In this document: piece after piece, positions 1 through 64,000 of the stretch
How positions within the stretch are numbered: position 1 is the first letter of the stretch
Layout: each line of letters begins with the position of its first letter
Sequence record: SRR22947725_1805
Direction: 5' to 3' (one strand)
Length of the DNA: 64,000 nucleotides
Program-made: the position numbers and the translations under genes
Notes under the pieces: generated by a model
The model's database searches: none
What the model was told of the DNA's origin: nothing
What the model saw: the letters and a program-made list of their open reading frames with translations, nothing else

Positions 1-180
1 GCTGCCGTGGAGCATGTATATGACGCGTTCGATCAGATCGGGCAGGATGGTGAAGCGCGGCGAATCCTTGACATCACCGATCCGCATTCCGGTGTGTTTC
101 CACCCGGGAATGCTGGAATCCACAACGGTGTCCCAGACACCTTGGCGAAGGATTCCTCGCGGATAAAACCACTGATTCAT
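1..180 (-). CDS. iolB: 5-deoxy-glucuronate isomerase IolB, N-terminal part (runs off window edge)
   Basis: Own translation from ATG at 180 (ATGA overlap with iolE stop): MNQWFYPRGILRQGVWDTVVDSSIPGWKHTGMRIG..., resembling actinobacterial IolB N-termini; iol cluster context. Confidence 0.75.
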   Translation of the reverse strand, partial: MNQWFYPRGILRQGVWDTVVDSSIPGWKHTGMRIGDVKDSPRFTILPDLIERVIYMLHGS

Positions 181-1067
181 GAGGCTCCTGCTTTCTGCGC
201 CGCTTGGCGCAAGAACTCTACGCTAGCGGCCGCATCCACTTGGGGGCCTTCCTCTGTTGCTGGTTCGATGCTCAAGACAAGGTCTTGTTCCAGGACAAAC
301 CATCCGGTGTATCCCTGATTCAACAGGGACCCAATGATCGCTGTGACATCAACGTCACCCTGGCCAAGGGGGGTGTAAAGCCCTTCCTTGACAGCGTCGT
401 AGTAGGAGAGGGCACCATCACGAACTCTTTGAGCAATGGCAAGCACCACGTCTTTGAAGTGAACGTGTCCCACCCGGTCACCGTGATCCTTTGCAAAAGC
501 GACTGGGTCAGTTCCGCCAATCCACATGTGACCGGTGTCGAGGCAGAAGGGAATGGCGGTGCGGGTGAGCACCTCTTGGACGTCAGCCCAGGTTTCCACC
601 ATCGTGCCAGCGTGCGGGTGGATGACGGCCATCACGCCTCGCTCCTGGGCGCGCTGGGAAATACGGCCCAAATTATTGGCCATTGCCTGCCAGTTCTCTT
701 CCCGCATCTCTGGCCTCGTGGCGTCATAGCCATCGAGCCCGGTGTTCGCGGCTAATACAAGGACTTCGGCGCCGGCCGCGACGTAGGCGTCGAGCTCGGT
801 ATCTACCTCGGGGAGCGGGTCAAAACCCGGGTCGTGAAGCACGACGGGAACGAAACCGCCGACTGCTTTCATGCCGTGCTTCTCGAGCGTTGCTCGCCTG
901 CCCTCCGCGTCTTCGGGCAAAAAGCCAAGGGGACCAAACTCTGTTGCTTCGACACCCAGAGATGCCATTTCGGTCAGGACCCGATCAGCGTCCATTTGGT
1001 GACCCCAACCGGGCACTTCACACACGCCCCAGGAAATGGGTGCTGCTGCGATACGGATATTACTCAT
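177..1067 (-). CDS. iolE: myo-inosose-2 dehydratase IolE/MocC (TIM-barrel sugar isomerase family)
   Basis: AAAPISWGVCEVPGWG, HPHAGT, LDTGH, HVHFKD, WFVLEQD motifs; iol context. Confidence 0.85.
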   Translation of the reverse strand: MSNIRIAAAPISWGVCEVPGWGHQMDADRVLTEMASLGVEATEFGPLGFLPEDAEGRRATLEKHGMKAVGGFVPVVLHDPGFDPLPEVDTELDAYVAAGAEVLVLAANTGLDGYDATRPEMREENWQAMANNLGRISQRAQERGVMAVIHPHAGTMVETWADVQEVLTRTAIPFCLDTGHMWIGGTDPVAFAKDHGDRVGHVHFKDVVLAIAQRVRDGALSYYDAVKEGLYTPLGQGDVDVTAIIGSLLNQGYTGWFVLEQDLVLSIEPATEEGPQVDAAASVEFLRQAAQKAGAS

Positions 1068-2016
1068 GACTATCTCCATTCGAAGGGTTGGGCGGTGGGG
1101 CGATATGGGCTGGTGTGCGGCCAGCGAGAACCTCGAGGATTCCCTGCGCTGCCTGCCGGAACGTTTCTGCGGTGCTGGCGGTAGTGAGACCCATCACGTG
1201 GGGAGTGAGAACCACGTTGGGGTGATCGAAAATCGCATGGAGTTGCGGGGGTTCCTGATCAAACACATCCAGCCCCACCCCACCCAGCACACCAGTGATC
1301 AACCCCCAGAGAGCGGCATCCAGGTCAAGCACTTCGCCGCGCGCCACGTTCACGATGATCGTGCCGGGTGCGAGAGATTCGATGACGCCTCGATTGAGCA
1401 GACCGTGAGTTTCTGGTGTGGCTGGCAGATGACAGCTGATGTGGGTGGCGCCACGAAGGGCTTCTTCCACGGTGGCGGCAAGCGGGACATCCGCGTCCGT
1501 CACGTAGGGGTCATACGCTACGACGTTCATGCCAAAGGCCTGGGCGAGCTGGGCTACCTTCCGGCCAATGCGGCCATACCCCAAAATGGCCAGAGTTCCG
1601 CCTTCAAGATCTCCTACCTTCACTCCCTCCCGCTCGGTCCACCGGTTATCTCTCACCAGTGTCGTGAGCTCCGGGAGGGCTTTGGTTAGCGCGAGGAGGT
1701 GCGCAAGCGTCCCCTCGGCCACAGCATTCGTGTTCGAGCCTGGGGTGATGATGACTGGGATTCCGCGGTCATGCGCTTGCTGCACATCCACTTTTTCCAC
1801 GCCCACACCGGTGCGAGCGAGGGCCCGAAGCTGGGGCATCGAATTCAGGAGAGTGGTATCCACCCTGACGTGGGCGCGAACGATTGCCCCCACTGCCACA
1901 GCAAGATCAGCTGGTCCAGGGTTGGCAACGAAACGCGCGTGGCCGCTCACAACGGAATCCACAATGCTTGCCTCAACCGGGCCTAAGCCCACGACAACGG
2001 GAAGTTCGGTCACCAC
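1060..2016 (-). CDS. D-isomer-specific 2-hydroxyacid dehydrogenase (SerA-like, no ACT domain)
   Basis: GYGRIG Rossmann motif, NVARG, LDVF..EP, TPH motifs; GTG start inferred. Confidence 0.85.
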   Translation of the reverse strand: MVTELPVVVGLGPVEASIVDSVVSGHARFVANPGPADLAVAVGAIVRAHVRVDTTLLNSMPQLRALARTGVGVEKVDVQQAHDRGIPVIITPGSNTNAVAEGTLAHLLALTKALPELTTLVRDNRWTEREGVKVGDLEGGTLAILGYGRIGRKVAQLAQAFGMNVVAYDPYVTDADVPLAATVEEALRGATHISCHLPATPETHGLLNRGVIESLAPGTIIVNVARGEVLDLDAALWGLITGVLGGVGLDVFDQEPPQLHAIFDHPNVVLTPHVMGLTTASTAETFRQAAQGILEVLAGRTPAHIAPPPNPSNGDSHE

Positions 2017-2023
2017 GTTTGTT

Positions 2024-2803
2024 TTAGCTCCGACCTTTTCCGAGGCCGGCAACCTGGGCCACCTGGTCTGACAGCGCTCGACGCAGGGCGAGGGCATCGG
2101 ATCCGAGCGCAAGGAAGTCAAGACCGTAGGCCTGCATTGATGCGATGCGTGCTGGATCAGAAATGAGGGAACCGGCGGGAATCCCTGCTTTTTGAGCTCC
2201 CTGCACGAAGCGCTTCATCGCAGCAACGAAGTCTTGGTGGTCGAAGTCTTCGGGCGTACCCAAGGCAAAGGAGAGGTCAAGGGGCCCGAGGAAAAGAGCA
2301 TCTACCCCGGGCAAAGAAGCAATATCTTCTACTGATTCGAGTGCACCGAGGGTTTCAATCTGAACCATGCACACGCCACGGGAGGTGTCCCTCACAGAAT
2401 GTGCACCCCATCCGGCACTGCGGGTATAGGAAGCAACCCCTCGTTGACCCAATGGTGGGTAGTCACACCAGGAGCTCGCTTCCCTGGCGTGGTCAAGGGA
2501 TTCGATGCGAGGCAACATCACACCGGCTGCCCCCTGGTCGAGCACCCATCCCACAACTGCCCGCTCGGGTTGGGGGACGCGAACAATCAACCCGATCTGG
2601 GCGGCGTTTGCAGCCTGCACGCTCGAGCCCACATCATCGAGAGTTCCACCACCGTGTTCCAAGTCGAGCACGACCCACTCACATCCGGCCAGTGCTGCCA
2701 CTTCGATGGCCGCGCTGGACCCAAGCCCCAGAAACGTGCCGGGGCTCAACGAGGGGGAGCTCAGTGCGGTGCGAAGCCGTTCCACTGCGGGTGCGTTATT
2801 CAT
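2024..2803 (-). CDS. HpcH/HpaI family class II pyruvate aldolase
   Basis: DLEHG, VRVP, GVMLP, QIET, FLGPLDLS motifs; ATGA overlap with iolD stop. Confidence 0.85.
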   Translation of the reverse strand: MNNAPAVERLRTALSSPSLSPGTFLGLGSSAAIEVAALAGCEWVVLDLEHGGGTLDDVGSSVQAANAAQIGLIVRVPQPERAVVGWVLDQGAAGVMLPRIESLDHAREASSWCDYPPLGQRGVASYTRSAGWGAHSVRDTSRGVCMVQIETLGALESVEDIASLPGVDALFLGPLDLSFALGTPEDFDHQDFVAAMKRFVQGAQKAGIPAGSLISDPARIASMQAYGLDFLALGSDALALRRALSDQVAQVAGLGKGRS

Positions 2804-4749
2804 CCGTGCCACTTCTGTCTAGCCAGTCCGGCTTCGTATTCCTTGCGCTTATCCGCCACCCAAGGCTGGTCGGATATTTCTGCCGGAGCAACATCCCACC
2901 AGACTTCAGAGCCTGGCAGGTTGGCGTGGGGAATGGTGGGAACAACAATAACGACGGGGCCATCGTGGTCTCTCGCATCCGAGAGAGCTTGGCGGACTTC
3001 GCTGGGGGTGACCGGTCGCAGTGCTTTCGCGCCCATACCTTCGGCCATCTTGACGATGTCGATGTCGATATATCCGCCATCGAGGCGCCCGGCGCCTTTT
3101 TCGGTGACCATGGAGTCACCTTCGCGATAGCGGAATTCGTTTCCAAAGTGTGAACCAGTTCGCCACATCTGCAAGCGTCTAATCACCTGGTAGCCGTGGT
3201 TTTCTGCCACCACAATGGTGAGGGGTAGGTGTTCTTGGCAGGCGGTCACAAGTTCGGTGGGTGCCATCACAAAGGTGCCATCTCCGATGAAACTCAGAAC
3301 CCTCTTCTTCGTATCCGGTGTCGCCCAGCGAACACCGATTGCTGCGGGAATTTCATATCCCATGCAGGAAAAGCCAAATTCCAAGTGACAGTGTCGACCA
3401 TTCGTGGCATCCCACACTTTCTGGAGATCACCGGGAGGACCGCCCGCTGCGGCGATGATGATGTCGCCCTCCAACGAGGTCTCCTGCATGATTCCGATGA
3501 GCTGGCCTTGGGTCAAGATGGCATCCGTAGTTTCGGAATCAGGCAACGTGGCCTGGTCGAAGGCGATGTCGGGATCCAGTGCCGCCTCTCTTACCGCGGC
3601 CCATTCCGCCATCGCGGTGGTGACCTCGGTCATCCAGGATGTTGGCACGCGATAGGACCCCAGAGCACTCCCGAGTGCAGCAAGGCCCTTCTTGGCATCG
3701 GCGACGATGGTGGTAGCGCCCTGCTTGACGCCATCGCTTTCTGTGACATTGAGGGACACAAAAGTGACGTCGGGGTTATCAAACATGGACTGTGACCCGG
3801 TGGCAAAGTCACTGAGCCTTGTTCCCACATGAAGGATCAGGTCTGCCTCGGCAACGAGGGCTGCGGTGTGAGGGGTTCCTTCCAGTCCGATTCCTTGCAG
3901 GTGCCAGGGCTCGGGGTGTTGGATGGCCCCCTTGCCACCGAAGGTTTCGGCGACCGGGATTCCGGTGTCGTGGCTAAATTTCTCGAGCTCAGGCGTTGCG
4001 CCTGAGTAATGAATTCCACCGCCAGCAATCAGAATGGGCTTTTTTGCCTGGGAAATAAGCGTAGCGACCGCCGCGATTTCGTCGACATCTGGTGTGGGGC
4101 GACGAATGATCCAGTCGCGTTCTTCAAAAAACTCCACGGGGTAATCAAAGGCGTGGGACTGGACGTCTTGAGGAAGTGACACCACGACGGCTCCGGTTTC
4201 GGTGGGATTAGCCAACACCCGAAAAGCGGCCGGCAGTGACACCAAGAGTTGTTCCGGTCGAGTGATGCGGTCGAAGAAACGCGCGATGGGTCTAAAGGCA
4301 TCGTTGACCGTGACCTCGGGTTCCCCGGGTCGCTCCAACTGCTGCAAGACCGGGCCTTGACGCCTGGTGGCATAGGTGTCACCGGGGAGAAGCAAGACGG
4401 GCAAGCGATTAATTGTTGCCAGCGCTGCTGGGGTCACTAAGTTCATGGCTCCGGGACCAACCGATGCGGTCACGGCGAGGGTTTGGTGTCGACGCCGGGC
4501 CTTGGCGAAAGCAATCGCTGCGTGAGCTAAGCCCTGCTCGTTGCGGCCCTGAACGAAAGGTAAGTCATCGCTGTACTGATCGAAGGCTTGCCCCAAACCG
4601 GCGACGTTGCCGTGGCCAAATATGCCGAGCGCTGCGGGGATAAATCTCTGCCTCTTTCCATCGGCCACGGAGTATTGAACCGAAACAAAACGCACGAGTG
4701 CTTGGGCAACGGTCAGCCGGATGGTTTTTCCTGAGGGTCCTTTAGTCAT
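2800..4749 (-). CDS. iolD: THcHDO hydrolase IolD (ThDP-dependent)
   Basis: RLTVAQAL, GIFGHGNVAGLG, RNEQG, HLEFGFSCMGYEI, GDG..M ThDP motif. Confidence 0.95.
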   Translation of the reverse strand: MTKGPSGKTIRLTVAQALVRFVSVQYSVADGKRQRFIPAALGIFGHGNVAGLGQAFDQYSDDLPFVQGRNEQGLAHAAIAFAKARRRHQTLAVTASVGPGAMNLVTPAALATINRLPVLLLPGDTYATRRQGPVLQQLERPGEPEVTVNDAFRPIARFFDRITRPEQLLVSLPAAFRVLANPTETGAVVVSLPQDVQSHAFDYPVEFFEERDWIIRRPTPDVDEIAAVATLISQAKKPILIAGGGIHYSGATPELEKFSHDTGIPVAETFGGKGAIQHPEPWHLQGIGLEGTPHTAALVAEADLILHVGTRLSDFATGSQSMFDNPDVTFVSLNVTESDGVKQGATTIVADAKKGLAALGSALGSYRVPTSWMTEVTTAMAEWAAVREAALDPDIAFDQATLPDSETTDAILTQGQLIGIMQETSLEGDIIIAAAGGPPGDLQKVWDATNGRHCHLEFGFSCMGYEIPAAIGVRWATPDTKKRVLSFIGDGTFVMAPTELVTACQEHLPLTIVVAENHGYQVIRRLQMWRTGSHFGNEFRYREGDSMVTEKGAGRLDGGYIDIDIVKMAEGMGAKALRPVTPSEVRQALSDARDHDGPVVIVVPTIPHANLPGSEVWWDVAPAEISDQPWVADKRKEYEAGLARQKWHG

Positions 4750-4775
4750 GTCACTCTCCTAGTTGGGATGGGGGT

Positions 4776-6212
4776 CTAGACGCGGGAGTGAAGGATGACG
4801 GTTTTCCAGTCCGTCATTTCGTTCACCGTTGTTCTGACTCCTTCTTTGCCAATGCCACTGGATTTCATGCCACCGTAGGGCATGAGGTCCGCCCGCCACA
4901 GGGGCGTCCAGTTGATATGGACAATTCCCGAGTCAATCTCGCGCATAGCTCTAATCGATTCGTCCTGGTCGTGGGTGAAAACTCCTGATCCCAAGCCATA
5001 CTGCGTGGAATTGGCGAGTGCTAGAGCGTGATCAAAGTTTTCTGCGGTGGTGATGGAGACGGCAGGGCCAAACAGCTCTTCTTGGGCAAAGGAATGGTCC
5101 CCTGGCACATTGCGGACGATAGCGGGGGTGAGGATAGTTCCTTCGCGCTCGCCACCGGTGATGAGGGTGGCACCATCGGCAACAGCCCTCTGGATAGCTT
5201 TTTCCACGCGGATTGCTTCTGCTTCGCTGATCAACCCTCCCACCATCGTGTCATCCAAGGAAGGGTCCCCCACGGTGATGGCTTGCACCCGGGGAGTGAG
5301 CGCAGCGAGGAAATCTGCCTCGATGGCCTGGTCCACAATGATGCGTTGGGCAGCGATACAGACTTGGCCGGCATTAACATAGCCGCCCAGCGTGATCGAG
5401 TGGGCTGCTTGTTCGATATCCGCCGACTTCGTGACAATCACGGGGGAGGATGCGCCAAGCTCCAGTGAGAGCTTCTTGATTCCTGCGATTCGAGTGATGT
5501 GCTCACCGACCGCGGTGGATCCAGTGAAAGAGACTTTGTTCACTCTCTTGTCAGAAATCAGCTGTTCACCCAGGCGTGCGCCTGGGCCATTAAGCAGCCC
5601 CAGTACTCCTGCCGGCAACCCCGCATCAAGGAAGCACTGAACCAGAGCGATCGCTGTGAGGGGGGCCGTGAGTGCTGGCTTGAGGATGACAGCATTTCCC
5701 GCGGCCAAGGCGGGGCCCACTTTATGAAGCACGAGGAGGGAGGGGTAGTTGAAAGGGGTAATCGCTACGACCACACCAACGGGTTGAGGAATGGTGAACC
5801 CAATTTTGTCGAATCCCGTTCCTGCATTGGCGTCGAGTGGGAGGGAGTCGCCATAACGGTGGGCGCCTTCGAAAGCAGAGAGCCGGATGATTTCGCCCGC
5901 TCGCGAGGCTTCTCCCCGGGCTTCGCGAATACTTTTGCCCATTTCGTTGCTGATAATCCGAGCTAGTTCTTCACCGCGGGTGTCGGCGATCCTGGCGGCT
6001 TCGAGCAAAATCATGGTGCGCTGGTGAGCAGGCGTCGCACGCCATGTCTTGGCTCCGGTAACGCCAGCCTCTAGCGCCGAATCAACGTCGCTCGCGCTGG
6101 CGATTACGATTTCACCCAGAGCTGCTCCAGAGAAGGGCGAGGCGACACTGTGAACGGTTGCCGATGCGGGGTGTTCCCACGCATTATTGATGAGTAGTCC
6201 TGGGGTGGCCAC
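4776..6212 (-). CDS. NAD(P)-dependent aldehyde dehydrogenase
   Basis: ITPFNYP, FTGST, LELG, GQVC, EELFGP motifs; AGGAGG SD before GTG at 6212. Confidence 0.9.
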   Translation of the reverse strand: MATPGLLINNAWEHPASATVHSVASPFSGAALGEIVIASASDVDSALEAGVTGAKTWRATPAHQRTMILLEAARIADTRGEELARIISNEMGKSIREARGEASRAGEIIRLSAFEGAHRYGDSLPLDANAGTGFDKIGFTIPQPVGVVVAITPFNYPSLLVLHKVGPALAAGNAVILKPALTAPLTAIALVQCFLDAGLPAGVLGLLNGPGARLGEQLISDKRVNKVSFTGSTAVGEHITRIAGIKKLSLELGASSPVIVTKSADIEQAAHSITLGGYVNAGQVCIAAQRIIVDQAIEADFLAALTPRVQAITVGDPSLDDTMVGGLISEAEAIRVEKAIQRAVADGATLITGGEREGTILTPAIVRNVPGDHSFAQEELFGPAVSITTAENFDHALALANSTQYGLGSGVFTHDQDESIRAMREIDSGIVHINWTPLWRADLMPYGGMKSSGIGKEGVRTTVNEMTDWKTVILHSRV

Positions 6213-6239
6213 GGTGCCTCCTGTATCAAGCAAACAAGG

Positions 6240-6253
6240 TTTGTTAGGACAAA
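6240..6253. promoter_or_regulatory. IolR-type operator (palindrome TTTGT-N4-ACAAA)
   Basis: TTTGTTAGGACAAA; reverse strand TGTCCTAACA fits the C. glutamicum IolR consensus KGWCHTRACA; recurs 4 times in the cluster. Confidence 0.75.
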
Positions 6254-6428
6254 GTGTAGGGATAAATCCCCGGGTTGTCATCCACCATGGGTGACAAAAA
6301 TAAACCTTTGGAAACACATCCAGCGGGAAAAATAGCCAAAAAAAGCCCGGAATGGCGGGCGAATGCGGACTTGGGGAGCCTTCGGTGAAGGTCACTATTG
6401 GATAACATCTCGCGCGTTCGGTACTTGG

Positions 6429-6442
6429 TATGTCAGTACAAA
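6429..6442. promoter_or_regulatory. IolR-type operator upstream of ABC transporter
   Basis: TATGTCAGTACAAA, imperfect copy of the same palindrome. Confidence 0.65.
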
Positions 6443-6505
6443 GTTGATAATGTTTACTGGTGCGTCTATTCGGATGCACTCTTTAGAAAACTAAGTAACT
6501 CAAGG

Positions 6506-7522
6506 ATGAGAGGCCGTATTTTGGATATCAAAAAACTCGCCGTTCTCACCGGTGTTGTTGCTCTCACTCTCGCTGGTTGTGCAGCGGGAACTGAAAGCGA
6601 TGCTGGTGAAACTGCATCAACCGAAACCGCCGCAGTTGAGGCTGTTGCCGTAAGCGACATCAAGATCTGTGTTTACACTCACGGTGACGGTGGAACCTTC
6701 TGGTCCGTCGCACAGGCTGGCGCAGAACAAGCTGGAGAAGACCTCGGAATCACCATTGATTACCAGGGCTCGACCAACGACTCTGCTCGTCAGGCAGCAA
6801 CCATCGAGGGCGCTGTCTCCGCTGGTTGTACTGGTGTAGCCGCTTCTGCTCCGGACCCCGGTGCAATCGAGCAGGCCATGCTGGGACTTGCTGACGCAGG
6901 TATCGCTACCGTGACCATGAACTCCGGTTCTGACGTCTTCAAGAGCCTCGGTGCGTTCACGCACGTTGGCCAGGACGAAATCGTCGCCGGTCGCGAAGCT
7001 GGATACAAGTTCAACGACCTCGGTGCAACCAACATCCTCTGCCCCATTCAGGAAGCAGCGAACGTTGGACTGACCGACCGTTGTGCCGGTGCACGCGAAA
7101 CCTCAACGGGTACCGTGACCGACTTCAACCTTGATGGTGGACTGCAGGACCTCACGGCCGCATCCGCAAAGATCAAGGCGGCTCTCGAAGCCGACCCCAC
7201 GATTGACGCAGTCTTCGCATTGAACGCAGACATCGCAGCCAAGGCTGTTTTGCCCGCCGTTCAGGACCTGGGCCGCGACATCTTCATCGGAACCGTTGAC
7301 ATGTCCGAGGACGCACTCAACGCCATCTCCGCCGGAGACATCGTATTCGCCATCGACCAGCAGCAGTACGCACAGGGCTACCTCTCGGTCGTCTTGTTGT
7401 ACTTGAACGCTACCAACGCACACTCGCTTGGTGGTGGACTGCCGATGTACACCGGTCCTGGATTCGTTGACGCAAGCAACGTTGAGCAGGTCATTGGATT
7501 GGTCGCAGCGGGTACCCGCTAA
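6506..7522 (+). CDS. Sugar (inositol) ABC transporter substrate-binding lipoprotein
   Basis: Lipobox LAGC, periplasmic-binding-protein motifs (FWS, HVGQDE, AIDQQQY); start ATG 6506 or TTG 6521. Confidence 0.9.
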   Translation: MRGRILDIKKLAVLTGVVALTLAGCAAGTESDAGETASTETAAVEAVAVSDIKICVYTHGDGGTFWSVAQAGAEQAGEDLGITIDYQGSTNDSARQAATIEGAVSAGCTGVAASAPDPGAIEQAMLGLADAGIATVTMNSGSDVFKSLGAFTHVGQDEIVAGREAGYKFNDLGATNILCPIQEAANVGLTDRCAGARETSTGTVTDFNLDGGLQDLTAASAKIKAALEADPTIDAVFALNADIAAKAVLPAVQDLGRDIFIGTVDMSEDALNAISAGDIVFAIDQQQYAQGYLSVVLLYLNATNAHSLGGGLPMYTGPGFVDASNVEQVIGLVAAGTR

Positions 7523-7541
7523 GTAACACCAATTCATGCGC

Positions 7542-7581
7542 TGAGGGGGTTGACTAAGGTAATTCTTAGCCAATCCCCTCA
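7542..7581 (+). other. Intercistronic hairpin after the substrate-binding protein gene (mRNA stability or partial terminator)
   Basis: TGAGGGGGTTGACTAAG...CTTAGCCAATCCCCTCA inverted repeat with no U-tract. Confidence 0.55.
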
Positions 7582-7622
7582 CGTGCTCACTACCTTCTGC
7601 ACGACCGAGAGAAACAGAGACA

Positions 7623-8663
7623 ATGACGACTCAAATAAAAGACGAGCGGGTGTCGCAAACCTCGTTCGCTACCAAAATGCTGCAGCGCCCCGAATTGGGC
7701 GCGCTGATTGGCGCTGGTGTGATCTTCTTCCTTTTCTGGAGCGTTGACACCACAGGAAACTTTGCCGCCATCGGCGGCACCGCTGGGTGGACGGATATCG
7801 CCGCCCCTATCGGAATCATCGCGGTGTTTGTCGCCTTGCTTATGATCGGCGGCGAGTTTGATCTCTCCACCGGTGTCATGGTCGGCACCTCCGGGCTGAT
7901 GGCCGGGTTGCTCACCACGGAGTACAACCTCAATGTCTGGGTTGCCATTGCTATTGTCTTTGCCTTTGCGCTTCTCGTGGGCTTCATCAACGGAGTGGTT
8001 GTCGTCAGGACCGGACTTCCCTCCTTCATCGTGACGCTGGCCACCTTCTTCGTTTTGCGCGGCGCGAACCTCGCTGTGACCAAAGAACTCACCGGAACAG
8101 TCCGCGTCGCCAATGTGGAAGACAGCAACGGCTTCGACCAGGCGCACGCGATCTTCGCGTCCAAAATGATGATCGGCACCTCGAACTTCCAGGTGTCCAT
8201 TATTTGGTGGATTCTTGCCACCATCTTTGCCACCTGGTTGCTGACCAGGACGCGCTTTGGAAACTGGATCTTCGCCTCCGGTGGTGACAAGGTTGCCGCC
8301 CGTAACGCCGGAGTCCCGGTCGACCGGACCAAAATCATTTTGTTCATGATGTCCTCGCTGTCCGCGGCGTTTGTGGGAATCATGTTCGTGCTTCGTTTGC
8401 AGGGCATGCAGGCGGGTCAGGGCGTGGGTATGGAGTTCTTCTACATCATCGCCGCGGCCGTGGGAGGCACGCTCCTCATGGGTGGTGCAGGCTCTGCCAT
8501 TGGCGCATCCATTGGAGCAGCCATCATGGGAATCGCAGATATCGGTATCCCCTACGCCCTCTGGGATCAAGACTGGCGCTGGACTTTCATTGGGGTCATT
8601 CTTTTGGCAGCAGTGTTGGTCAACACCTGGATAGGCACAAAAGCGAAAGGAGCAAAACGATGA
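7623..8663 (+). CDS. Sugar ABC transporter permease (RbsC-like)
   Basis: [32 protein letters not shown] motifs; multiple TM segments. Confidence 0.92.
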
Positions 8664-9448
8664 CTGATATCGCTTTGGAACTCAAACAGGTCGGCAAAGC
8701 ATTCGGAAGCGTCATTGCGCTCTCTGACGTCTCCGTCCGAGTCCGCAAAGGCGTTGTCACCTGCATTCTCGGAGACAACGGTGCTGGGAAGTCAACTCTG
8801 ATCAAAACTCTCTCTGGTGTGCACAAGCCCTCCAGCGGTGTGTACGAGGTCGATGGCGTTCCGATGACCTTTGGCTCGCCCCGTGACGCCCTCGCCAACG
8901 GAATCGCGACGGTCTATCAGGACCTTGCGACCATCCCGTTGATGTCGGTGTGGCGAAACTTCTTCTTGGGGAATGAAATCACCAAGGGTTGGGGTCCACT
9001 GCGTCGACTCGATGTCAAAAAAATGCAGGAGCTCACCAAGAAGCACCTGATGGAAATGGGCATCGACCTGCGCGACACGGGTCAGCAGATCGGCACACTT
9101 TCCGGTGGAGAACGCCAAGCGGTGGCTATCGCTCGCGCCGTCTACTTTGGCGCAAATGTTTTGATTCTGGATGAGCCCACCTCCGCATTGGGTGTGCGTC
9201 AGTCGGGAATCGTGTTGAAGTATGTGTTGGCTGCGAAAGACCGCGGTGTGTCCGTTGTCTTCATCACCCACAACCCTCACCACGCGTACCTCGTGGGCGA
9301 CTACTTCTATCTGCTCAACCGCGGCCACCTAGCCAACGAATATGAGCGTGAAAAAGTCGAACTCGAAGAGCTCACCAAAGCCATGGCCGGGGGCGCCGAG
9401 TTGGATACCCTCACCAAAGAAATTCAGGCCGTTCGCCTCGGAAAGTAG
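8660..9448 (+). CDS. Sugar ABC transporter ATP-binding protein
   Basis: GDNGAGKS Walker A, LSGGERQ signature, LILDEPT Walker B. Confidence 0.95.
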
Positions 9449-9469
9449 TGGCTTCCCTGTTACTGCCCC

Positions 9470-10423
9470 TTAGTTCAGGGCAGTAACCGGATGAAGCATT
9501 CCGTCTGCTTCTGCAGCGAGGGCGATTAAGCAATCTTTCACGCTCACTTTTCCCACGCCCAGCTCCGACTTGACCCGCGAATTATCCAGTGATGTGTCGA
9601 TGGGAACAGGTTCACTAAAGAGTGCCTCCGCGGGTGGCTTGCCAGAGCGCAACAGGGATGAATCCAAGCCGAAGACGTCGCAGGCTTGTTCGGCGAGTTC
9701 TCTGCGAGTGAGGGCATCATCGGCGACAACGTGGAAGCATCCCGATGCCTCTCGCTCGATAATGCGGTGAATCGTGGCACCAATTTCCGAGGCGAGTGAG
9801 GGTGTTGCCACGGCGTTCACGCCCGGGCCATCAAAGACCAAAAATGTTTCCCCCGCTTGAAGGGCGTTCACCAGGGCGGTGACAAAATATCCAAAACCGA
9901 CATCTTGGGTTCGTGGCATTTCGGCGACCAAGCGGTTGCGGCCCATCACACCGCCGATGCGGCAGATCACGCCAGTTTCAGGTGCCAGATCGCGAATGAC
10001 TTGCTCGCCAAGGGCTTTGAGGAAACCATACGTGTTCACCGGTCTGCCGTAGCTGGACTCGGGAACCTTATGAGAGGTGCCATCCATGACCCAGTCGGTG
10101 GAAATATAGATCGGCTTGGCCCCCACCGCGACCGCAGCCGAAGTCACGGCTTGGGTGAGGCCTGGATAGGCACGATACGCAGCCCCGGCATCGAGGTTCT
10201 GGAAGTCATTAGCGATTGCCGTGTGAACTAGTGCGTCACAGCCGGTGATAGCCGAAGCAACCGCGACAGAATCTGAGGTATCGAGCACTTCGTAGTTCCA
10301 GGGCACCGCCATCTGTGGCGTTGCCCTGGTCAAAACCACGACATCGTGTCCTGCACCCGCCAGGACCTCGGCGATGTTGGAACCGAGGAACCCGGTGCCG
10401 CCGGTCAGAGCGACCTTAGCCAT
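9470..10423 (-). CDS. NAD-dependent epimerase/reductase (extended SDR, RmlD-like)
   Basis: TGGTGFLG, YISTDWV, YGFLK (YxxxK) motifs. Confidence 0.8.
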   Translation of the reverse strand: MAKVALTGGTGFLGSNIAEVLAGAGHDVVVLTRATPQMAVPWNYEVLDTSDSVAVASAITGCDALVHTAIANDFQNLDAGAAYRAYPGLTQAVTSAAVAVGAKPIYISTDWVMDGTSHKVPESSYGRPVNTYGFLKALGEQVIRDLAPETGVICRIGGVMGRNRLVAEMPRTQDVGFGYFVTALVNALQAGETFLVFDGPGVNAVATPSLASEIGATIHRIIEREASGCFHVVADDALTRRELAEQACDVFGLDSSLLRSGKPPAEALFSEPVPIDTSLDNSRVKSELGVGKVSVKDCLIALAAEADGMLHPVTALN

Positions 10424-10425
10424 AA

Positions 10426-11919
10426 CTAGTTCTGTGGGAAGCCGAGGTTGAGACCGCCGTGGCTGGGATCCAACCACCGCGAGGTGACAACCTTTTGCTT
10501 GGTGAAGAAGCGGAAACCTTCTGCGCCGTGGGCACGGGAATCACCAAAGAGTGACTGCTTCCAGCCGCCAAAGGAGAAATAGGCCATCGGCACGGGTATG
10601 GGCACATTCACGCCCACCATTCCGACCTCGATGTCGACGACAAACTTTCTCGCAGCTCCACCATCGTTGGTGAAGATGGCGGTGCCATTACCGAAAGCTC
10701 CGCTGTTGATGAGCGCTACCCCTTCTTCATAGGTTTTCACTCGAACAATGGAAAGCACCGGACCAAAGATTTCTTCTTGATAGACCTTGGAGGTGGTGGG
10801 AACGTGATCGATCAGGGTGGGTCCCAACCAGAAGCCATCGGCGTCACCGTCGGGCTGCACTCTGCGACCATCGGCCACAATCGTGGCGCCATCTTTTTCG
10901 GCGATGTCCAGGTAAGAGGCGACCTTGTCGCGGTGAACCTTGGTGACCAGTGGTCCCATGTCGCAGGAGCGTCGCCCATCGCCGACCTTGATGGCCGACA
11001 TTTTGGTGTGGATCGCCTCGACCAGGGTGTCCCCAATGGGATCGACGGCAACGACGACGGAAATGGCCATACAGCGCTCGCCTGCGGAACCAAAACCTGC
11101 GTTCACGGCAGAGTCAGCAACTAAGTCGATGTCGGCATCGGGCAGAACCAGCATGTGGTTCTTCGCACCACCGAGTGCTTGGACGCGCTTGCCGTTCTTG
11201 GCGCCTGTTTCATAGACGTACTGGGCAATCGGGGTGGAACCCACAAAGGATATGGAGGCAACATCGGGGTTCTCGAGAAGGGCGTCAACAGAGACTTTGT
11301 CGCCGTGGACCACGTTGAAGACACCGTCGGGAAGGCCGGCTTCTTTCCACAGGTCAGCAATCCACATCGAAGCAGAGGGGTCTTTCTCACTCGGCTTGAG
11401 GATCACCGTGTTCCCGGCGGCAATGGCGACGGGGAAGAACCACATCGGGACCATCGCGGGGAAATTGAACGGGCTAATGATTCCCACGACACCCAAAGGC
11501 TGGGTCAAGGAATACACATCGACGTCAGTGGACGCGTTCAGGGAGTAGTCCCCCTTCAACAGGTGGGGGAGGCCGCAGGCAAACTCCACGACTTCTTGTC
11601 CCCTGGTGATTTCTCCCAGAGCATCGGAGAGCACTTTGCCGTGTTCTTCAGTAATGATTGCAGCCAGCTCACCTTTTCGTTCCTCGAGGAGTTCGCGGAA
11701 CTTGAAAAGGATCGCAACCCGCTTGGTCATCGACACCGTGGACCACGAGGCAAATGCGGCGTGTGCGATCTTTACCGCTGCATCCAGGTCTGACGTTGTC
11801 GCCAAGCGAACCGATTTTGTTGCCACACCGATTGCGGGGTCAAAAACATCGGCAAAACGCTCAGATTCGCCAACAAACTCTTGCCCGCCGACGTGGTGGT
11901 TGATGATGGGGTTGGTCAT
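10426..11919 (-). CDS. iolA: CoA-acylating (methyl)malonate-semialdehyde dehydrogenase
   Basis: PFNFPAMVPMW, KPSEKDP, GGAKNH, GERCMA, VNVPIPVP motifs. Confidence 0.93.
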   Translation of the reverse strand: MTNPIINHHVGGQEFVGESERFADVFDPAIGVATKSVRLATTSDLDAAVKIAHAAFASWSTVSMTKRVAILFKFRELLEERKGELAAIITEEHGKVLSDALGEITRGQEVVEFACGLPHLLKGDYSLNASTDVDVYSLTQPLGVVGIISPFNFPAMVPMWFFPVAIAAGNTVILKPSEKDPSASMWIADLWKEAGLPDGVFNVVHGDKVSVDALLENPDVASISFVGSTPIAQYVYETGAKNGKRVQALGGAKNHMLVLPDADIDLVADSAVNAGFGSAGERCMAISVVVAVDPIGDTLVEAIHTKMSAIKVGDGRRSCDMGPLVTKVHRDKVASYLDIAEKDGATIVADGRRVQPDGDADGFWLGPTLIDHVPTTSKVYQEEIFGPVLSIVRVKTYEEGVALINSGAFGNGTAIFTNDGGAARKFVVDIEVGMVGVNVPIPVPMAYFSFGGWKQSLFGDSRAHGAEGFRFFTKQKVVTSRWLDPSHGGLNLGFPQN

Positions 11920-11947
11920 GGTGGGTTCCTTTTCTTGGGGGCTTTGA

Positions 11948-12826
11948 TTAGCCGTGGACAATATCCACAGCACGGGAAATGGCATCAGCGGCAGTACCTG
12001 AGGCCGGATATAGAAGACTTCTTCCCACCACAAGGCCACGAACGCCGGGCAAGGTGAGAGCGTGGGCCCAGTCGGTGTACAGCGCCTCTGGGTCGCTTTG
12101 GTTATCCCCGCCAAGAATCAGGGTGGGAAGTGTGGTGGATTCCATCACTCTCGCCATGTCAGGGACAAAGGGAATCTTCAGCCACGTGTAGGCGCTGGAT
12201 CCCCCGAGTGCTGCGGAAATAGCAATGGAGTGAATGACAGCATCAGCGGTCAAAACGTTGGTGACTTTGCCGTCTACCCACTCGCTCATGAAGGGCTCGA
12301 TCATGATGGGTATTTGTGCGGCCACCGCATCATTGACTGCTTCAGCGGTGGCGATCAGGGTGTCGGCAGTTCCGGCGTCCTGGAGGTTGATCCGGGTGAG
12401 GGTTTTGGCAAAATCAAGACCAGCGCGAGCGATGGCATCGATGGAATAGGCGCCAAATCTGTCATCCATTTCAAAGGATGCCCCGCGAAGCCCGCCACGG
12501 TTCATCGAACCGACCACAATCTTGTTGTTGAGGGCTCCGAGCAGGGCCAAATCATCGATGATGTCGGGGGTGGCGAGGACACCGTCGACCCCGGGGTTTT
12601 CGAGAGCGCCTGCCAAGCGCTCAAGAAGTACCTCGCGGTTTGCCATCGCCATGGCCTCGCTCCCGACGCCCATCGCTGCTCGCCCGGGATGGTCTGCCGC
12701 CACGATCATGAGGCGACCATCGCCACTGACGATGTCTCGTCTGCTTCGAGAAGCGAGCGCCTGGGCGATAGCTTCAGGCTGGGTCGCTCTGGTCGCGCTT
12801 AGCGCCATGAAATCAATATCAGACAT
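11948..12826 (-). CDS. Cgl0159-like class I (beta/alpha)8 aldolase, probable IolJ analogue
   Basis: AADHPGR, GSMNRGGL, WLKIP, LILGG, GRSLLYP motifs; follows iolC. Confidence 0.75.
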   Translation of the reverse strand: MSDIDFMALSATRATQPEAIAQALASRSRRDIVSGDGRLMIVAADHPGRAAMGVGSEAMAMANREVLLERLAGALENPGVDGVLATPDIIDDLALLGALNNKIVVGSMNRGGLRGASFEMDDRFGAYSIDAIARAGLDFAKTLTRINLQDAGTADTLIATAEAVNDAVAAQIPIMIEPFMSEWVDGKVTNVLTADAVIHSIAISAALGGSSAYTWLKIPFVPDMARVMESTTLPTLILGGDNQSDPEALYTDWAHALTLPGVRGLVVGRSLLYPASGTAADAISRAVDIVHG

Positions 12827-13784
12827 GGTGTACCTCCAAGGCAGTGAGAACTTCTTCTTCAAAGGGCATGGCAGTGGAGCACTCGAGGCGCCCGGCGACG
12901 ATGGCCCCCGCAGCGTTGGCAAACCTTAGGATTTTTTCGAGATCCCAGCCGCTGAGGAGTCCGTGGCACAAAGCCCCACCGAAAGCATCCCCAGCACCGA
13001 GGCCGTTGACAACCTCCACTGCGAAGGGTTCGACTTCGATGCGCTCGGAAGCCGTTTTTGCCATTACGCCTTTGGGGCCGCGTTTGACAACAGCAATCGA
13101 GACGCCGCGCTCTAGGAGCGCATCGGCAGCGCGGTCGGGATCGGTCTCACCCACGGCAATTTCACATTCTTCGCGGTTACCGATAGCCACCGTGGACTTC
13201 TCCAGGGCTTTCTGCACTTGCTCGGTGGCATCAGTGGTTGATTCCCAGAGTTCTGCGCGGTAATCCAGGTCCAAGATCGTATGTTCTGCGCGCCCACGAA
13301 CGGCCAGGGCGTGGTGGTGCGCGGACCGGCTTGGTTCCTTGGTGAGCCCGGTGAGTGTGGTCCAAAAAATCTTTGCCGATCTGATGGCGTCTTCGTCGAG
13401 CTCGTCGGCTTCGATCATCAGGTCTGGCGCAACAGGGTCGCGATAGAAATACAGCGGGAAATTATCGGGTGGGAAGATTTCACAAAGGACCAGGGGGGTT
13501 TTGAGCCCTTCAACGTCAGACACATAGCGAGAGCTCACCCCTAAGCGCTCAAGCTCGTCGCGCACATAGACGCCGAGTGGGTCAGGGCCGGTGCGGGTAA
13601 TTACGGCGCTGCTTCTGCCATACCGCGCCGCTGCGACGGCCACGTTGGTAGGGCTTCCGCCCAGGAATTTACCGAAGCTCGTGACTTTATCCAACCCCAC
13701 ATTGCTTTGGAGAGGGTACAGGTCGATGCCGACACGTCCCATCGTCAAAACATCGAGGGGCGCGGAGGTGTGGTTACTGGTCAT
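12819..13784 (-). CDS. iolC: 5-dehydro-2-deoxygluconokinase (PfkB family)
   Basis: MGRVGIDLYP, GGSPTNVAVAAAR, PPDNFPLYFYR, GAGDAF. Confidence 0.93.
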   Translation of the reverse strand: MTSNHTSAPLDVLTMGRVGIDLYPLQSNVGLDKVTSFGKFLGGSPTNVAVAAARYGRSSAVITRTGPDPLGVYVRDELERLGVSSRYVSDVEGLKTPLVLCEIFPPDNFPLYFYRDPVAPDLMIEADELDEDAIRSAKIFWTTLTGLTKEPSRSAHHHALAVRGRAEHTILDLDYRAELWESTTDATEQVQKALEKSTVAIGNREECEIAVGETDPDRAADALLERGVSIAVVKRGPKGVMAKTASERIEVEPFAVEVVNGLGAGDAFGGALCHGLLSGWDLEKILRFANAAGAIVAGRLECSTAMPFEEEVLTALEVHHV

Positions 13785-13820
13785 AAAGAATCACTTCGTC
13801 GGGGCGTACCCCCATCGTAC

Positions 13821-13834
13821 TTTGTCCTTACAAA
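13821..13834. promoter_or_regulatory. IolR-type operator upstream of iolC
   Basis: TTTGTCCTTACAAA in the iolG-iolC gap. Confidence 0.75.
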
Positions 13835-13839
13835 TTCTT

Positions 13840-14850
13840 CTACTTGGCGGAGACGGAAATCGTGGTCCCCGTCTTAGCCGATTCCGTGGCGGCATTGGCC
13901 AAGACAAGAGCCATCCGGCCATCCTCAAAGGTGGGGGTGTTGGAGGCCTCGCCCCGAATGCGCTTGATGAACTCCTCCAACTCGTTTCGATAGGAGTCCA
14001 TGTAACGCTCGAGGAAGAAGTTTTGATACGGCGGCTTCGCCTCGACCAGGTTCGCGGTGTAGTGCTGAACGTTGGTGTCGGTGATGTTCTCCGCCCGGAG
14101 CATCCCCTCGCTACCAAAAGCCTCCACGCGCTGGTCGAACCCGTAGGAAGCGTGGCGGGAGTTGGTAATCAAGACCAGTTCGTCATTGCTTCCCCGCAGG
14201 GCCACCGCGGTCGCGTCGTAGTCGCCAAGCCCCTTGATATCGGAGGAGAACTGATTGAAACCCTGGGCGGTGACGGAAACAATCTCGGGCACAAAATAGC
14301 GGGCCATATCAAAATCGTGGATGGTCATATCTCTAAAGATTCCGCCCGAAACCGCGAGGTACTCGGTTGACGCGGGAGCCGGGTCGCGGCTGGTGATGAG
14401 GAGCTGTTCCAGGTTCCCGATATCCCCGGCCAGAACCCTTGAGCGCACCGCAGCAAAATGCGGGTCGAATCGGCGGTTGAAGCCCAGCCCAATCGGCACC
14501 GTGGTGGCATGTGCCTTATCGCGGAGTCGATCGACGCGCTCAATATCCAGGTCAATCGGCTTTTCACACAGCGCCGGGATTCCCGCGTCGATGGCTTTCT
14601 CGATCAGGTCGATGTGGGTGGTGGTGGGGGAGGCGATGATGATGAGGTCAAGATCCCCAGCGCTAAAGAGCTCATCAGGGTTGTCGGTGGCCTCGCCGCC
14701 GTATTCCTTTGCTGTCTGCTGCGCGCCCTCCAGGAATACATCGGAGACGCGATGCAGCACCGTATCGGGGTGACTGACCACGCTTTTGGCATGGACTTGT
14801 CCAATGCGTCCGGTACCAATGAGCCCCACTCGAAGTTGATTCGCCATCAT
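13840..14850 (-). CDS. iolG: Inositol 2-dehydrogenase (Gfo/Idh/MocA)
   Basis: GTGRIG, CEKP, GFNRRFD, SRDP, SGGIFRDMTIHDFD. Confidence 0.93.
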   Translation of the reverse strand: MMANQLRVGLIGTGRIGQVHAKSVVSHPDTVLHRVSDVFLEGAQQTAKEYGGEATDNPDELFSAGDLDLIIIASPTTTHIDLIEKAIDAGIPALCEKPIDLDIERVDRLRDKAHATTVPIGLGFNRRFDPHFAAVRSRVLAGDIGNLEQLLITSRDPAPASTEYLAVSGGIFRDMTIHDFDMARYFVPEIVSVTAQGFNQFSSDIKGLGDYDATAVALRGSNDELVLITNSRHASYGFDQRVEAFGSEGMLRAENITDTNVQHYTANLVEAKPPYQNFFLERYMDSYRNELEEFIKRIRGEASNTPTFEDGRMALVLANAATESAKTGTTISVSAK

Positions 14851-14862
14851 CACTCCCTGTTG

Positions 14863-14876
14863 TTTGTGCGGACAAA
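14863..14876. promoter_or_regulatory. IolR-type operator upstream of iolG
   Basis: TTTGTGCGGACAAA just upstream of the iolG start. Confidence 0.75.
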
Positions 14877-15195
14877 GTCAAACACAATGATGGCAGGTTT
14901 TCGCCTACGTTGCGCAGAGTTTTTCCTGTGGTTAATGAGACGGGCGAGGCGCTTCCCCCTCATCTGCAAGAAGGCCCGGGGTGGGAAAAAGACCTTCATT
15001 CCATTGGCCCCGGCTGCGTCACAAAGTCGGATGTCATACGCGGTCGTTATCCACAGACCCGCTACCCTGTTTCTCGCCCACATCGCTCTGCATGGTTGTG
15101 CGGTGTGGAACACATAGCGGACACGAAGCTTCTTTGCGAGGGCTCACCACCGTCCGCCTGTCACCGAGTGTGGGTATCCGGATGACTACTACTCT

Positions 15196-16434
15196 GTGTT
15201 TGTGAAGGACACGTTGCGGGTGGAGAAGAGCCGCACCCGCGGGGCGTCTGTCGCGGTGTCGCTTGCGGCAATCGTGACCCTCACCTCGTGTGTACTGCCT
15301 CGTAGTGAACCTATGGTGGCTCCTGAGCCTGTGGTGCTGGAACTGGTGCCCGCTGAAGTCGTGGAAGAGGCGCCTGTTTCGCCGGAGCCCGAAGCGAGCA
15401 GTGACCCACTACAGGAGCGCGTCGATGAAGCGATTGCCGGAATGGACCTGCGCACCCAGCTTGCTGGGTTGATGGTTGTCACCGTGGCAGGGATGGACCC
15501 AGCGCGCCACCGAGAATTTCTTGACCGGATCCCAGCCGCAGGATTTCTGTTGACCGGTAGCAACCTCGGAGGCGACACGTTTGCGATTCGGGACATGATT
15601 AGCGCCATCCACGAGGGTCAGGATTTTCCGTTGGTGATGGCGGTAGATCAAGAAGGCTCCCCGGTGGCACGAATTTCAGGGGACCAATTCCCGGGCGCCA
15701 GAGTGCTGGGTGCAACTTCTGTTGAAGCAACCGCCGAAGCATTCTTGGCCCGGCAGCAACTCGTTGATCGCGCCGGCGCCAATGTTAACTTTGGGATCGT
15801 GGCGGACGTGAGTGGCGGCCCCGGCGCCTATATCCACTCCCGTTCCTTTTCTATGGACCCCATCGTGGTCGCCAAGCACGTGGGGGTGGCTCTCGGGGCA
15901 AACGTGGACGAGGTTGCCCAAACTCTGAAGCATTTCCCGGGCCACGGTATGGTCTTTGCCGATTCCCATCGCACCATCGCCTCCAGTGATCTCAGCTATG
16001 ACCAGTGGTTGCAAACCCATGCGCTTCCCTTTATCGCAGGTATCGATTCAGGGGCAGAGCTGCTGATGACAGCCCACATCAGAGTGCCAGCGATCAGTAA
16101 GGACCCGGCGACTCTCTCAGATGACTGGTTGAGAATTGCCCGCGAAGAACTGGGCTTTGAGGGCGTCATCATCACCGATGACCTCCGGATGTTGCAGGCT
16201 TCGGGTGAGGCTGCGTATTCGGATCCGGGAACTGTCGCGGTCGCGGCACTGGCTGCGGGCAATGACTTAGTGTTGATGGCGGTTGACCCGGGTGTTGACC
16301 CCGACTTATCGACCTATGACGACGTCCTGTCAGCTCTCGAGCAAGCGGTACAAGAGGGAGTGGTCAGCGAAGAGCAGGTGCGCGCTTCCCTCACGCGGGT
16401 TCTGACACTGAGAGAGCGGCTCGGAACCCCCTAG
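15196..16434 (+). CDS. GH3 beta-N-acetylhexosaminidase (NagZ-like), probable lipoprotein
   Basis: VDQEG, KHFPGHGMVFADSH (NagZ signature), ITDDL nucleophile, LTSC lipobox; start uncertain. Confidence 0.85.
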   Translation: MFVKDTLRVEKSRTRGASVAVSLAAIVTLTSCVLPRSEPMVAPEPVVLELVPAEVVEEAPVSPEPEASSDPLQERVDEAIAGMDLRTQLAGLMVVTVAGMDPARHREFLDRIPAAGFLLTGSNLGGDTFAIRDMISAIHEGQDFPLVMAVDQEGSPVARISGDQFPGARVLGATSVEATAEAFLARQQLVDRAGANVNFGIVADVSGGPGAYIHSRSFSMDPIVVAKHVGVALGANVDEVAQTLKHFPGHGMVFADSHRTIASSDLSYDQWLQTHALPFIAGIDSGAELLMTAHIRVPAISKDPATLSDDWLRIAREELGFEGVIITDDLRMLQASGEAAYSDPGTVAVAALAAGNDLVLMAVDPGVDPDLSTYDDVLSALEQAVQEGVVSEEQVRASLTRVLTLRERLGTP

Positions 16435-16703
16435 GGCTTCTCGCCCATTTTCTTCAGCTCGGCATCAATATCCGCGTCGGTGATGGATTGCTTCGTGCCA
16501 TAGGCATCCCACCAGATAAAGGGAACCGCAACGGCCATTCCGCCAATCGCCCAACCCGGCCAAAAGTAGCTGTCAGGGCTGGTGAAGAACCAAATGGCCG
16601 TGACGAGGATAGAAACAAAAAGCCACACAAAGAGGTAGCTGGTGAAGTCTTGTTTGCTCTTGATTCTCTTGCGAGCCACTTCTCGAATGTCTGCGGGTTC
16701 CAT
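16431..16703 (-). CDS. 2TM-domain small membrane protein
   Basis: Two TM segments separated by YFWPGW, a 2TM-like pattern. Confidence 0.7.
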   Translation of the reverse strand: MEPADIREVARKRIKSKQDFTSYLFVWLFVSILVTAIWFFTSPDSYFWPGWAIGGMAVAVPFIWWDAYGTKQSITDADIDAELKKMGEKP

Positions 16704-16717
16704 AGCCCTACTCTCTC

Positions 16718-17497
16718 CTAGTCGATATCTCTGCGCATACTGGTGATGAGAGCCAGGATAGCAAAAACGAAGGCGTAGCCCAGGAGGAACAGAATGGAAA
16801 GAAGCGGACTCAGGAAGGAATCGGTGGTGAAGTTCACCAGATCAGATTCGACATCCAGAGACACGATCGCGGTCATCAAACCGGTGAGAGAGTATTTGCC
16901 GGCTTCTGGCACCAGCAGCAAAAGAATGGGCTCGATCGCAAAAAGCCACAGCAATACGCCGATCAGTGCCACCACTTGGGACCGCAAGAGAGCGCCAATG
17001 GCGGCACCAAGAATCCCGAGCGCCACACCGGAGACAATTCCTGACAGCGCAGTGTTGATAAAGATTTCTTGTGACGCTTGGGCCGCATCCGGATAGAACC
17101 GCAAGGCGATGTAACCCGAACCAATCCCTGCGCCGGTGGCCACAACTTGCAGAATCAGCCCTGCCCACCCGGCGGCGACCATCTTGGCCAGCAGCACCCG
17201 GCCGCGTTTGGGGACGGCGACAAAGGTCGCCACTGCGGTGCCGTGGCGAAATTCACCCGCAACAACCAGTACGCCGAGAAGCATCGCAAAGATGTAACCC
17301 GAAACCGCATTCGCGTAGACAGAGTCGACCACGTTCTGCTCGGCTAGTGTGCCAAAGCCCAAGCCATCTTCAGAGGAAGCCAAAATAACGGGGGTGCTGG
17401 CGGTGCCCAGCACGCTAAAGAGTGCTCCGGCGATCATTAAGCCCCACATGGCCCGCTGGTAGGTGATCTTGCGAAGTTCTGCACCCAACAACCTCAT
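16718..17497 (-). CDS. ABC-2 type transporter permease
   Basis: AELRK N-terminus, GEFRHGT, PKR..LLAK, C-terminal RRDI; about 6 TM. Confidence 0.85.
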   Translation of the reverse strand: MRLLGAELRKITYQRAMWGLMIAGALFSVLGTASTPVILASSEDGLGFGTLAEQNVVDSVYANAVSGYIFAMLLGVLVVAGEFRHGTAVATFVAVPKRGRVLLAKMVAAGWAGLILQVVATGAGIGSGYIALRFYPDAAQASQEIFINTALSGIVSGVALGILGAAIGALLRSQVVALIGVLLWLFAIEPILLLLVPEAGKYSLTGLMTAIVSLDVESDLVNFTTDSFLSPLLSILFLLGYAFVFAILALITSMRRDID

Positions 17498-18201
17498 GAG
17501 AGACCACTTCCTGTCAGGCGAAGAAAGGCTTCTTCAAGGCGTTCCCCACCGGTGACCTCGGCCACCGAACCAGCGGCAACCACCTTGCCTTTGTTGATGA
17601 TGATGACATCATCAACAATCGTTTCTAGTTCGGCGAGTTGGTGAGAAGACACGAACACGGTGGTGCCCTTTTCTGCTTGGGATTTGATAAATCCGCGTAA
17701 CCAGGCAATCCCCGCTGGATCAAGCCCATTGGCTGGTTCGTCCAGGACCAAGACTTCTGGTGAACCGAGCAGTGCTGAAGCGAGAGAAAGACGCTGCTTC
17801 ATCCCCAGCGAAAAGCCTTTGACTCTTTTGTTCCTGGCATCAGCCAGTTCAACCTCCGCGAGGACTTCATCAATCCTGGATTTATCAATGCCCCCCATGC
17901 TGGTGAGTACCCTCAAGTTTTGATACGCGGTAAGCCCTGGGTGAAAGCCCCGCGAGTCCAACACCACCCCCACGCGCGTTTGGGGGTTTTTCAGCTTGCG
18001 GTAACCGCGACCCAGAATGCGAGTTCGACCTTTAGTGGGAGTGGCCAGGGCGACCAGACACCGCAAAGCGGTGGACTTCCCGGCGCCGTTGGGGCCTAAG
18101 AAACCGGTTACCCGGCCGGGTTGCACCTCGGCGGAAAAATTATCCACCGCAACTGCGGTGCCATAGGTTTTCGTCAGGCCTTTAAAGACAATTGCTGCCA
18201 T
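17494..18201 (-). CDS. ABC transporter ATP-binding protein (exporter type)
   Basis: GPNGAGKS, FSLGMKQR, LDEPANGLD. Confidence 0.93.
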   Translation of the reverse strand: MAAIVFKGLTKTYGTAVAVDNFSAEVQPGRVTGFLGPNGAGKSTALRCLVALATPTKGRTRILGRGYRKLKNPQTRVGVVLDSRGFHPGLTAYQNLRVLTSMGGIDKSRIDEVLAEVELADARNKRVKGFSLGMKQRLSLASALLGSPEVLVLDEPANGLDPAGIAWLRGFIKSQAEKGTTVFVSSHQLAELETIVDDVIIINKGKVVAAGSVAEVTGGERLEEAFLRLTGSGLS

Positions 18202-18229
18202 GGAGCGCTCCTTGTGGGTTCAGGCCAGC

Positions 18230-19087
18230 CTAGCTTTTTCTGCGTCGCAGGGCTCGAATGACAAACAGCAGGGTTGTCACCACAGCGAGTAAACCCACCC
18301 ACGGCACCAGTATCCCCGCCCACACGACCAGCCCGGCAAAGAACGCGACAATGCTCGCGAGGCCCCGCAGAAGCCCATCGACGAATCCTTCGGGGTCCGC
18401 GGGGGTGGCATCGGCTGAGGTAAAAAGGTTCACGCTGATGCTGGCAAAGAGCGTTTGATCGCTGAGATATTCCCGCTGGGAAGTCAAGGAATCAAGCTCT
18501 GCTTGGCGGTCACTCAACGCTGACTCGATGGCAATGAGGTCGCTGGTGGTTTCTGCCTGCTCCAACAAGACACCGAGCCGCTCGATTGCTGATTCCAATA
18601 CCGAAATTCGCGCATCGAGATCAATTTTTTGCAACGACACGTCGTAGGTGTTGATCGAGGATTCTTGGACGTCACCGAGTTCGCTGATCGCCGCCACTGT
18701 TGCCTCCAGGGCGCCAAAGGGGATGCGGATTTCCAGGTAGGCGCTGGGGGAGCCGTAATCTATCGGGGAATAATCTGAGCGCGAGGAAATTCGACCCCCC
18801 GCATCCACAACAAGCCCCGTGATGTCATCAGCACTGGCGCTGGGCACCTCCACAATCAGAGACAGATACCCGGTGGTGATGACATCGGGCTCTGCAGAAA
18901 GCGAGCCTGATTCACTCACCCCTATCTCGTCGCTTCGATCGAGCATCATGACCGATTGATCAGCGGGGGTGGGCACGGCCATGTCGGAGACAAAAGCGTC
19001 CTCCCTGGCGATATCGATCCCAGCTGAGCAGCCGGTCAAGGTGAGGGTGGCTAGTGCACAAAGAGTCGAAAAACGCAGAAAAGTCAT
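18230..19087 (-). CDS. DUF4349 family lipoprotein
   Basis: LTGC lipobox, coiled-coil middle region (DLDARI..LE), C-terminal TM. Confidence 0.75.
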   Translation of the reverse strand: MTFLRFSTLCALATLTLTGCSAGIDIAREDAFVSDMAVPTPADQSVMMLDRSDEIGVSESGSLSAEPDVITTGYLSLIVEVPSASADDITGLVVDAGGRISSRSDYSPIDYGSPSAYLEIRIPFGALEATVAAISELGDVQESSINTYDVSLQKIDLDARISVLESAIERLGVLLEQAETTSDLIAIESALSDRQAELDSLTSQREYLSDQTLFASISVNLFTSADATPADPEGFVDGLLRGLASIVAFFAGLVVWAGILVPWVGLLAVVTTLLFVIRALRRRKS

Positions 19088-19116
19088 GGCATGAATATAC
19101 GCCTAGCGGCTATGAT

Positions 19117-19296
19117 TTAGCGCGCTGTTGGGTAATGATTCGAGTAGCAGGCAGCCTGATCGAGATCAGCAAACACGTTCTGGTTTCGGACAAACGCGAG
19201 CTTTGCCTCGGTGATCACCGCGTCGTGTTCTGATTCGGTCAGGGAGACGCCATCGAGGGCTTTGCGATAGATCTGTTTGAAGGACACCAGATTCTG
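19117..19296 (-). pseudogene. Heme oxygenase (HmuO-like) C-terminal remnant
   Basis: Own translation QNLVSFKQIYRKALDGVSLTESEHDAVITEAKLAFVRNQNVFADL.. fits the heme-oxygenase FK..YR..LD / EA..AF..N..F pattern; no N-terminal part. Confidence 0.6.
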
Positions 19297-20067
19297 CTAA
19301 CTGGGTTCCTCGGTCCGCGAGAGAAACCTGCGGAGGGACTCCATGGTTTCCTCGGGTTTATCTCGATGCACGCTGTGTCCAGCGCCGGGGATGAGGTCAT
19401 AGCTCCAGGTGGTGTGGGCGGCAATCATTGCGGCCGCCTCTTGTCCATAAAACATGCTGCCGCGTTCTTCTTCCCCGCCGATGACATGAGTGGGGAGGGT
19501 GAGAGAGTGTGCATTTTTCATCACATTCCAGGGAGAGTTATCTATTACCGTTCGCTCCAATGCCCAGAGGCTTGCTTGCTGGTGGGCGTGGACTTTGAGT
19601 TGGATATCCAGGGAATGCCAGTGGGGGTGAAGCTCCCGGATCTCTTCCACGCCGTGGAGGGTGTGACCCAGGCGCTGGTTTTTTAACACCTCGCTTCGGG
19701 TGTGGTCATCGATATCGAGGGCTGGGTCAATCAAGACCAATCGTCTGGCCCAGTCCGGGTGCTGTGACGCGGCAACCACCGCGCTCGCTGCACCGATGGA
19801 GTGCCCGATCACCGCATCCCATGGCCTTGCAGGTTCAGGCGCGACCAGGGCCACGTCGCTGGCAAAATCAGCGATGCGATAGGTGCTCGTTCGAGGGGCT
19901 TGACCATGGCCACGCAGATCAACTGCTACGGCGTGATAGCCATCTTCTGCCAGGGCTTCCATTACTTGCCAACAGGTGGCGGCGGAGGACCCCAACCCGT
20001 GGATCATGAGCGCGTGTTGGGTGGCCAGGGGATTCCCCCAGGAGAGGGTGGGCAAAGTCACAGTCAT
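19297..20067 (-). CDS. Alpha/beta-fold hydrolase
   Basis: IHG, DLRGHG, GHSIG nucleophile elbow, GAGH. Confidence 0.9.
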   Translation of the reverse strand: MTVTLPTLSWGNPLATQHALMIHGLGSSAATCWQVMEALAEDGYHAVAVDLRGHGQAPRTSTYRIADFASDVALVAPEPARPWDAVIGHSIGAASAVVAASQHPDWARRLVLIDPALDIDDHTRSEVLKNQRLGHTLHGVEEIRELHPHWHSLDIQLKVHAHQQASLWALERTVIDNSPWNVMKNAHSLTLPTHVIGGEEERGSMFYGQEAAAMIAAHTTWSYDLIPGAGHSVHRDKPEETMESLRRFLSRTEEPS

Positions 20068-20085
20068 GGCGATATCCCCTCACCG

Positions 20086-20559
20086 CTATGCGGTGAGGGT
20101 TCGCTCCATGAACACGGAATGTTCATCCTCGAGATAGCGACCAAACGCTTCGCGTGTGACGTAGCCCAACCGGGAATACAGGGACAGGGACTCGGGTTGC
20201 TTCACTCCCGTTTCCAGCCTCATGAGAAATAATCCCCACTCGATGGCGAGTGCTTCCACTTCGGCCATGAGTGCTGTGGCGATTCCCGCGCCGCGGTGAA
20301 CCTCGGAGACAAACAGGCGTTTGACCTCGGCATACCCATCCTCGCGGTAGTCCACGAGACCGATCATCCCCACAGAGGATTCGCCGAGGAAGGCACCCAA
20401 CAACACGGCATTGGTGCCGGAGAGTTCTTCTGCTGACACCAGGTGATTGGATTCAGCCGGGTAAAGAGAGCTCAAAAGAGCACTGGATTGTTCCATTAGC
20501 CCAGCGACTTCATCAGGCTGGGCTGTGCGAATAATGACGGAACCATACAGGGTATCCAT
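20086..20559 (-). CDS. GNAT family N-acetyltransferase
   Basis: EVKRLFV..HRGAGIA, LETG..Q, LY..LGY. Confidence 0.9.
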   Translation of the reverse strand: MDTLYGSVIIRTAQPDEVAGLMEQSSALLSSLYPAESNHLVSAEELSGTNAVLLGAFLGESSVGMIGLVDYREDGYAEVKRLFVSEVHRGAGIATALMAEVEALAIEWGLFLMRLETGVKQPESLSLYSRLGYVTREAFGRYLEDEHSVFMERTLTA

Positions 20560-20645
20560 CCCTTAAGCCTAGCTTCGGAGGGGAATTTTGCGCCGTAGCT
20601 CAGGCGTGTTCTCACACATCCACAAGCACCCCGGGCGCCCGCTAG

Positions 20646-20963
20646 CTAGAGCCGATCTTTTGTCGGGTCTCCTACTTCGTGTCCATACATTTCCTGAACA
20701 ACAATCTCGCCCTCAATCAGCCCGGGGAGGCCTGCCTGGATGGCCGCCACCGAAGGGGCGTTGTTGTGGACGTGCCAGTGAGCCTGGGTCGTCCACTTTT
20801 CGATCATGACCAGTTTTCCGCTGACTTCCTGGTGGAGGGCATAGAGCTCACACCCTTCTTCCTGATGAACCTGGGGAATCACGCTCTCGATGAGAGCGAT
20901 GAGCTCGTGGGTCTTTCCCGGTAGGGGCTGGAAGGATGCGATAACGATGCAGGGCTGTGGCAT
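20646..20963 (-). CDS. ABM-family putative quinol monooxygenase
   Basis: EEGCELYALH, IEKW...H pattern; 105 aa. Confidence 0.8.
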   Translation of the reverse strand: MPQPCIVIASFQPLPGKTHELIALIESVIPQVHQEEGCELYALHQEVSGKLVMIEKWTTQAHWHVHNNAPSVAAIQAGLPGLIEGEIVVQEMYGHEVGDPTKDRL

Positions 20964-21033
20964 GGCAAAAGTGTAGCTCTCCCAAACACCCCTGCGCTTC
21001 GACGACTCTCCTTGCCCGGTCTAGCATGGAGGG

Positions 21034-21207
21034 ATGCTAAATCCCTACCTGATTTCCGGTTTTCTTTCCATTGCTCTCTGGATCACCATTCGCGAGCAGG
21101 CTTTTGACGCAAACGCGACGCTGGCGTGGGTGGCCACCATCGTTTTGCTCGGTTGGGGTGGCTTTGGTATTTTTTCAACCCTCAAAAAAAAGCCGGATCA
21201 GGACTGA
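21034..21207 (+). CDS. Small 57-aa two-TM membrane protein (missed by ORF track)
   Basis: MLNPYLISGFLSIALWITIREQAFDANATLAWVATIVLLGWGGFGIFSTLKKKPDQD; TAGCAT -10 box 6 nt before ATG. Confidence 0.6.
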   Translation: MLNPYLISGFLSIALWITIREQAFDANATLAWVATIVLLGWGGFGIFSTLKKKPDQD

Positions 21208-21229
21208 CCCTTTCGACGGGGGCTTCTGG

Positions 21230-21904
21230 CTACTTTTCCAAATAGGAGACCGTGGTCTGTGTGGAAAAAGGCGGGATGGTTTCTCTCTTGCGCGCCTGGG
21301 CGTGATTGAGGGCAACCTGTGCAGAAATGAGGCCGGCGAACAGCACCGCGATGGCGAGCACGTACATGCCCACGCCGCCCCACCCACTGGGGCCTGTGGG
21401 ATCGATGAAGAAGTAGGGGTACCACTCGACACTGGGAGCTCTGAGAAGCGTTAGGCCCAGCCAGGCCACGGGGTAGGAAATACCAATCCAGACTGTCTTC
21501 CAGCCAATGCGCGGTCGGGCGCTGCGCATCACCCAATCGGTGACCAAATACACCGGAATGGTGACATGGGTGACTTCGTTGTGAAAACCAAAGTCATCGG
21601 GGCCGCGCAGCAAAGCGTTATAGACAACTCCCACGACAAAGGCGTAGGCAACGAAGTTGGCTCTGATCGTCGTATACAAAACCGTGTCTGCTTGCCTGGA
21701 TAAAGCGAGGTAACCGCCAGCTAACAGCACCACAATGTTGGAGTAGCTGGTCTGGTTGGTGAAATAGGCGAAATGCTTGCCCGGCTCGAAGGTGCCCGCT
21801 TGTACCTGATCGGTCAGCAGCACTATATAGGCGGCAACGATGGTCAACCCCGCCACGATATCGAGCCCGGCGCGAATGCGACGGGAAAGAGGAATCTGAT
21901 TCAT
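21230..21904 (-). CDS. Pr6Pr / FAR-17a-AIG1-like membrane protein
   Basis: YFTNQT, VYNALL, TH..P, WYPYFFIDP motifs. Confidence 0.8.
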   Translation of the reverse strand: MNQIPLSRRIRAGLDIVAGLTIVAAYIVLLTDQVQAGTFEPGKHFAYFTNQTSYSNIVVLLAGGYLALSRQADTVLYTTIRANFVAYAFVVGVVYNALLRGPDDFGFHNEVTHVTIPVYLVTDWVMRSARPRIGWKTVWIGISYPVAWLGLTLLRAPSVEWYPYFFIDPTGPSGWGGVGMYVLAIAVLFAGLISAQVALNHAQARKRETIPPFSTQTTVSYLEK

Positions 21905-21985
21905 GGCGTTACTCCCTCGCACTTTTCCGGGGCACATCGGGGACCTTTGTTGGCCCGCTCGCAGGATAAAAACTACGCTTGCTGC

Positions 21986-22786
21986 ATGCCTGAAGAATCT
22001 ACCGGAATATTTGACCTTGTCACCGGCTTGCCGCTGCACCCCCTCATTAACCACGTTGTGGTGGTGATGGTTCCCCTTGCCGTTGTGACCATGGTTCTGG
22101 TGATTATTGTGCCGAGGCTGCGGAGGGCATTTGTGCCCGTGGGACTGGTCTTTTCTTTTCTGGCCGCAGTTTCAGCGTTTATCGCTGAGAAATCGGGAGA
22201 AGCACTTCAATCGAGAGTCGGCTCGCCAGGTGAACATGCCGAGCTCGGGGAAAATGTTGTTCCGGTAGCCATCGGTTTTGCCGTGGTCGCGCTGGTCTGG
22301 GCTGTCGTAGTGAGGGCGGAAAACCCCGTTGTTCGATGGATTTCCCGGGCGCTTGCCGTCATTGTTGTGGGACTAGGGGCAGTTCTGACCACCTTCACCG
22401 TGTTGGCAGGCCACTCCGGCGCTGCCGCCACTTGGGAGCCTCGTATTGCACAAGAGGTGAGTGCGCCAACCGAGACTTCTGGCCAGGTGGAATCAACCCC
22501 GGCTGAGCCCATCGCAGCGTCGGTCCCTGAGTCTGCGCCAGCCGTTTACACGATGGAGCTGGTTGCCCAAAACGCCGGTGCGACACGTTGTTGGAGCGTG
22601 ATTGACGGTGTTGTGTATGACTTCACCACCTGGATTGATTCCCACCCCGGTGGGGCGAGAGACATTCTCGATGTGTGAGGCATTGATGGCACCGATGCTT
22701 TCAACAGTGAACATGCCAGGGACCGCAAAGCGCAGATGACCGCCGAGGAATACGCGTTGGGCGCTCTGGGCGACCCACTCAACTAG
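21986..22786 (+). CDS. DUF2231-like membrane domain + cytochrome b5-like heme domain; in-frame TGA at 22676-22678 (nonsense lesion, error or readthrough)
   Basis: GLPLHPLINH, HAELG, GHSGA; CWSVIDGVVYDFT..HPGG; the frame continues past TGA as GIDGTDAF..EH.. to TAG at 22786. Confidence 0.75.
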
Positions 22787-22801
22787 CCCCGCGCAGAGCT
22801 C

Positions 22802-24016
22802 TTAGGGCTCGCTAGCGATGGTGGCGATAGGAACCGTGTCCGGAATGGGGGAGGGATCTTTTCCTCGAAGGTCAGGGTGGGCCTTCACAAAAACACTGGC
22901 CACGATGGTGCCGAGAAGCGCGAAACACGCTGCTGCAAGGAAACCCCCGAGCGATCCGAAACCATCGATGGCAAACCCCGCGATAGCGGAACCCAGTGCC
23001 GCGCCCACCAGTTGGCCCGAACCCATCCAGCCATAAGCCTCGGCAGTTTCGGAGAACTTCACACTCGAAGACACGATCGCGAACATCACTGCTAGAGCGG
23101 GGGCGATTCCTGCTCCAGCGATGAGCAGTGCGAAGGAGATCCACCAGAAGTCCAGGATGAGGCCCGCCAGCGCAATTCCGATGAAGACAACGGCCATCCT
23201 GGTCGCTAGCGCCCAGGGCCCAATGGGAAGTCCCCCCAGCGCTAGCCCGCCGATGATGGAGCCAAAGGCCCAAATAGCCAAGACGTACCCTGCCTGAGCT
23301 CCCTGCTCACCAAAGACCGATACAACGGCGACCTCGACGGCAGCGGCCGCGCCGATGAGAAGGAATCCGACCACGGTGGCAAGCAGAACCGCTGGCTTGT
23401 TCAACACCACGCCCAGTTTGCTTCGACTAGGGGGGATGGTGACCGTTCCAACCTCGCGGCAGGAAAGGAACCACGCTCCGCCCCCGATAAGGAAAACCCC
23501 GGCGACCATGATGGCCCAGGTGGTGGAAATTTGTGTGGCAACAAAGGTGGTGATCACCGGCCCCGCAATCCAGATGATTTCTTGGGCTGAAGCGTCGAGG
23601 GAAAATAGCGGGGTGAGTTGTTTGGAATTCACCATGGTGGGGTAGATCGTGCGAACTGCGGGCTGGATGGGCGGGGTCGAAAGACCGCCGATAAAGCCGA
23701 TGGCGATATATCCACCGAGGGGGAACTGACCAAACGCAATGCCTGCCATGGCCAGCAAAGATATGACGATCGTGAGGGTGATGACCGGCCGCATGGCCCA
23801 GTAGCCCATCCAGCGCGATGTGAGGGGGCCTGCCAGTGCTTGCCCCAGGCTGGTGGCGGCGAGCACGAGGCCTGCGAGGCCATAAGAATCAAAGATGTGC
23901 TCGATGTGGAGAAGGTAGGCCAGGGACAGCATCCCGGAGGGAAGCCTGGCGGTGAGCTGTGCGGAAATAATCGCGGCGACACCCCGAGTTTTCAACAGGT
24001 CAGCATACTTTTTCAC
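22802..24016 (-). CDS. MFS transporter
   Basis: About 12 TM; ARLP, GP..SRW, QEIIW..GP. Confidence 0.88.
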   Translation of the reverse strand: MKKYADLLKTRGVAAIISAQLTARLPSGMLSLAYLLHIEHIFDSYGLAGLVLAATSLGQALAGPLTSRWMGYWAMRPVITLTIVISLLAMAGIAFGQFPLGGYIAIGFIGGLSTPPIQPAVRTIYPTMVNSKQLTPLFSLDASAQEIIWIAGPVITTFVATQISTTWAIMVAGVFLIGGGAWFLSCREVGTVTIPPSRSKLGVVLNKPAVLLATVVGFLLIGAAAAVEVAVVSVFGEQGAQAGYVLAIWAFGSIIGGLALGGLPIGPWALATRMAVVFIGIALAGLILDFWWISFALLIAGAGIAPALAVMFAIVSSSVKFSETAEAYGWMGSGQLVGAALGSAIAGFAIDGFGSLGGFLAAACFALLGTIVASVFVKAHPDLRGKDPSPIPDTVPIATIASEP

Positions 24017-24099
24017 AGTCTGACCAGCCTATTGCCGGGCGGGGGTGTCAGAGGTGCCTGAAACAGTGGCCATTGGGCGAGTAAAAATATGCCCCGGCC

Positions 24100-24138
24100 T
24101 GTGGATAACCCCGCGAAGTTGTCCACAGCTGTGGATGA
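24100..24138. promoter_or_regulatory. Three DnaA boxes upstream of nrdA
   Basis: TGTGGATAA (24100-24108), TTGTCCACA (24119-24127), TGTGGATGA (24130-24138). Confidence 0.7.
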
Positions 24139-24143
24139 CACGC

Positions 24144-24191
24144 CCACAAGATATGGTGTCTAGGATTTGTCAGGACCGGCATATATAGTGG
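24144..24191. promoter_or_regulatory. Tandem NrdR boxes
   Basis: CCACAAGATATGGTGT (24144-24159) and CCGGCATATATAGTGG (24176-24191), starts 32 bp apart, fit acaCwAtATaTwGtg. Confidence 0.8.
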
Positions 24192-24298
24192 TCAAGCTGT
24201 CACAAAGAAAAGTGCCCTCTGAGCACCGTGCGGGACAGAAAAATAATCAAATAGCCGAAAAATAGTGGTCCCCAGAGGGAAACGCAGAGGAGAAAAAA

Positions 24299-26761
24299 AT
24301 GAGCATCATGGTGGTGAAGCGCAACGGTGAGCGAGAGCCCTACGACGCTAACAAAATAAACTTGGCCATCGAGCGCGTGGCGGAAGGTCTGGAAGACTCC
24401 ATTGCCTGGGTGACCCAGATCGCCAGCGAGCTGGAACTGACACTTTTCGATGGCATCACTACCCAGCAGCTCGACGAGGCGGTCATTCAGGTCGCTCTGC
24501 AGAACGTCAAGGATGACCCTGCTTTCGATGTTGTTGCAGCCCGCCTGCTGGTGAAGACCATCTACAAGAGTGTCCTCGGCGACTACACCTCCCCCGAAGA
24601 GCTCAAAGCCCTGCACGTTCAGCACTTTGAAGAAAACGTGAGGCGCGGGGTTGAGGAAGGTCTGCTGGACGAGCGTCTCGTCCAGATGTTTGATTTCGAC
24701 ACCCTCGCAGCGGCCCTGGAGCCCAGCCGTGATGACCTCTTCAAGTACATCGGTGTTGTCACCCTCAACAACCGCTACGGCGTTAAAGGCCGCAACGGTG
24801 ACCCCCTAGAGGTTCCCCAGTACTTCTGGATGCGGATCGCCATGGGCCTGTCTTTGAACGAAAAAGACCCCACCAGGCACGCGCTGACATTTTACGAAAA
24901 AATGTCGAAGCTCGAATATTTGGCAGCCGGTTCCACCCTGGTTAACGGTGGCACCAGCTACCCCCAGCTTGCCAACTGCTTCGTTATGGAAATGCAGGAC
25001 GACATTGAGCACATCGCGAAGACCACTCGCGATGTCATGTGGCTGACCAAGGGCACCGGTGGGATCGGGCTGGCCGTGACCAAGTTGCGCGCGCAAGGTT
25101 CCCCCATCCGCTCCAACAACACCAGCTCGACCGGCCCCATCCCCTTCATGCACACCATTGACTCGGTGCTCCGTGCCGTGAGCCGTGGCGGCAAGAAGTT
25201 TGGAGCACTGTGCTTCTACATGGAGAACTGGCACATGGATTTCCCCGAGTTCCTCGACCTTCGCGCGAACTCTGGAGATCCTTACCGTCGCACCCGCACG
25301 GCCAACACCGCCGTGTGGATTTCTGATGAATTTATGAAGCGCGTCGAAAACGATGAGCCCTGGTATCTCTTTGACCCCCTCGAGGTCGCCGACCTCAACG
25401 AGCTCTATGGCTCGGCTTTCTCCAAGCGCTATGCGGAATATGTCGAAATGGCAGAAGCCGGCAAGCTCGGCATGTTCAAGAAAATGGGCGCCAAGGAGCA
25501 GTTCAAAGCCATCCTCGTTTCTCTGCAGGGCTCCAGCCACCCGTGGCTGACCTGGAAAGACACGATCAACAACCGTGCCATCAACAACAACTCCGGCACC
25601 ATCCACCTCTCCAACCTCTGTACGGAGATCTGCTTGCCGCAAGACGTGGATAACGTCTCGGTCTGTAACCTCGCTTCCATCAACCTCTCCCAGCACGTGG
25701 TGGATGGCAAGATGGATTGGGTCAAAATCGAAGAGAGCGCTCGCGTTGCGGTCCGCCAGCTCGACAACCTGATCGACATCACTCGTTCCAGCGTTGCCGA
25801 GGCCGACTACTCAAATGAACAAAACCGCGCCGTGGGTCTCGGCGTGATGGGCTTCACTGATGTGATCGAGCGCTTTGGCCACAGCTATGAAAGCGAAGAG
25901 GCCTACGACCTCATCGACGAAATCATGGAGCATGTGTCCTATGCGGCCATTGATGAGTCAGCGAACCTCGCTGTGGAGCGCGGTTCCTACGCCAACTTCG
26001 AAGGGTCACGCTGGTCGCAGGGGATTGTTCCTCTCGACACCGTGGACATGACCGAAGCGGACCGCGGCGTTCCCGTCGAGGTCAACCGGACTACGCGTCT
26101 GGACTGGGATCGTCTGCGGGAGAAAGTCAAGGGCGGTATGCGTAACGCCACCCTGATGGCTATCGCTCCAACAGCATCCATCGGGCTTGTTGCTGGAACA
26201 ACTCCGGGACTTGACCCACAGTTCTCTCAGATCTTTAGCCGCTCAACCAGCTCGGGTAAGTTCTTGGAAGTCAACCGCAACCTGGTGGAAGCACTCCGTG
26301 AGCGCGGCCTCTGGGAATCCACCCGTGAGGACATTCTTCGCAACCAGGGTGACATCCAGAACATCGACTCGATTCCCGCTGAAATGAAGGAAACCTTCAA
26401 AACCAGCTTCCAGCTCTCGCCCTACTCGTTCCTTGAGGTGGCAGCCAGAGCACAGAAATGGATTGACCAGGCGATCAGCCGCAACATGTATCTGGAAACC
26501 AGGGACATCGATGACCTGATGTCTATCTACACCGGCGCGTGGAAGCGCGGCGTGAAGACCACCTATTACCTGCACATGAAGCCCCGTCATACGGCAGAGC
26601 AGTCCACGGTAAAGGTCAACAAGTCAGAGCAGATCAACGGCTCGGGTTCCTCCGCCCCCAAGAAGGGCTTTGGATCCACGAGCGCTGCGGAGCCAGTTGC
26701 GGCAGCCGCAAGCCCGAAAAAGGGCTTCGGTTTCGGCGGCGCACCGAAGGCAGGCGAGTAA
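24299..26761 (+). CDS. nrdA: Ribonucleoside-diphosphate reductase alpha subunit with N-terminal ATP cone; lacks C-terminal CxxC
   Basis: VVKRNG ATP cone, ANCF, SNLCTEI, VCNLAS, APTASI, TTYY; ends KKGFGFGGAPKAGE with no Cys. Confidence 0.95.
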   Translation: MSIMVVKRNGEREPYDANKINLAIERVAEGLEDSIAWVTQIASELELTLFDGITTQQLDEAVIQVALQNVKDDPAFDVVAARLLVKTIYKSVLGDYTSPEELKALHVQHFEENVRRGVEEGLLDERLVQMFDFDTLAAALEPSRDDLFKYIGVVTLNNRYGVKGRNGDPLEVPQYFWMRIAMGLSLNEKDPTRHALTFYEKMSKLEYLAAGSTLVNGGTSYPQLANCFVMEMQDDIEHIAKTTRDVMWLTKGTGGIGLAVTKLRAQGSPIRSNNTSSTGPIPFMHTIDSVLRAVSRGGKKFGALCFYMENWHMDFPEFLDLRANSGDPYRRTRTANTAVWISDEFMKRVENDEPWYLFDPLEVADLNELYGSAFSKRYAEYVEMAEAGKLGMFKKMGAKEQFKAILVSLQGSSHPWLTWKDTINNRAINNNSGTIHLSNLCTEICLPQDVDNVSVCNLASINLSQHVVDGKMDWVKIEESARVAVRQLDNLIDITRSSVAEADYSNEQNRAVGLGVMGFTDVIERFGHSYESEEAYDLIDEIMEHVSYAAIDESANLAVERGSYANFEGSRWSQGIVPLDTVDMTEADRGVPVEVNRTTRLDWDRLREKVKGGMRNATLMAIAPTASIGLVAGTTPGLDPQFSQIFSRSTSSGKFLEVNRNLVEALRERGLWESTREDILRNQGDIQNIDSIPAEMKETFKTSFQLSPYSFLEVAARAQKWIDQAISRNMYLETRDIDDLMSIYTGAWKRGVKTTYYLHMKPRHTAEQSTVKVNKSEQINGSGSSAPKKGFGSTSAAEPVAAAASPKKGFGFGGAPKAGE

Positions 26762-26847
26762 TGGATTCGATGACCGACACCACCGTCGGGGGTTACTCCG
26801 TGCCGGTGGACCCCATGGATCTGTTGCAGTGCGACAGCTGCCAGTAA
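26761..26847 (+). CDS. 28-aa stand-alone peptide equivalent to the NrdA C-terminal redox tail (..PVDPMDLLQCDSCQ)
   Basis: ATG overlaps the nrdA stop (TAATG); ends CDSCQ-stop like NrdA CxxC tails; lies between nrdA and nrdB. Confidence 0.75.
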   Translation: MDSMTDTTVGGYSVPVDPMDLLQCDSCQ

Positions 26848-26890
26848 AACCTCAACAACTACCTCATCAACACGAACTAAGGAGCACGTA

Positions 26891-27874
26891 ATGGGCATTC
26901 TCGGACAGGGCGTACAAGAAGGACTTCTTCTCAAGCCCGTGAAATACCAGTGGGCCATGGACCTCTACGACCAGGCTGTTGCCAACACCTGGTTCCCCAA
27001 CGAAATTCAGTTGGGCGAGGACATCGCAGACTTCAAGAAGATGACGGATGAAGAACGTCACGCCATTACCTTCTTGATGAGCTACTTCAACCCCAGCGAG
27101 CTGTTGGTCAACAAGGCCCTCGCCTTCGGTGTCTACCCCTACATCAACGCTCCCGAGGCGCACCTCTACCTCGCCAAGCAGATGTGGGAAGAAGCCAACC
27201 ACTGCATGAGCTTCGAATATGTGCTGGAAACCTTCCCCATCGACCGCGAAAAGGCTTACGCCTCCCACGTTGATGTTCCTTCGATGGCCCGCAAGGAAGA
27301 CTTTGAGGTCAAGTTCATCCAGCGGATGACGGAAGAAACCATCGATATCACCACCACCGAAGGTAAGCAAGACTTCGTGCGCAACCTCGTTGCCTACAAC
27401 GTCATCCTCGAGGGCATCTGGTTCTACTCAGGCTTCATGGTTGCTCTGAGCTTCCGCCAGCGCAACCTGTTGCGTAACTTCGGATCCCTCGTGGACTGGA
27501 TTGTCCGGGACGAGAGCCTCCACTTGAAGTTTGGAATCAACCTGATTCTGACCGTTTTGGAAGAAAACCCCGATCTGCAGACTCCTGAGTTCGCAGCGGA
27601 AATTCGCCAGATGATCATTGACGCGGTGGAGATGGAAGAGGCGTACAACCACGACCTGCTTCCCGGTGGGATCCTCGGGCTGAACGCCAACTACATCAAC
27701 CAGTACGTGAAGTACTTGGCGGACCGTCGTTTGGAAGAGCTGGGCTTTGAGACCGAATACAACGTGTCGAACCCTGCAAAGTGGATGGCCACCGCGAACG
27801 ACACTTTGCAGTTGGTGAACTTCTTCGAATCCACTAACACTTCCTACGAAGTCAACGCGACTTCTTCGAAGTAG
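26891..27874 (+). CDS. nrdB: Ribonucleotide reductase beta subunit, class Ic (R2c)-like
   Basis: Ligand motifs SELLV, EEANH, LEGIWFYSGF, RDESLH, C-terminal NFFE..Y; Phe at the tyrosyl-radical site; AAGGAG SD. Confidence 0.93.
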   Translation: MGILGQGVQEGLLLKPVKYQWAMDLYDQAVANTWFPNEIQLGEDIADFKKMTDEERHAITFLMSYFNPSELLVNKALAFGVYPYINAPEAHLYLAKQMWEEANHCMSFEYVLETFPIDREKAYASHVDVPSMARKEDFEVKFIQRMTEETIDITTTEGKQDFVRNLVAYNVILEGIWFYSGFMVALSFRQRNLLRNFGSLVDWIVRDESLHLKFGINLILTVLEENPDLQTPEFAAEIRQMIIDAVEMEEAYNHDLLPGGILGLNANYINQYVKYLADRRLEELGFETEYNVSNPAKWMATANDTLQLVNFFESTNTSYEVNATSSK

Positions 27875-27898
27875 CATCAACAGCCACACCAGCGTTAG

Positions 27899-27939
27899 AG
27901 GAGGAGGCAGCACTGCTGTCTCCTCCTTCTGCTTTCTTT
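27899..27939 (+). terminator. Intrinsic terminator after nrdB
   Basis: AGGAGGAGGCAGC-ACT-GCTGTCTCCTCCT hairpin followed by a T-rich tail. Confidence 0.75.
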
Positions 27940-27968
27940 AGTGAATGAAAACGTGTGAGGATAGCCGT

Positions 27969-28811
27969 ATGAAAACTCCCGCAAACCAGCTGTGCTTAAC
28001 CCTCAACACTGGGGATCAGATCCCGCAACTCGGGCTTGGCGTATTCAAAGTTGACGATAACGAGTGTGAACGCGTCGTCCTCGATGCGCTTGAGGTCGGC
28101 TATCGCCACATCGACACCGCCATGATTTATCTCAACGAAGCAGCCGTTGGCCGCGCCATCGCTGCCAGTGGTATTCCACGCGAAGAACTCTTCGTCACCA
28201 CCAAGCTCTGGAACTCGGATCAGGGCAGCGACAGCGCGGCGAAGGCCCTAGACACCTCGCTGGAATTGCTCGGTCTTGACTACGTGGACCTCTACCTGAT
28301 TCACTGGCCAGCGCCTCTTCGGGAAAAGTATGTCGAGACCTGGTTGGACATGGAGAAGTTCGCCGCCCAGGGTCTCGCAAAAGCCGTAGGGGTCTCCAAC
28401 TTTGAACCTGAGCACTTAGAGAAAATTCTTGACGCCGGAAGCATCGTTCCCGCCATCAACCAGGTGGAACTCCACCCCGCTTTCCAACAGCGCAAGGTCC
28501 GCGCCTTTGGGGAAGAAAAAGGCATCCTGACCGAAGCCTGGGGCCCTCTGGGTCAGGGAAAATATGAGCTCGCCGAGTTGCCAGGATTGAACGAGATTGC
28601 CGCGAAGCATGACAAAACCATCCAACAGGTGGTGTTGCGCTGGCACCTGCAAGAAGGGGTAATCGTGTTCCCCAAGAGCGTTCGGAAAGAGCGGATGGCA
28701 GAAAACTTGGACGTCTTCAACTTTGCGTTGGATGCAGAAGATATGACGGCCATGGTTGCGATGGATTCGGGTCGGAGGGTTGGAACCCACCCCGATGATG
28801 GCAACTGGTAA
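27969..28811 (+). CDS. Aldo/keto reductase (DkgA-like)
   Basis: [37 protein letters not shown]. Confidence 0.93.
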
Positions 28812-30648
28812 TCGCCAGACCAACCGTTTGGCGGGGGCTGTAAGCCCCTATCTCCAATCCCACGCCCACCAAGAAGTGGACTGGTATCCCTGGGGCGAAG
28901 AGGCATTTGCCGAGGCAATTCGTCGGGATGTTCCAGTTTTGATTTCTATTGGCTATCGCACGTGTCACTGGTGTCACGTGATGTCCAGGGAGAGTTTTGA
29001 TGACCCGGAAATCGCAACGCTGCTGAACGAAAGCGTTGTCTCCATCAAGGTCGATAGAGAAGAACACGGCGATGTCGATGCCACCTATCTCGCACAGGCA
29101 GCTGCTTTCACCAGCCAGTTGGGATGGCCACTCACCATCTTTGCTACACCGACGGGCAAGGCCTTTTACGCTGCGACGTATTTGCCCCCGGAACCCAGAG
29201 AGGGTCTGCCCTCCTTCCCTCGCGTCATTAACGCTGTGTCGCAGGCGTGGCGGGAGAACCGCGACGAGGTGACCCACTCGTCTGCTGGATTGGTGAAAGC
29301 CCTCGGGGAGGCCCGAAGCGCGATTGCGCGCGAGACCCACCCGTTGCCCTCGAGGGAGGACCTCGCCGCGGTTGTTGCACAAATTGGCCACCAGGAAGAC
29401 CCGGTGGCCGGTGGTTTCGGCACGGCGCCGAAATTTCCGCTCGCCCCGGTGCTCAATTTCCTCCTCAGCTACGGGGAGCTCGTTCCGGGGGCTTCGTCAG
29501 AAGTGGTGCAACGCACTCTCGCCACCTATGTCAACTCTGATTTGTATGACGAAGTGGAGGGGGGATTTTTTCGCTATTCCACTAACGCGGATTTCAGTGA
29601 CCCACATTACGAGCGGATGCTAGTTGATAACGCAGGGCTGCTCCTGGCCTATTCGAGAATCGGTGACCTCGAAACCGCTGGATCCCTTGTGTCGTTTCTC
29701 ACCCACCATCTCTCGACGGGGACCGGCTTCGCCAGCGGGCAAGATAGTGAAAGCCAGATCGATGGACGCCCTAGTGAGGGCGGGTACTACCTCCTTGGTG
29801 CCGCTGCGCGTGAGCGAGTAACGCCACCGGCGCTCGATGAAAAAATCCTTACCGGCTGGAACGGGCTTGCCCTGGAAGCACTCGCTGCTGCCCACCGGGC
29901 AGGAGTTCCTGGCAACCCCGGCGAAGCGGCCGAGGAACTTGCCCGGTGGCTCTGGGACAACCATCTGTCGGCCACTGGTCTGCTCCGGCTCTCCCGAGAG
30001 GGGAGTGCAAGTTCTGCCCCTGCCACCTTGGAGGATTACGGCGGATTTGCCCTCGGTCTGCTGGAGGTGGGGTGCGCGCTGGGTAAAGCGATCTACGTTG
30101 ATCAGGCAGCAACGCTGTTAGCACTCGCTATGGAGGGCGATCACGAAGGGGTCGACCCTGTTTTAGTGGCCCACGGGTTAGCTACGCCGGGTCTGAGCCC
30201 CGGGGATATTTCCGAAGGCGCCAGCCCTTCCGGTGCGAGCCTGATGGCACTCGCCCTGCTTCGCCTCTCTCACCTCACCTCCGCTCCCCACCTGCGAGAA
30301 AAAGCCCTGACCTATGTTTCTCCCTATCTCTCTCACGCTGTGGAGCAGCCCCTGGGGACGGGCGGCGTCTTGCGCTTTGTTGCGGAGTTTTCTGCCCCGG
30401 AGCGCGAACTCGTGGTGGTGGGAGAGGGAGAGAGCGAGCTCTCTGCACTGGCACGGTCGTGGAACCCGGCGGGGGTGTTGTCGCTCGTTGTCACCCCGCA
30501 TCAAGCGGCAGAGTTTCTCGATTTGGGATGCACGATCATGGAGGGTCGCTTAGCGGCCAGCACTCCCACGGCATATCTGTGTGAACGGGGGACGTGTGCG
30601 CTACCGGTGACGGACACCGCAGCACTTCGCGCACAGCTGACACAATGA
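28795..30648 (+). CDS. YyaL/DUF255 thioredoxin-domain protein
   Basis: NRL..SPYL..H, CHWCHVM..ESF, VDREE, GWP, APKFP, PHYE. Confidence 0.88.
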
Positions 30649-30652
30649 AGCC

Positions 30653-31465
30653 ATGCTGATCCTCGCTGCCACACCGATCGGCAACATCGGGGATGCAAGC
30701 CCCAGACTCAAGGAAACACTGGCTGCAGCCGATGTGATTGTTGCCGAGGACACCAGGGTCACGAAGAAACTACTCTCCCTCCTTGGCGTGGAGTGCCGCG
30801 CCAGTTTTGTGGTGGCCAACGAGCATTCGGAAAGCTCGGTCATTGACGAAGTGTTGGCAGCGGCGCAGACATCCGAGGTTGTTTTTGTCTCCGATGCCGG
30901 TATGCCTGGGATTTCTGACCCGGGCTTTGCCATGGTTCAGGCTGCCCGACACGCGCAGGTCCCGGTCTCCGTCATTCCTGGGCCCAGCTCAGGAATCAGC
31001 GCCTTAGCGCTCAGTGGATTACCCACGGATCGGTTCGTCCACGAAGGGTTTGTTCCTCGCAAAGGCAGGAGCGCATATTTCGAGTCGCTGGCAGGGGAGG
31101 CTCGCACCATGGTGTTTTTTGAATCTCCCCACCGCCTCGGTGCCACCCTCCGAGATGCCGCAGGCGCCCTGGGCAAGGATCGGCCGGCGTGTGTGGTGCG
31201 GGAGCTCACCAAAATGTTTGAAGAAGTCGCCTGGGGATCACTGGCGGAACTCGCGGAGAGGTTTGCCGAGGGCACCAAAGGCGAAATTGTGTTGGTGATG
31301 GGGGGAAGACCTGCCCGGGCACTCAGTGTGGAGGATGCCCTAGCCCTGGTAAACGCCAGGATGAGCGAGGGTATCAAGCGCTCGGATGCGTGCGCGCAGG
31401 TGGCCAAAGAGACAGGTTTGCCCAAACGCGAGCTCTATAGCGCGAGTATCAGCGCGCACCCGTAA
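30653..31465 (+). CDS. rsmI: 16S rRNA C1402 2'-O-methyltransferase
   Basis: ATPIGNIGD, AEDTR, SDAGMPGISDPG, ESPHR, RELTK. Confidence 0.95.
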   Translation: MLILAATPIGNIGDASPRLKETLAAADVIVAEDTRVTKKLLSLLGVECRASFVVANEHSESSVIDEVLAAAQTSEVVFVSDAGMPGISDPGFAMVQAARHAQVPVSVIPGPSSGISALALSGLPTDRFVHEGFVPRKGRSAYFESLAGEARTMVFFESPHRLGATLRDAAGALGKDRPACVVRELTKMFEEVAWGSLAELAERFAEGTKGEIVLVMGGRPARALSVEDALALVNARMSEGIKRSDACAQVAKETGLPKRELYSASISAHP

Positions 31466-31477
31466 GATTGAGCCTCG

Positions 31478-33061
31478 ATGGCCACTTCCTCGAGCGATAG
31501 CTTTTTCATCGCGACACCGATTTTTTATGTCAATGACGTGCCGCATATTGGTCATGCCTACACGGAGGTAGCGGCAGACGCTCTCTCCCGCTGGATGCGC
31601 CAAAGTGGCATCCCGACCTGGTTTTTGACCGGGACGGATGAGCACGGCCAAAAGATCATGCGCACCGCTCTCGCCAACGGCGTGACCCCTCGGGAATGGG
31701 CGGACCGATTGGTTGAGCAATCGTGGAAACCACTGCTGAAAACCCTGGACCTAGCCAACGATGATTTCATTCGCACCACGGAGGAACGCCACGAAAGTGC
31801 GGTCAAGAAGTTTCTAACACTCCTCCACGACAAAGGATTTATTTATCAGGGGGAATACGAAGGTTTCTATTGTGTGGGTTGTGAAGAATACAAACCACTC
31901 GCCGATTTGGAAGACGGAGCCGGCGAATTTGAGGGCTCCAAGCTCTGCCCCGTCCACTCGCGACCGGTTGAGGTGTTGAAAGAAGAAAACTATTTCTTCA
32001 AAATGAGCACGTTCCAGCAAAAGCTGCTGGATCTCTATGCGGCTCAGCCCGATTTCATCCAACCCACCAGTGTTCGCAACGAAATTATTGCCTTCGTCAA
32101 CCGCGGTCTCGATGACCTCTCGATTTCGCGCTCCAATATCGACTGGGGCATCGAGGTTCCTTTCGATTCCGAGCACGTTACCTACGTCTGGTTTGAAGCC
32201 CTGCTGAACTACATCACGGCCACCGGGTGGGGAAGCGATGACGAAGCTTTTGCGAAAAAGTGGCCTGCCGTTCAACTAGTGGGTAAAGACATTGCCCGCT
32301 TCCACGCTGTCATTTGGCCTGCCATGTTGATGGCCGCTGGGCTTCAGCCACCCAAGAAGGTCTTCGCCCACGGCTGGTTGCTGGTCGGTGGCGAAAAAAT
32401 GTCGAAGTCGAAGCTGACCGGTATCGCACCCACGGAAATCACCGATGTGTTCGGCTCGGATGCTTTCCGCTACTACTTTTTGCGCGCCATCACCTTCGGC
32501 TCGGATGGTTCTTTCTCGTGGGAAGACCTCTCCGCACGCTATGAATCAGACCTCGCCAATGGGTTGGGAAATCTCGCCTCCCGGGTGATTGCGATGGTGC
32601 ATCGCTACCGCGGAGGCGTCGTTCCCGCACTGCCGTCACCTACCCCCGCTGATAGAGCCATCGCTGCCACGATGAAGGATGCCGTGGCAGCAGCTGATGC
32701 CGCGATGCACGCTCTTGCCCCTCACGAGGCGCTCGGAGAGCTGTGGCGAATTGTGGAAGACGTGAACGGGTACATCACTGAGCAAGAACCCTGGGTGATG
32801 GCAAAAGACGATGCCCAGGCCGCGCGTTTGGATGCTGTGTTGTATACGTCCTTGGATGCGCTTCGATCTCTTGCCGTGACGTTGTCACCGTTTATGCCAC
32901 AAGCCACCAGCAAGCTCTGGGAGGCTCTGGGAGCATCGGATTCTGTGGGACCACTGGCCGAGCAAAATATCCCGGAAGCCGGCTCCTTCGGGGTGCTGCC
33001 GGAAGGGTCCGCGATTTCTGAGCTGGCAGCACTTTTCCCCCGTATTGAGCACGATAGCTAA
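31478..33061 (+). CDS. metG: Methionine--tRNA ligase
   Basis: PHIGHAY (HIGH), GTDEHG, GKDI, KMSKS. Confidence 0.97.
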   Translation: MATSSSDSFFIATPIFYVNDVPHIGHAYTEVAADALSRWMRQSGIPTWFLTGTDEHGQKIMRTALANGVTPREWADRLVEQSWKPLLKTLDLANDDFIRTTEERHESAVKKFLTLLHDKGFIYQGEYEGFYCVGCEEYKPLADLEDGAGEFEGSKLCPVHSRPVEVLKEENYFFKMSTFQQKLLDLYAAQPDFIQPTSVRNEIIAFVNRGLDDLSISRSNIDWGIEVPFDSEHVTYVWFEALLNYITATGWGSDDEAFAKKWPAVQLVGKDIARFHAVIWPAMLMAAGLQPPKKVFAHGWLLVGGEKMSKSKLTGIAPTEITDVFGSDAFRYYFLRAITFGSDGSFSWEDLSARYESDLANGLGNLASRVIAMVHRYRGGVVPALPSPTPADRAIAATMKDAVAAADAAMHALAPHEALGELWRIVEDVNGYITEQEPWVMAKDDAQAARLDAVLYTSLDALRSLAVTLSPFMPQATSKLWEALGASDSVGPLAEQNIPEAGSFGVLPEGSAISELAALFPRIEHDS

Positions 33062-33065
33062 AGCC

Positions 33066-34007
33066 ATGGCCTCGGTGGAAAAAGAGTTCCCGGCCCACAT
33101 CCGTACCAGGGGGAGCTTTGAGACCGGGGACCGAGCCATCCCCTACCCGACTGCACCGGACCCGCTATCGGTGGGGGTATATGACAACCACGCCCACCTC
33201 GAATTTGCCGATGGCGACAACCCGATGTCCGCGCTCGAGCATCTCGAGCGAAGCGTCGAGGCCGGTGTGCTGGGGGTTATTCAAGTCGGCACCGATGTGG
33301 AAACCTCACGCTGGTCAGCAGCACTGGCCGCGCGAGAACCACGAGTCCTAGCAGCCATCGCCATTCACCCCAACGAAGCCCCCAAGCTGATCGAGACCGT
33401 CGAGTTTGATGCGGCGATGGCGGTATTGGACGAACTAGCTCTGCAGCCTCGCGTAGTGGCCATTGGGGAAACGGGGCTGGACTACTTTCGAACGCAACCC
33501 GAGCGCCAAGACGCTCAGCGTGAAGCGTTTGTCGCCCATATTGCCCTGGCAAAGAAGCACGACCTGGCGCTTCAAATCCACGACCGCGATGCTCACGAGG
33601 ACGTGGTGTCTTTGTTGCGCGAGGTAGGTGCGCCGAAGAAAACGGTCTTCCACTGTTTTAGCGGCGACCCACTGATGGCGGAAATTTTGGCTCATGAGGG
33701 CTGGTACGCGTCTTTTTCGGGAACCGTGACCTTTAAAAACTCCGAAGGCTTAAGGGATGCGCTGAAAGTGATGCCGAGTTCGCATATCTTGGTAGAAACC
33801 GACACGCCGTTTCTCACCCCCACTCCCTTCCGGGGAAGACCCAACAGCCCGTACATGATTCCCTACACCCTGCGGTCGATGGCGGAAACGCTGGGGAGCG
33901 AAGAAAGTGTGTTGGCTGCCCAACTCGCCCGCAACACCCTCGATGTCTATGGCGCCTTCGATGATTTCGTGGCCCGCCCGGTCTCCCCACACCATGACAA
34001 GCTCTAA
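33066..34007 (+). CDS. TatD family hydrolase
   Basis: DNHAH, HPN, GETGLD, IHDRDAH, FHC, VETD.P. Confidence 0.92.
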   Translation: MASVEKEFPAHIRTRGSFETGDRAIPYPTAPDPLSVGVYDNHAHLEFADGDNPMSALEHLERSVEAGVLGVIQVGTDVETSRWSAALAAREPRVLAAIAIHPNEAPKLIETVEFDAAMAVLDELALQPRVVAIGETGLDYFRTQPERQDAQREAFVAHIALAKKHDLALQIHDRDAHEDVVSLLREVGAPKKTVFHCFSGDPLMAEILAHEGWYASFSGTVTFKNSEGLRDALKVMPSSHILVETDTPFLTPTPFRGRPNSPYMIPYTLRSMAETLGSEESVLAAQLARNTLDVYGAFDDFVARPVSPHHDKL

Positions 34008-34845
34008 CCCCGCCCCCCTGTTGGGGGCTGGCGAGGTTCGCGCACTGGCAGAAAAGGCCGGTGTCACACCGACAAAAAAGCTGGGTCAAAACTTTGTCCA
34101 TGATGCCAACACGGTGCGAAAAATTGTTGCGGCGGCCGCCCTGGTGGAGGGCGACCACGTCCTCGAAGTTGGCCCCGGTCTGGGCTCCTTGACGCTGGGG
34201 CTCCTTGATGCAGGGGCATCCGTCACGGCCATCGAAATTGACTCTCGGCTAGCCGCACTGTTGCCCCAGACGATTGCCACCCATCAACCAGGTGGCCAGT
34301 GCACGGTCATCGAGGCGGATGCGATGGAAGTGAAGGAGCTGCCCACCACATCTACGGTGCTGGTTGCAAACCTCCCCTACAACACGGCTGTTCCGATTGT
34401 CTTGCACTTGTTGCGCACCTTCCCCACTCTGCGGCGCGTGCTGGTGATGGTGCAATCCGAGGTCGCTGAACGCTTAGCGGCACACCCGGGGTCAAAAGCC
34501 TATGGATCACCGAGTGTGAAAGCGGGATGGTTTGGTCTCTGGAGTGTGGCAGCACCGGTGTCGAGGCACGTGTTTTGGCCCATCCCAAATGTCGATTCTC
34601 TTTTGGTGGCGATGGATGCCACGGAACCCCCCGGGGACGAGGCATTGCGAAAAATCATGGATGAATTAGTCACCCATGCGTTTCGGACCAGGCGCAAGAT
34701 GGCCAGGGGCGCGCTTGCGGAATATCTTGGGTCTGACGTGGTGAGCGAGGTCATCGAGCAGGCTGGGCTTCAGCCCACAGACCGCGGTGAAGCGTGGAGC
34801 GTGGAAGATTTTGTGGCTCTCGCCCGTGTGGTGAAAGCTCGATAA
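33994..34845 (+). CDS. rsmA: 16S rRNA m6,2A dimethyltransferase
   Basis: KKLGQNF, EVGPGLG, ANLPY, MVQ.EV, P.PNVDS. Confidence 0.95.
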   Translation: MTSSNPAPLLGAGEVRALAEKAGVTPTKKLGQNFVHDANTVRKIVAAAALVEGDHVLEVGPGLGSLTLGLLDAGASVTAIEIDSRLAALLPQTIATHQPGGQCTVIEADAMEVKELPTTSTVLVANLPYNTAVPIVLHLLRTFPTLRRVLVMVQSEVAERLAAHPGSKAYGSPSVKAGWFGLWSVAAPVSRHVFWPIPNVDSLLVAMDATEPPGDEALRKIMDELVTHAFRTRRKMARGALAEYLGSDVVSEVIEQAGLQPTDRGEAWSVEDFVALARVVKAR

Positions 34846-35798
34846 TGCCCACCCGACAGGTTTCTAGCGCCTGGATCCTCCCTGCCGTGATTGTCGGTGC
34901 GGGCCTCGCAGGCTTCGTGCCTGTGGAAAGCCCGATTCTTGATGCGCTGGTGTGGGTGGCATTCGGGGTCATGGTGTTTTGTGTGGTTCAAGCGCTGCCG
35001 CTTCTCTCGCTGGGGAAAGCAATCGCTAAGCCCAGAGTGCTGGTCGCGCTCTTTTCGGTGAACCTCCTTGTGGTACCCGCGGTGTCGTTTGTTCTGTCTC
35101 GGGTGTTGTGGCAACACCCAGATATTCAGGTGGGGCTCCTGTTGGTGCTTTTGGCCCCCGGTGTCGCACTCTCTTTGACCACCGTGAAACAAGCCGGCGG
35201 CGACGTGGAAAGCGTTCTCGGAGCAAAACCAGTGCTGCTGGTGGGGCAACTCATCGTGGTGCCCCTCTTTGCGATTGGGCTCAGTGGTGGCGTCCTGGGG
35301 TTTGATGATCTACCCCCCACTTTCGTGGCGATTGCCTTAGCTATTTTCGTGCCCGGATTGCTTGCCCTGGGTTTTCAAGCCCTCGCCGCCCGGTCTGGTG
35401 CGATGTCGAGAATTCGCCAGCGACTGAGTGAAAACACTGTGGTGGCCATTGGTGTTGCCGTCATTTTCGTCGTGTGGTCGCGAGTCCCCGGTCATCTCGA
35501 CGAGCTCACGGAGCTCTTTCGTCTCGTTCCCCTGTTTTTTGCTTTCCTCGTGCTGATGGCGCCGCTGGGGTTGTTAGCGGGTATCCTCACGAGCCTCACC
35601 GCCGGTGAGAAGCGGGCCATCATGATCGTCGGTGCCGGTCGCGGCGGTGTCATCATGTTGCCGATTGCCATGGCTTTAGATCAAAGTATCTGGGGCATGA
35701 TTCCCCTGGTTGTGGTGGTGCACTTGGCGATAGAAATACTGGGAATGATGGTGTATCGCTCAATCGTGCCAGAGCTTGTGCCCCTTGATCATCGCTAG
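34845..35798 (+). CDS. BASS/ACR3-like membrane transporter
   Basis: About 10 TM; N..VVP, GLLLVLLAP, AGGD. Confidence 0.65.
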   Translation: MPTRQVSSAWILPAVIVGAGLAGFVPVESPILDALVWVAFGVMVFCVVQALPLLSLGKAIAKPRVLVALFSVNLLVVPAVSFVLSRVLWQHPDIQVGLLLVLLAPGVALSLTTVKQAGGDVESVLGAKPVLLVGQLIVVPLFAIGLSGGVLGFDDLPPTFVAIALAIFVPGLLALGFQALAARSGAMSRIRQRLSENTVVAIGVAVIFVVWSRVPGHLDELTELFRLVPLFFAFLVLMAPLGLLAGILTSLTAGEKRAIMIVGAGRGGVIMLPIAMALDQSIWGMIPLVVVVHLAIEILGMMVYRSIVPELVPLDHR

Positions 35799-35818
35799 AC
35801 CCCGGGTAACCTGAAACC

Positions 35819-36715
35819 ATGCCCACCACTGTGACCGCGAAGGCTCCTGGAAAAATTAATCTCCTTCTCCGCGTGGGTCCCCCCGGCCCTGAGGGATACC
35901 ACGAGCTTTTCACCGTCTTTCACGCCGTTGACGTCTGGGAAACGGTGAGCGCTACGGAGGCAGCTAAGTACTCTATCACCATCGAGGGAAGCGTCCCCTT
36001 AGGCGATGTCCCACTGGACCAGTCCAACCTCGTCATTGCTAGCGCCAAGGCGCTGGCTCAGGCCAGTGGTCACGCCGGCGCAGCCGCTCTCCACATCCAC
36101 AAGTCCATCCCCGTGGGCGGGGGAATGGGCGGTGGATCTGCAGACGCTGCAGCGGCGTTGGTGGCGCTGAATGAACTCTGGGGATCCAGAGCCAGCGCGG
36201 AGGACCTCCACAACATAGCTAGTGGCCTGGGTGCGGACGTCCCCTTCGCCCTCCTGGGGGGAACCGCTCTTGGTCGGGGTCACGGGGGAGAACTGACCCC
36301 CCTGGAGGCTGGCCTCTTTCACTGGGTATTGGTTCCTCTGGAGCACCACCTTTCCACTCCTGCTGTCTATGCCAGGCTCGACGAAATCCGAGGCGTTATG
36401 ACGCCAACTCTCCCCGAAGAGCTGCCAGGTCCGATGATCGAGGCGCTTTCACGAGGCGATGGAGAAGGCCTTGCCCCCTTCCTCGAAAACGATCTCGCCT
36501 CCGCGGCGGTGAGTCTCCACCCGCCCGTCCTCACCACTGTTCTCGATGGTGAAGAGGTGCGAGCCCTCTGGGCGATGGTGTCCGGGTCAGGCCCCACCTG
36601 CGTAATGCTGGCGAGCGACAGCTCGCATCAAGAGGAACTGGTAACAGCGTTGGCGGCCAGAGGCCACCACACCCTTCCTACGGTGTCGACTCCGCTGGGG
36701 GCTCATCTGGTGTGA
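35819..36715 (+). CDS. ispE: 4-diphosphocytidyl-2-C-methyl-D-erythritol kinase
   Basis: APGKINL, GYHEL, IPVGGGMGGGSADAA, GADVPF, SGSGPT. Confidence 0.95.
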   Translation: MPTTVTAKAPGKINLLLRVGPPGPEGYHELFTVFHAVDVWETVSATEAAKYSITIEGSVPLGDVPLDQSNLVIASAKALAQASGHAGAAALHIHKSIPVGGGMGGGSADAAAALVALNELWGSRASAEDLHNIASGLGADVPFALLGGTALGRGHGGELTPLEAGLFHWVLVPLEHHLSTPAVYARLDEIRGVMTPTLPEELPGPMIEALSRGDGEGLAPFLENDLASAAVSLHPPVLTTVLDGEEVRALWAMVSGSGPTCVMLASDSSHQEELVTALAARGHHTLPTVSTPLGAHLV

Positions 36716-37199
36716 CCGGGTCCTTCTGGAACAGGCTCAGCGCCACGAGGTAGAGGGCGGAGCCCACGAGGAAAATGTCGGCAATATTGCCGATAAAGAA
36801 CCCGGCGTAGTCGATGAAGTCCACGATGTGACCTTCGCCAAAACCGGGCTCGCGAAGGAGGCGATCACCGAGGTGGCTAATGGCGCCACCGAGCATTCCT
36901 GCAATTCCGATTCCCATCGCCACCTGGGTGGTGCGGAACGCGATTACGACCAGGGCAACCACGGCCACAGCTGCGACCAGGGTCAAAATCCAGGTGGCAT
37001 CCGAGGCTAAACCAAACGCGGCACCGGGGTTATAAATCAGCCTCCAGCCCAACAGCTCGCCAATCACGGGGTGGTATTCGCGAAGCACCAGGGTGGATTC
37101 GGCCCACCATTTGGTGCCCTGGTCGAGAACGACAATTGCCAGTGCGGAAAGCCCTATCCACCAGCGAAGGGCGTGGGGGGGAGAAGTGTGTGAAGTCAC
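36678..37199 (-). CDS. lspA: Lipoprotein signal peptidase II
   Basis: DQGTK, NPGAAFG, GGA..H..DR, G.IVDFID, NIAD. Confidence 0.85.
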   Translation of the reverse strand: MTSHTSPPHALRWWIGLSALAIVVLDQGTKWWAESTLVLREYHPVIGELLGWRLIYNPGAAFGLASDATWILTLVAAVAVVALVVIAFRTTQVAMGIGIAGMLGGAISHLGDRLLREPGFGEGHIVDFIDYAGFFIGNIADIFLVGSALYLVALSLFQKDPVTPDEPPAESTP

Positions 37200-37251
37200 G
37201 GGGTCCTTAGGTTTGAACCCCGAGTATTTCACGCCGGGGTGTGGGTCTTTC

Positions 37252-37752
37252 TCAGCGGTTTTCAACATCCAAGCTCAGAGTACGAAGAGCAACAGCAACG
37301 TTGGCACGCTCGATTTCAGGCAGTGAGCGCAGGAGTTCGTGCTCGGCATCAATGAGAGTGGAAAAAGCGATATCGATGGCTGCTTGGCCCCGCGCAGTCA
37401 ACTTAACGACAACCCCTCGCCCATCTTCGGGATGGGAGGCTCTCTCCACTAACCCTTTGGCTTCAAGCTTCCCTAGGCGGTGAGTCATAGCGCCAGAGCT
37501 GACCAAGGTTTCTGCCAGCAGGTTTTTTGGACTGAGCTGAAAAGGGTTGCCCGCCCTGCGAAGAGCGGCCAAAACATCAAATTCCCATGATTCCAAACCG
37601 CTGGTTTTGAAAGCAGTTTTCCGAAAGGTTTCCACTCTTTTCCCGATCCGACTCACGCGGGAAAGGACCTCCAGCGGCGACACATCGAGGTCTGGGCGCT
37701 CTCTTTGCCAGGCTTCGACGATGCGATCGACATCATCTCTCGGCCCGGTCAT
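37252..37752 (-). CDS. MarR family transcriptional regulator (TamR/PecS-like)
   Basis: DDVDRIVEAW.RERPDLD, EFDVLAALRR, SGAMT.R, DGR. Confidence 0.9.
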   Translation of the reverse strand: MTGPRDDVDRIVEAWQRERPDLDVSPLEVLSRVSRIGKRVETFRKTAFKTSGLESWEFDVLAALRRAGNPFQLSPKNLLAETLVSSGAMTHRLGKLEAKGLVERASHPEDGRGVVVKLTARGQAAIDIAFSTLIDAEHELLRSLPEIERANVAVALRTLSLDVENR

Positions 37753-37799
37753 CACACCATTATCCTTCCTCTGGCACAATGGGGGAGGCCTTTGGCCAT

Positions 37800-37871
37800 T
37801 CCGCCTTGGTGTAACGGCAGCACGACAGCCTTTGGAGCTGTTAGGTCTAGGTTCGAATCCTGGGGGCGGAG
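37800..37871 (+). tRNA. tRNA-Gln (TTG)
   Basis: Cloverleaf: acceptor TCCGCCT/GGGCGGA, anticodon arm ACAGC-CTTTGGA-GCTGT, GGTTCGAATCC T-loop; usual position before glmU. Confidence 0.95.
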
Positions 37872-37925
37872 CAGAAAAACACCATCCTGTTCTCAGCAGG
37901 TGCGAATGTGCGCTTAAATGGGGGT

Positions 37926-39359
37926 ATGACGCAACAGGCGCTCGCGGTAGTGGTTCTCGCTGCCGGACAGGGCACCCGGATGAGGTCGGAAACGGCGAAG
38001 GTCCTTCACGAACTCTCCGGCATTCCTCTGTTGGGGCATGTCCTTGCTACAGCTTCTGCTCTGCAACCAGAACACCTCGCCGTCGTATTGCGACACCACC
38101 GCGATGCTGTTGCTGGGGTAGTGACCGATTATGTCCCCGACGCAATCCTGGTGGATCAGGACGACATTCCCGGAACCGGGCGAGCACTCGAGCTAGCTTT
38201 GGCTGCGCTTCCGAGTACCTTCGCTGGAGACGTTGTGGTGATGAGCGGGGATGTCCCACTGCTGGATTCAGACACCATTCAAGCGGTCGTGGATCACCAC
38301 CGTAGCGAGGGGTCTGCACTCACTCTGATGAGCACTATCCCCGAAGACCCCACCGGGTATGGCCGGGTTATTCGCAATGACCGGGGTGACGTTACCGGAG
38401 TGGTCGAAGAGTCAGACGCGAACGCGGCCGAAAAACAGATCACCGAAATCAATTCGGGTGTGTATGTGATGAATAGGGCTCACGCGCACGCTGCAGTAGC
38501 GGGGCTGACCACGACAAACTCCCAGGGCGAAAAGTATCTGACCGACATCGCCAAAGCCCTCTCGTCTGCCGGCCAGGGGGTTTCCGGGGTGCTGGTCGAG
38601 GATTCGTGGTTGCTCGAGGGCATCAACGACCGTGTTCAACTGAGTGAGGCGCAAGCCCGTCTGACCCGGATGACCATACGCGGATGGCAATTACTCGGGG
38701 TGACCGTGGCGGATCCCGCCAGCACCATGATCGACCTTTCGGTCGAGCTAGCGCCGGATGTCACTCTCTTGCCCGGAGTTCAGCTCAAGGGCGACACCCG
38801 CATTGATTCCCACGCCACAATCGGCCCAGATTCCACCCTGGTGGACACCATCGTGGAATCGCATGCCACGGTGGTCCGAACCCACTCACTCGGTGCTCAT
38901 ATTTGCGAACACGCCTCCGTGGGCCCTTTCTCCTTCCTTCGTCCCGGCACCGTCGTAGGGGTCGAAGGCAAAGTGGGGGCTTTTGTAGAAGTGAAAAACT
39001 CCACACTCGCTCGCGGAGCAAAGGTTCCCCACCTCTCCTACATCGGGGACGCAGATATTGGCGCCGGCACCAATATTGGGGCCGGCGCTATTACCGCCAA
39101 CTACGACGGTGAGACAAAACACCGCACCACGATTGGTTCCCAGGTTCGCACCGGGTCCCACACCGTCTTTGTTGCGCCGGTGGAGTTAGGTGATGGTTCC
39201 TACACCGCAGCGGGCGCTGTTGTCCGCCGCAGGGTGGAACCGGGGGCATTGGCAATGAGTGTTGCTCCGCAGCGAAACCTTGAAGGCTGGGTTGAACACA
39301 ACCGAGAAGGCTCGCCGGCTGCCATCGCAGCGAAGAAGGCCGGAAAGAGTAAAAAGTGA
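37926..39359 (+). CDS. glmU: Bifunctional GlmU
   Basis: LAAGQGTRM..K, PTGYGR, EINSG, YLTD, HLSYIGDA, NYDG, hexapeptide repeats. Confidence 0.97.
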   Translation: MTQQALAVVVLAAGQGTRMRSETAKVLHELSGIPLLGHVLATASALQPEHLAVVLRHHRDAVAGVVTDYVPDAILVDQDDIPGTGRALELALAALPSTFAGDVVVMSGDVPLLDSDTIQAVVDHHRSEGSALTLMSTIPEDPTGYGRVIRNDRGDVTGVVEESDANAAEKQITEINSGVYVMNRAHAHAAVAGLTTTNSQGEKYLTDIAKALSSAGQGVSGVLVEDSWLLEGINDRVQLSEAQARLTRMTIRGWQLLGVTVADPASTMIDLSVELAPDVTLLPGVQLKGDTRIDSHATIGPDSTLVDTIVESHATVVRTHSLGAHICEHASVGPFSFLRPGTVVGVEGKVGAFVEVKNSTLARGAKVPHLSYIGDADIGAGTNIGAGAITANYDGETKHRTTIGSQVRTGSHTVFVAPVELGDGSYTAAGAVVRRRVEPGALAMSVAPQRNLEGWVEHNREGSPAAIAAKKAGKSKK

Positions 39360-39395
39360 AGATGCCCGTCCATCACAGGAGAAAGCCCTAAATCG

Positions 39396-40373
39396 TTGAC
39401 GAACATTACCGCCACCCCTAAGAAAAATCTTGTTCTGGTGAGCGGTCGTGCTCACCCCGCTTTGGCCGAGGCGGTGGCAAAAGAATTGGGGACCGAACTT
39501 GTTTCCACGGATGCAAAGACGTTTTCCAATGGCGAAATCTATGCCCGTTATGGCGAGAGCGTCCGCGGCTCCGATGTGTTTGTTATTCAAGCTCACACCG
39601 AGCCCATCAACGAGTGGGTGATGGAGCAGCTCATCATGGTGGATGCTCTCAAGCGCGCCAGCGCAAAACGCATCACCGTGGTGGCACCGTTTTACCCCTA
39701 TGCGAGGCAGGACAAGAAGGGTCGCGGTCGCGAACCCATCTCCGCCAGGCTCATGGCTGACCTCTTCAAGGCAGCCGGCGCCGATCGGATCATGAGCGTT
39801 GATTTACACGCCGCCCAAATCCAAGGTTTTTTTGATGGGCCCGTGGATCACCTTTTTGCCATGCCGGTCCTCTTGGAGCACTTCAAGTCACAACTTGATC
39901 CCGAAACTCTCACCGTGGTCAGCCCCGATATGGGTCGCGTCCGAGTGGCAGACATCTGGAGCGACAAACTGGGTGCACCCCTGGCCATCATCCACAAACG
40001 TCGCGATCCCAAAATTCACAACGATGTATCCATTCATGAAATTGTCGGTGACGTAGAGGGCAGGGTGTGTCTGCTGGTTGATGACATGATCGACACCGGT
40101 CGCACTATTGCTAAAGCCGCGCAAGCGCTGAAGGATGCGGGAGCCATCAGTGTGATCGTTGCCGCCACACACGCCGTGTTCTCGGAGCCTGCCTCGACGG
40201 TGTTGCAATCCGATTTCATTGACGAAGTTGTCGTTACCGACACGTTGCCTCTGGATGTCTCAAAACACTGGGATCGCCTCAGGATTTTGCCGATCGCGCC
40301 ATTGTTGGCGCGCGCCATCAAAGAGGTCTTCGAAGATGGCTCCGTCACCTCGATGTTTGACGGGGCCGCCTAG
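39396..40373 (+). CDS. prs: Ribose-phosphate diphosphokinase
   Basis: YPYARQDKK, DLHA.QIQGFF, VSPD, VDDMIDTG; TTG start with AGGAG SD. Confidence 0.97.
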   Translation: MTNITATPKKNLVLVSGRAHPALAEAVAKELGTELVSTDAKTFSNGEIYARYGESVRGSDVFVIQAHTEPINEWVMEQLIMVDALKRASAKRITVVAPFYPYARQDKKGRGREPISARLMADLFKAAGADRIMSVDLHAAQIQGFFDGPVDHLFAMPVLLEHFKSQLDPETLTVVSPDMGRVRVADIWSDKLGAPLAIIHKRRDPKIHNDVSIHEIVGDVEGRVCLLVDDMIDTGRTIAKAAQALKDAGAISVIVAATHAVFSEPASTVLQSDFIDEVVVTDTLPLDVSKHWDRLRILPIAPLLARAIKEVFEDGSVTSMFDGAA

Positions 40374-40717
40374 GTCCCGGTCAAAGGAACCAGGCGCGGG
40401 GCGCCGGGTATCACACCGAGGTAGGCGACAAAAAAGTCGCCTTGTCCGGGTATTTCGGCATAACAATTCCAGCCGATGAGCGCCGCGTTGCCCCATTCGA
40501 AGGACGCCCTAGATCCGAGTGCTCCCGGTGCGTAGTAGGCGGTTGCTACCTGGCAGGCATAGGTGGCGGTTTGAACCTGGGTAACCCAGGTGATCAACAC
40601 ACCTGGCAGCACCAAGGCAAGGATGGCGACACTCACCACCACTCGCATGGCGTTTCGACGCTTGTACGAATACAGAGGCCTCTCAGGCTCTTCGAACTCG
40701 TCTAACCCGAATGACAT
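40370..40717 (-). CDS. Hypothetical membrane-anchored protein
   Basis: 115-aa ORF with one TM and two Cys (C..GWNCY). Confidence 0.6.
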   Translation of the reverse strand: MSFGLDEFEEPERPLYSYKRRNAMRVVVSVAILALVLPGVLITWVTQVQTATYACQVATAYYAPGALGSRASFEWGNAALIGWNCYAEIPGQGDFFVAYLGVIPGAPRLVPLTGT

Positions 40718-40908
40718 ATTTCCCTTTTCAATCTATTGCCTTTTTAGAGTGTGCCAGTGGAAACCCTGAAAAGAAGACTAGGCCTCCTCAGGGCCCCGGG
40801 AGTAAGACTGTCCACGATGCTCGGCACTCAGGTTTTAGCGTGTGGGGACAGGCGGTGGTTACCTAAGCCAGGGAGGGGGATGAGATAGACGGAGCGCCCA
40901 ATTCAGGC

Positions 40909-41040
40909 TACGATTGCGAGGTGCTTCGGCGAGGAAGTGTGTGATCACACTTCGTAATCGACGCGGTGGAGCAGGCTCCTTTGGTCTCTCCTCACGCTAA
41001 GGCGTTCGAGTTCGAGAAAACCCAATTTAGGAGCAAGAGA
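40909..41040 (+). promoter_or_regulatory. rplY promoter and structured 5' leader (candidate)
   Basis: TACGAT -10 box at 40909-40914; perfect hairpin GAAGTGTG-TGAT-CACACTTC (40934-40953) flanked by CGGCGAGG and ATCGACG. Confidence 0.45.
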
Positions 41041-41042
41041 AT

Positions 41043-41681
41043 ATGGCTGAAAACAAGGTCGACGCGGACATCCGCACGAGTTTCGGTAAAGGCGCTGCGC
41101 GCAAGCTTCGCATGGCGGGCAAAATCCCCGCAGTTGTCTATGGCCACGGCGCAGAACCCCTTCACGTGGCAGTCCCTGCCCACGAGACCACTTTGATTGC
41201 GCGTCGCGCGAATGCGCTTCTGGATCTGAAGATGCCCGATGACCAGCAGTTGGTGCTGATTAAAGACATCCAGCGCGACCCTGTTCGCCAGATCATCGAA
41301 CACCTTGATTTGGTGATTGTCCGCAAGGGCGAGAAGGTCACCGTGGATATCGCTATTCACGTCGAAGGTGATCCCGTCTCCGGTACCATGGTGCAGCTGG
41401 AGCACAACACCGTCAGTGTTGAAGCCGAAGCAACCCACATCCCCGAGTCGGTCAGCGTCAGCGTGGAGGGCCTTGACGAAGGGGCTCAAATTCGCGCCAG
41501 CGACCTGGTGCTGCCTGCCGGCACCACGCTCCTGAGCCCGCCAGAAATGCTCGTCCTCGTCGTCCAGCAGCCACCGAAGGTGGAAGAAGAAGCTCCCGCA
41601 TCTGAGGATGAAGAAGCTGCCGATTCCGATTCAGATTCAGAATCAGAAGCAGAAGCTAGCAGCGATGATGGTGGCGAATAG
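41043..41681 (+). CDS. rplY: 50S ribosomal protein L25/Ctc
   Basis: R..FGKGAARKLR..GKIPAVVYGHG, KDIQRDP, EHLD; acidic tail. Confidence 0.96.
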   Translation: MAENKVDADIRTSFGKGAARKLRMAGKIPAVVYGHGAEPLHVAVPAHETTLIARRANALLDLKMPDDQQLVLIKDIQRDPVRQIIEHLDLVIVRKGEKVTVDIAIHVEGDPVSGTMVQLEHNTVSVEAEATHIPESVSVSVEGLDEGAQIRASDLVLPAGTTLLSPPEMLVLVVQQPPKVEEEAPASEDEEAADSDSDSESEAEASSDDGGE

Positions 41682-41683
41682 CC

Positions 41684-42304
41684 CTGGCCTGGTTCAGAGC
41701 CGCTCGCACTAAACCCACCACGTCACAGTGGCTTGTTGTGGGGCTGGGTAATCCTGGCCCCCAATACGAGCGCACCCGCCACAATATTGGCGAACTCGCC
41801 GTTACTGCGTGCGCGGCGAGCGCGGGGGTGAATTTTACGAAATTCAAGTCCCAGGGAGTCACCGCTGTGGTGAACCATCCTTCAGGAATCAGTTTCCGGC
41901 TGGCGGCGACGACAAGTTTCATGAACCTTTCCGGCCCACCCGTTCAGGCGATGTTGGCCTTTCATAAGATTCCGCCGACCCAACTCATCGTGGTTCACGA
42001 CGAGTTGGATTTAGCGCCCGGTGTCATCCGGCTAAAGCAGGGCGGTGGTCACGCGGGACACAACGGCTTGCGAGATATTCAAAGGGCACTGGGCGCCCCC
42101 GATTTTTTCCGCATTCGGATGGGGATAGGCAGGCCAGAGGGTCGAATGCCCCCTGCGGATTATGTTTTAGGCAGATTCCAACCCGTCGAAGAAGAAGCGC
42201 TTCCGGCCAGTTTTGCTACCGTGTGTTCGGCGATCGAGATTCTTGCCACCGAGGGGCTACAGGCCGCGCAGGGGCGCATTCATTCCCCACCTGCTAGCGC
42301 GTAG
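41684..42304 (+). CDS. pth: Peptidyl-tRNA hydrolase (start uncertain, possibly CTG)
   Basis: LVVGLGNPG..Y..TRHNIG, MNLSG, HDELD, GHNGL, RMGIGRP. Confidence 0.93.
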   Translation: MAWFRAARTKPTTSQWLVVGLGNPGPQYERTRHNIGELAVTACAASAGVNFTKFKSQGVTAVVNHPSGISFRLAATTSFMNLSGPPVQAMLAFHKIPPTQLIVVHDELDLAPGVIRLKQGGGHAGHNGLRDIQRALGAPDFFRIRMGIGRPEGRMPPADYVLGRFQPVEEEALPASFATVCSAIEILATEGLQAAQGRIHSPPASA

Positions 42305-42314
42305 GATTTCGTCA

Positions 42315-45300
42315 GTGAGCTTGAACACCCTGACATCGTGGCTGAGTGACGACGAGGGTTTTCAAGAGGCAACAGATCTTCGGCATTCTGGTGGCTCAGT
42401 TGTTCTTCCGCCGGGGGCTTGGACCCCCTACATTGCCTCGGTTGCTGCTGCAGCGACCGCCACGGTCACCGTGGTGGTGTGTCCTACCGGGCGTGAGTCA
42501 GACCAACTCCGAGACCAGTTGCGCTCACTCGTGGAGCCGGGCACCACGGTGTTGGATTTTCCTGCCTGGGAAACGCTTCCGCACGAGCGCCTCAGCCCAC
42601 ACGCAGAAACCGTGGCCAGGCGCCGCAGTGCGCTGAGGGCTCTTCGGCAGGCATCATCGGCTCCGCGCGAAGGCTCGGTTATCGTGGTGTCCTCTATCCG
42701 TGCTTTGGTGCAACCGGTGAACCCCGCGATTGCAGACTTTGAATCCCTGGTTGCCCGGAAAGGAGACTCAGGTCACTCCTTAGAGGACTGGACTAGTTAC
42801 CTGATTCATGCCGCCTATAACCGGGTTGATTTGGTCACCAGGCGCGGGGAGTTCGCTCTGCGCGGGGGAATTTTGGATGTCTTCCCACCCCTTGCCGAGC
42901 ACCCCGTTCGCCTTGATTTTTTTGGTTCGGAGATTGAATCACTCTCCTACTTCACCGTTTCTGATCAACGCTCCCTGGCGGAGCCCCTGTCAGAGGTTGC
43001 GCTCGAACCGGTGCGCGAGATGCTGCTGGATGAGGGGGTGCGGCACCGCGCGAGTCAGCTGGCAGACGAGTATCCGGGCCTGGGTGGAATGTTGACCAAG
43101 ATATCCGAGGGCATCCCCACGGAGGGAATGGAGTCTCTTCAGCCCTTGCTCGTCGAAAGATTGGTGTCTCCGTCGACACTGTTTCCCGAGGACACCGTGG
43201 TGGTTGAGGTGTCGTGGCAAAAAGTGGCTGCACGCGCAGAATCCTTACGTCACACAAACCGCGAGTTCTTGCATGCCGCCTGGGAGGCGGCTGCGATGGT
43301 CGAGAGCGCAGCACCGATCGATCTGGATGCGGGAGATTTTCTCTCCCGCGAAGAGGTGCGGGATTCAGCACCCGGACCCTGGATCAGTGTCGACTCCCTC
43401 GATGCGGGCACCGACAGCATTTACCGACCCGACATTAACCCCATCGCCCTGACGGGCGGGGTCGACGAGGTGTGGGAGCTAATTGCAGGTGCCATCAGCG
43501 AAGGACAGGATGTCTTGTGCGTGGCGGCAGGTCACGGATTGGTTGAGCGCACCGCCCACCTGTTGGGTGAGCGCGGTGTTCCCCACCGCGTCGAAGAGGG
43601 CGCAATTGCCCCGGCACAGGGCGTTGTGAGTGTGGTCCAGGGTGTGTTGATGGAAGGCTTCTCGCTTCCTAGTTCGCAGAAATTAGTGCTGAGTGAGAAA
43701 GAGCTCTATGGCAAAGCGGTATCCGCCTCACCACGGACGGGTCGGACACTGGCTGCCAAACGGACCGCGGTGGTTGACCCGTTGCAATTGGCCACCGGGG
43801 ATTATGTCGTGCACGACACCCACGGGGTCGGGCGCTTTGTTGAGGTTGCCACCCGCGAGATTTCTACAGGCGGTCGGGATGCCATGAAGAGCGAGCGCGA
43901 ATTCGTCCTCATCGAATACGCGCCCTCTAAGCGAGGTAGCCCGCCGGATCGATTATTTGTTCCCACCGATCAGTTGTCCCAGCTCAGCCACTATGCAGGC
44001 AGTGATTCACCAGCGCTGAGCAAAATGGGGGGTTCCGATTGGTCTGCGACCAAGGGCAAAGCCCGCAAAGCGGTTCGAGAACTCGCCATTGACCTGGTCA
44101 AGCTCTACTCCGCCCGAATGTCTGCTCCCGGATATGCGTTTGGCCCCGACACCCCCTGGCAGCGGGAACTGGAGGAAGCGTTTCCTTTTGTCGAAACTCC
44201 TGACCAGTTGACAACAATCGACGAAGTCAAAGCCGACATGGAACGCCCTATCCCGATGGATCGTTTGGTTGCTGGTGATGTGGGGTTTGGAAAAACAGAG
44301 ATAGCCGTTCGCGCTGCGTTCAAAGCCGTGCAGGAAGGCAAACAGGTAGTCATCATCGCCCCCACCACCTTGCTGGTGAAGCAACACATGGAAACATTCC
44401 AGGAGCGTTACGCGCCTTTCCCCGTGAACCTTCGAGCGCTCTCGCGCTTTCAATCGGCCACCGAGGCAAAGTCCACGGTGGCGGGTTTGGCCGATGGCAG
44501 TGTGGACGTGGTAATTGGTACGCATCGCCTCTTGGGGAAATCCGTGGTGTTCAAAGACCTGGGACTGATTGTGATTGATGAGGAACAACGCTTTGGCGTG
44601 GAGCACAAGGACCTGCTGAAGTCGCTAAAAGTCAATGTTGATGTCCTAGCGATGAGTGCCACACCCATTCCGCGGACACTCGAGATGGCGGTGACGGGGA
44701 TTAGGGAAATGTCGACCCTTGCCACTCCGCCGGAGGCCAGACACCCCATCCTCACTTTTGTGGGCCCCTATAACGATGCCCAGGTGGTTGCTGCGATTAG
44801 GCGGGAGCTCTTGCGGGAAGGGCAAGTGTTTTTCGTCCACAACAGGGTGTCCTCGATTAATCGGGTTGCCGCCCACATCCAAGAATTAGTGCCCGAAGCT
44901 CGGGTGGCCGTGGCGCACGGGCAGATGGGTGAAGCAGACCTGGAATCGGTCATGGTCGACTTTTGGGAGCGGCGCTTTGACGTCTTGGTCTCTACCACCA
45001 TTATCGAAACCGGCCTGGATGTCACCAATGCGAACACATTGATTGTGGATCGGGCTGAGCGCTATGGATTGTCCCAACTTCATCAACTTCGCGGCCGCGT
45101 GGGACGAGGCCGCGAACGCGGCTATGCCTATCTGCTCTATGACCCCGAGATTCCGGTGGGGGAAGCCGCCCACGACCGTTTGGCAACCCTGGCGGCAACC
45201 ACAGATCTGGGTGGGGGAACGAGGATCGCCCTGAAAGACCTCGAAATGAGGGGGGCCGGAAACCTGCTGGGAGCGGAACAGGCCGGACACATTGCGGGCG

Positions 45301-45845
45301 TGGGCTTTGACCTGTATTTACGCATGGTTTCTGAGGCCATCGCCACCTTTAGGGATGATGTGGCACCGGGTCAAACCGAGCTTCGATTGGAGCTGCCGGT
45401 CGATGCTCGAATTCCCCTCGACTACATCGACTCCGAGCGCTTGCGGTTGGAGATGTATCAAAAGCTTTCTGCCTCAGCCGCACCCACCAGCGCCGAAGGC
45501 GCGATCGATGAGCTCATGGAAGAAATGGTCGATCGTTACGGGGCAATTCCGCAACCGGTGGACACACTCGTCTCCATCACGAAGCTTCGAAAAGTGGCGA
45601 TGACCAGAGGCTTGGGTGAAGTGATGGTGATGGGAAATAAGCTCCGCTTGGTTGGGCCCCCACTGCCGGATTCCCTGCAGGTGCGCCTCGCCAGGCTGTA
45701 TCCGAAATCGAACTATGTCGCGCCTGCCCGGGTCGCACTCATTCCGTTGCCCGAGGAATACAGCGACCTGGCTTTGGTGGCGTGGGTCGAAGGCGTTTTG
45801 GATGCCCTCTATCCAGCGCCAATTACTGCGGGTGCAGCAGACTAG
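42315..45845 (+). CDS. mfd: Transcription-repair coupling factor
   Basis: WETLPHE, RGGILD, GDVGFGKT, DEEQRFG, SATPIPRT, QLRGRVGR, TRCF domain. Confidence 0.97.
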   Translation: MSLNTLTSWLSDDEGFQEATDLRHSGGSVVLPPGAWTPYIASVAAAATATVTVVVCPTGRESDQLRDQLRSLVEPGTTVLDFPAWETLPHERLSPHAETVARRRSALRALRQASSAPREGSVIVVSSIRALVQPVNPAIADFESLVARKGDSGHSLEDWTSYLIHAAYNRVDLVTRRGEFALRGGILDVFPPLAEHPVRLDFFGSEIESLSYFTVSDQRSLAEPLSEVALEPVREMLLDEGVRHRASQLADEYPGLGGMLTKISEGIPTEGMESLQPLLVERLVSPSTLFPEDTVVVEVSWQKVAARAESLRHTNREFLHAAWEAAAMVESAAPIDLDAGDFLSREEVRDSAPGPWISVDSLDAGTDSIYRPDINPIALTGGVDEVWELIAGAISEGQDVLCVAAGHGLVERTAHLLGERGVPHRVEEGAIAPAQGVVSVVQGVLMEGFSLPSSQKLVLSEKELYGKAVSASPRTGRTLAAKRTAVVDPLQLATGDYVVHDTHGVGRFVEVATREISTGGRDAMKSEREFVLIEYAPSKRGSPPDRLFVPTDQLSQLSHYAGSDSPALSKMGGSDWSATKGKARKAVRELAIDLVKLYSARMSAPGYAFGPDTPWQRELEEAFPFVETPDQLTTIDEVKADMERPIPMDRLVAGDVGFGKTEIAVRAAFKAVQEGKQVVIIAPTTLLVKQHMETFQERYAPFPVNLRALSRFQSATEAKSTVAGLADGSVDVVIGTHRLLGKSVVFKDLGLIVIDEEQRFGVEHKDLLKSLKVNVDVLAMSATPIPRTLEMAVTGIREMSTLATPPEARHPILTFVGPYNDAQVVAAIRRELLREGQVFFVHNRVSSINRVAAHIQELVPEARVAVAHGQMGEADLESVMVDFWERRFDVLVSTTIIETGLDVTNANTLIVDRAERYGLSQLHQLRGRVGRGRERGYAYLLYDPEIPVGEAAHDRLATLAATTDLGGGTRIALKDLEMRGAGNLLGAEQAGHIAGVGFDLYLRMVSEAIATFRDDVAPGQTELRLELPVDARIPLDYIDSERLRLEMYQKLSASAAPTSAEGAIDELMEEMVDRYGAIPQPVDTLVSITKLRKVAMTRGLGEVMVMGNKLRLVGPPLPDSLQVRLARLYPKSNYVAPARVALIPLPEEYSDLALVAWVEGVLDALYPAPITAGAAD

Positions 45846-45849
45846 AGCG

Positions 45850-46488
45850 ATGACCCCGTATCCAGCACTGGAGCGCCTGATTGCGACGATGGCCACGCTG
45901 CGCGGGCCAGAGGGTTGTCCCTGGGATGCCTTGCAAGACCATCAGTCCCTCGTGCCCTACCTGCTCGAGGAAACGTTTGAACTGATCGAAGCCCTTGAGT
46001 CGGGCTCGAGCGCTGATATTCGGGAAGAACTTGGCGATGTCCTCTACCAGTTGCTCTTTCACGCAGACCTTGCCGCAGCAAACCTCAGCGATCCCTTTGA
46101 CATCGATGATGTCGCTGGGGAGGTGGAGGCAAAGATGCGCCAGCGCCATCCGCATGTCTTTGCCGATGGGGACGCGGTGAGCGTTGCGGAGGTGAAAGAG
46201 CGCTGGGATGAAATAAAGGCAGAACAAAAGAAACACCGCACCAGCGCCTATGAAGGAATTCCGGGCAAACTTTCCGCCCTGGCAAGGGCCGACAGCTTCC
46301 TAAAGCGAGGGGGCGAAAGCATTGTTCCTCCGCAATCGGAGGCACGTCCTGGTGTGGGAAGCGAGCGAGAGCTCGGTGAACTTCTTTTCGCCCTGGTGGC
46401 TGATTCTCGGACGAAGGGTTTTGACGCCGAGCGGGCCTTGCGGGCACATTTGCGAGAGTTGGAAGCGGGGGAGAGCCCCACTGCGTGA
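45850..46488 (+). CDS. mazG: MazG nucleotide pyrophosphohydrolase
   Basis: GCPWD..Q, EETFE, EELGD, RHPHVF, W..IK. Confidence 0.9.
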   Translation: MTPYPALERLIATMATLRGPEGCPWDALQDHQSLVPYLLEETFELIEALESGSSADIREELGDVLYQLLFHADLAAANLSDPFDIDDVAGEVEAKMRQRHPHVFADGDAVSVAEVKERWDEIKAEQKKHRTSAYEGIPGKLSALARADSFLKRGGESIVPPQSEARPGVGSERELGELLFALVADSRTKGFDAERALRAHLRELEAGESPTA

Positions 46489-46500
46489 GAGAATACGCAC

Positions 46501-47766
46501 ATGGCTGTCAGTTCTGCGCGGGGAATGAGAGATTTCCTGCCCCGCGATAAAGAACACCGCGATCAGGTGTTGCACACGATTGAGTCCACCTACCACCGGC
46601 ACGGTTTTGAATCCATAGAGACACCGGCGATGGAAGACTTCGACACCCTGCACTCGGGTCTCGGTGGCGATAACGAAAAACTTAGTTTTCATATTCAGAA
46701 GCGCGGGTTGAGCACCGAAGACCTCCAGCAAGCGTCCTCGCCCGAGGAGCTCTCCGATTTGGGGCTGCGTTTTGACCTCACAGTTCCTCTTGCGCGTTTT
46801 TATGCCAGTAACCACGGCGCCTTGCCCTCAGTGTTTCGCTCGTTTCATACCGGGCCCGTGTGGCGGGCAGAGCGTCCGCAAAAGGGCCGATATCGCCAGT
46901 TTGTGCAGGCAGACATCGACACTCTGGGGGAGCCCAGCACGCTGGCTGAGGTTGAAATTCTCCTAGCCACCGCTGATGCGCTGGAGCGCCTCGGGGTGGA
47001 AGGCTGGAGCTTTCGCATCAACGACCGCCGACTACTGACCGAAGCCTTAGGCGCCTCGGGTATCGCGCCAGAGGAACAGCCTGTGGCCATGATCGTGATC
47101 GACAAAATCGACAAGGTCGGGGTCGAGGGCGTGCTGAGTGAGCTTGCCGAGCGGTTGAGCTCTGGATGGTCGAGCTCGCGCATCGAAGCAATGTTGGGTG
47201 GGTCGCTCGAAGGTTTTGACCAGGGAGCAATCGCTTCCCTGATGGGCGATACCCCCACCTCTTATGCCGTTGCCACGGAGTTGGTGAACTGGGTCTCCCA
47301 GGTGTCGACGCTCCTCGATCCCGGTGTGGTGGTGTTTGACCCCACACTGGTAAGGGGTATGGGCTATTACACGTCGTCCATTTTTGAAATTTCCCACCCA
47401 GCCCTCGGTGGATCCCTCGGCGGCGGTGGCCGATACGACGGCATGATTTCTCGGTTCCTTGGCCGAGAAGTCCCCGCAGTGGGGATGTCCTTGGGATTTG
47501 AGCGGCTCCTCGAGGTGCTTCCGCCCTCGGAGGCGGAACACCTCGACAAGGTTGCCCTCACCTATGACGCGGAAATCCCCAGTGCGCACCTCATGCCCAT
47601 CAAGATGCACCTGGTGTCAACAGGACACCAGGTGAGGGTTGTGTCACAGTCGCGGAATATGCGGGCTGTGTATGAACGCTTGGCCGCCGACGGTTTCCAC
47701 CGAGTCGGAGAGATAACTTCTGACACCGCCAGGTCAGAGGACATTGTGTGGCGCGATATCGAGTAG
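46501..47766 (+). CDS. hisS: Histidine--tRNA ligase
   Basis: RGMRDFLP, LRFDLTVP, RAERPQKGRYRQF, LVRGMGYY, GGGRYD. Confidence 0.93.
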   Translation: MAVSSARGMRDFLPRDKEHRDQVLHTIESTYHRHGFESIETPAMEDFDTLHSGLGGDNEKLSFHIQKRGLSTEDLQQASSPEELSDLGLRFDLTVPLARFYASNHGALPSVFRSFHTGPVWRAERPQKGRYRQFVQADIDTLGEPSTLAEVEILLATADALERLGVEGWSFRINDRRLLTEALGASGIAPEEQPVAMIVIDKIDKVGVEGVLSELAERLSSGWSSSRIEAMLGGSLEGFDQGAIASLMGDTPTSYAVATELVNWVSQVSTLLDPGVVVFDPTLVRGMGYYTSSIFEISHPALGGSLGGGGRYDGMISRFLGREVPAVGMSLGFERLLEVLPPSEAEHLDKVALTYDAEIPSAHLMPIKMHLVSTGHQVRVVSQSRNMRAVYERLAADGFHRVGEITSDTARSEDIVWRDIE

Positions 47767-47780
47767 TCGATGAGCGCTGA

Positions 47781-49097
<1,317 letters not shown>

Positions 49098-49147
49098 GGC
49101 CTGCGCGCCCTAGGGCGTGACCAAGGCTCCCTGTCTACACTGAAGAA

Positions 49148-49627
49148 ATGGCACACACAGCAGGGAAGAAAATGAAAAAAGGCGCCGCCCCGGCGTCCGT
49201 TTTCCGCTCCTTGCAAGCCTCAGGTTTTGCGGTGGTGGTCCTGGTTTTGCTCGTTGCGGGAGTCGTCGTTTTGTCGCCAACGCTGAGTATTTTGGCCGAA
49301 CAGCAGCAAGAAATTGCCACCCTGGAAGTCGCCCTGGAGCAAAGCCAACAAGAGGTTGTCACCCTTGAGGAGCAACGGGAGCGCTGGAAAGACCCGGCAT
49401 TTGTCGAAACCCAAGCTCGAGAGCGTCTGCTTTTTGTCTATCCCGGCGATATCACCTATCTCGTGATCGACGATGTCGGTGACGAGTCAGACGTCGCAGA
49501 TATCGCGATATCTACCGAAATTCTCAGCACCACCACCGACTGGCGACAAGCGTTGCTTGCTTCCTATCTCGTGGCAGCGACCACGTCGATGAACGGTGTG
49601 GCGATGCAAGAGGCTCCCACCCCGTGA
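49148..49627 (+). CDS. ftsB: FtsB/DivIC septum formation initiator
   Basis: TM + coiled coil + W.DP.FVE.QARERL..V.PG; follows eno. Confidence 0.85.
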   Translation: MAHTAGKKMKKGAAPASVFRSLQASGFAVVVLVLLVAGVVVLSPTLSILAEQQQEIATLEVALEQSQQEVVTLEEQRERWKDPAFVETQARERLLFVYPGDITYLVIDDVGDESDVADIAISTEILSTTTDWRQALLASYLVAATTSMNGVAMQEAPTP

Positions 49628-50118
49628 GGTCGCCCGGCGAAACCCCCACCGAGGCTGACACCAGTTGTGTGAGCGAACAGCTAGGGAGACCGGCCAGAGA
49701 CATCGTCGGGATTTCCGCCAGGTGTGTGTGTGGAAACCCCGTGGCGGTGGTCACTCAGCCTCGGCTGGAAACGGGAACACCCTTCCCCACCCTTTATTAC
49801 CTCAGCCAACCAGCAGCCACCAGAGCTGCCTCCCGCTTGGAGGCTGAAGGGAAAATGGTCCAGTACCAGGACCGCCTCGCTGAGAACCCCGAGGCGAGAG
49901 AGCTTTACCGGAGCGCTCACGAAGATTTCCTTGCCGAGCGCGAAACGCTCGGACACGTTGACGAAATTCACGGTATCTCCGCCGGCGGAATGCCCACTCG
50001 GGTCAAATGCCTCCACACTTTGATGGCGCATTCACTGTCAGTGGGGCCAGGGGTGAACCCTGTGGGCGATTGGGCGCTTGCGGATGCTGCCTGGAGCGTG
50101 GGTACGTGTCAATGCTGA
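49624..50118 (+). CDS. DUF501 family protein
   Basis: QLGR, PRL..GTPFPTLYYL, GGMP.RVKCLH. Confidence 0.88.
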   Translation: MRSPGETPTEADTSCVSEQLGRPARDIVGISARCVCGNPVAVVTQPRLETGTPFPTLYYLSQPAATRAASRLEAEGKMVQYQDRLAENPEARELYRSAHEDFLAERETLGHVDEIHGISAGGMPTRVKCLHTLMAHSLSVGPGVNPVGDWALADAAWSVGTCQC

Positions 50119-51344
50119 AGAAAAACCCGATCCTTGTCTGGTTCTTAGCCCTCAGCCTGGGAATCGCCCCCGTTTTTGTGGTGTCCAGTCCTGCGCAAGC
50201 TGACCAGGTGCGGGACCGCCAATATTGGCTTCAGGACTATGGCATTGAGCAGGCTTGGACGATCACGCGGGGGGCGGGTGTGCGCATCGCCATTATTGAT
50301 ACCGGCGTGGATGGCAGCCATCAAGACTTGGAAGGCGCCGTCGTCGCGGGCGCAGATTTTTCGGGTTTGGGCAGCACCAACGGGCAAACACCGGTGGGTT
50401 CGGATAGACGACATGGCACCATGGTGGCTTCACTGGCGGCCGGCCGCGGCAATGGTGTCCGAAACGGCGTGATCGGAAGCGCCCCCGAGGCAGAAATTAT
50501 TAGCGCTTCGATCAGTTTTGGTGGGGGTGCCGTATCTCCTGATGACCAAATCGCTCGGGCTGTGCGGTTCGCCGTTGATGCAGGCGCTGATGTGATTTCG
50601 TTGTCACTGACCAGAAACACCAGGGATTGGCCAGAAACCTGGGACAACGCCTTCACCTACGCAGCAGATCGCGATGTGGTGGTGATCGCTGCTGCTGGTA
50701 ACCGGGGAAGCGGAACGGTGGCTGTGGGAGCACCGGCGACGATGCCCGGTGTCTTAGCGGTGGGCGGCGTGACTCAGGAGGGCATCGCCAGCGATGCTGC
50801 TTCGTCCCAAGGTATTTCCCTCGGTGTGATGGCCCCGAGCGAGGGGTTGGTGGGAGCTATCCCCGGCGGGGGATACGTGTCCTGGTCCGGCACAAGCGGG
50901 GCCGCCCCGATTGTTGCCGGAATTGCAGCGCTCGTGAGGGCCGCTTATCCACAAATGAGTGCTGACAATGTGATCAATCGAATTCTTGTTTCTGCGCGTC
51001 CGGTCAACGACCAGGTTCCTGACCCGCTCTATGGGTATGGGTTGGTTAACGCCTACGAAGCGCTCACCAGAGAGGTTCCCTCTGTCTCTGCCAACCCCCT
51101 CGGGACCTTGGACGCCTGGATTACTCTTCACCGAAAGCAAGAGGGAAGCCCCACCATTGTTCCCTTGGGCCCGGCAGGGGGTGTGGCGGTAAAAGAACCC
51201 GCCTCACCAGCGCCCGTGGCGCTTGTTCTCGATACGAGGCGAGAAACATTGCCCTACCTGGTGTCTGGTGGGTTTGCCGTAGCGTTGCTGGTTGTTCTTT
51301 CCGTGGGAATCGCTCGTGTCTTACTGGCGCGGCGAACGCGATAG
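50112..51344 (+). CDS. S8 subtilase (mycosin-like architecture: signal peptide, catalytic domain, C-terminal TM)
   Basis: IIDTG, HGT, AAGN, GTS.AAP catalytic motifs. Confidence 0.9.
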   Translation: MLKKNPILVWFLALSLGIAPVFVVSSPAQADQVRDRQYWLQDYGIEQAWTITRGAGVRIAIIDTGVDGSHQDLEGAVVAGADFSGLGSTNGQTPVGSDRRHGTMVASLAAGRGNGVRNGVIGSAPEAEIISASISFGGGAVSPDDQIARAVRFAVDAGADVISLSLTRNTRDWPETWDNAFTYAADRDVVVIAAAGNRGSGTVAVGAPATMPGVLAVGGVTQEGIASDAASSQGISLGVMAPSEGLVGAIPGGGYVSWSGTSGAAPIVAGIAALVRAAYPQMSADNVINRILVSARPVNDQVPDPLYGYGLVNAYEALTREVPSVSANPLGTLDAWITLHRKQEGSPTIVPLGPAGGVAVKEPASPAPVALVLDTRRETLPYLVSGGFAVALLVVLSVGIARVLLARRTR

Positions 51345-51380
51345 ATTAGAAGCTGTTTTGCTTTTGAGAATGGGTGTGTA

Positions 51381-52757
51381 GTGACCAAAATTGTCATCAT
51401 TGGCGGCGGTTACGCCGGGTTTTATACGGCGTTTAAGCTCGAAAAGCTGTTGCGCCGGGGTGAAGCGGAAGTCGTGGTCATTGACCCGCTTCCCTACATG
51501 ACCTACCAGCCTTTCCTCCCGGAGGTCGCGGCGGGGTCAATTGAAGCCCGCCACGCGATCGTTCCCTTGCGCCGCCACCTCCCCAAGACCCGCGTCATCA
51601 CCGGGCGCGTCACGGGCGTTGACCACACAGCCAAGAAGGTCACCATTACCCCCGAAGGCCCCGCTGATTTCACTCTGGACTATGACCACCTGGTGATTAC
51701 TGCCGGTGCCGTGTCGAAGACATTCCCCATCCCCGGGGTTGCCGATATCGCCATCGGGATGAAAACTATTGAGGAAGCAATCTCGGTGAGGGACCGTCTC
51801 ATTGACAACCTCCACATCGCTGCCGACATGCCCCCTGGGCCCGCGAGGGACCGTTTGTTGACCGTTGTCGTGGTGGGCGGTGGATTTGCCGGAATCGAAG
51901 CGTTCGCTGAACTGCGTAGCCTGGTGTCGGGGATGTTGAAAGAATTTCCCACGATTTCGATGGACGACACTCATTTTCATCTCATCGAGGCTATGGATCG
52001 GATCATGCCCGAGGTGTCGCTTAAGAGCTCACTCTGGGTGATCAAGAACCTGGAGCAGCGCGAGGCTCATATTCACCTCAACACCCAGCTCCAAAGTGCT
52101 CTGGAGGGACGTTTGGAGCTCTCCAATGGAATGGTGCTGGAAACCGACATTGTGGTGTGGACGGCGGGTGTGAAAGCGCACTCCATGCTCGGTGGCACCG
52201 GAATTCCTCTTGATGACCGCGAACGAATTTGTGCCCAGGCTGACCTGCGGGTAACCGATGGTGATTCTGTGCTGGAAGGCATGTGGACGGCGGGCGATGT
52301 GGCCCGGGTTCCTGATCTCAGCGGCGGCGGTGTGGGCGGATATTGCGTCCCCAACGCCCAGCACGCCGTGCGCCAAGGAAAAATCTTGTCCAAGAACCTC
52401 GCTGCCGTGTTGCGGGGGGAAGACACCAAGGATTACCACCACAAGAACGCGGGAGCTGTTGCCGGGCTAGGCGTGGGTTATGGCGTCTTCCAGAGCGGCA
52501 ACATTGCCGTGGTTGGTTTCCTTGGCTGGGTCATTCATCGGGTGTATCACGGCTTTGCCATCCCCACGTGGGAGCGCAAAGCCCGAGTGTTCACCAACTG
52601 GTTGGTACACCTGTTTTGGGGTCGCGACTTTTCCAGTGTCCGCCGCGTCCAGCGACCACGCGCCTTCTTTGAAGAATTCGCCACGAGGCCTGCTAGCGCG
52701 AAGCCTGTGGCGAAAAAGGTCGCCGCTAAACCCCGGGAGAAAGCCATCGCCCGCTAA
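51381..52757 (+). CDS. Type II NADH dehydrogenase-like FAD oxidoreductase
   Basis: GGGYAG, YQPFLPEVAAG, VGGGFAGIE, WTAG, AGD, PNAQHA.RQ. Confidence 0.88.
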   Translation: MTKIVIIGGGYAGFYTAFKLEKLLRRGEAEVVVIDPLPYMTYQPFLPEVAAGSIEARHAIVPLRRHLPKTRVITGRVTGVDHTAKKVTITPEGPADFTLDYDHLVITAGAVSKTFPIPGVADIAIGMKTIEEAISVRDRLIDNLHIAADMPPGPARDRLLTVVVVGGGFAGIEAFAELRSLVSGMLKEFPTISMDDTHFHLIEAMDRIMPEVSLKSSLWVIKNLEQREAHIHLNTQLQSALEGRLELSNGMVLETDIVVWTAGVKAHSMLGGTGIPLDDRERICAQADLRVTDGDSVLEGMWTAGDVARVPDLSGGGVGGYCVPNAQHAVRQGKILSKNLAAVLRGEDTKDYHHKNAGAVAGLGVGYGVFQSGNIAVVGFLGWVIHRVYHGFAIPTWERKARVFTNWLVHLFWGRDFSSVRRVQRPRAFFEEFATRPASAKPVAKKVAAKPREKAIAR

Positions 52758-52766
52758 TTGTGTGAA

Positions 52767-52840
52767 GCCCCGGTAGCCCAATCGGCAGAGGCAGACGACT
52801 TAAAATCGTCCCAGTCAGGGTTCGAGTCCCTGCCGGGGCA
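52767..52840 (+). tRNA. tRNA-Leu (TAA), short variable loop
   Basis: Acceptor GCCCCGG/CCGGGGC + A73, anticodon arm GACGA-CTTAAAA-TCGTC, T-arm CAGGG-TTCGAGT-CCCTG. Confidence 0.92.
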
Positions 52841-53026
52841 CCCACACCAAGGGCAATAGGCGCTGGGGCTTCGACCAATCCTTGCGGCGATATCCGGGAG
52901 GACTCTCCGCTCGTTGGTGAGCATCCAACCCGTCGATGTCATTGTCTCCGCGGAGCGAGACACCCCTGCCCGCCTCACAGTGGGAAAAATCGTCTCATCC
53001 ACAGAAATAGGTTCTAGGCTTGAGGA

Positions 53027-53593
53027 ATGGAAGCCTTCATTGTTATTGCCGTTGTTGTTGTTCTCGCTCTGATTCTTGGGGTTTATCTCTGGGCCACCTA
53101 TAACGGTCTGGTCACCCTCAACGTCCGCGTTGATGAAGCCTGGAGCGATATCACCGTCCAGCTCAAGCGTCGGGCCGACTTGATTCCCAACCTGATCGAA
53201 ACCGTGAAGGGCTACGCCGCCCACGAAAAAGGGGTTTTTGAAGCAGTCACTAAAGCGCGCGCGGCAACACTGAGTGCCGGCGACCCTTCCCACGCCGCCG
53301 AAGCCGAGAACATGATGCAAAGCGCGTTGAAGAGCATCTTCGCTGTTGCTGAGGCATACCCCCAGTTGCAGGCGAGCCAAAACTTTCTCCAGCTGCAGGG
53401 GGAACTGGTCGACACCGAAGATAAGATCCAGGCTTCACGTCGTTTCTACAACGGTGGAGTCCGGGAACTGAATACCAAAATTCAGCTGTTCCCCAATACC
53501 CTTTTCGCACGGAGACTGGGCTTTGGATCCAGGGACTTCTTCGAGGTTGAAGATCCCTCCGCCATTGCGAACGCTCCGCGCGTCAAGTTCTAG
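53027..53593 (+). CDS. lemA: LemA family protein
   Basis: YN.LV, QLKRRADLIPNL, AEAYP.L.A, RRFYN, FP. Confidence 0.93.
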   Translation: MEAFIVIAVVVVLALILGVYLWATYNGLVTLNVRVDEAWSDITVQLKRRADLIPNLIETVKGYAAHEKGVFEAVTKARAATLSAGDPSHAAEAENMMQSALKSIFAVAEAYPQLQASQNFLQLQGELVDTEDKIQASRRFYNGGVRELNTKIQLFPNTLFARRLGFGSRDFFEVEDPSAIANAPRVKF

Positions 53594-53608
53594 CCGTCAA
53601 GGGACACT

Positions 53609-54499
53609 GTGTATCGGGCGATAGCGGCCAATAAACGCAACACCTGGATCATCATGGTGTTCTTCATGGTGCTGATTGCCGGTCTGGGGTTTGTCGCAGA
53701 CCTCTACGTCACCGGTGGAGGGCCAGGGATTGTCTTCTATGCCGTCGTCATCGGTGCAATCGCTTATGTGGCCATCCAATATTATTCCTCGGGCTCACAG
53801 GCGCTCTCCATGGCTGGAGCGAGACAGATTCAGAAGGCCGATAACCCTCGGTTGTATCGCATTGTGGAAAACCTGGCGATTACCACCGGCCTTCCGATGC
53901 CGAAGGTTTATCTAGTGGATGATCCAGCGCCCAACGCCTTTGCCACGGGGCGCGATCCTGAACACGCTGCTGTGGCAGCAACCACGGGACTGCTCGAGAT
54001 CATGGATGACGACGAACTAGAAGGCGTCATGGCCCACGAAATCGCGCACGTGAAGAACTTCGATATCCGGGTGACCACTATCGTCTTTGGGCTTGTCGTG
54101 GTGGTCGGGCTGGTGGCCGATGTTCTTGCCCGGATGGCTTTTTTTGGCGGCATGCGTCGCAGTACCAACGGAGGCAACCCGCTCATGATTATCATCGCCA
54201 TTCTGGCGATGATTCTGGCTCCACTGCTTGCCGCTGTGATTCAAGCAGCGGTGTCGAGGCAGCGAGAATATCTTGCTGACGCAACCGGAGCTTTGACCAC
54301 CAGGCATCCTGAAGCGCTTGCCAGTGCGTTGGAAAAGCTCGGCCAATATGGGCGTCCTCTGAAGAAACAACAGGCCTCCATGGCGCACTTGTGGATGGCG
54401 GACCCCATCAAGCCAGGGGTGATCGACCGAATGTTCCAAACCCACCCACCCATTGGCAAGAGGGTTGAGCGCCTGTTGGAGAACCAAGCGCGGTTCTAG
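53609..54499 (+). CDS. htpX: HtpX-like M48 zinc metalloprotease
   Basis: PNAFATGRDP, HEIAH, SRQREYLAD, THPP; follows lemA. Confidence 0.9.
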   Translation: MYRAIAANKRNTWIIMVFFMVLIAGLGFVADLYVTGGGPGIVFYAVVIGAIAYVAIQYYSSGSQALSMAGARQIQKADNPRLYRIVENLAITTGLPMPKVYLVDDPAPNAFATGRDPEHAAVAATTGLLEIMDDDELEGVMAHEIAHVKNFDIRVTTIVFGLVVVVGLVADVLARMAFFGGMRRSTNGGNPLMIIIAILAMILAPLLAAVIQAAVSRQREYLADATGALTTRHPEALASALEKLGQYGRPLKKQQASMAHLWMADPIKPGVIDRMFQTHPPIGKRVERLLENQARF

Positions 54500-54531
54500 T
54501 GCCCAGGCATCTAGACGCTTAGACTGTGGGG

Positions 54532-55641
54532 GTGTTGAGCCCGCGTAGCGTTAAGTCCAGTAACCGTCCTCAGGTCAGTGTCCCGGCGGGTCTTGAGCGA
54601 GCCACCGCATGGTCGTGGCGGTTTCTCGTGATCGCCGGGGCTGTCGCTCTGGGTGTCTTTCTCATTATCCAGCTGAACTTTATTGTGGTTCCCCTCCTAA
54701 TCGCGGTCTTGCTGGCGGCGCTCGCAGCCCCGCTAGCCATTGGCTTACGCGCCATCAAGTTCCCCGGCTGGCTTGCCACACTGACAACGCTCGTGGCTTT
54801 CCTTGCCGTGATCACCGGGCTTTTTTGGCTGGTCATTGGCGCTTTCGTGACGGGATGGGACCCCCTTCGAGAGCGCACCATCCTCGCCTATGACGATTTT
54901 GTTCAATACCTCTTGGAATCCCCTTTGCAAGTGTCCGAGCAGCAGCTGACCGGGTGGTTCCAAGAATTCATTGTTGAAGCTCAGATTGACTCAGCATGGC
55001 TTGTGAGTGGTGCTTTGTCGGTTAGCTCCTCTGTGGGGTCGTGGCTGGTGGGTGCGGGTATCGCGATTTTTGCCCTCATTTTCTTCGTCCACGATGGAAA
55101 AAGAATCTGGGAATACATCGTTTCCTGGTTCCCCAAGGCTGCTCGTCCTGCAATATTGGGTTCGGGGCTTGCGGGTTGGAGCACCCTCCTCAACTACGTC
55201 AAGGTGCAGATTTTTGTGGCCTTTGTCGACGCACTTGGTATTGGGCTTGGCGCATTCTTCTTGGGTCTGCCCTTGGTTGCGCCCATTGCGATCGCTGTTT
55301 TCTTAGGAGCTTTTGTGCCGATTGTGGGGGCCACTGTGGCGGCAGCGCTCGCAGTATTGATCGCGTTGGTCTATGAAGGCCCGGTGATCGCCCTGGTGAT
55401 GTTGATTATTGTCTTGGTCGTCCAACAGATCGAGGGTCAAATTCTGCAACCCTTGGTGATGGGTGCTGCTGTTCGCATTCACCCGCTGGCCATTGTGCTG
55501 GCGGTCGCAGCCGGCGGTTATCTTGCCGGCATCCCCGGTGTTCTCTTCGCCGTTCCAGCGGTGGCCTTTGTGAACGTTGCTGTGACCTATTTGGCCGCAG
55601 GCAAGTGGCGCTTTGACCCGCAGGCCCAGAGTGTCGCGTGA
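54532..55641 (+). CDS. AI-2E (PerM) family transporter
   Basis: FF..DG, FVPIVG, QQIEG..LQP, HP, GIPG..FAVP. Confidence 0.88.
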   Translation: MLSPRSVKSSNRPQVSVPAGLERATAWSWRFLVIAGAVALGVFLIIQLNFIVVPLLIAVLLAALAAPLAIGLRAIKFPGWLATLTTLVAFLAVITGLFWLVIGAFVTGWDPLRERTILAYDDFVQYLLESPLQVSEQQLTGWFQEFIVEAQIDSAWLVSGALSVSSSVGSWLVGAGIAIFALIFFVHDGKRIWEYIVSWFPKAARPAILGSGLAGWSTLLNYVKVQIFVAFVDALGIGLGAFFLGLPLVAPIAIAVFLGAFVPIVGATVAAALAVLIALVYEGPVIALVMLIIVLVVQQIEGQILQPLVMGAAVRIHPLAIVLAVAAGGYLAGIPGVLFAVPAVAFVNVAVTYLAAGKWRFDPQAQSVA

Positions 55642-56891
55642 AGAAGGCCACCCTGAATCCCAAAAGTCTTCCCGGGCCGACCCTGGAAGACTTTGCCGAT
55701 GCCCAGCACACCCTCCGGGGTGTTGTCCAAGAGACTCCGATTGAGATTTCACGATATCTCTCAGAGGTGTTGGGCCAGCCCGTCCACCTGAAGTGTGAAA
55801 ATCTGCAGCGAACCGGCGCGTATAAAATTCGCGGCGCCTATTACTGCATCTCCAAGCTCACCGATGAGGAAAAAGCTAGAGGGGTGGTGGCCGCTAGTGC
55901 CGGAAACCACGCCCAGGGGGTGGCGTTTGCGGCGAGAGAGCAGGGCATCAAGGCCACCATCTTCACTCCGATGGGTGTTGCGCTGCCTAAGCTCCAAGCG
56001 ACCATGGCCTACGGGGCGGAGGTCATCCTTGGCGGCGAGAGTATTAACGAACCTCTCAAGGCCGCCCAAGAGTTTGCCGAGACAACGGGAGCCGTCCGGA
56101 TCCCCCCCTTCGACCACCCGGACATCATCGCTGGACAGGGAACTGTTGGCCTAGAGATCATGGATCAGGTCCCCGAAGTCACCACCGTGATCGTCCCGAT
56201 CGGCGGTGGAGGATTGATGGCTGGTGTTGCCAGTGCAATGAAGCAGCGTGCCCGCGCAGAGGGCATCAGCATCAAAGTGATTGGTGTCCAGGCCGAAAAC
56301 GCCTCCTCCTACCTGCCTTCCCTGAAGGCGGGTAAACCCGTGCAGATCGACGTCAAATCCACCATCAACGATGGGATTGCCGTTCAAAAGCCAGGGGTGT
56401 TGAATTTCGAGATCATCAAAGACGCGGTGGATGACATTGTCACCGTCAGCGATGATGAAACAGCGAGAGCGATGTTGATGTTGCTCGAGCGCGCGAAGCT
56501 TGTGGTGGAGCCTTCGGGCGCTGTCGGTGTGGCGGCAATTCTGGAGGGCAAGGTTGAGGCCACCGGCCCGACCGTGGTGCTGCTCAGTGGCGGGAACATT
56601 GACCCCATGATCATGGAGCGGGTTATTTCCCGGGGCATGGCCGGGGCTGGTCGCTACATGAAAATGCGGATACCACTTCCTGATCGCCCCGGTCAGCTTG
56701 CGAGGACATCGCAGATTGTGTCGGACAACAACGCCAACGTGGTGGAAGTTATTCACACCAGGCACGGTAATGGGTTGCAAATTTCGCAGGTCGAACTTGA
56801 GCTTCATGTGGAAACCAGGGGGCCGGAGCATGCCGAGGAGGTTCTCGCTGCCCTGCGGGCAGAAGGATATGAACCCCGAGTGGTGTTTTAG
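55638..56891 (+). CDS. ilvA: Threonine ammonia-lyase with C-terminal ACT domain
   Basis: KCENLQRTGAYKIRGA, SAGNHAQG, GGGGL, SGGNID, PDRPG. Confidence 0.93.
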   Translation: MKKATLNPKSLPGPTLEDFADAQHTLRGVVQETPIEISRYLSEVLGQPVHLKCENLQRTGAYKIRGAYYCISKLTDEEKARGVVAASAGNHAQGVAFAAREQGIKATIFTPMGVALPKLQATMAYGAEVILGGESINEPLKAAQEFAETTGAVRIPPFDHPDIIAGQGTVGLEIMDQVPEVTTVIVPIGGGGLMAGVASAMKQRARAEGISIKVIGVQAENASSYLPSLKAGKPVQIDVKSTINDGIAVQKPGVLNFEIIKDAVDDIVTVSDDETARAMLMLLERAKLVVEPSGAVGVAAILEGKVEATGPTVVLLSGGNIDPMIMERVISRGMAGAGRYMKMRIPLPDRPGQLARTSQIVSDNNANVVEVIHTRHGNGLQISQVELELHVETRGPEHAEEVLAALRAEGYEPRVVF

Positions 56892-57382
56892 GAAATAAAG
56901 GTTTCGACCTCAATAATTTCTACGGCAATTTCTGCGCCCGAGGGGGCCGTGTAGGTCGTCGACTCGCCCACCCGCAAACCCATGATGGCCGCGCCCAAGG
57001 GGCTTTGCGCGGAATACACGTCTAGGTCCGTATCGCCAGCTAATTCACGCGAACCAAGCAGAAACTTCTCCACATCTCCGTGGATGTGAGCTTTGATGAC
57101 GGTGCCTGATTCGACGACTCCAGAGCTTTCGGGGACATCCCCCACAACGGCGTGCTTAAGCATGCTGGTCAGGGTTCGAATACGGTTTTCCATTTTCGCT
57201 TGCTCATCTTTGGCCGCGTGGTAGCCGCCATTTTCTTTCAGGTCGCCTTCTTCACGCGCCACCTCGATGCGTTTGGCAATGTCTCTTCGACCGCGGGTGG
57301 TGAGCTGCTCTAATTCGAGGGCGAGACGGTCATACGCTTCCGGGGTCAGCCACACCGGGTGTGAAGTATCGGGTTCTGCCAT
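56888..57382 (-). CDS. greA: Transcription elongation factor GreA
   Basis: AREEGDLKENGGYHAAK, SPLG. Confidence 0.96.
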   Translation of the reverse strand: MAEPDTSHPVWLTPEAYDRLALELEQLTTRGRRDIAKRIEVAREEGDLKENGGYHAAKDEQAKMENRIRTLTSMLKHAVVGDVPESSGVVESGTVIKAHIHGDVEKFLLGSRELAGDTDLDVYSAQSPLGAAIMGLRVGESTTYTAPSGAEIAVEIIEVETFIS

Positions 57383-57393
57383 GGTGAGCTCCT

Positions 57394-57427
57394 GAAATAA
57401 GAAGAAACCGGCCAGATGCTGGCCGGT
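57394..57427 (-). terminator. Intrinsic terminator immediately upstream of greA
   Basis: Minus strand ACCGGCCAG-CAT-CTGGCCGGT followed by TTCTTCTTATTT. Confidence 0.7.
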
Positions 57428-57440
57428 CAGTAATTTGAGA

Positions 57441-57845
57441 TTACGTCAACCAGCACTCATAGAGCAAACCGGTTACCGCAGGTTCGCTGGTGCGAAGCGG
57501 TGTTTCAAATACCCGTGTCCACTGATCCGAGGGCTGGATGTCGACGATGAGCCACCCCACGATTCCATACGATGCGTTCAACGCCTGAACGGCACAGGTA
57601 ATGGGTGTGCCTGGTGCTGTGGTTACTTCGTAATTCACGACCACATTCGTCTCGGACACGATGGTGTGAGCCACGTCCCGGTATTGCAGTTGTGAGGGGG
57701 TTTCCAACACCGCACCCCACCACAACCATGCACCCAAAATGACGGCGAACCCACCAGCAGCAAGCCATCCAAAAATTTTGCTTCGAGCAGCATTCTCGGG
57801 CGTCTGGCCATAGCGGTTCGCTAGACGCTTCGTGCTATCAGACAT
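57441..57845 (-). CDS. DUF4307 family protein
   Basis: L..RYG, one TM, C.VQA.N....VGW, C-terminal CW; usual neighbour of greA. Confidence 0.8.
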   Translation of the reverse strand: MSDSTKRLANRYGQTPENAARSKIFGWLAAGGFAVILGAWLWWGAVLETPSQLQYRDVAHTIVSETNVVVNYEVTTAPGTPITCAVQALNASYGIVGWLIVDIQPSDQWTRVFETPLRTSEPAVTGLLYECWLT

Positions 57846-57907
57846 CAGTGGTTTTCCCTCGCTACGCTAGGACCAGGGTAGCCCTAGAGCTTGGGAAAGG
57901 ACGGAGA

Positions 57908-58141
57908 ATGATGCTGAACCTTGGCAGTCGAGTGATGCCGTTGGAAGAGTTGATTCCCGCCATCGAAGTGGATCCCAATTCGGTCACCCCAGGTGTGATC
58001 GGCTTCGTCTTCACCTTCGTGATTGCCGGTGCGGTTTTTCTCTTGATCCTGGACATGGTCCGCAGAGTCCGCAGGGTTCGCTACCGTGAAGAAATCAATC
58101 AGAAGCTGGATGCTGAGCTCACACCAGAGGCGGATTCATAG
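57908..58141 (+). CDS. Conserved small actinobacterial membrane protein
   Basis: DPN.VTPG..GF + TM + DM.RR.RR..YR; GGAG SD. Confidence 0.75.
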   Translation: MMLNLGSRVMPLEELIPAIEVDPNSVTPGVIGFVFTFVIAGAVFLLILDMVRRVRRVRYREEINQKLDAELTPEADS

Positions 58142-58832
58142 CAATCAGCAGCACCGCACTCCAGTGGCATAAAAATGCCACAACCGTGAGGGCATGAAAG
58201 ATTTCGTGGAACCCAAAATTCTGGGGTGAGGGATTGGGCCGCTTCAGGCCATAGATGATGCCGCCTGCTGTGTAGGCGAGACCACCGATGAGCACCAACA
58301 CCATCATCGCTAGGTTGGCCGCCAGGAGGTCTGGCAGATACATCACCGCAGCCCAGCCGAGCCCCAAATAGATCGGCACATACGACCACCTCGGTGCAGA
58401 CACCCAGAAGACCCGCATGCCAATGCCCACCACCGTGCCGATGCCGATGGCGATCAGCAAGGTTTGGGCCTTGTCCGGGGGTAGGGCAAGGACAGCAATC
58501 GGCGTATACGTGCCAGCAATCAACAAAAAGATATTTGCGTGGTCGAGCCGCTTCAGAATGATTTTGGTCTGGGGTGACCAGTTGAATCGGTGGTAGGTGC
58601 CAGAAATTCCAAACATCAACACGGAACTGGTCACGAAAACGGAAACCGATATTGTGGCGGCGACACCTTGGGCCAGCACAATCAACACAATTCCCGCGAC
58701 CAGCGCAATCGGCAGGGTCGAGAGGTGGATCCACCCCCGCCAGGTGGGCTTTACTTCGGCGCTCGGGTGGCGCAATGAATCCTCTAAAAGGGGTATGTGA
58801 AGAGGACCAGAGGGCGTTTCGGGGTTGCTCAC
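58119..58832 (-). CDS. Hemolysin III / PAQR family (TrhA-like) membrane protein
   Basis: KP.WRGWIH, S..YH, RLDHANIF..IAGTYTP, GFHEIFH. Confidence 0.92.
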   Translation of the reverse strand: MSNPETPSGPLHIPLLEDSLRHPSAEVKPTWRGWIHLSTLPIALVAGIVLIVLAQGVAATISVSVFVTSSVLMFGISGTYHRFNWSPQTKIILKRLDHANIFLLIAGTYTPIAVLALPPDKAQTLLIAIGIGTVVGIGMRVFWVSAPRWSYVPIYLGLGWAAVMYLPDLLAANLAMMVLVLIGGLAYTAGGIIYGLKRPNPSPQNFGFHEIFHALTVVAFLCHWSAVLLIAMNPPLV

Positions 58833-58927
58833 GCCCTCACTCTAGAGCGAAGAGCTAGCAAAAAGGCTTTTTGTTGTAGGCATCATCCAAGGCCTTGAGA
58901 AAGGACTACCGTAGTTCTGTGCGATGG

Positions 58928-59704
58928 ATGAGAACGCTGATGGGGGAAGGCCTCCTCTATCGTCTCTACCGCAGACGGATTCTCAAAGAAATTCAAGCGC
59001 TCGCCAAACCTCAACACGTTGCCATGATTCTTGATGGCAATCGGCGTTGGGCAAAAGCCAGAGCGTTGCAGTCCAGTGCCCATGGTCACCGGGCAGGCGC
59101 GGACAAGATTCACGAATTCTTGTCCTGGTGCGAAGAACAGGGCATTAGCGTTGTCACGCTCTATTTGCTCTCCACCGACAACCTCACCACCAGGGCTAGT
59201 CAAGAACTTGATGATCTTGCAGAGATCATCGAAAACCTTGCTGACCAGCTCTCGCGTCTGGCGAACTGGAAGGTCAAACACGTGGGACAGGCAGCGGCAC
59301 TGCCTGTCCATCTGCGGCAAACGCTCGAAGCTGCGTCGGAAAGAACGGCCCAGAACTCAGGGCTTCACATCAACCTTGCGGTGGGTTATGGGGGACGCGC
59401 AGAGATTTCTGACGCTGTTAGTCGGATGGTAGCCAAACACCGGGCCCAGGGGGGGACACTCGAAGATCTTGCTGATGTCATTAGCGTTCCAGAAATCGCC
59501 AAACACCTCTACACGGTTGGGCAACCTGACCCCGATGTGGTGATCAGAACCTCTGGTGAACAACGTCTGAGTGATTTCATGTTGTGGCAAAGCGCCCACA
59601 GCGAGTTCTACTTTGTGGAAGCCCTCGGGCCTGACCTGCGTGAAATTGATTTCCTTCGTGCCCTTCGAGATTTCGGTCGACGCCAACGCCGATACGGGTC
59701 CTAA
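58928..59704 (+). CDS. cis-prenyltransferase (short-chain Z-isoprenyl diphosphate synthase-like)
   Basis: HVAMILDGNRRWA, LSTDN, YGGR.EI, RTSGEQRLS.F.LWQ, RRYG; start approximate. Confidence 0.92.
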   Translation: MRTLMGEGLLYRLYRRRILKEIQALAKPQHVAMILDGNRRWAKARALQSSAHGHRAGADKIHEFLSWCEEQGISVVTLYLLSTDNLTTRASQELDDLAEIIENLADQLSRLANWKVKHVGQAAALPVHLRQTLEAASERTAQNSGLHINLAVGYGGRAEISDAVSRMVAKHRAQGGTLEDLADVISVPEIAKHLYTVGQPDPDVVIRTSGEQRLSDFMLWQSAHSEFYFVEALGPDLREIDFLRALRDFGRRQRRYGS

Positions 59705-59727
59705 CACAGAGGAAAAGGGAGAGCATC

Positions 59728-60396
59728 ATGCTGGGGGAAACTGCATTACAAACTCTGCTTTTCGTGTTCGAAGGCGTGGGCGTTGTCGCTTTCGCTCTTT
59801 CTGGCGCTCTTGCTGCCGTTCGAAAACGCCTCGATGTTGTGGGAGTGGTGGTTATTGCTTTCCTCACTGCGATGGCGGGAGGGACAGTGAGGGATGTGTT
59901 ACTCGACCGGTCGCCGCTGTTCTGGGTCGAGCATGAATACTGGTTGTGGGTGATTATCGCTATCGGTGTGGGCTCTGCGATCATTTTGCGCTCTCGGCAC
60001 TTTGAGCCCACCTCCCGGGCCATTCAGTGGCCAGACGCTCTGGGGCTTGGCGTGTTCGCCGCTGCGGGAACGCAGATTGCCTTGGACATGGACTCAAGCC
60101 CCCTTATCGCCACGCTGATGGGCGTGATCAGCGCTGTCACCGGGGGGATTTTGCGCGATGTCATGCTCAATGATCTGCCCTGGGTGGTGGCGAGCTTCCA
60201 GCTTTATGCGATTCTTGCCTTTGGTGGGGGGCTCCTAGTGTGGGGGATCGGTGCCGTGGGCGGTTCACCCCAACTCGCCGTTACGGTCGGTGCTCTGAGT
60301 ATTACCCTGGCGCGGGTAGCCTCCATTGCTTTCAACTGGACATTGCCTAATTGGCGAAAAGATGACCACACCGGAACAATTCAGCTGCCCCGATAA
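59728..60396 (+). CDS. Trimeric intracellular cation channel (UPF0126) family protein
   Basis: FALSGA, GGTVRD, DALGL, GGILRD duplicated motifs. Confidence 0.88.
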   Translation: MLGETALQTLLFVFEGVGVVAFALSGALAAVRKRLDVVGVVVIAFLTAMAGGTVRDVLLDRSPLFWVEHEYWLWVIIAIGVGSAIILRSRHFEPTSRAIQWPDALGLGVFAAAGTQIALDMDSSPLIATLMGVISAVTGGILRDVMLNDLPWVVASFQLYAILAFGGGLLVWGIGAVGGSPQLAVTVGALSITLARVASIAFNWTLPNWRKDDHTGTIQLPR

Positions 60397-60408
60397 GTGA
60401 GAGGCGTC

Positions 60409-60855
60409 ATGAGCGAGCATCGTCGGTTTCTCTTCCCCGCATCACTGGTTCTCTTCGCAGCACTGGTCTCGGGGTGCCAAGGCCCGGCCCTGCCGTTAGT
60501 CTCTTCCGAAGCGGTGATGGATAAAGAAGGGCAGACCATCCTCCAGGAGGACTTTCTGTATCCCGACACTGATGAGCCCCAGGTGACCTCCAGCATTGTC
60601 ACTCTCCAAGAGGGTGCGGAAACCGGGTTGCACCTGCACGAAGCACCCATGTTTGCCTACGTCATGGAAGGAACCTTGCAGGTCACCTATCTTGTCGAAG
60701 GCGTGGAGACCATCAAAGTGTATGAAGAGGGCGAAGCCATCATGGAGGGCCTTGACACTCCCCATAACGGCAAGAATGTAGGCGAGGGCCCCGTTCGGGT
60801 TCTTGTCGTCAATATGGGCTCTCCCGATCTTGAGAACACAGTGATGCTCGACTAG
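60409..60855 (+). CDS. Cupin-domain lipoprotein
   Basis: LVSGC lipobox, H.H..P..AYV.EG.L, E....H.G.N. Confidence 0.8.
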   Translation: MSEHRRFLFPASLVLFAALVSGCQGPALPLVSSEAVMDKEGQTILQEDFLYPDTDEPQVTSSIVTLQEGAETGLHLHEAPMFAYVMEGTLQVTYLVEGVETIKVYEEGEAIMEGLDTPHNGKNVGEGPVRVLVVNMGSPDLENTVMLD

Positions 60856-60973
60856 GGGCGAATCCTGCGGAAGAGGGAAATGTTCTGGTGTGCGGTGTGT
60901 CATTGCACCCCGTGACCGAAGTGCTCGCGTAATTTCGCAGGTGTCGGCATCGCTCAAGGGCTAAGGAGCCTCC

Positions 60974-62314
60974 GTGGAAAAATCCGCCCCCTCGACCACC
61001 GCAGCACAGCGGAAGAAAACGGGGGAGCGGACATTCGTCCTCGACACCTCGGTTCTTCTCTCGGACCCACAGGCGATGTTCCGCTTCGCGGAACACCAGG
61101 TGGTTCTTCCCGTGGTGGTGATTTCGGAGCTGGAAAAGAAACGCCACGACCCCGAAATCGGTTACTTCGCCAGGCAAGCACTGCGCAACCTGGACGAGTT
61201 ACGCGCCGAACATGAACGGCTCGATTTCCCGATTGCTGCCGGCGAGGGGGGTTCTTTGCGGGTTGAACTAAATCACTCCAATCAATCGGTGCTTCCTTCC
61301 GGTTTGCAATTGGGTGACAATGATTCGCGGATCTTGGCTGTGGCACTGAATCTGGCCCAGGATGGACTCTCGGTCACGGTGGTGTCCAAGGACCTCCCCA
61401 TGCGCGTGAAAGCGGCGTCGATCGGTTTGGCTGCGGAAGAATACCGCGCAGAACTTGCCCCGGAAAACGGCTGGACGGGAATGGCGGAGATCACACTCGG
61501 CGCCAGCGATCTGGACGAGCTCTATGACAACGAGACCCTCACCTCCACCAGCGTGAAAGATCTTCCGCTCAATACGTCCTTGATCATTAAAACTGATCGT
61601 GGTTCCGCACTCGGTCGAGTCGTGGGCAAGAACACCATCGGTGTGGTCAAAGGCGACAGGGATCTTTTTGGATTGGTAGGTCGCTCCGCTGAACAGCGCC
61701 TTGCCATCGACCTGTTGCTCGATCCCACCGTGGGAATTGTGTCCTTGGGGGGACGCGCAGGAACAGGAAAATCGGCCCTGGCGCTCTGTGCCGGGTTGGA
61801 AGCAGTTCTCGAGCGTCAAGTCCACCGCAAAATCATGGTGTTTAGGCCCCTCTATGCCGTGGGCGGGCAAGATCTGGGATACCTGCCAGGCGATGCCAGC
61901 GAGAAGATGAACCCCTGGGCGGAAGCCACCTTCGACACGTTAGGTTCTGTGGTGTCCTCCAACGTTGTCGAAGAAGTGATGAACAGAGGTCTTCTGGAAG
62001 TGTTGCCCCTGACCCATATCCGGGGCCGCTCTCTCCACGATGCCTTTGTCATCGTGGATGAGGCTCAATCTCTCGAACGCAACGTACTTCTTACGATGTT
62101 GAGCCGTATCGGTCAGAACTCTCGCGTGATCCTCACACACGATGTGGCCCAACGGGATAACTTGCGCGTGGGGCGCCACGATGGGGTTGCCAGCGTGATT
62201 GAGGCGCTCAAGGGGCAATCCCTCTTTGGCCACATCACGCTCACGCGATCTGAGCGCAGTGCCATCGCTGCGTTGGTGACGGAGCTTCTTGAAGAGGGCT
62301 CCAGCGCAGCCTAA
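60974..62314 (+). CDS. PIN-PhoH (PhoH2-like) protein
   Basis: VLDTSV PIN domain, [24 protein letters not shown]. Confidence 0.92.
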
Positions 62315-63708
62315 AGGCCAGGCGACGTCATTTTCAATACGTCCAGCGCTCCATCGAGGTCGGCTTCACTGATTTCTCCGCGTTCCACGAAACCCAGGGC
62401 AATCACGGATTCGCGCACGGTTTGTTGGTGCTCGACAGCGTATTTGGCGACCTTGGCGGCTGCCTCATAACCGATCACCCGGTTCAAAGGAGTGACAATT
62501 GCGGGAGAGGATTCGGCAAGAGCGCGGGCGCGCTCTTCACGGGCTTCCAGGCCCGACACGGTTTTATCGGCAAGAACTTTGACCGAGTTAGCGAGTAACC
62601 GAATGGATTCCAGGAGCGAGGTCCCCATCACGGGAATCGCGACGTTGAGCTCAAAGTTTCCGGTAGCTCCCGCCCACGCAATGGTGTGATCGTTGCCGAT
62701 GACTTTCGCACACACCATCAACACTGCTTCAGGAACGACGGGATTAACTTTGCCGGGCATAATCGAGCTGCCGGGTTGCAAATCGGGGATGTGTATTTCG
62801 GCAAGGCCAGCGTTGGGGCCCGAACCCATCCAGCGGATGTCGTTGCAAATCTTCGTGAGTGACACGGCAATCACGCGTAACGCACCCGATGCTTCGACAA
62901 GGCCATCCCTGGCGCCTTGGGCTTCAAAGTGATCTTGGGCTTCGGTGAGGGGGAGCGCGGTTGCCTGGGCAAGCTCGGCGATGACTTTTTGCGAAAAGCC
63001 CACCGGGGTGTTGATTCCGGTGCCGGTGGCGGTCCCACCAAGGGGAACTTCGGCAACACGGGAGATGGTGGCTTCCACCCGCTCAATCCCCAGACGAATC
63101 TGTCGGGCGTAGCCCGCAAATTCTTGCCCCAGGGTGACGGGGGTGGCATCCATCAAGTGGGTGCGACCTGCTTTCACCACACTGGCCCATGCTGCGGCTT
63201 TGACCTCCAGGGCTTCTGCCAGGTAGCCGAGAGAGGGAATCAACGAAGTGAGAAGCGCCTCGGTGACTGCCACGTGAACCGAGGTGGGGAACACGTCGTT
63301 GGAGGACTGCGACGCATTGACGTGGTCGTTGGGGTGGACCTCAACACCGTTTCTGCTCGCGAGTGTGGCCACCACTTCATTCATATTCATGTTGGAGGAT
63401 GTGCCCGAGCCGGTTTGGTAGGTATCCACGGGGAAGTGATCGTGGTGTTCACCCGCAATGATTTCTGCCGTGGCTGCGACGATGGCGTCTGCGATAGCGC
63501 CATCGATAATGCCAAGCTCTTTGTTCACTAACGCTGCGGCGCGCTTAATCTGAGCCAGTGCACTGATGTGTGCTGACTCGAGGCCTCTGCCAGAAATGGG
63601 AAAGTTTTCCACGGCACGCTGTGTCTGGGCCCGATACAGAGCGTCTTTGGGGACTTTTACCTCACCCATAGTGTCGTGTTCGATTCGAAATTCACCCTGA
63701 GCGTTCAT
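62311..63708 (-). CDS. fumC: Class II fumarate hydratase
   Basis: [39 protein letters not shown]. Confidence 0.97.
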
Positions 63709-63711
63709 GCA

Positions 63712-64000
63712 CTAGTCCTTGTGGTGGTGGGATTGATTCTCGAGCTGGCCGATGATCACTTCGGGGGTGACTCGACCCTCTGCGAGCGTGTAGTTGGCTC
63801 CGACAATCGCCAGCTTACCCTCGGCTACCGCGTCAGAGATGAGCTCGCTGGAGGCGAGCAAGGTCGATACGGTGTCTCGTAGATGCTCCAGGCCAACCTC
63901 TTCGGCATCCACGGCTTCGCCTGGGGCTAAACCGTGGGCAAGGCGCACCCGCTCGATGGCAGGATTCAGGGTCTGTGTAATTGCTGCAATGTGAGGCGGA
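63712..64000 (-). CDS. Beta-carbonic anhydrase, C-terminal part (runs off window edge)
   Basis: S..IS.AV..GKL.IVGA.Y.L..GRV C-terminal pattern; adjacent to fumC. Confidence 0.7.
   Translation of the reverse strand, partial: PPHIAAITQTLNPAIERVRLAHGLAPGEAVDAEEVGLEHLRDTVSTLLASSELISDAVAEGKLAIVGANYTLAEGRVTPEVIIGQLENQSHHHKD

Follow-up and report, generated by a model that had tools for sequence, protein, structure and literature searches.

A class I ribonucleotide reductase whose redox-active tail is probably supplied by a separate micro-protein gene

Our analysis of a 64,000-nucleotide stretch of DNA (the window; sequence record SRR22947725_1805) indicates that a class I ribonucleotide reductase (RNR) lacks the redox cysteine pair at the end of its catalytic subunit, NrdA, and that this pair is found instead on the predicted 28-residue product of a separate small gene between nrdA and nrdB. 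We think it likely, from comparative sequence evidence, that the free acidic dithiol peptide would re-reduce NrdA in trans, and, as part of the same explanation, that the locus is a three-gene class I (Ic-type) RNR operon, nrdA-tail peptide-nrdB. The split is not peculiar to the Pontimonas-like genome of the window and is a trait of about half of the sampled genera of the family. The features of the locus are as follows.

24299..26761, + strand: nrdA, class I RNR catalytic (alpha) subunit, 820 aa (ORF list and Pfam)
26660..26731, + strand: basic NrdA tail remnant with two KKGFG motifs (conservation, 25 family NrdAs)
26746..26758, + strand: Shine-Dalgarno (SD)-like purine stretch GAAGGCAGGCGAG (anti-SD pairing energy)
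26761..26847, + strand: tail-peptide gene, 28 codons plus TAA (ORF list, conservation, selection)
26878..26884, + strand: nrdB Shine-Dalgarno TAAGGAG, 6 nt before the ATG at 26891 (sequence inspection)
26891..27874, + strand: nrdB, radical-generating (beta) subunit, class Ic type (Pfam Ribonuc_red_sm, structure relatives)
27898..27928, + strand: terminator-like hairpin of 14 pairs, closing the nrdA-peptide-nrdB unit (consensus scan)

NrdA has the Pfam domains ATP-cone (PF03477), Ribonuc_red_lgN (PF00317) and Ribonuc_red_lgC (PF02867), that is, all-alpha plus ten-stranded barrel architecture, and scores 1613 bits against the NCBIfam equivalog NF005101 (cut-off 988), which places it among the class I alpha subunits; the match covers model positions 1-801 of 822 and ends there. 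Its motifs ANCF (225), NLCTE (439), VCNL (455) and TTYY (754) presumably hold the catalytic Cys/Glu and YY radical-transfer roles established for class I RNRs. The complete cysteine set is 227, 305, 441, 445 and 456, and because the last of these is at 456 there is no C-terminal redox Cys pair on NrdA, in agreement with the original prediction of a protein with all core residues and no cysteine after the core. The redox pair on the same polypeptide that characterizes class I alpha subunits is therefore missing, and sits on the next ORF. The window NrdA ends in ...KKGFGFGGAPKAGE-TAA, and the two KKGFG motifs near this end are encoded at 26660-26674 and 26717-26731. Across 25 family NrdAs, G809/F810/G811 never vary and conservation of G790/F791/G792 is at least 90%, in a stretch that otherwise varies. 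The 63-aa NrdA tail has a net charge of +4.9 versus -5.5 for the tail peptide, and the basic KKGFG remnant is a possible tether or docking element.

The peptide ORF encodes MDSMTDTTVGGYSVPVDPMDLLQCDSCQ, an acidic product with the terminus C-D-S-C-Q and a stop at 26845-26847. The nrdA stop (TAA, 26759-26761) and the peptide ATG (26761-26763) have one base in common, and 43 nt separate the ORF from the nrdB start at 26891, so that the predicted TAATG at 26759-26763, opening a 28-codon ORF that ends 43 nt before nrdB, was found exactly as described. GAAGGCAGGCGAG falls within the final nrdA codons, 3-15 nt 5' of the peptide ATG, and its anti-SD pairing energy of -9.1 kcal/mol is in the top 0.9% of equal-length windows of the same nrdA. 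Among windows of the same gene, this signal ranked in the top 5% at 20 of 25 family loci, its mean over the 25 being -10.9 versus a null of -3.1. The peptide had no Pfam match at E<=0.01 and no NCBIfam match at E<=1, and a 102-aa extended ORF in its frame gave no family in the Pfam or NCBIfam scans.

The nearest solved relatives of NrdB are 1syy and 4d8f (E about 3e-73), which we take to be the Chlamydia class Ic protein. In the alignment to both, a NrdB Phe pairs with Phe at the radical-tyrosine position and the metal ligands are kept (...EEANHCMSF... aligns with ...EEAVHTHTF..., and DESLH with DETIH), so that by its sequence NrdB shows the R2c signature, Phe replacing the radical Tyr with the ligands retained. 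A consensus scan, to which we attach low weight, found neither a promoter-like nor a + strand terminator-like site separating nrdA from the peptide ORF or the latter from nrdB. Contigs of two RNA libraries span all three genes gap-free, with seven substitutions 5' of the nrdB ATG (26891) and none inside the peptide ORF; the libraries may contain DNA, and the contigs are compatible with co-transcription without proving it.

The peptide ORF was kept in 51 of 101 sampled genera of the family. A family profile search gave 331 matches, and our findings on junctions come from 150 of them; the inspected family junctions (L045-L050, L070-L075, L088, L104 and L169-L173), which include all five matches with frames of at least 800 aa among those 150, were all split or without an adjacent tail. 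Two sets of candidate fused forms within the family were rejected: the family frames of 831-1475 aa, all five of which arise where the -1 frame happens to stay open across nrdA, and genus g55, which is split at the junction even though its NrdA aligns with the NCBIfam model as far as position 822. All 24 profile matches outside the family lay at the end of 873-1108-aa frames, and all 18 loci checked were fused, ending in ...VACPVDPME[AR]LQCESCQ after a linker of 191-248 aa. Judged by sequence, the peptide is homologous to these fused NrdA tails of sister families, with which it shares its conserved 17 C-terminal residues. A quick tree of a 272-residue segment of the NrdA core put the 18 fused sequences on one side of a branch with an SH-aLRT of 100, which is compatible with a single split event, the outgroup being on a very long branch.

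Among 301 family genomes, 140 carried NrdA and the peptide, none NrdA alone, five the peptide alone and 156 neither, counts drawn from related genomes that overstate independence. The five with the peptide alone comprise two incomplete assemblies, in neither of which an RNR gene was found, one genome with a fragmented nrdA adjoining the peptide, one marginal match, and G231 (99% complete), which keeps a stand-alone peptide copy and has as its sole RNR barrel gene one of another type; the peptide may therefore serve beyond this NrdA type, or this copy may be a relic. Five genomes that are 97-100% complete held one PF02867 gene each and no PF13597 (class III) gene, and no RNR catalytic subunit other than NrdA was found in any of the five.

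Twelve peptide residues (Y12, V14, P15, D17, P18, M19, D20, L22, C24, S26, C27 and Q28) are invariant over 30 sequences from many genera. The variable columns of the ORF number 5, 6 and 13 at codon positions 1, 2 and 3, and pN/pS across the final 19 codons is 0.21, indicating purifying selection. An exact look-up of the first eight peptide sequences in a collection of 15 billion proteins missed seven, and a profile search of a 1.84-billion library returned 449 cluster representatives. The expectation that gene callers would miss the peptide thus held in part: it is often called, as these representatives demonstrate, and the calling is inconsistent. Some of its NCBI and UniRef entries carry names, the NCBI one being the misnomer "subunit beta". 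A tblastn search of 50,697 phage records with the 28-aa peptide as query gave no match at E<=0.01, which for so short a sequence does not imply absence.

The genomes hold one to four peptide genes each. Most high-scoring copies are remote from nrdA, in a conserved non-RNR neighbourhood with dehydratase genes and a murB-like gene, and the stand-alone copies far from nrdA carry strong ribosome-binding sites (canonical AAGGAGG). A genome of 0.9 Mb has no peptide ORF beside nrdA and retains the stand-alone copy alone. Such stand-alone, multi-copy peptide genes are new here.

That nrdA and the tail are truly separate genes was judged on a genus set of the window plus 18 relatives covering the junction (19 loci, several near-identical and hence non-independent). 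The nrdA stop codon is TAA at 11 of these loci, TGA at 5 and TAG at 3; the peptide ATG, present at 19 of 19, is offset by +2 in 11, +8 in 5, +12 in 2 and +13 in 1; and the tail lies in the -1 frame relative to nrdA in 16, in the +1 frame in 1 and in the same frame behind a TAG in 2. Stop codon, spacing and frame thus vary, and the split is therefore neither an assembly error nor a programmed frameshift; it is far beyond chance, recurring at 18 of 18 genus loci and across the family. We give no credence to a 1-nt assembly or sequencing error splitting a fused gene, an alternative that the original prediction had kept and that has nothing in its favour beyond the -1 frame relation in the window: all 18 independently assembled genus genomes are split, with differing geometries, and none is fused, as close relatives might have been, while many other genera are split too. 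Every sampled word of 26300-27100 is contained in 13 DNA runs from nine studies, contigs of runs X6 and X10 show 0 differences and 0 gaps against 26300-27013, and the contigs of the four runs compared are free of indels; the DNA runs are possible sources of the window and so are not fully independent. Recoding by frameshift, stop readthrough or ribosome hop, which would yield a fused alpha subunit, finds some footing in the window, where, as had been noticed at the outset, the tail frame is open back to 26539 (201 nt 5' of the ATG) and the A-rich CCGAAAAAG (CCG AAA AAG) lies at 26714-26722, and where stop and start overlap. The A-run is, however, explained by the conserved KK of the KKGFG motif that it encodes, and a -1 shift there is inapplicable to loci whose tail lies in the +1 or the same frame; the event needed would differ among close relatives, two of which would require readthrough of an in-frame TAG plus three more codons. 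At 15 of the 19 loci the tail frame is closed within 12 nt 5' of the ATG, leaving no space for a shift site, so that both hallmarks of programmed frameshifting or readthrough are missing: no shift site is conserved, and the frame relation is not constant. Recoding, moreover, does not require a conserved ATG and SD, yet both are present, and the stand-alone copies with their own strong SD have no fusion partner; we regard it as highly improbable, and the -1 frameshift originally entertained falls with it. The TAATG overlap, present in the window, is not conserved as a feature: 11 of the 19 loci have it and the remainder have gaps of 8-13 nt, and overlap coupling is therefore not essential. The core of the original prediction, a redox tail encoded separately as a micro-protein, is supported by this comparative evidence.

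If the ORF is a gene, it could still be a decaying, functionless remnant of the tail, as its very short length and the seven of eight exact sequences missing from the protein collection might suggest. The twelve invariant positions, the pN/pS value, the conservation of ATG and SD, the retention of duplicate copies with canonical AAGGAGG sites and the persistence of the ORF in half of the sampled genera all speak against decay, and we rate it as barely credible. A real peptide whose main role is other than NrdA re-reduction, with a redoxin or small thiol reducing NrdA directly, seems to us unlikely but deserves more weight; such roles, which share this single estimate, might include a dithiol or metal-binding micro-protein, a plug of the RNR active site (regulator or inhibitor) or a modified-peptide precursor. 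Pointing this way are the number of copies and their placement mostly far from nrdA among non-RNR genes, the G231 copy without this NrdA type, an APH-family gene that follows the stand-alone copy in Pontimonas-like genomes, and direct reduction of the active site by DTT-like thiols, which is chemically possible (PMC4078304). These points are countered by the match of the 17 C-terminal residues to the fused tail and by the distribution of the peptide, which is present in all 140 genomes that have the tail-less NrdA and in only 5 of the 161 that lack this NrdA type. The APH-family neighbour, moreover, is missing in another genus (few loci), and at the few loci examined neither a modifying-enzyme gene beside nrdA nor a modifying-enzyme cluster conserved beside the peptide was found.

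Our preferred reading, re-reduction of NrdA in trans, can be laid out as a sequence of putative steps. The redox C-x-x-C tail of the alpha subunit would have become an independent gene, whose strongly acidic product of 25-30 residues would be translated, in the window probably by coupling to nrdA termination via TAATG. The peptide would enter the NrdA substrate pocket, where its two cysteines would reduce the active-site disulfide (C227-C456 by homology), and would exit as a disulfide to be re-reduced by thioredoxin or a similar redoxin, so that the cycle of a tethered tail would be performed in trans by a free peptide. Stand-alone paralogues with strong ribosome-binding sites may add further peptide, and, more speculatively, the basic KKGFG remnant on NrdA may keep the acidic peptide close. 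A free peptide, unlike a tethered one, does not profit from a high local concentration. In a published account (PMC11903788), the alpha-subunit tail sits in the substrate pocket, and thioredoxin serves to re-reduce it. Structure prediction of the NrdA-peptide complex gave a score of 0.41, the best of three controls being 0.00, and lends weak backing to the pairing; at least 64% of contacts are common to the runs and the partner pLDDT is at least 51, the interface not being reported. In the calibration, 51 of 78 solved complexes and 2 of 108 mismatched pairs came up to the mark for this score, but only 5 of the 78 solved complexes did so at 0.60 or below, as did all 4 passing mismatches (of 180); it contained no protein below 30 residues. 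A broader reading, to which we lean only tentatively and somewhat short of even chances, is that the peptide could be a diffusible encoded redox carrier, an unstructured acidic dithiol of 25-30 residues from one to four separately regulated genes, that would shuttle electrons from thioredoxin to the cell's only RNR.

The nearest relatives of NrdA, the fused NrdAs of sister families in the same order (e.g., L017, 72% identical), have the same terminus (...PVDPM[ED]xLQC[DE]SCQ-stop), catalytic core and nrdB partner, and presumably the same chemistry, with the tail dithiol reducing the active-site disulfide and then being served by a redoxin. They differ in their low-complexity linker of 191-248 aa, which is gone from the window, where NrdA stops after the second KKGFG and the tail comes with a start codon and a ribosome-binding site of its own, as well as extra gene copies. 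The closest precedent is NrdJa/NrdJb, a split class II RNR of Pseudomonas aeruginosa and further gamma-proteobacteria, in which NrdJb gives NrdJa thiol-disulfide exchange in trans (PMC4520616); there, likewise, the redox cysteines sit apart from the catalytic polypeptide, on one encoded next to it (PMC4520616 and PMC9669993). As those texts describe it, that system is class II (AdoCbl), whereas the window NrdA is class I with nrdB, and compared with NrdJb (PMC9669993) the window peptide has 28 aa, two cysteines, no family match and multi-copy, dispersed genes. Thioredoxin, glutaredoxin and NrdH also carry electrons to RNR as small C-x-x-C proteins with genes of their own, but the thioredoxin fold of these redoxins spans about 75-110 aa, and they reduce the tail, normally not the active site. 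Too short for that fold and homologous to the tail, the 28-aa peptide would therefore be an extra link between redoxin and active site. DTT in RNR assays (PMC4078304) is likewise an untethered dithiol that reduces the active-site disulfide; the peptide differs in being genetically encoded, in its conserved recognition residues and, presumably, in enzymatic recycling. A literature search outside subscription journals and supplementary files turned up no description of a class I tail with a gene to itself.

Study of how RNR is re-reduced is hampered by the disorder of the tail and by its attachment to an enzyme of about 90 kDa, and a natural free tail would permit titration, mutation or chemical labelling, active-site trapping and direct measurement of thioredoxin exchange. 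The change from fused to split, in which a linker of about 200 residues was lost, offers students of evolution a clean example of gene fission, and the inconsistent calling and misnaming of the peptide ORF bear on the annotation of Microbacteriaceae genomes. If re-reduction in trans is true, an essential step of DNA-precursor synthesis can hang on an ORF of fewer than 30 codons. Multi-copy, separately expressed peptide genes suggest a hitherto unconsidered layer of control over dNTP supply; were the peptide a diffusible redox carrier, its supply, besides the level of the enzyme, would set the rate of dNTP synthesis, and the stand-alone copies may let it serve further disulfide-forming enzymes.

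The nrdA gene of the window stops short of a C-x-x-C tail, and a small open reading frame (ORF) between nrdA and nrdB encodes a peptide that ends in one. The features of the locus are as follows.

24299-26761, + strand: nrdA, 820 aa; Pfam ATP-cone, all-alpha and barrel domains; 1613 bits to NCBIfam NF005101 (class I alpha subunit)
26660-26674 and 26717-26731, + strand: KKGFG motifs in the residual NrdA tail, found in fused relatives too
26761-26847, + strand: tail-peptide ORF, 28 codons, product MDSMTDTTVGGYSVPVDPMDLLQCDSCQ, stop at 26845-26847
26891-27874, + strand: nrdB, beginning 43 nt past the peptide ORF

NrdA ends in ...KKGFGFGGAPKAGE, has cysteines solely at 227, 305, 441, 445, and 456, with no cysteine pair beyond the catalytic core, and its alignment to NF005101 ends at model position 801 of 822. 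The nrdA TAA overlaps the peptide ATG (26761) by one base, and everything that the original prediction had stated about the sequence of these three genes checks out in the window. NrdB, whose nearest solved relatives are 1syy and 4d8f, is by its sequence a putative class Ic type beta subunit, because at the radical-tyrosine position it shares Phe with them. A scan of the window placed a terminator-like hairpin downstream of nrdB; between nrdA, the peptide ORF, and nrdB it detected neither promoter-like nor + strand terminator-like sites.

The locus is flanked by a divergent gene for a 404-aa membrane protein (22802-24016, - strand) and, after nrdB, by a 288-aa gene that is aldo-keto-reductase-like by eye (27945-28811, + strand); in loci L045-L047, from other genera, the operon is bordered by ORFs that resemble these two in length and start sequence. 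The region upstream of nrdA, when translated, also looks conserved in other genera. It contains two 16-nt elements that are partly palindromic (about 24144-24159 and 24176-24191; CCAC...GTGT and ...ATATATAGTGG), with centers about 32 nt apart, matching the NrdR-box geometry described in the abstract of PMC13584703.

A 1-nt assembly error or a programmed -1 frameshift, both raised in the original prediction, could each in principle give the same arrangement, and the relatives speak against both. A search with NrdA in 41 related genomes gave 18 same-genus loci covering the junction (86 to 100% NrdA identity), and all 18 have a stop and a separate tail ORF. In 13 DNA runs from 9 studies the whole junction stretch is present; contigs from two DNA runs, which may include the window's own source, match 26300-27013 with 0 differences and 0 gaps, and contigs of the four runs aligned have no insertion or deletion. 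Across the 19 genus loci (the window and its 18 relatives), the nrdA stop codon is TAA in 11, TGA in 5, and TAG in 3, and the tail frame is -1 relative to nrdA in 16, +1 in 1, and the same frame behind a TAG in 2. In 15 of the 19, the tail frame is closed at most 12 nt upstream of the peptide ATG, so the long open -1 frame of the window is a local accident, and the A-run that might have served as a shift site codes for the KK pair conserved in a KKGFG motif. With stops, offsets, and frames this varied, no one mechanism of frameshifting or readthrough fits them all. The split is conserved in all 19 genus loci, and the stop/start overlap only in part, as the ATG lies at +2, counting from the stop's first base, in 11 loci and at +8 (5 loci), +12 (2 loci), or +13 (1 locus) in the others.

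The peptide ORF itself has the marks of a real small gene. It starts with ATG in all 19 genus loci, and a generic anti-Shine-Dalgarno probe pairs with the 17 nt upstream at a mean of -10.9 kcal/mol, versus -3.1 in windows of the same nrdA genes, with 20 of 25 family loci in the top 5%. Across the last 19 codons, pN/pS is 0.21, with 5, 6, and 13 variable columns at codon positions 1, 2, and 3, and 12 positions (Y, V, P, D, P, M, D, L, C, S, C, Q) are invariant in 30 peptides of many genera. Net charge ranges from -4.5 to -7.5 among the peptides (-5.5 in the window); the NrdA stub of 63 residues carries +4.9 and two conserved [KR][KR]GFG motifs, the GFG of the second being invariant in 25 family NrdAs, and this stub may be a docking site. 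In two RNA libraries, gap-free contigs run from nrdA through the peptide ORF into nrdB, with 7 substitutions upstream of the nrdB ATG (26891) and none inside the peptide ORF, which fits cotranscription of the three but is no proof of it, as RNA libraries can contain DNA.

Among 301 genomes of the family, the Microbacteriaceae, we found both NrdA (NF005101 type at an E value of 1e-100 or below) and the peptide in 140, NrdA without the peptide in 0, the peptide without such an NrdA in 5, and neither in 156. Two of the five peptide-only genomes are incomplete assemblies (71% and 88%) in which no RNR gene was found, and one is a marginal match (E value of 0.007). Another has its nrdA in five pieces in different frames (G311:C9:87655-89527, locus L180) with the peptide ORF just downstream; this gene is a pseudogene, or else its 9-contig assembly contains indel errors. 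The fifth, G231 (99% complete), is a true exception: the genome carries a stand-alone peptide, and its sole barrel gene, in a 732-aa frame, is not of the NF005101 type; its peptide ORF (L177, contig C22) ends near locus position 1566 with ...VPVDPMDEMGCDSCQ. Five genomes that are 97 to 100% complete have exactly one gene with the RNR barrel domain (PF02867) each and no class III RNR gene, so the tail-less NrdA must work.

These five genomes carry 1, 2, 2, 3, and 4 peptide genes, the extra copies being short ORFs remote from nrdA. Three examples from related genomes, each with a strong AAGGAGG-like ribosome-binding site, are as follows.

L086:3051-3125, + strand: stand-alone peptide
L087:2980-3063, + strand: stand-alone peptide
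L044:4685-4759, - strand: stand-alone peptide

Stand-alone copies make up 78 of the 80 best loci of an all-species scan (L089-L168), most with a canonical AAGGAGG-like site 5 to 8 nt before the ATG. In one set the gene order around the copy is conserved, and downstream lie two MaoC/FAS1-type dehydratase genes and a murB-like FAD-binding gene; Pontimonas-like genomes have a cysN/APS-kinase gene upstream of the copy and an APH-family gene between it and the dehydratase and murB-like genes. In a 0.9-Mb genome, the sole peptide gene is a stand-alone copy and no peptide ORF lies beside nrdA, a gene content difficult to account for if the peptide did not act in trans.

When 401 genomes of the order were searched with the peptide profile, 24 outside the family gave a match, always at the end of a frame of 873 to 1,108 aa. 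All 18 inspected are fused NrdAs ending ...VACPVDPME[AR]LQCESCQ, the tail preceded by a low-complexity linker of 191 to 248 residues. Inside the family, the profile had matches in 145 of the 301 genomes and in 51 of the 101 genera. Five frames of at least 800 aa among the 150 matches listed were candidate fused forms, and all proved split, their -1 frame happening to be open along nrdA. The split also occurs in a genus whose NrdA matches NF005101 to its last position. A quick tree separates the 18 fused sequences from the rest by a branch with full support, which is compatible with a single fission event but does not demonstrate one. The closest named record is a Pontimonas sp. metagenome-assembled genome (MAG; peptide 100% identical), and other carriers include Aurantimicrobium, Leifsonia, Gryllotalpicola, Galbitalea, Microcella, Humibacter, Cryobacterium, Salinibacterium, and Gulosibacter.

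Contrary to the original prediction, gene callers often report the peptide ORF: among 1.84 billion proteins, the profile found 449 cluster representatives (E value of 0.001 or below), frequently called with an over-long start. The best 150 are 24 to 151 aa long, with the motif C-terminal in nearly all; two entries (P0081 and P0151) have part of the Y-x-VP(V)DPM block duplicated internally, before their C-x-x-C end. Seven of the first eight peptide sequences are absent from a 15-billion collection by exact look-up. A tblastn search of 50,697 phage records with the 28-aa peptide, a short query for this purpose, gave no match at an E value of 0.01 or below. Six of 10 representatives looked up have named entries: three are "ribonucleotide-diphosphate reductase subunit beta" at NCBI, one, an NCBI MAG entry only, is again "subunit beta," and two are "hypothetical protein." The NCBI- or UniRef-named entries concerned, of 25 to 28 aa, are P0012, P0041, P0074, and P0001. 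"Subunit beta" is a misnomer for the tail peptide; a 25-aa Clavibacter entry among the three is also "Ribonucleotide reductase, alpha 2 subunit" in UniRef, which shows that the connection to the alpha subunit had been noticed in annotation. Our literature search, with subscription journals and supplements outside its scope, turned up no description of a class I tail with a gene to itself.

Taken together, the variable geometry, the ATG and ribosome-binding signals, the purifying selection, and the presence of the peptide in 140 of 140 NrdA genomes support the central claim of the original prediction, and we consider it quite probable that the peptide functions in trans as the redox tail of NrdA; that it is translated, binds, and is active is what we infer from these patterns. 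By homology with the tethered tail, the peptide dithiol would enter the substrate pocket of NrdA and reduce the active-site disulfide, after which the oxidized peptide would leave and thioredoxin would re-reduce it. In excerpts on other RNRs, tail and substrate compete for the pocket and thioredoxin reduces the tail (PMC11903788), and the active site can be reduced by a free dithiol (PMC4078304). A predicted NrdA-peptide complex, scored 0.41 versus 0.00 for the best control and reported without an interface, lends weak support to binding. The main rival, a real peptide with a different or broader role, seems to us unlikely. The stand-alone peptide of G231 may point to a wider role or may be a relic. 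In split class II RNR, NrdJb supplies thiol-disulfide exchange to NrdJa in trans, according to excerpts of PMC4520616 and PMC9669993, and the Microbacteriaceae system would be its class I counterpart, with a micro-peptide as the partner and dispersed paralogues of it.
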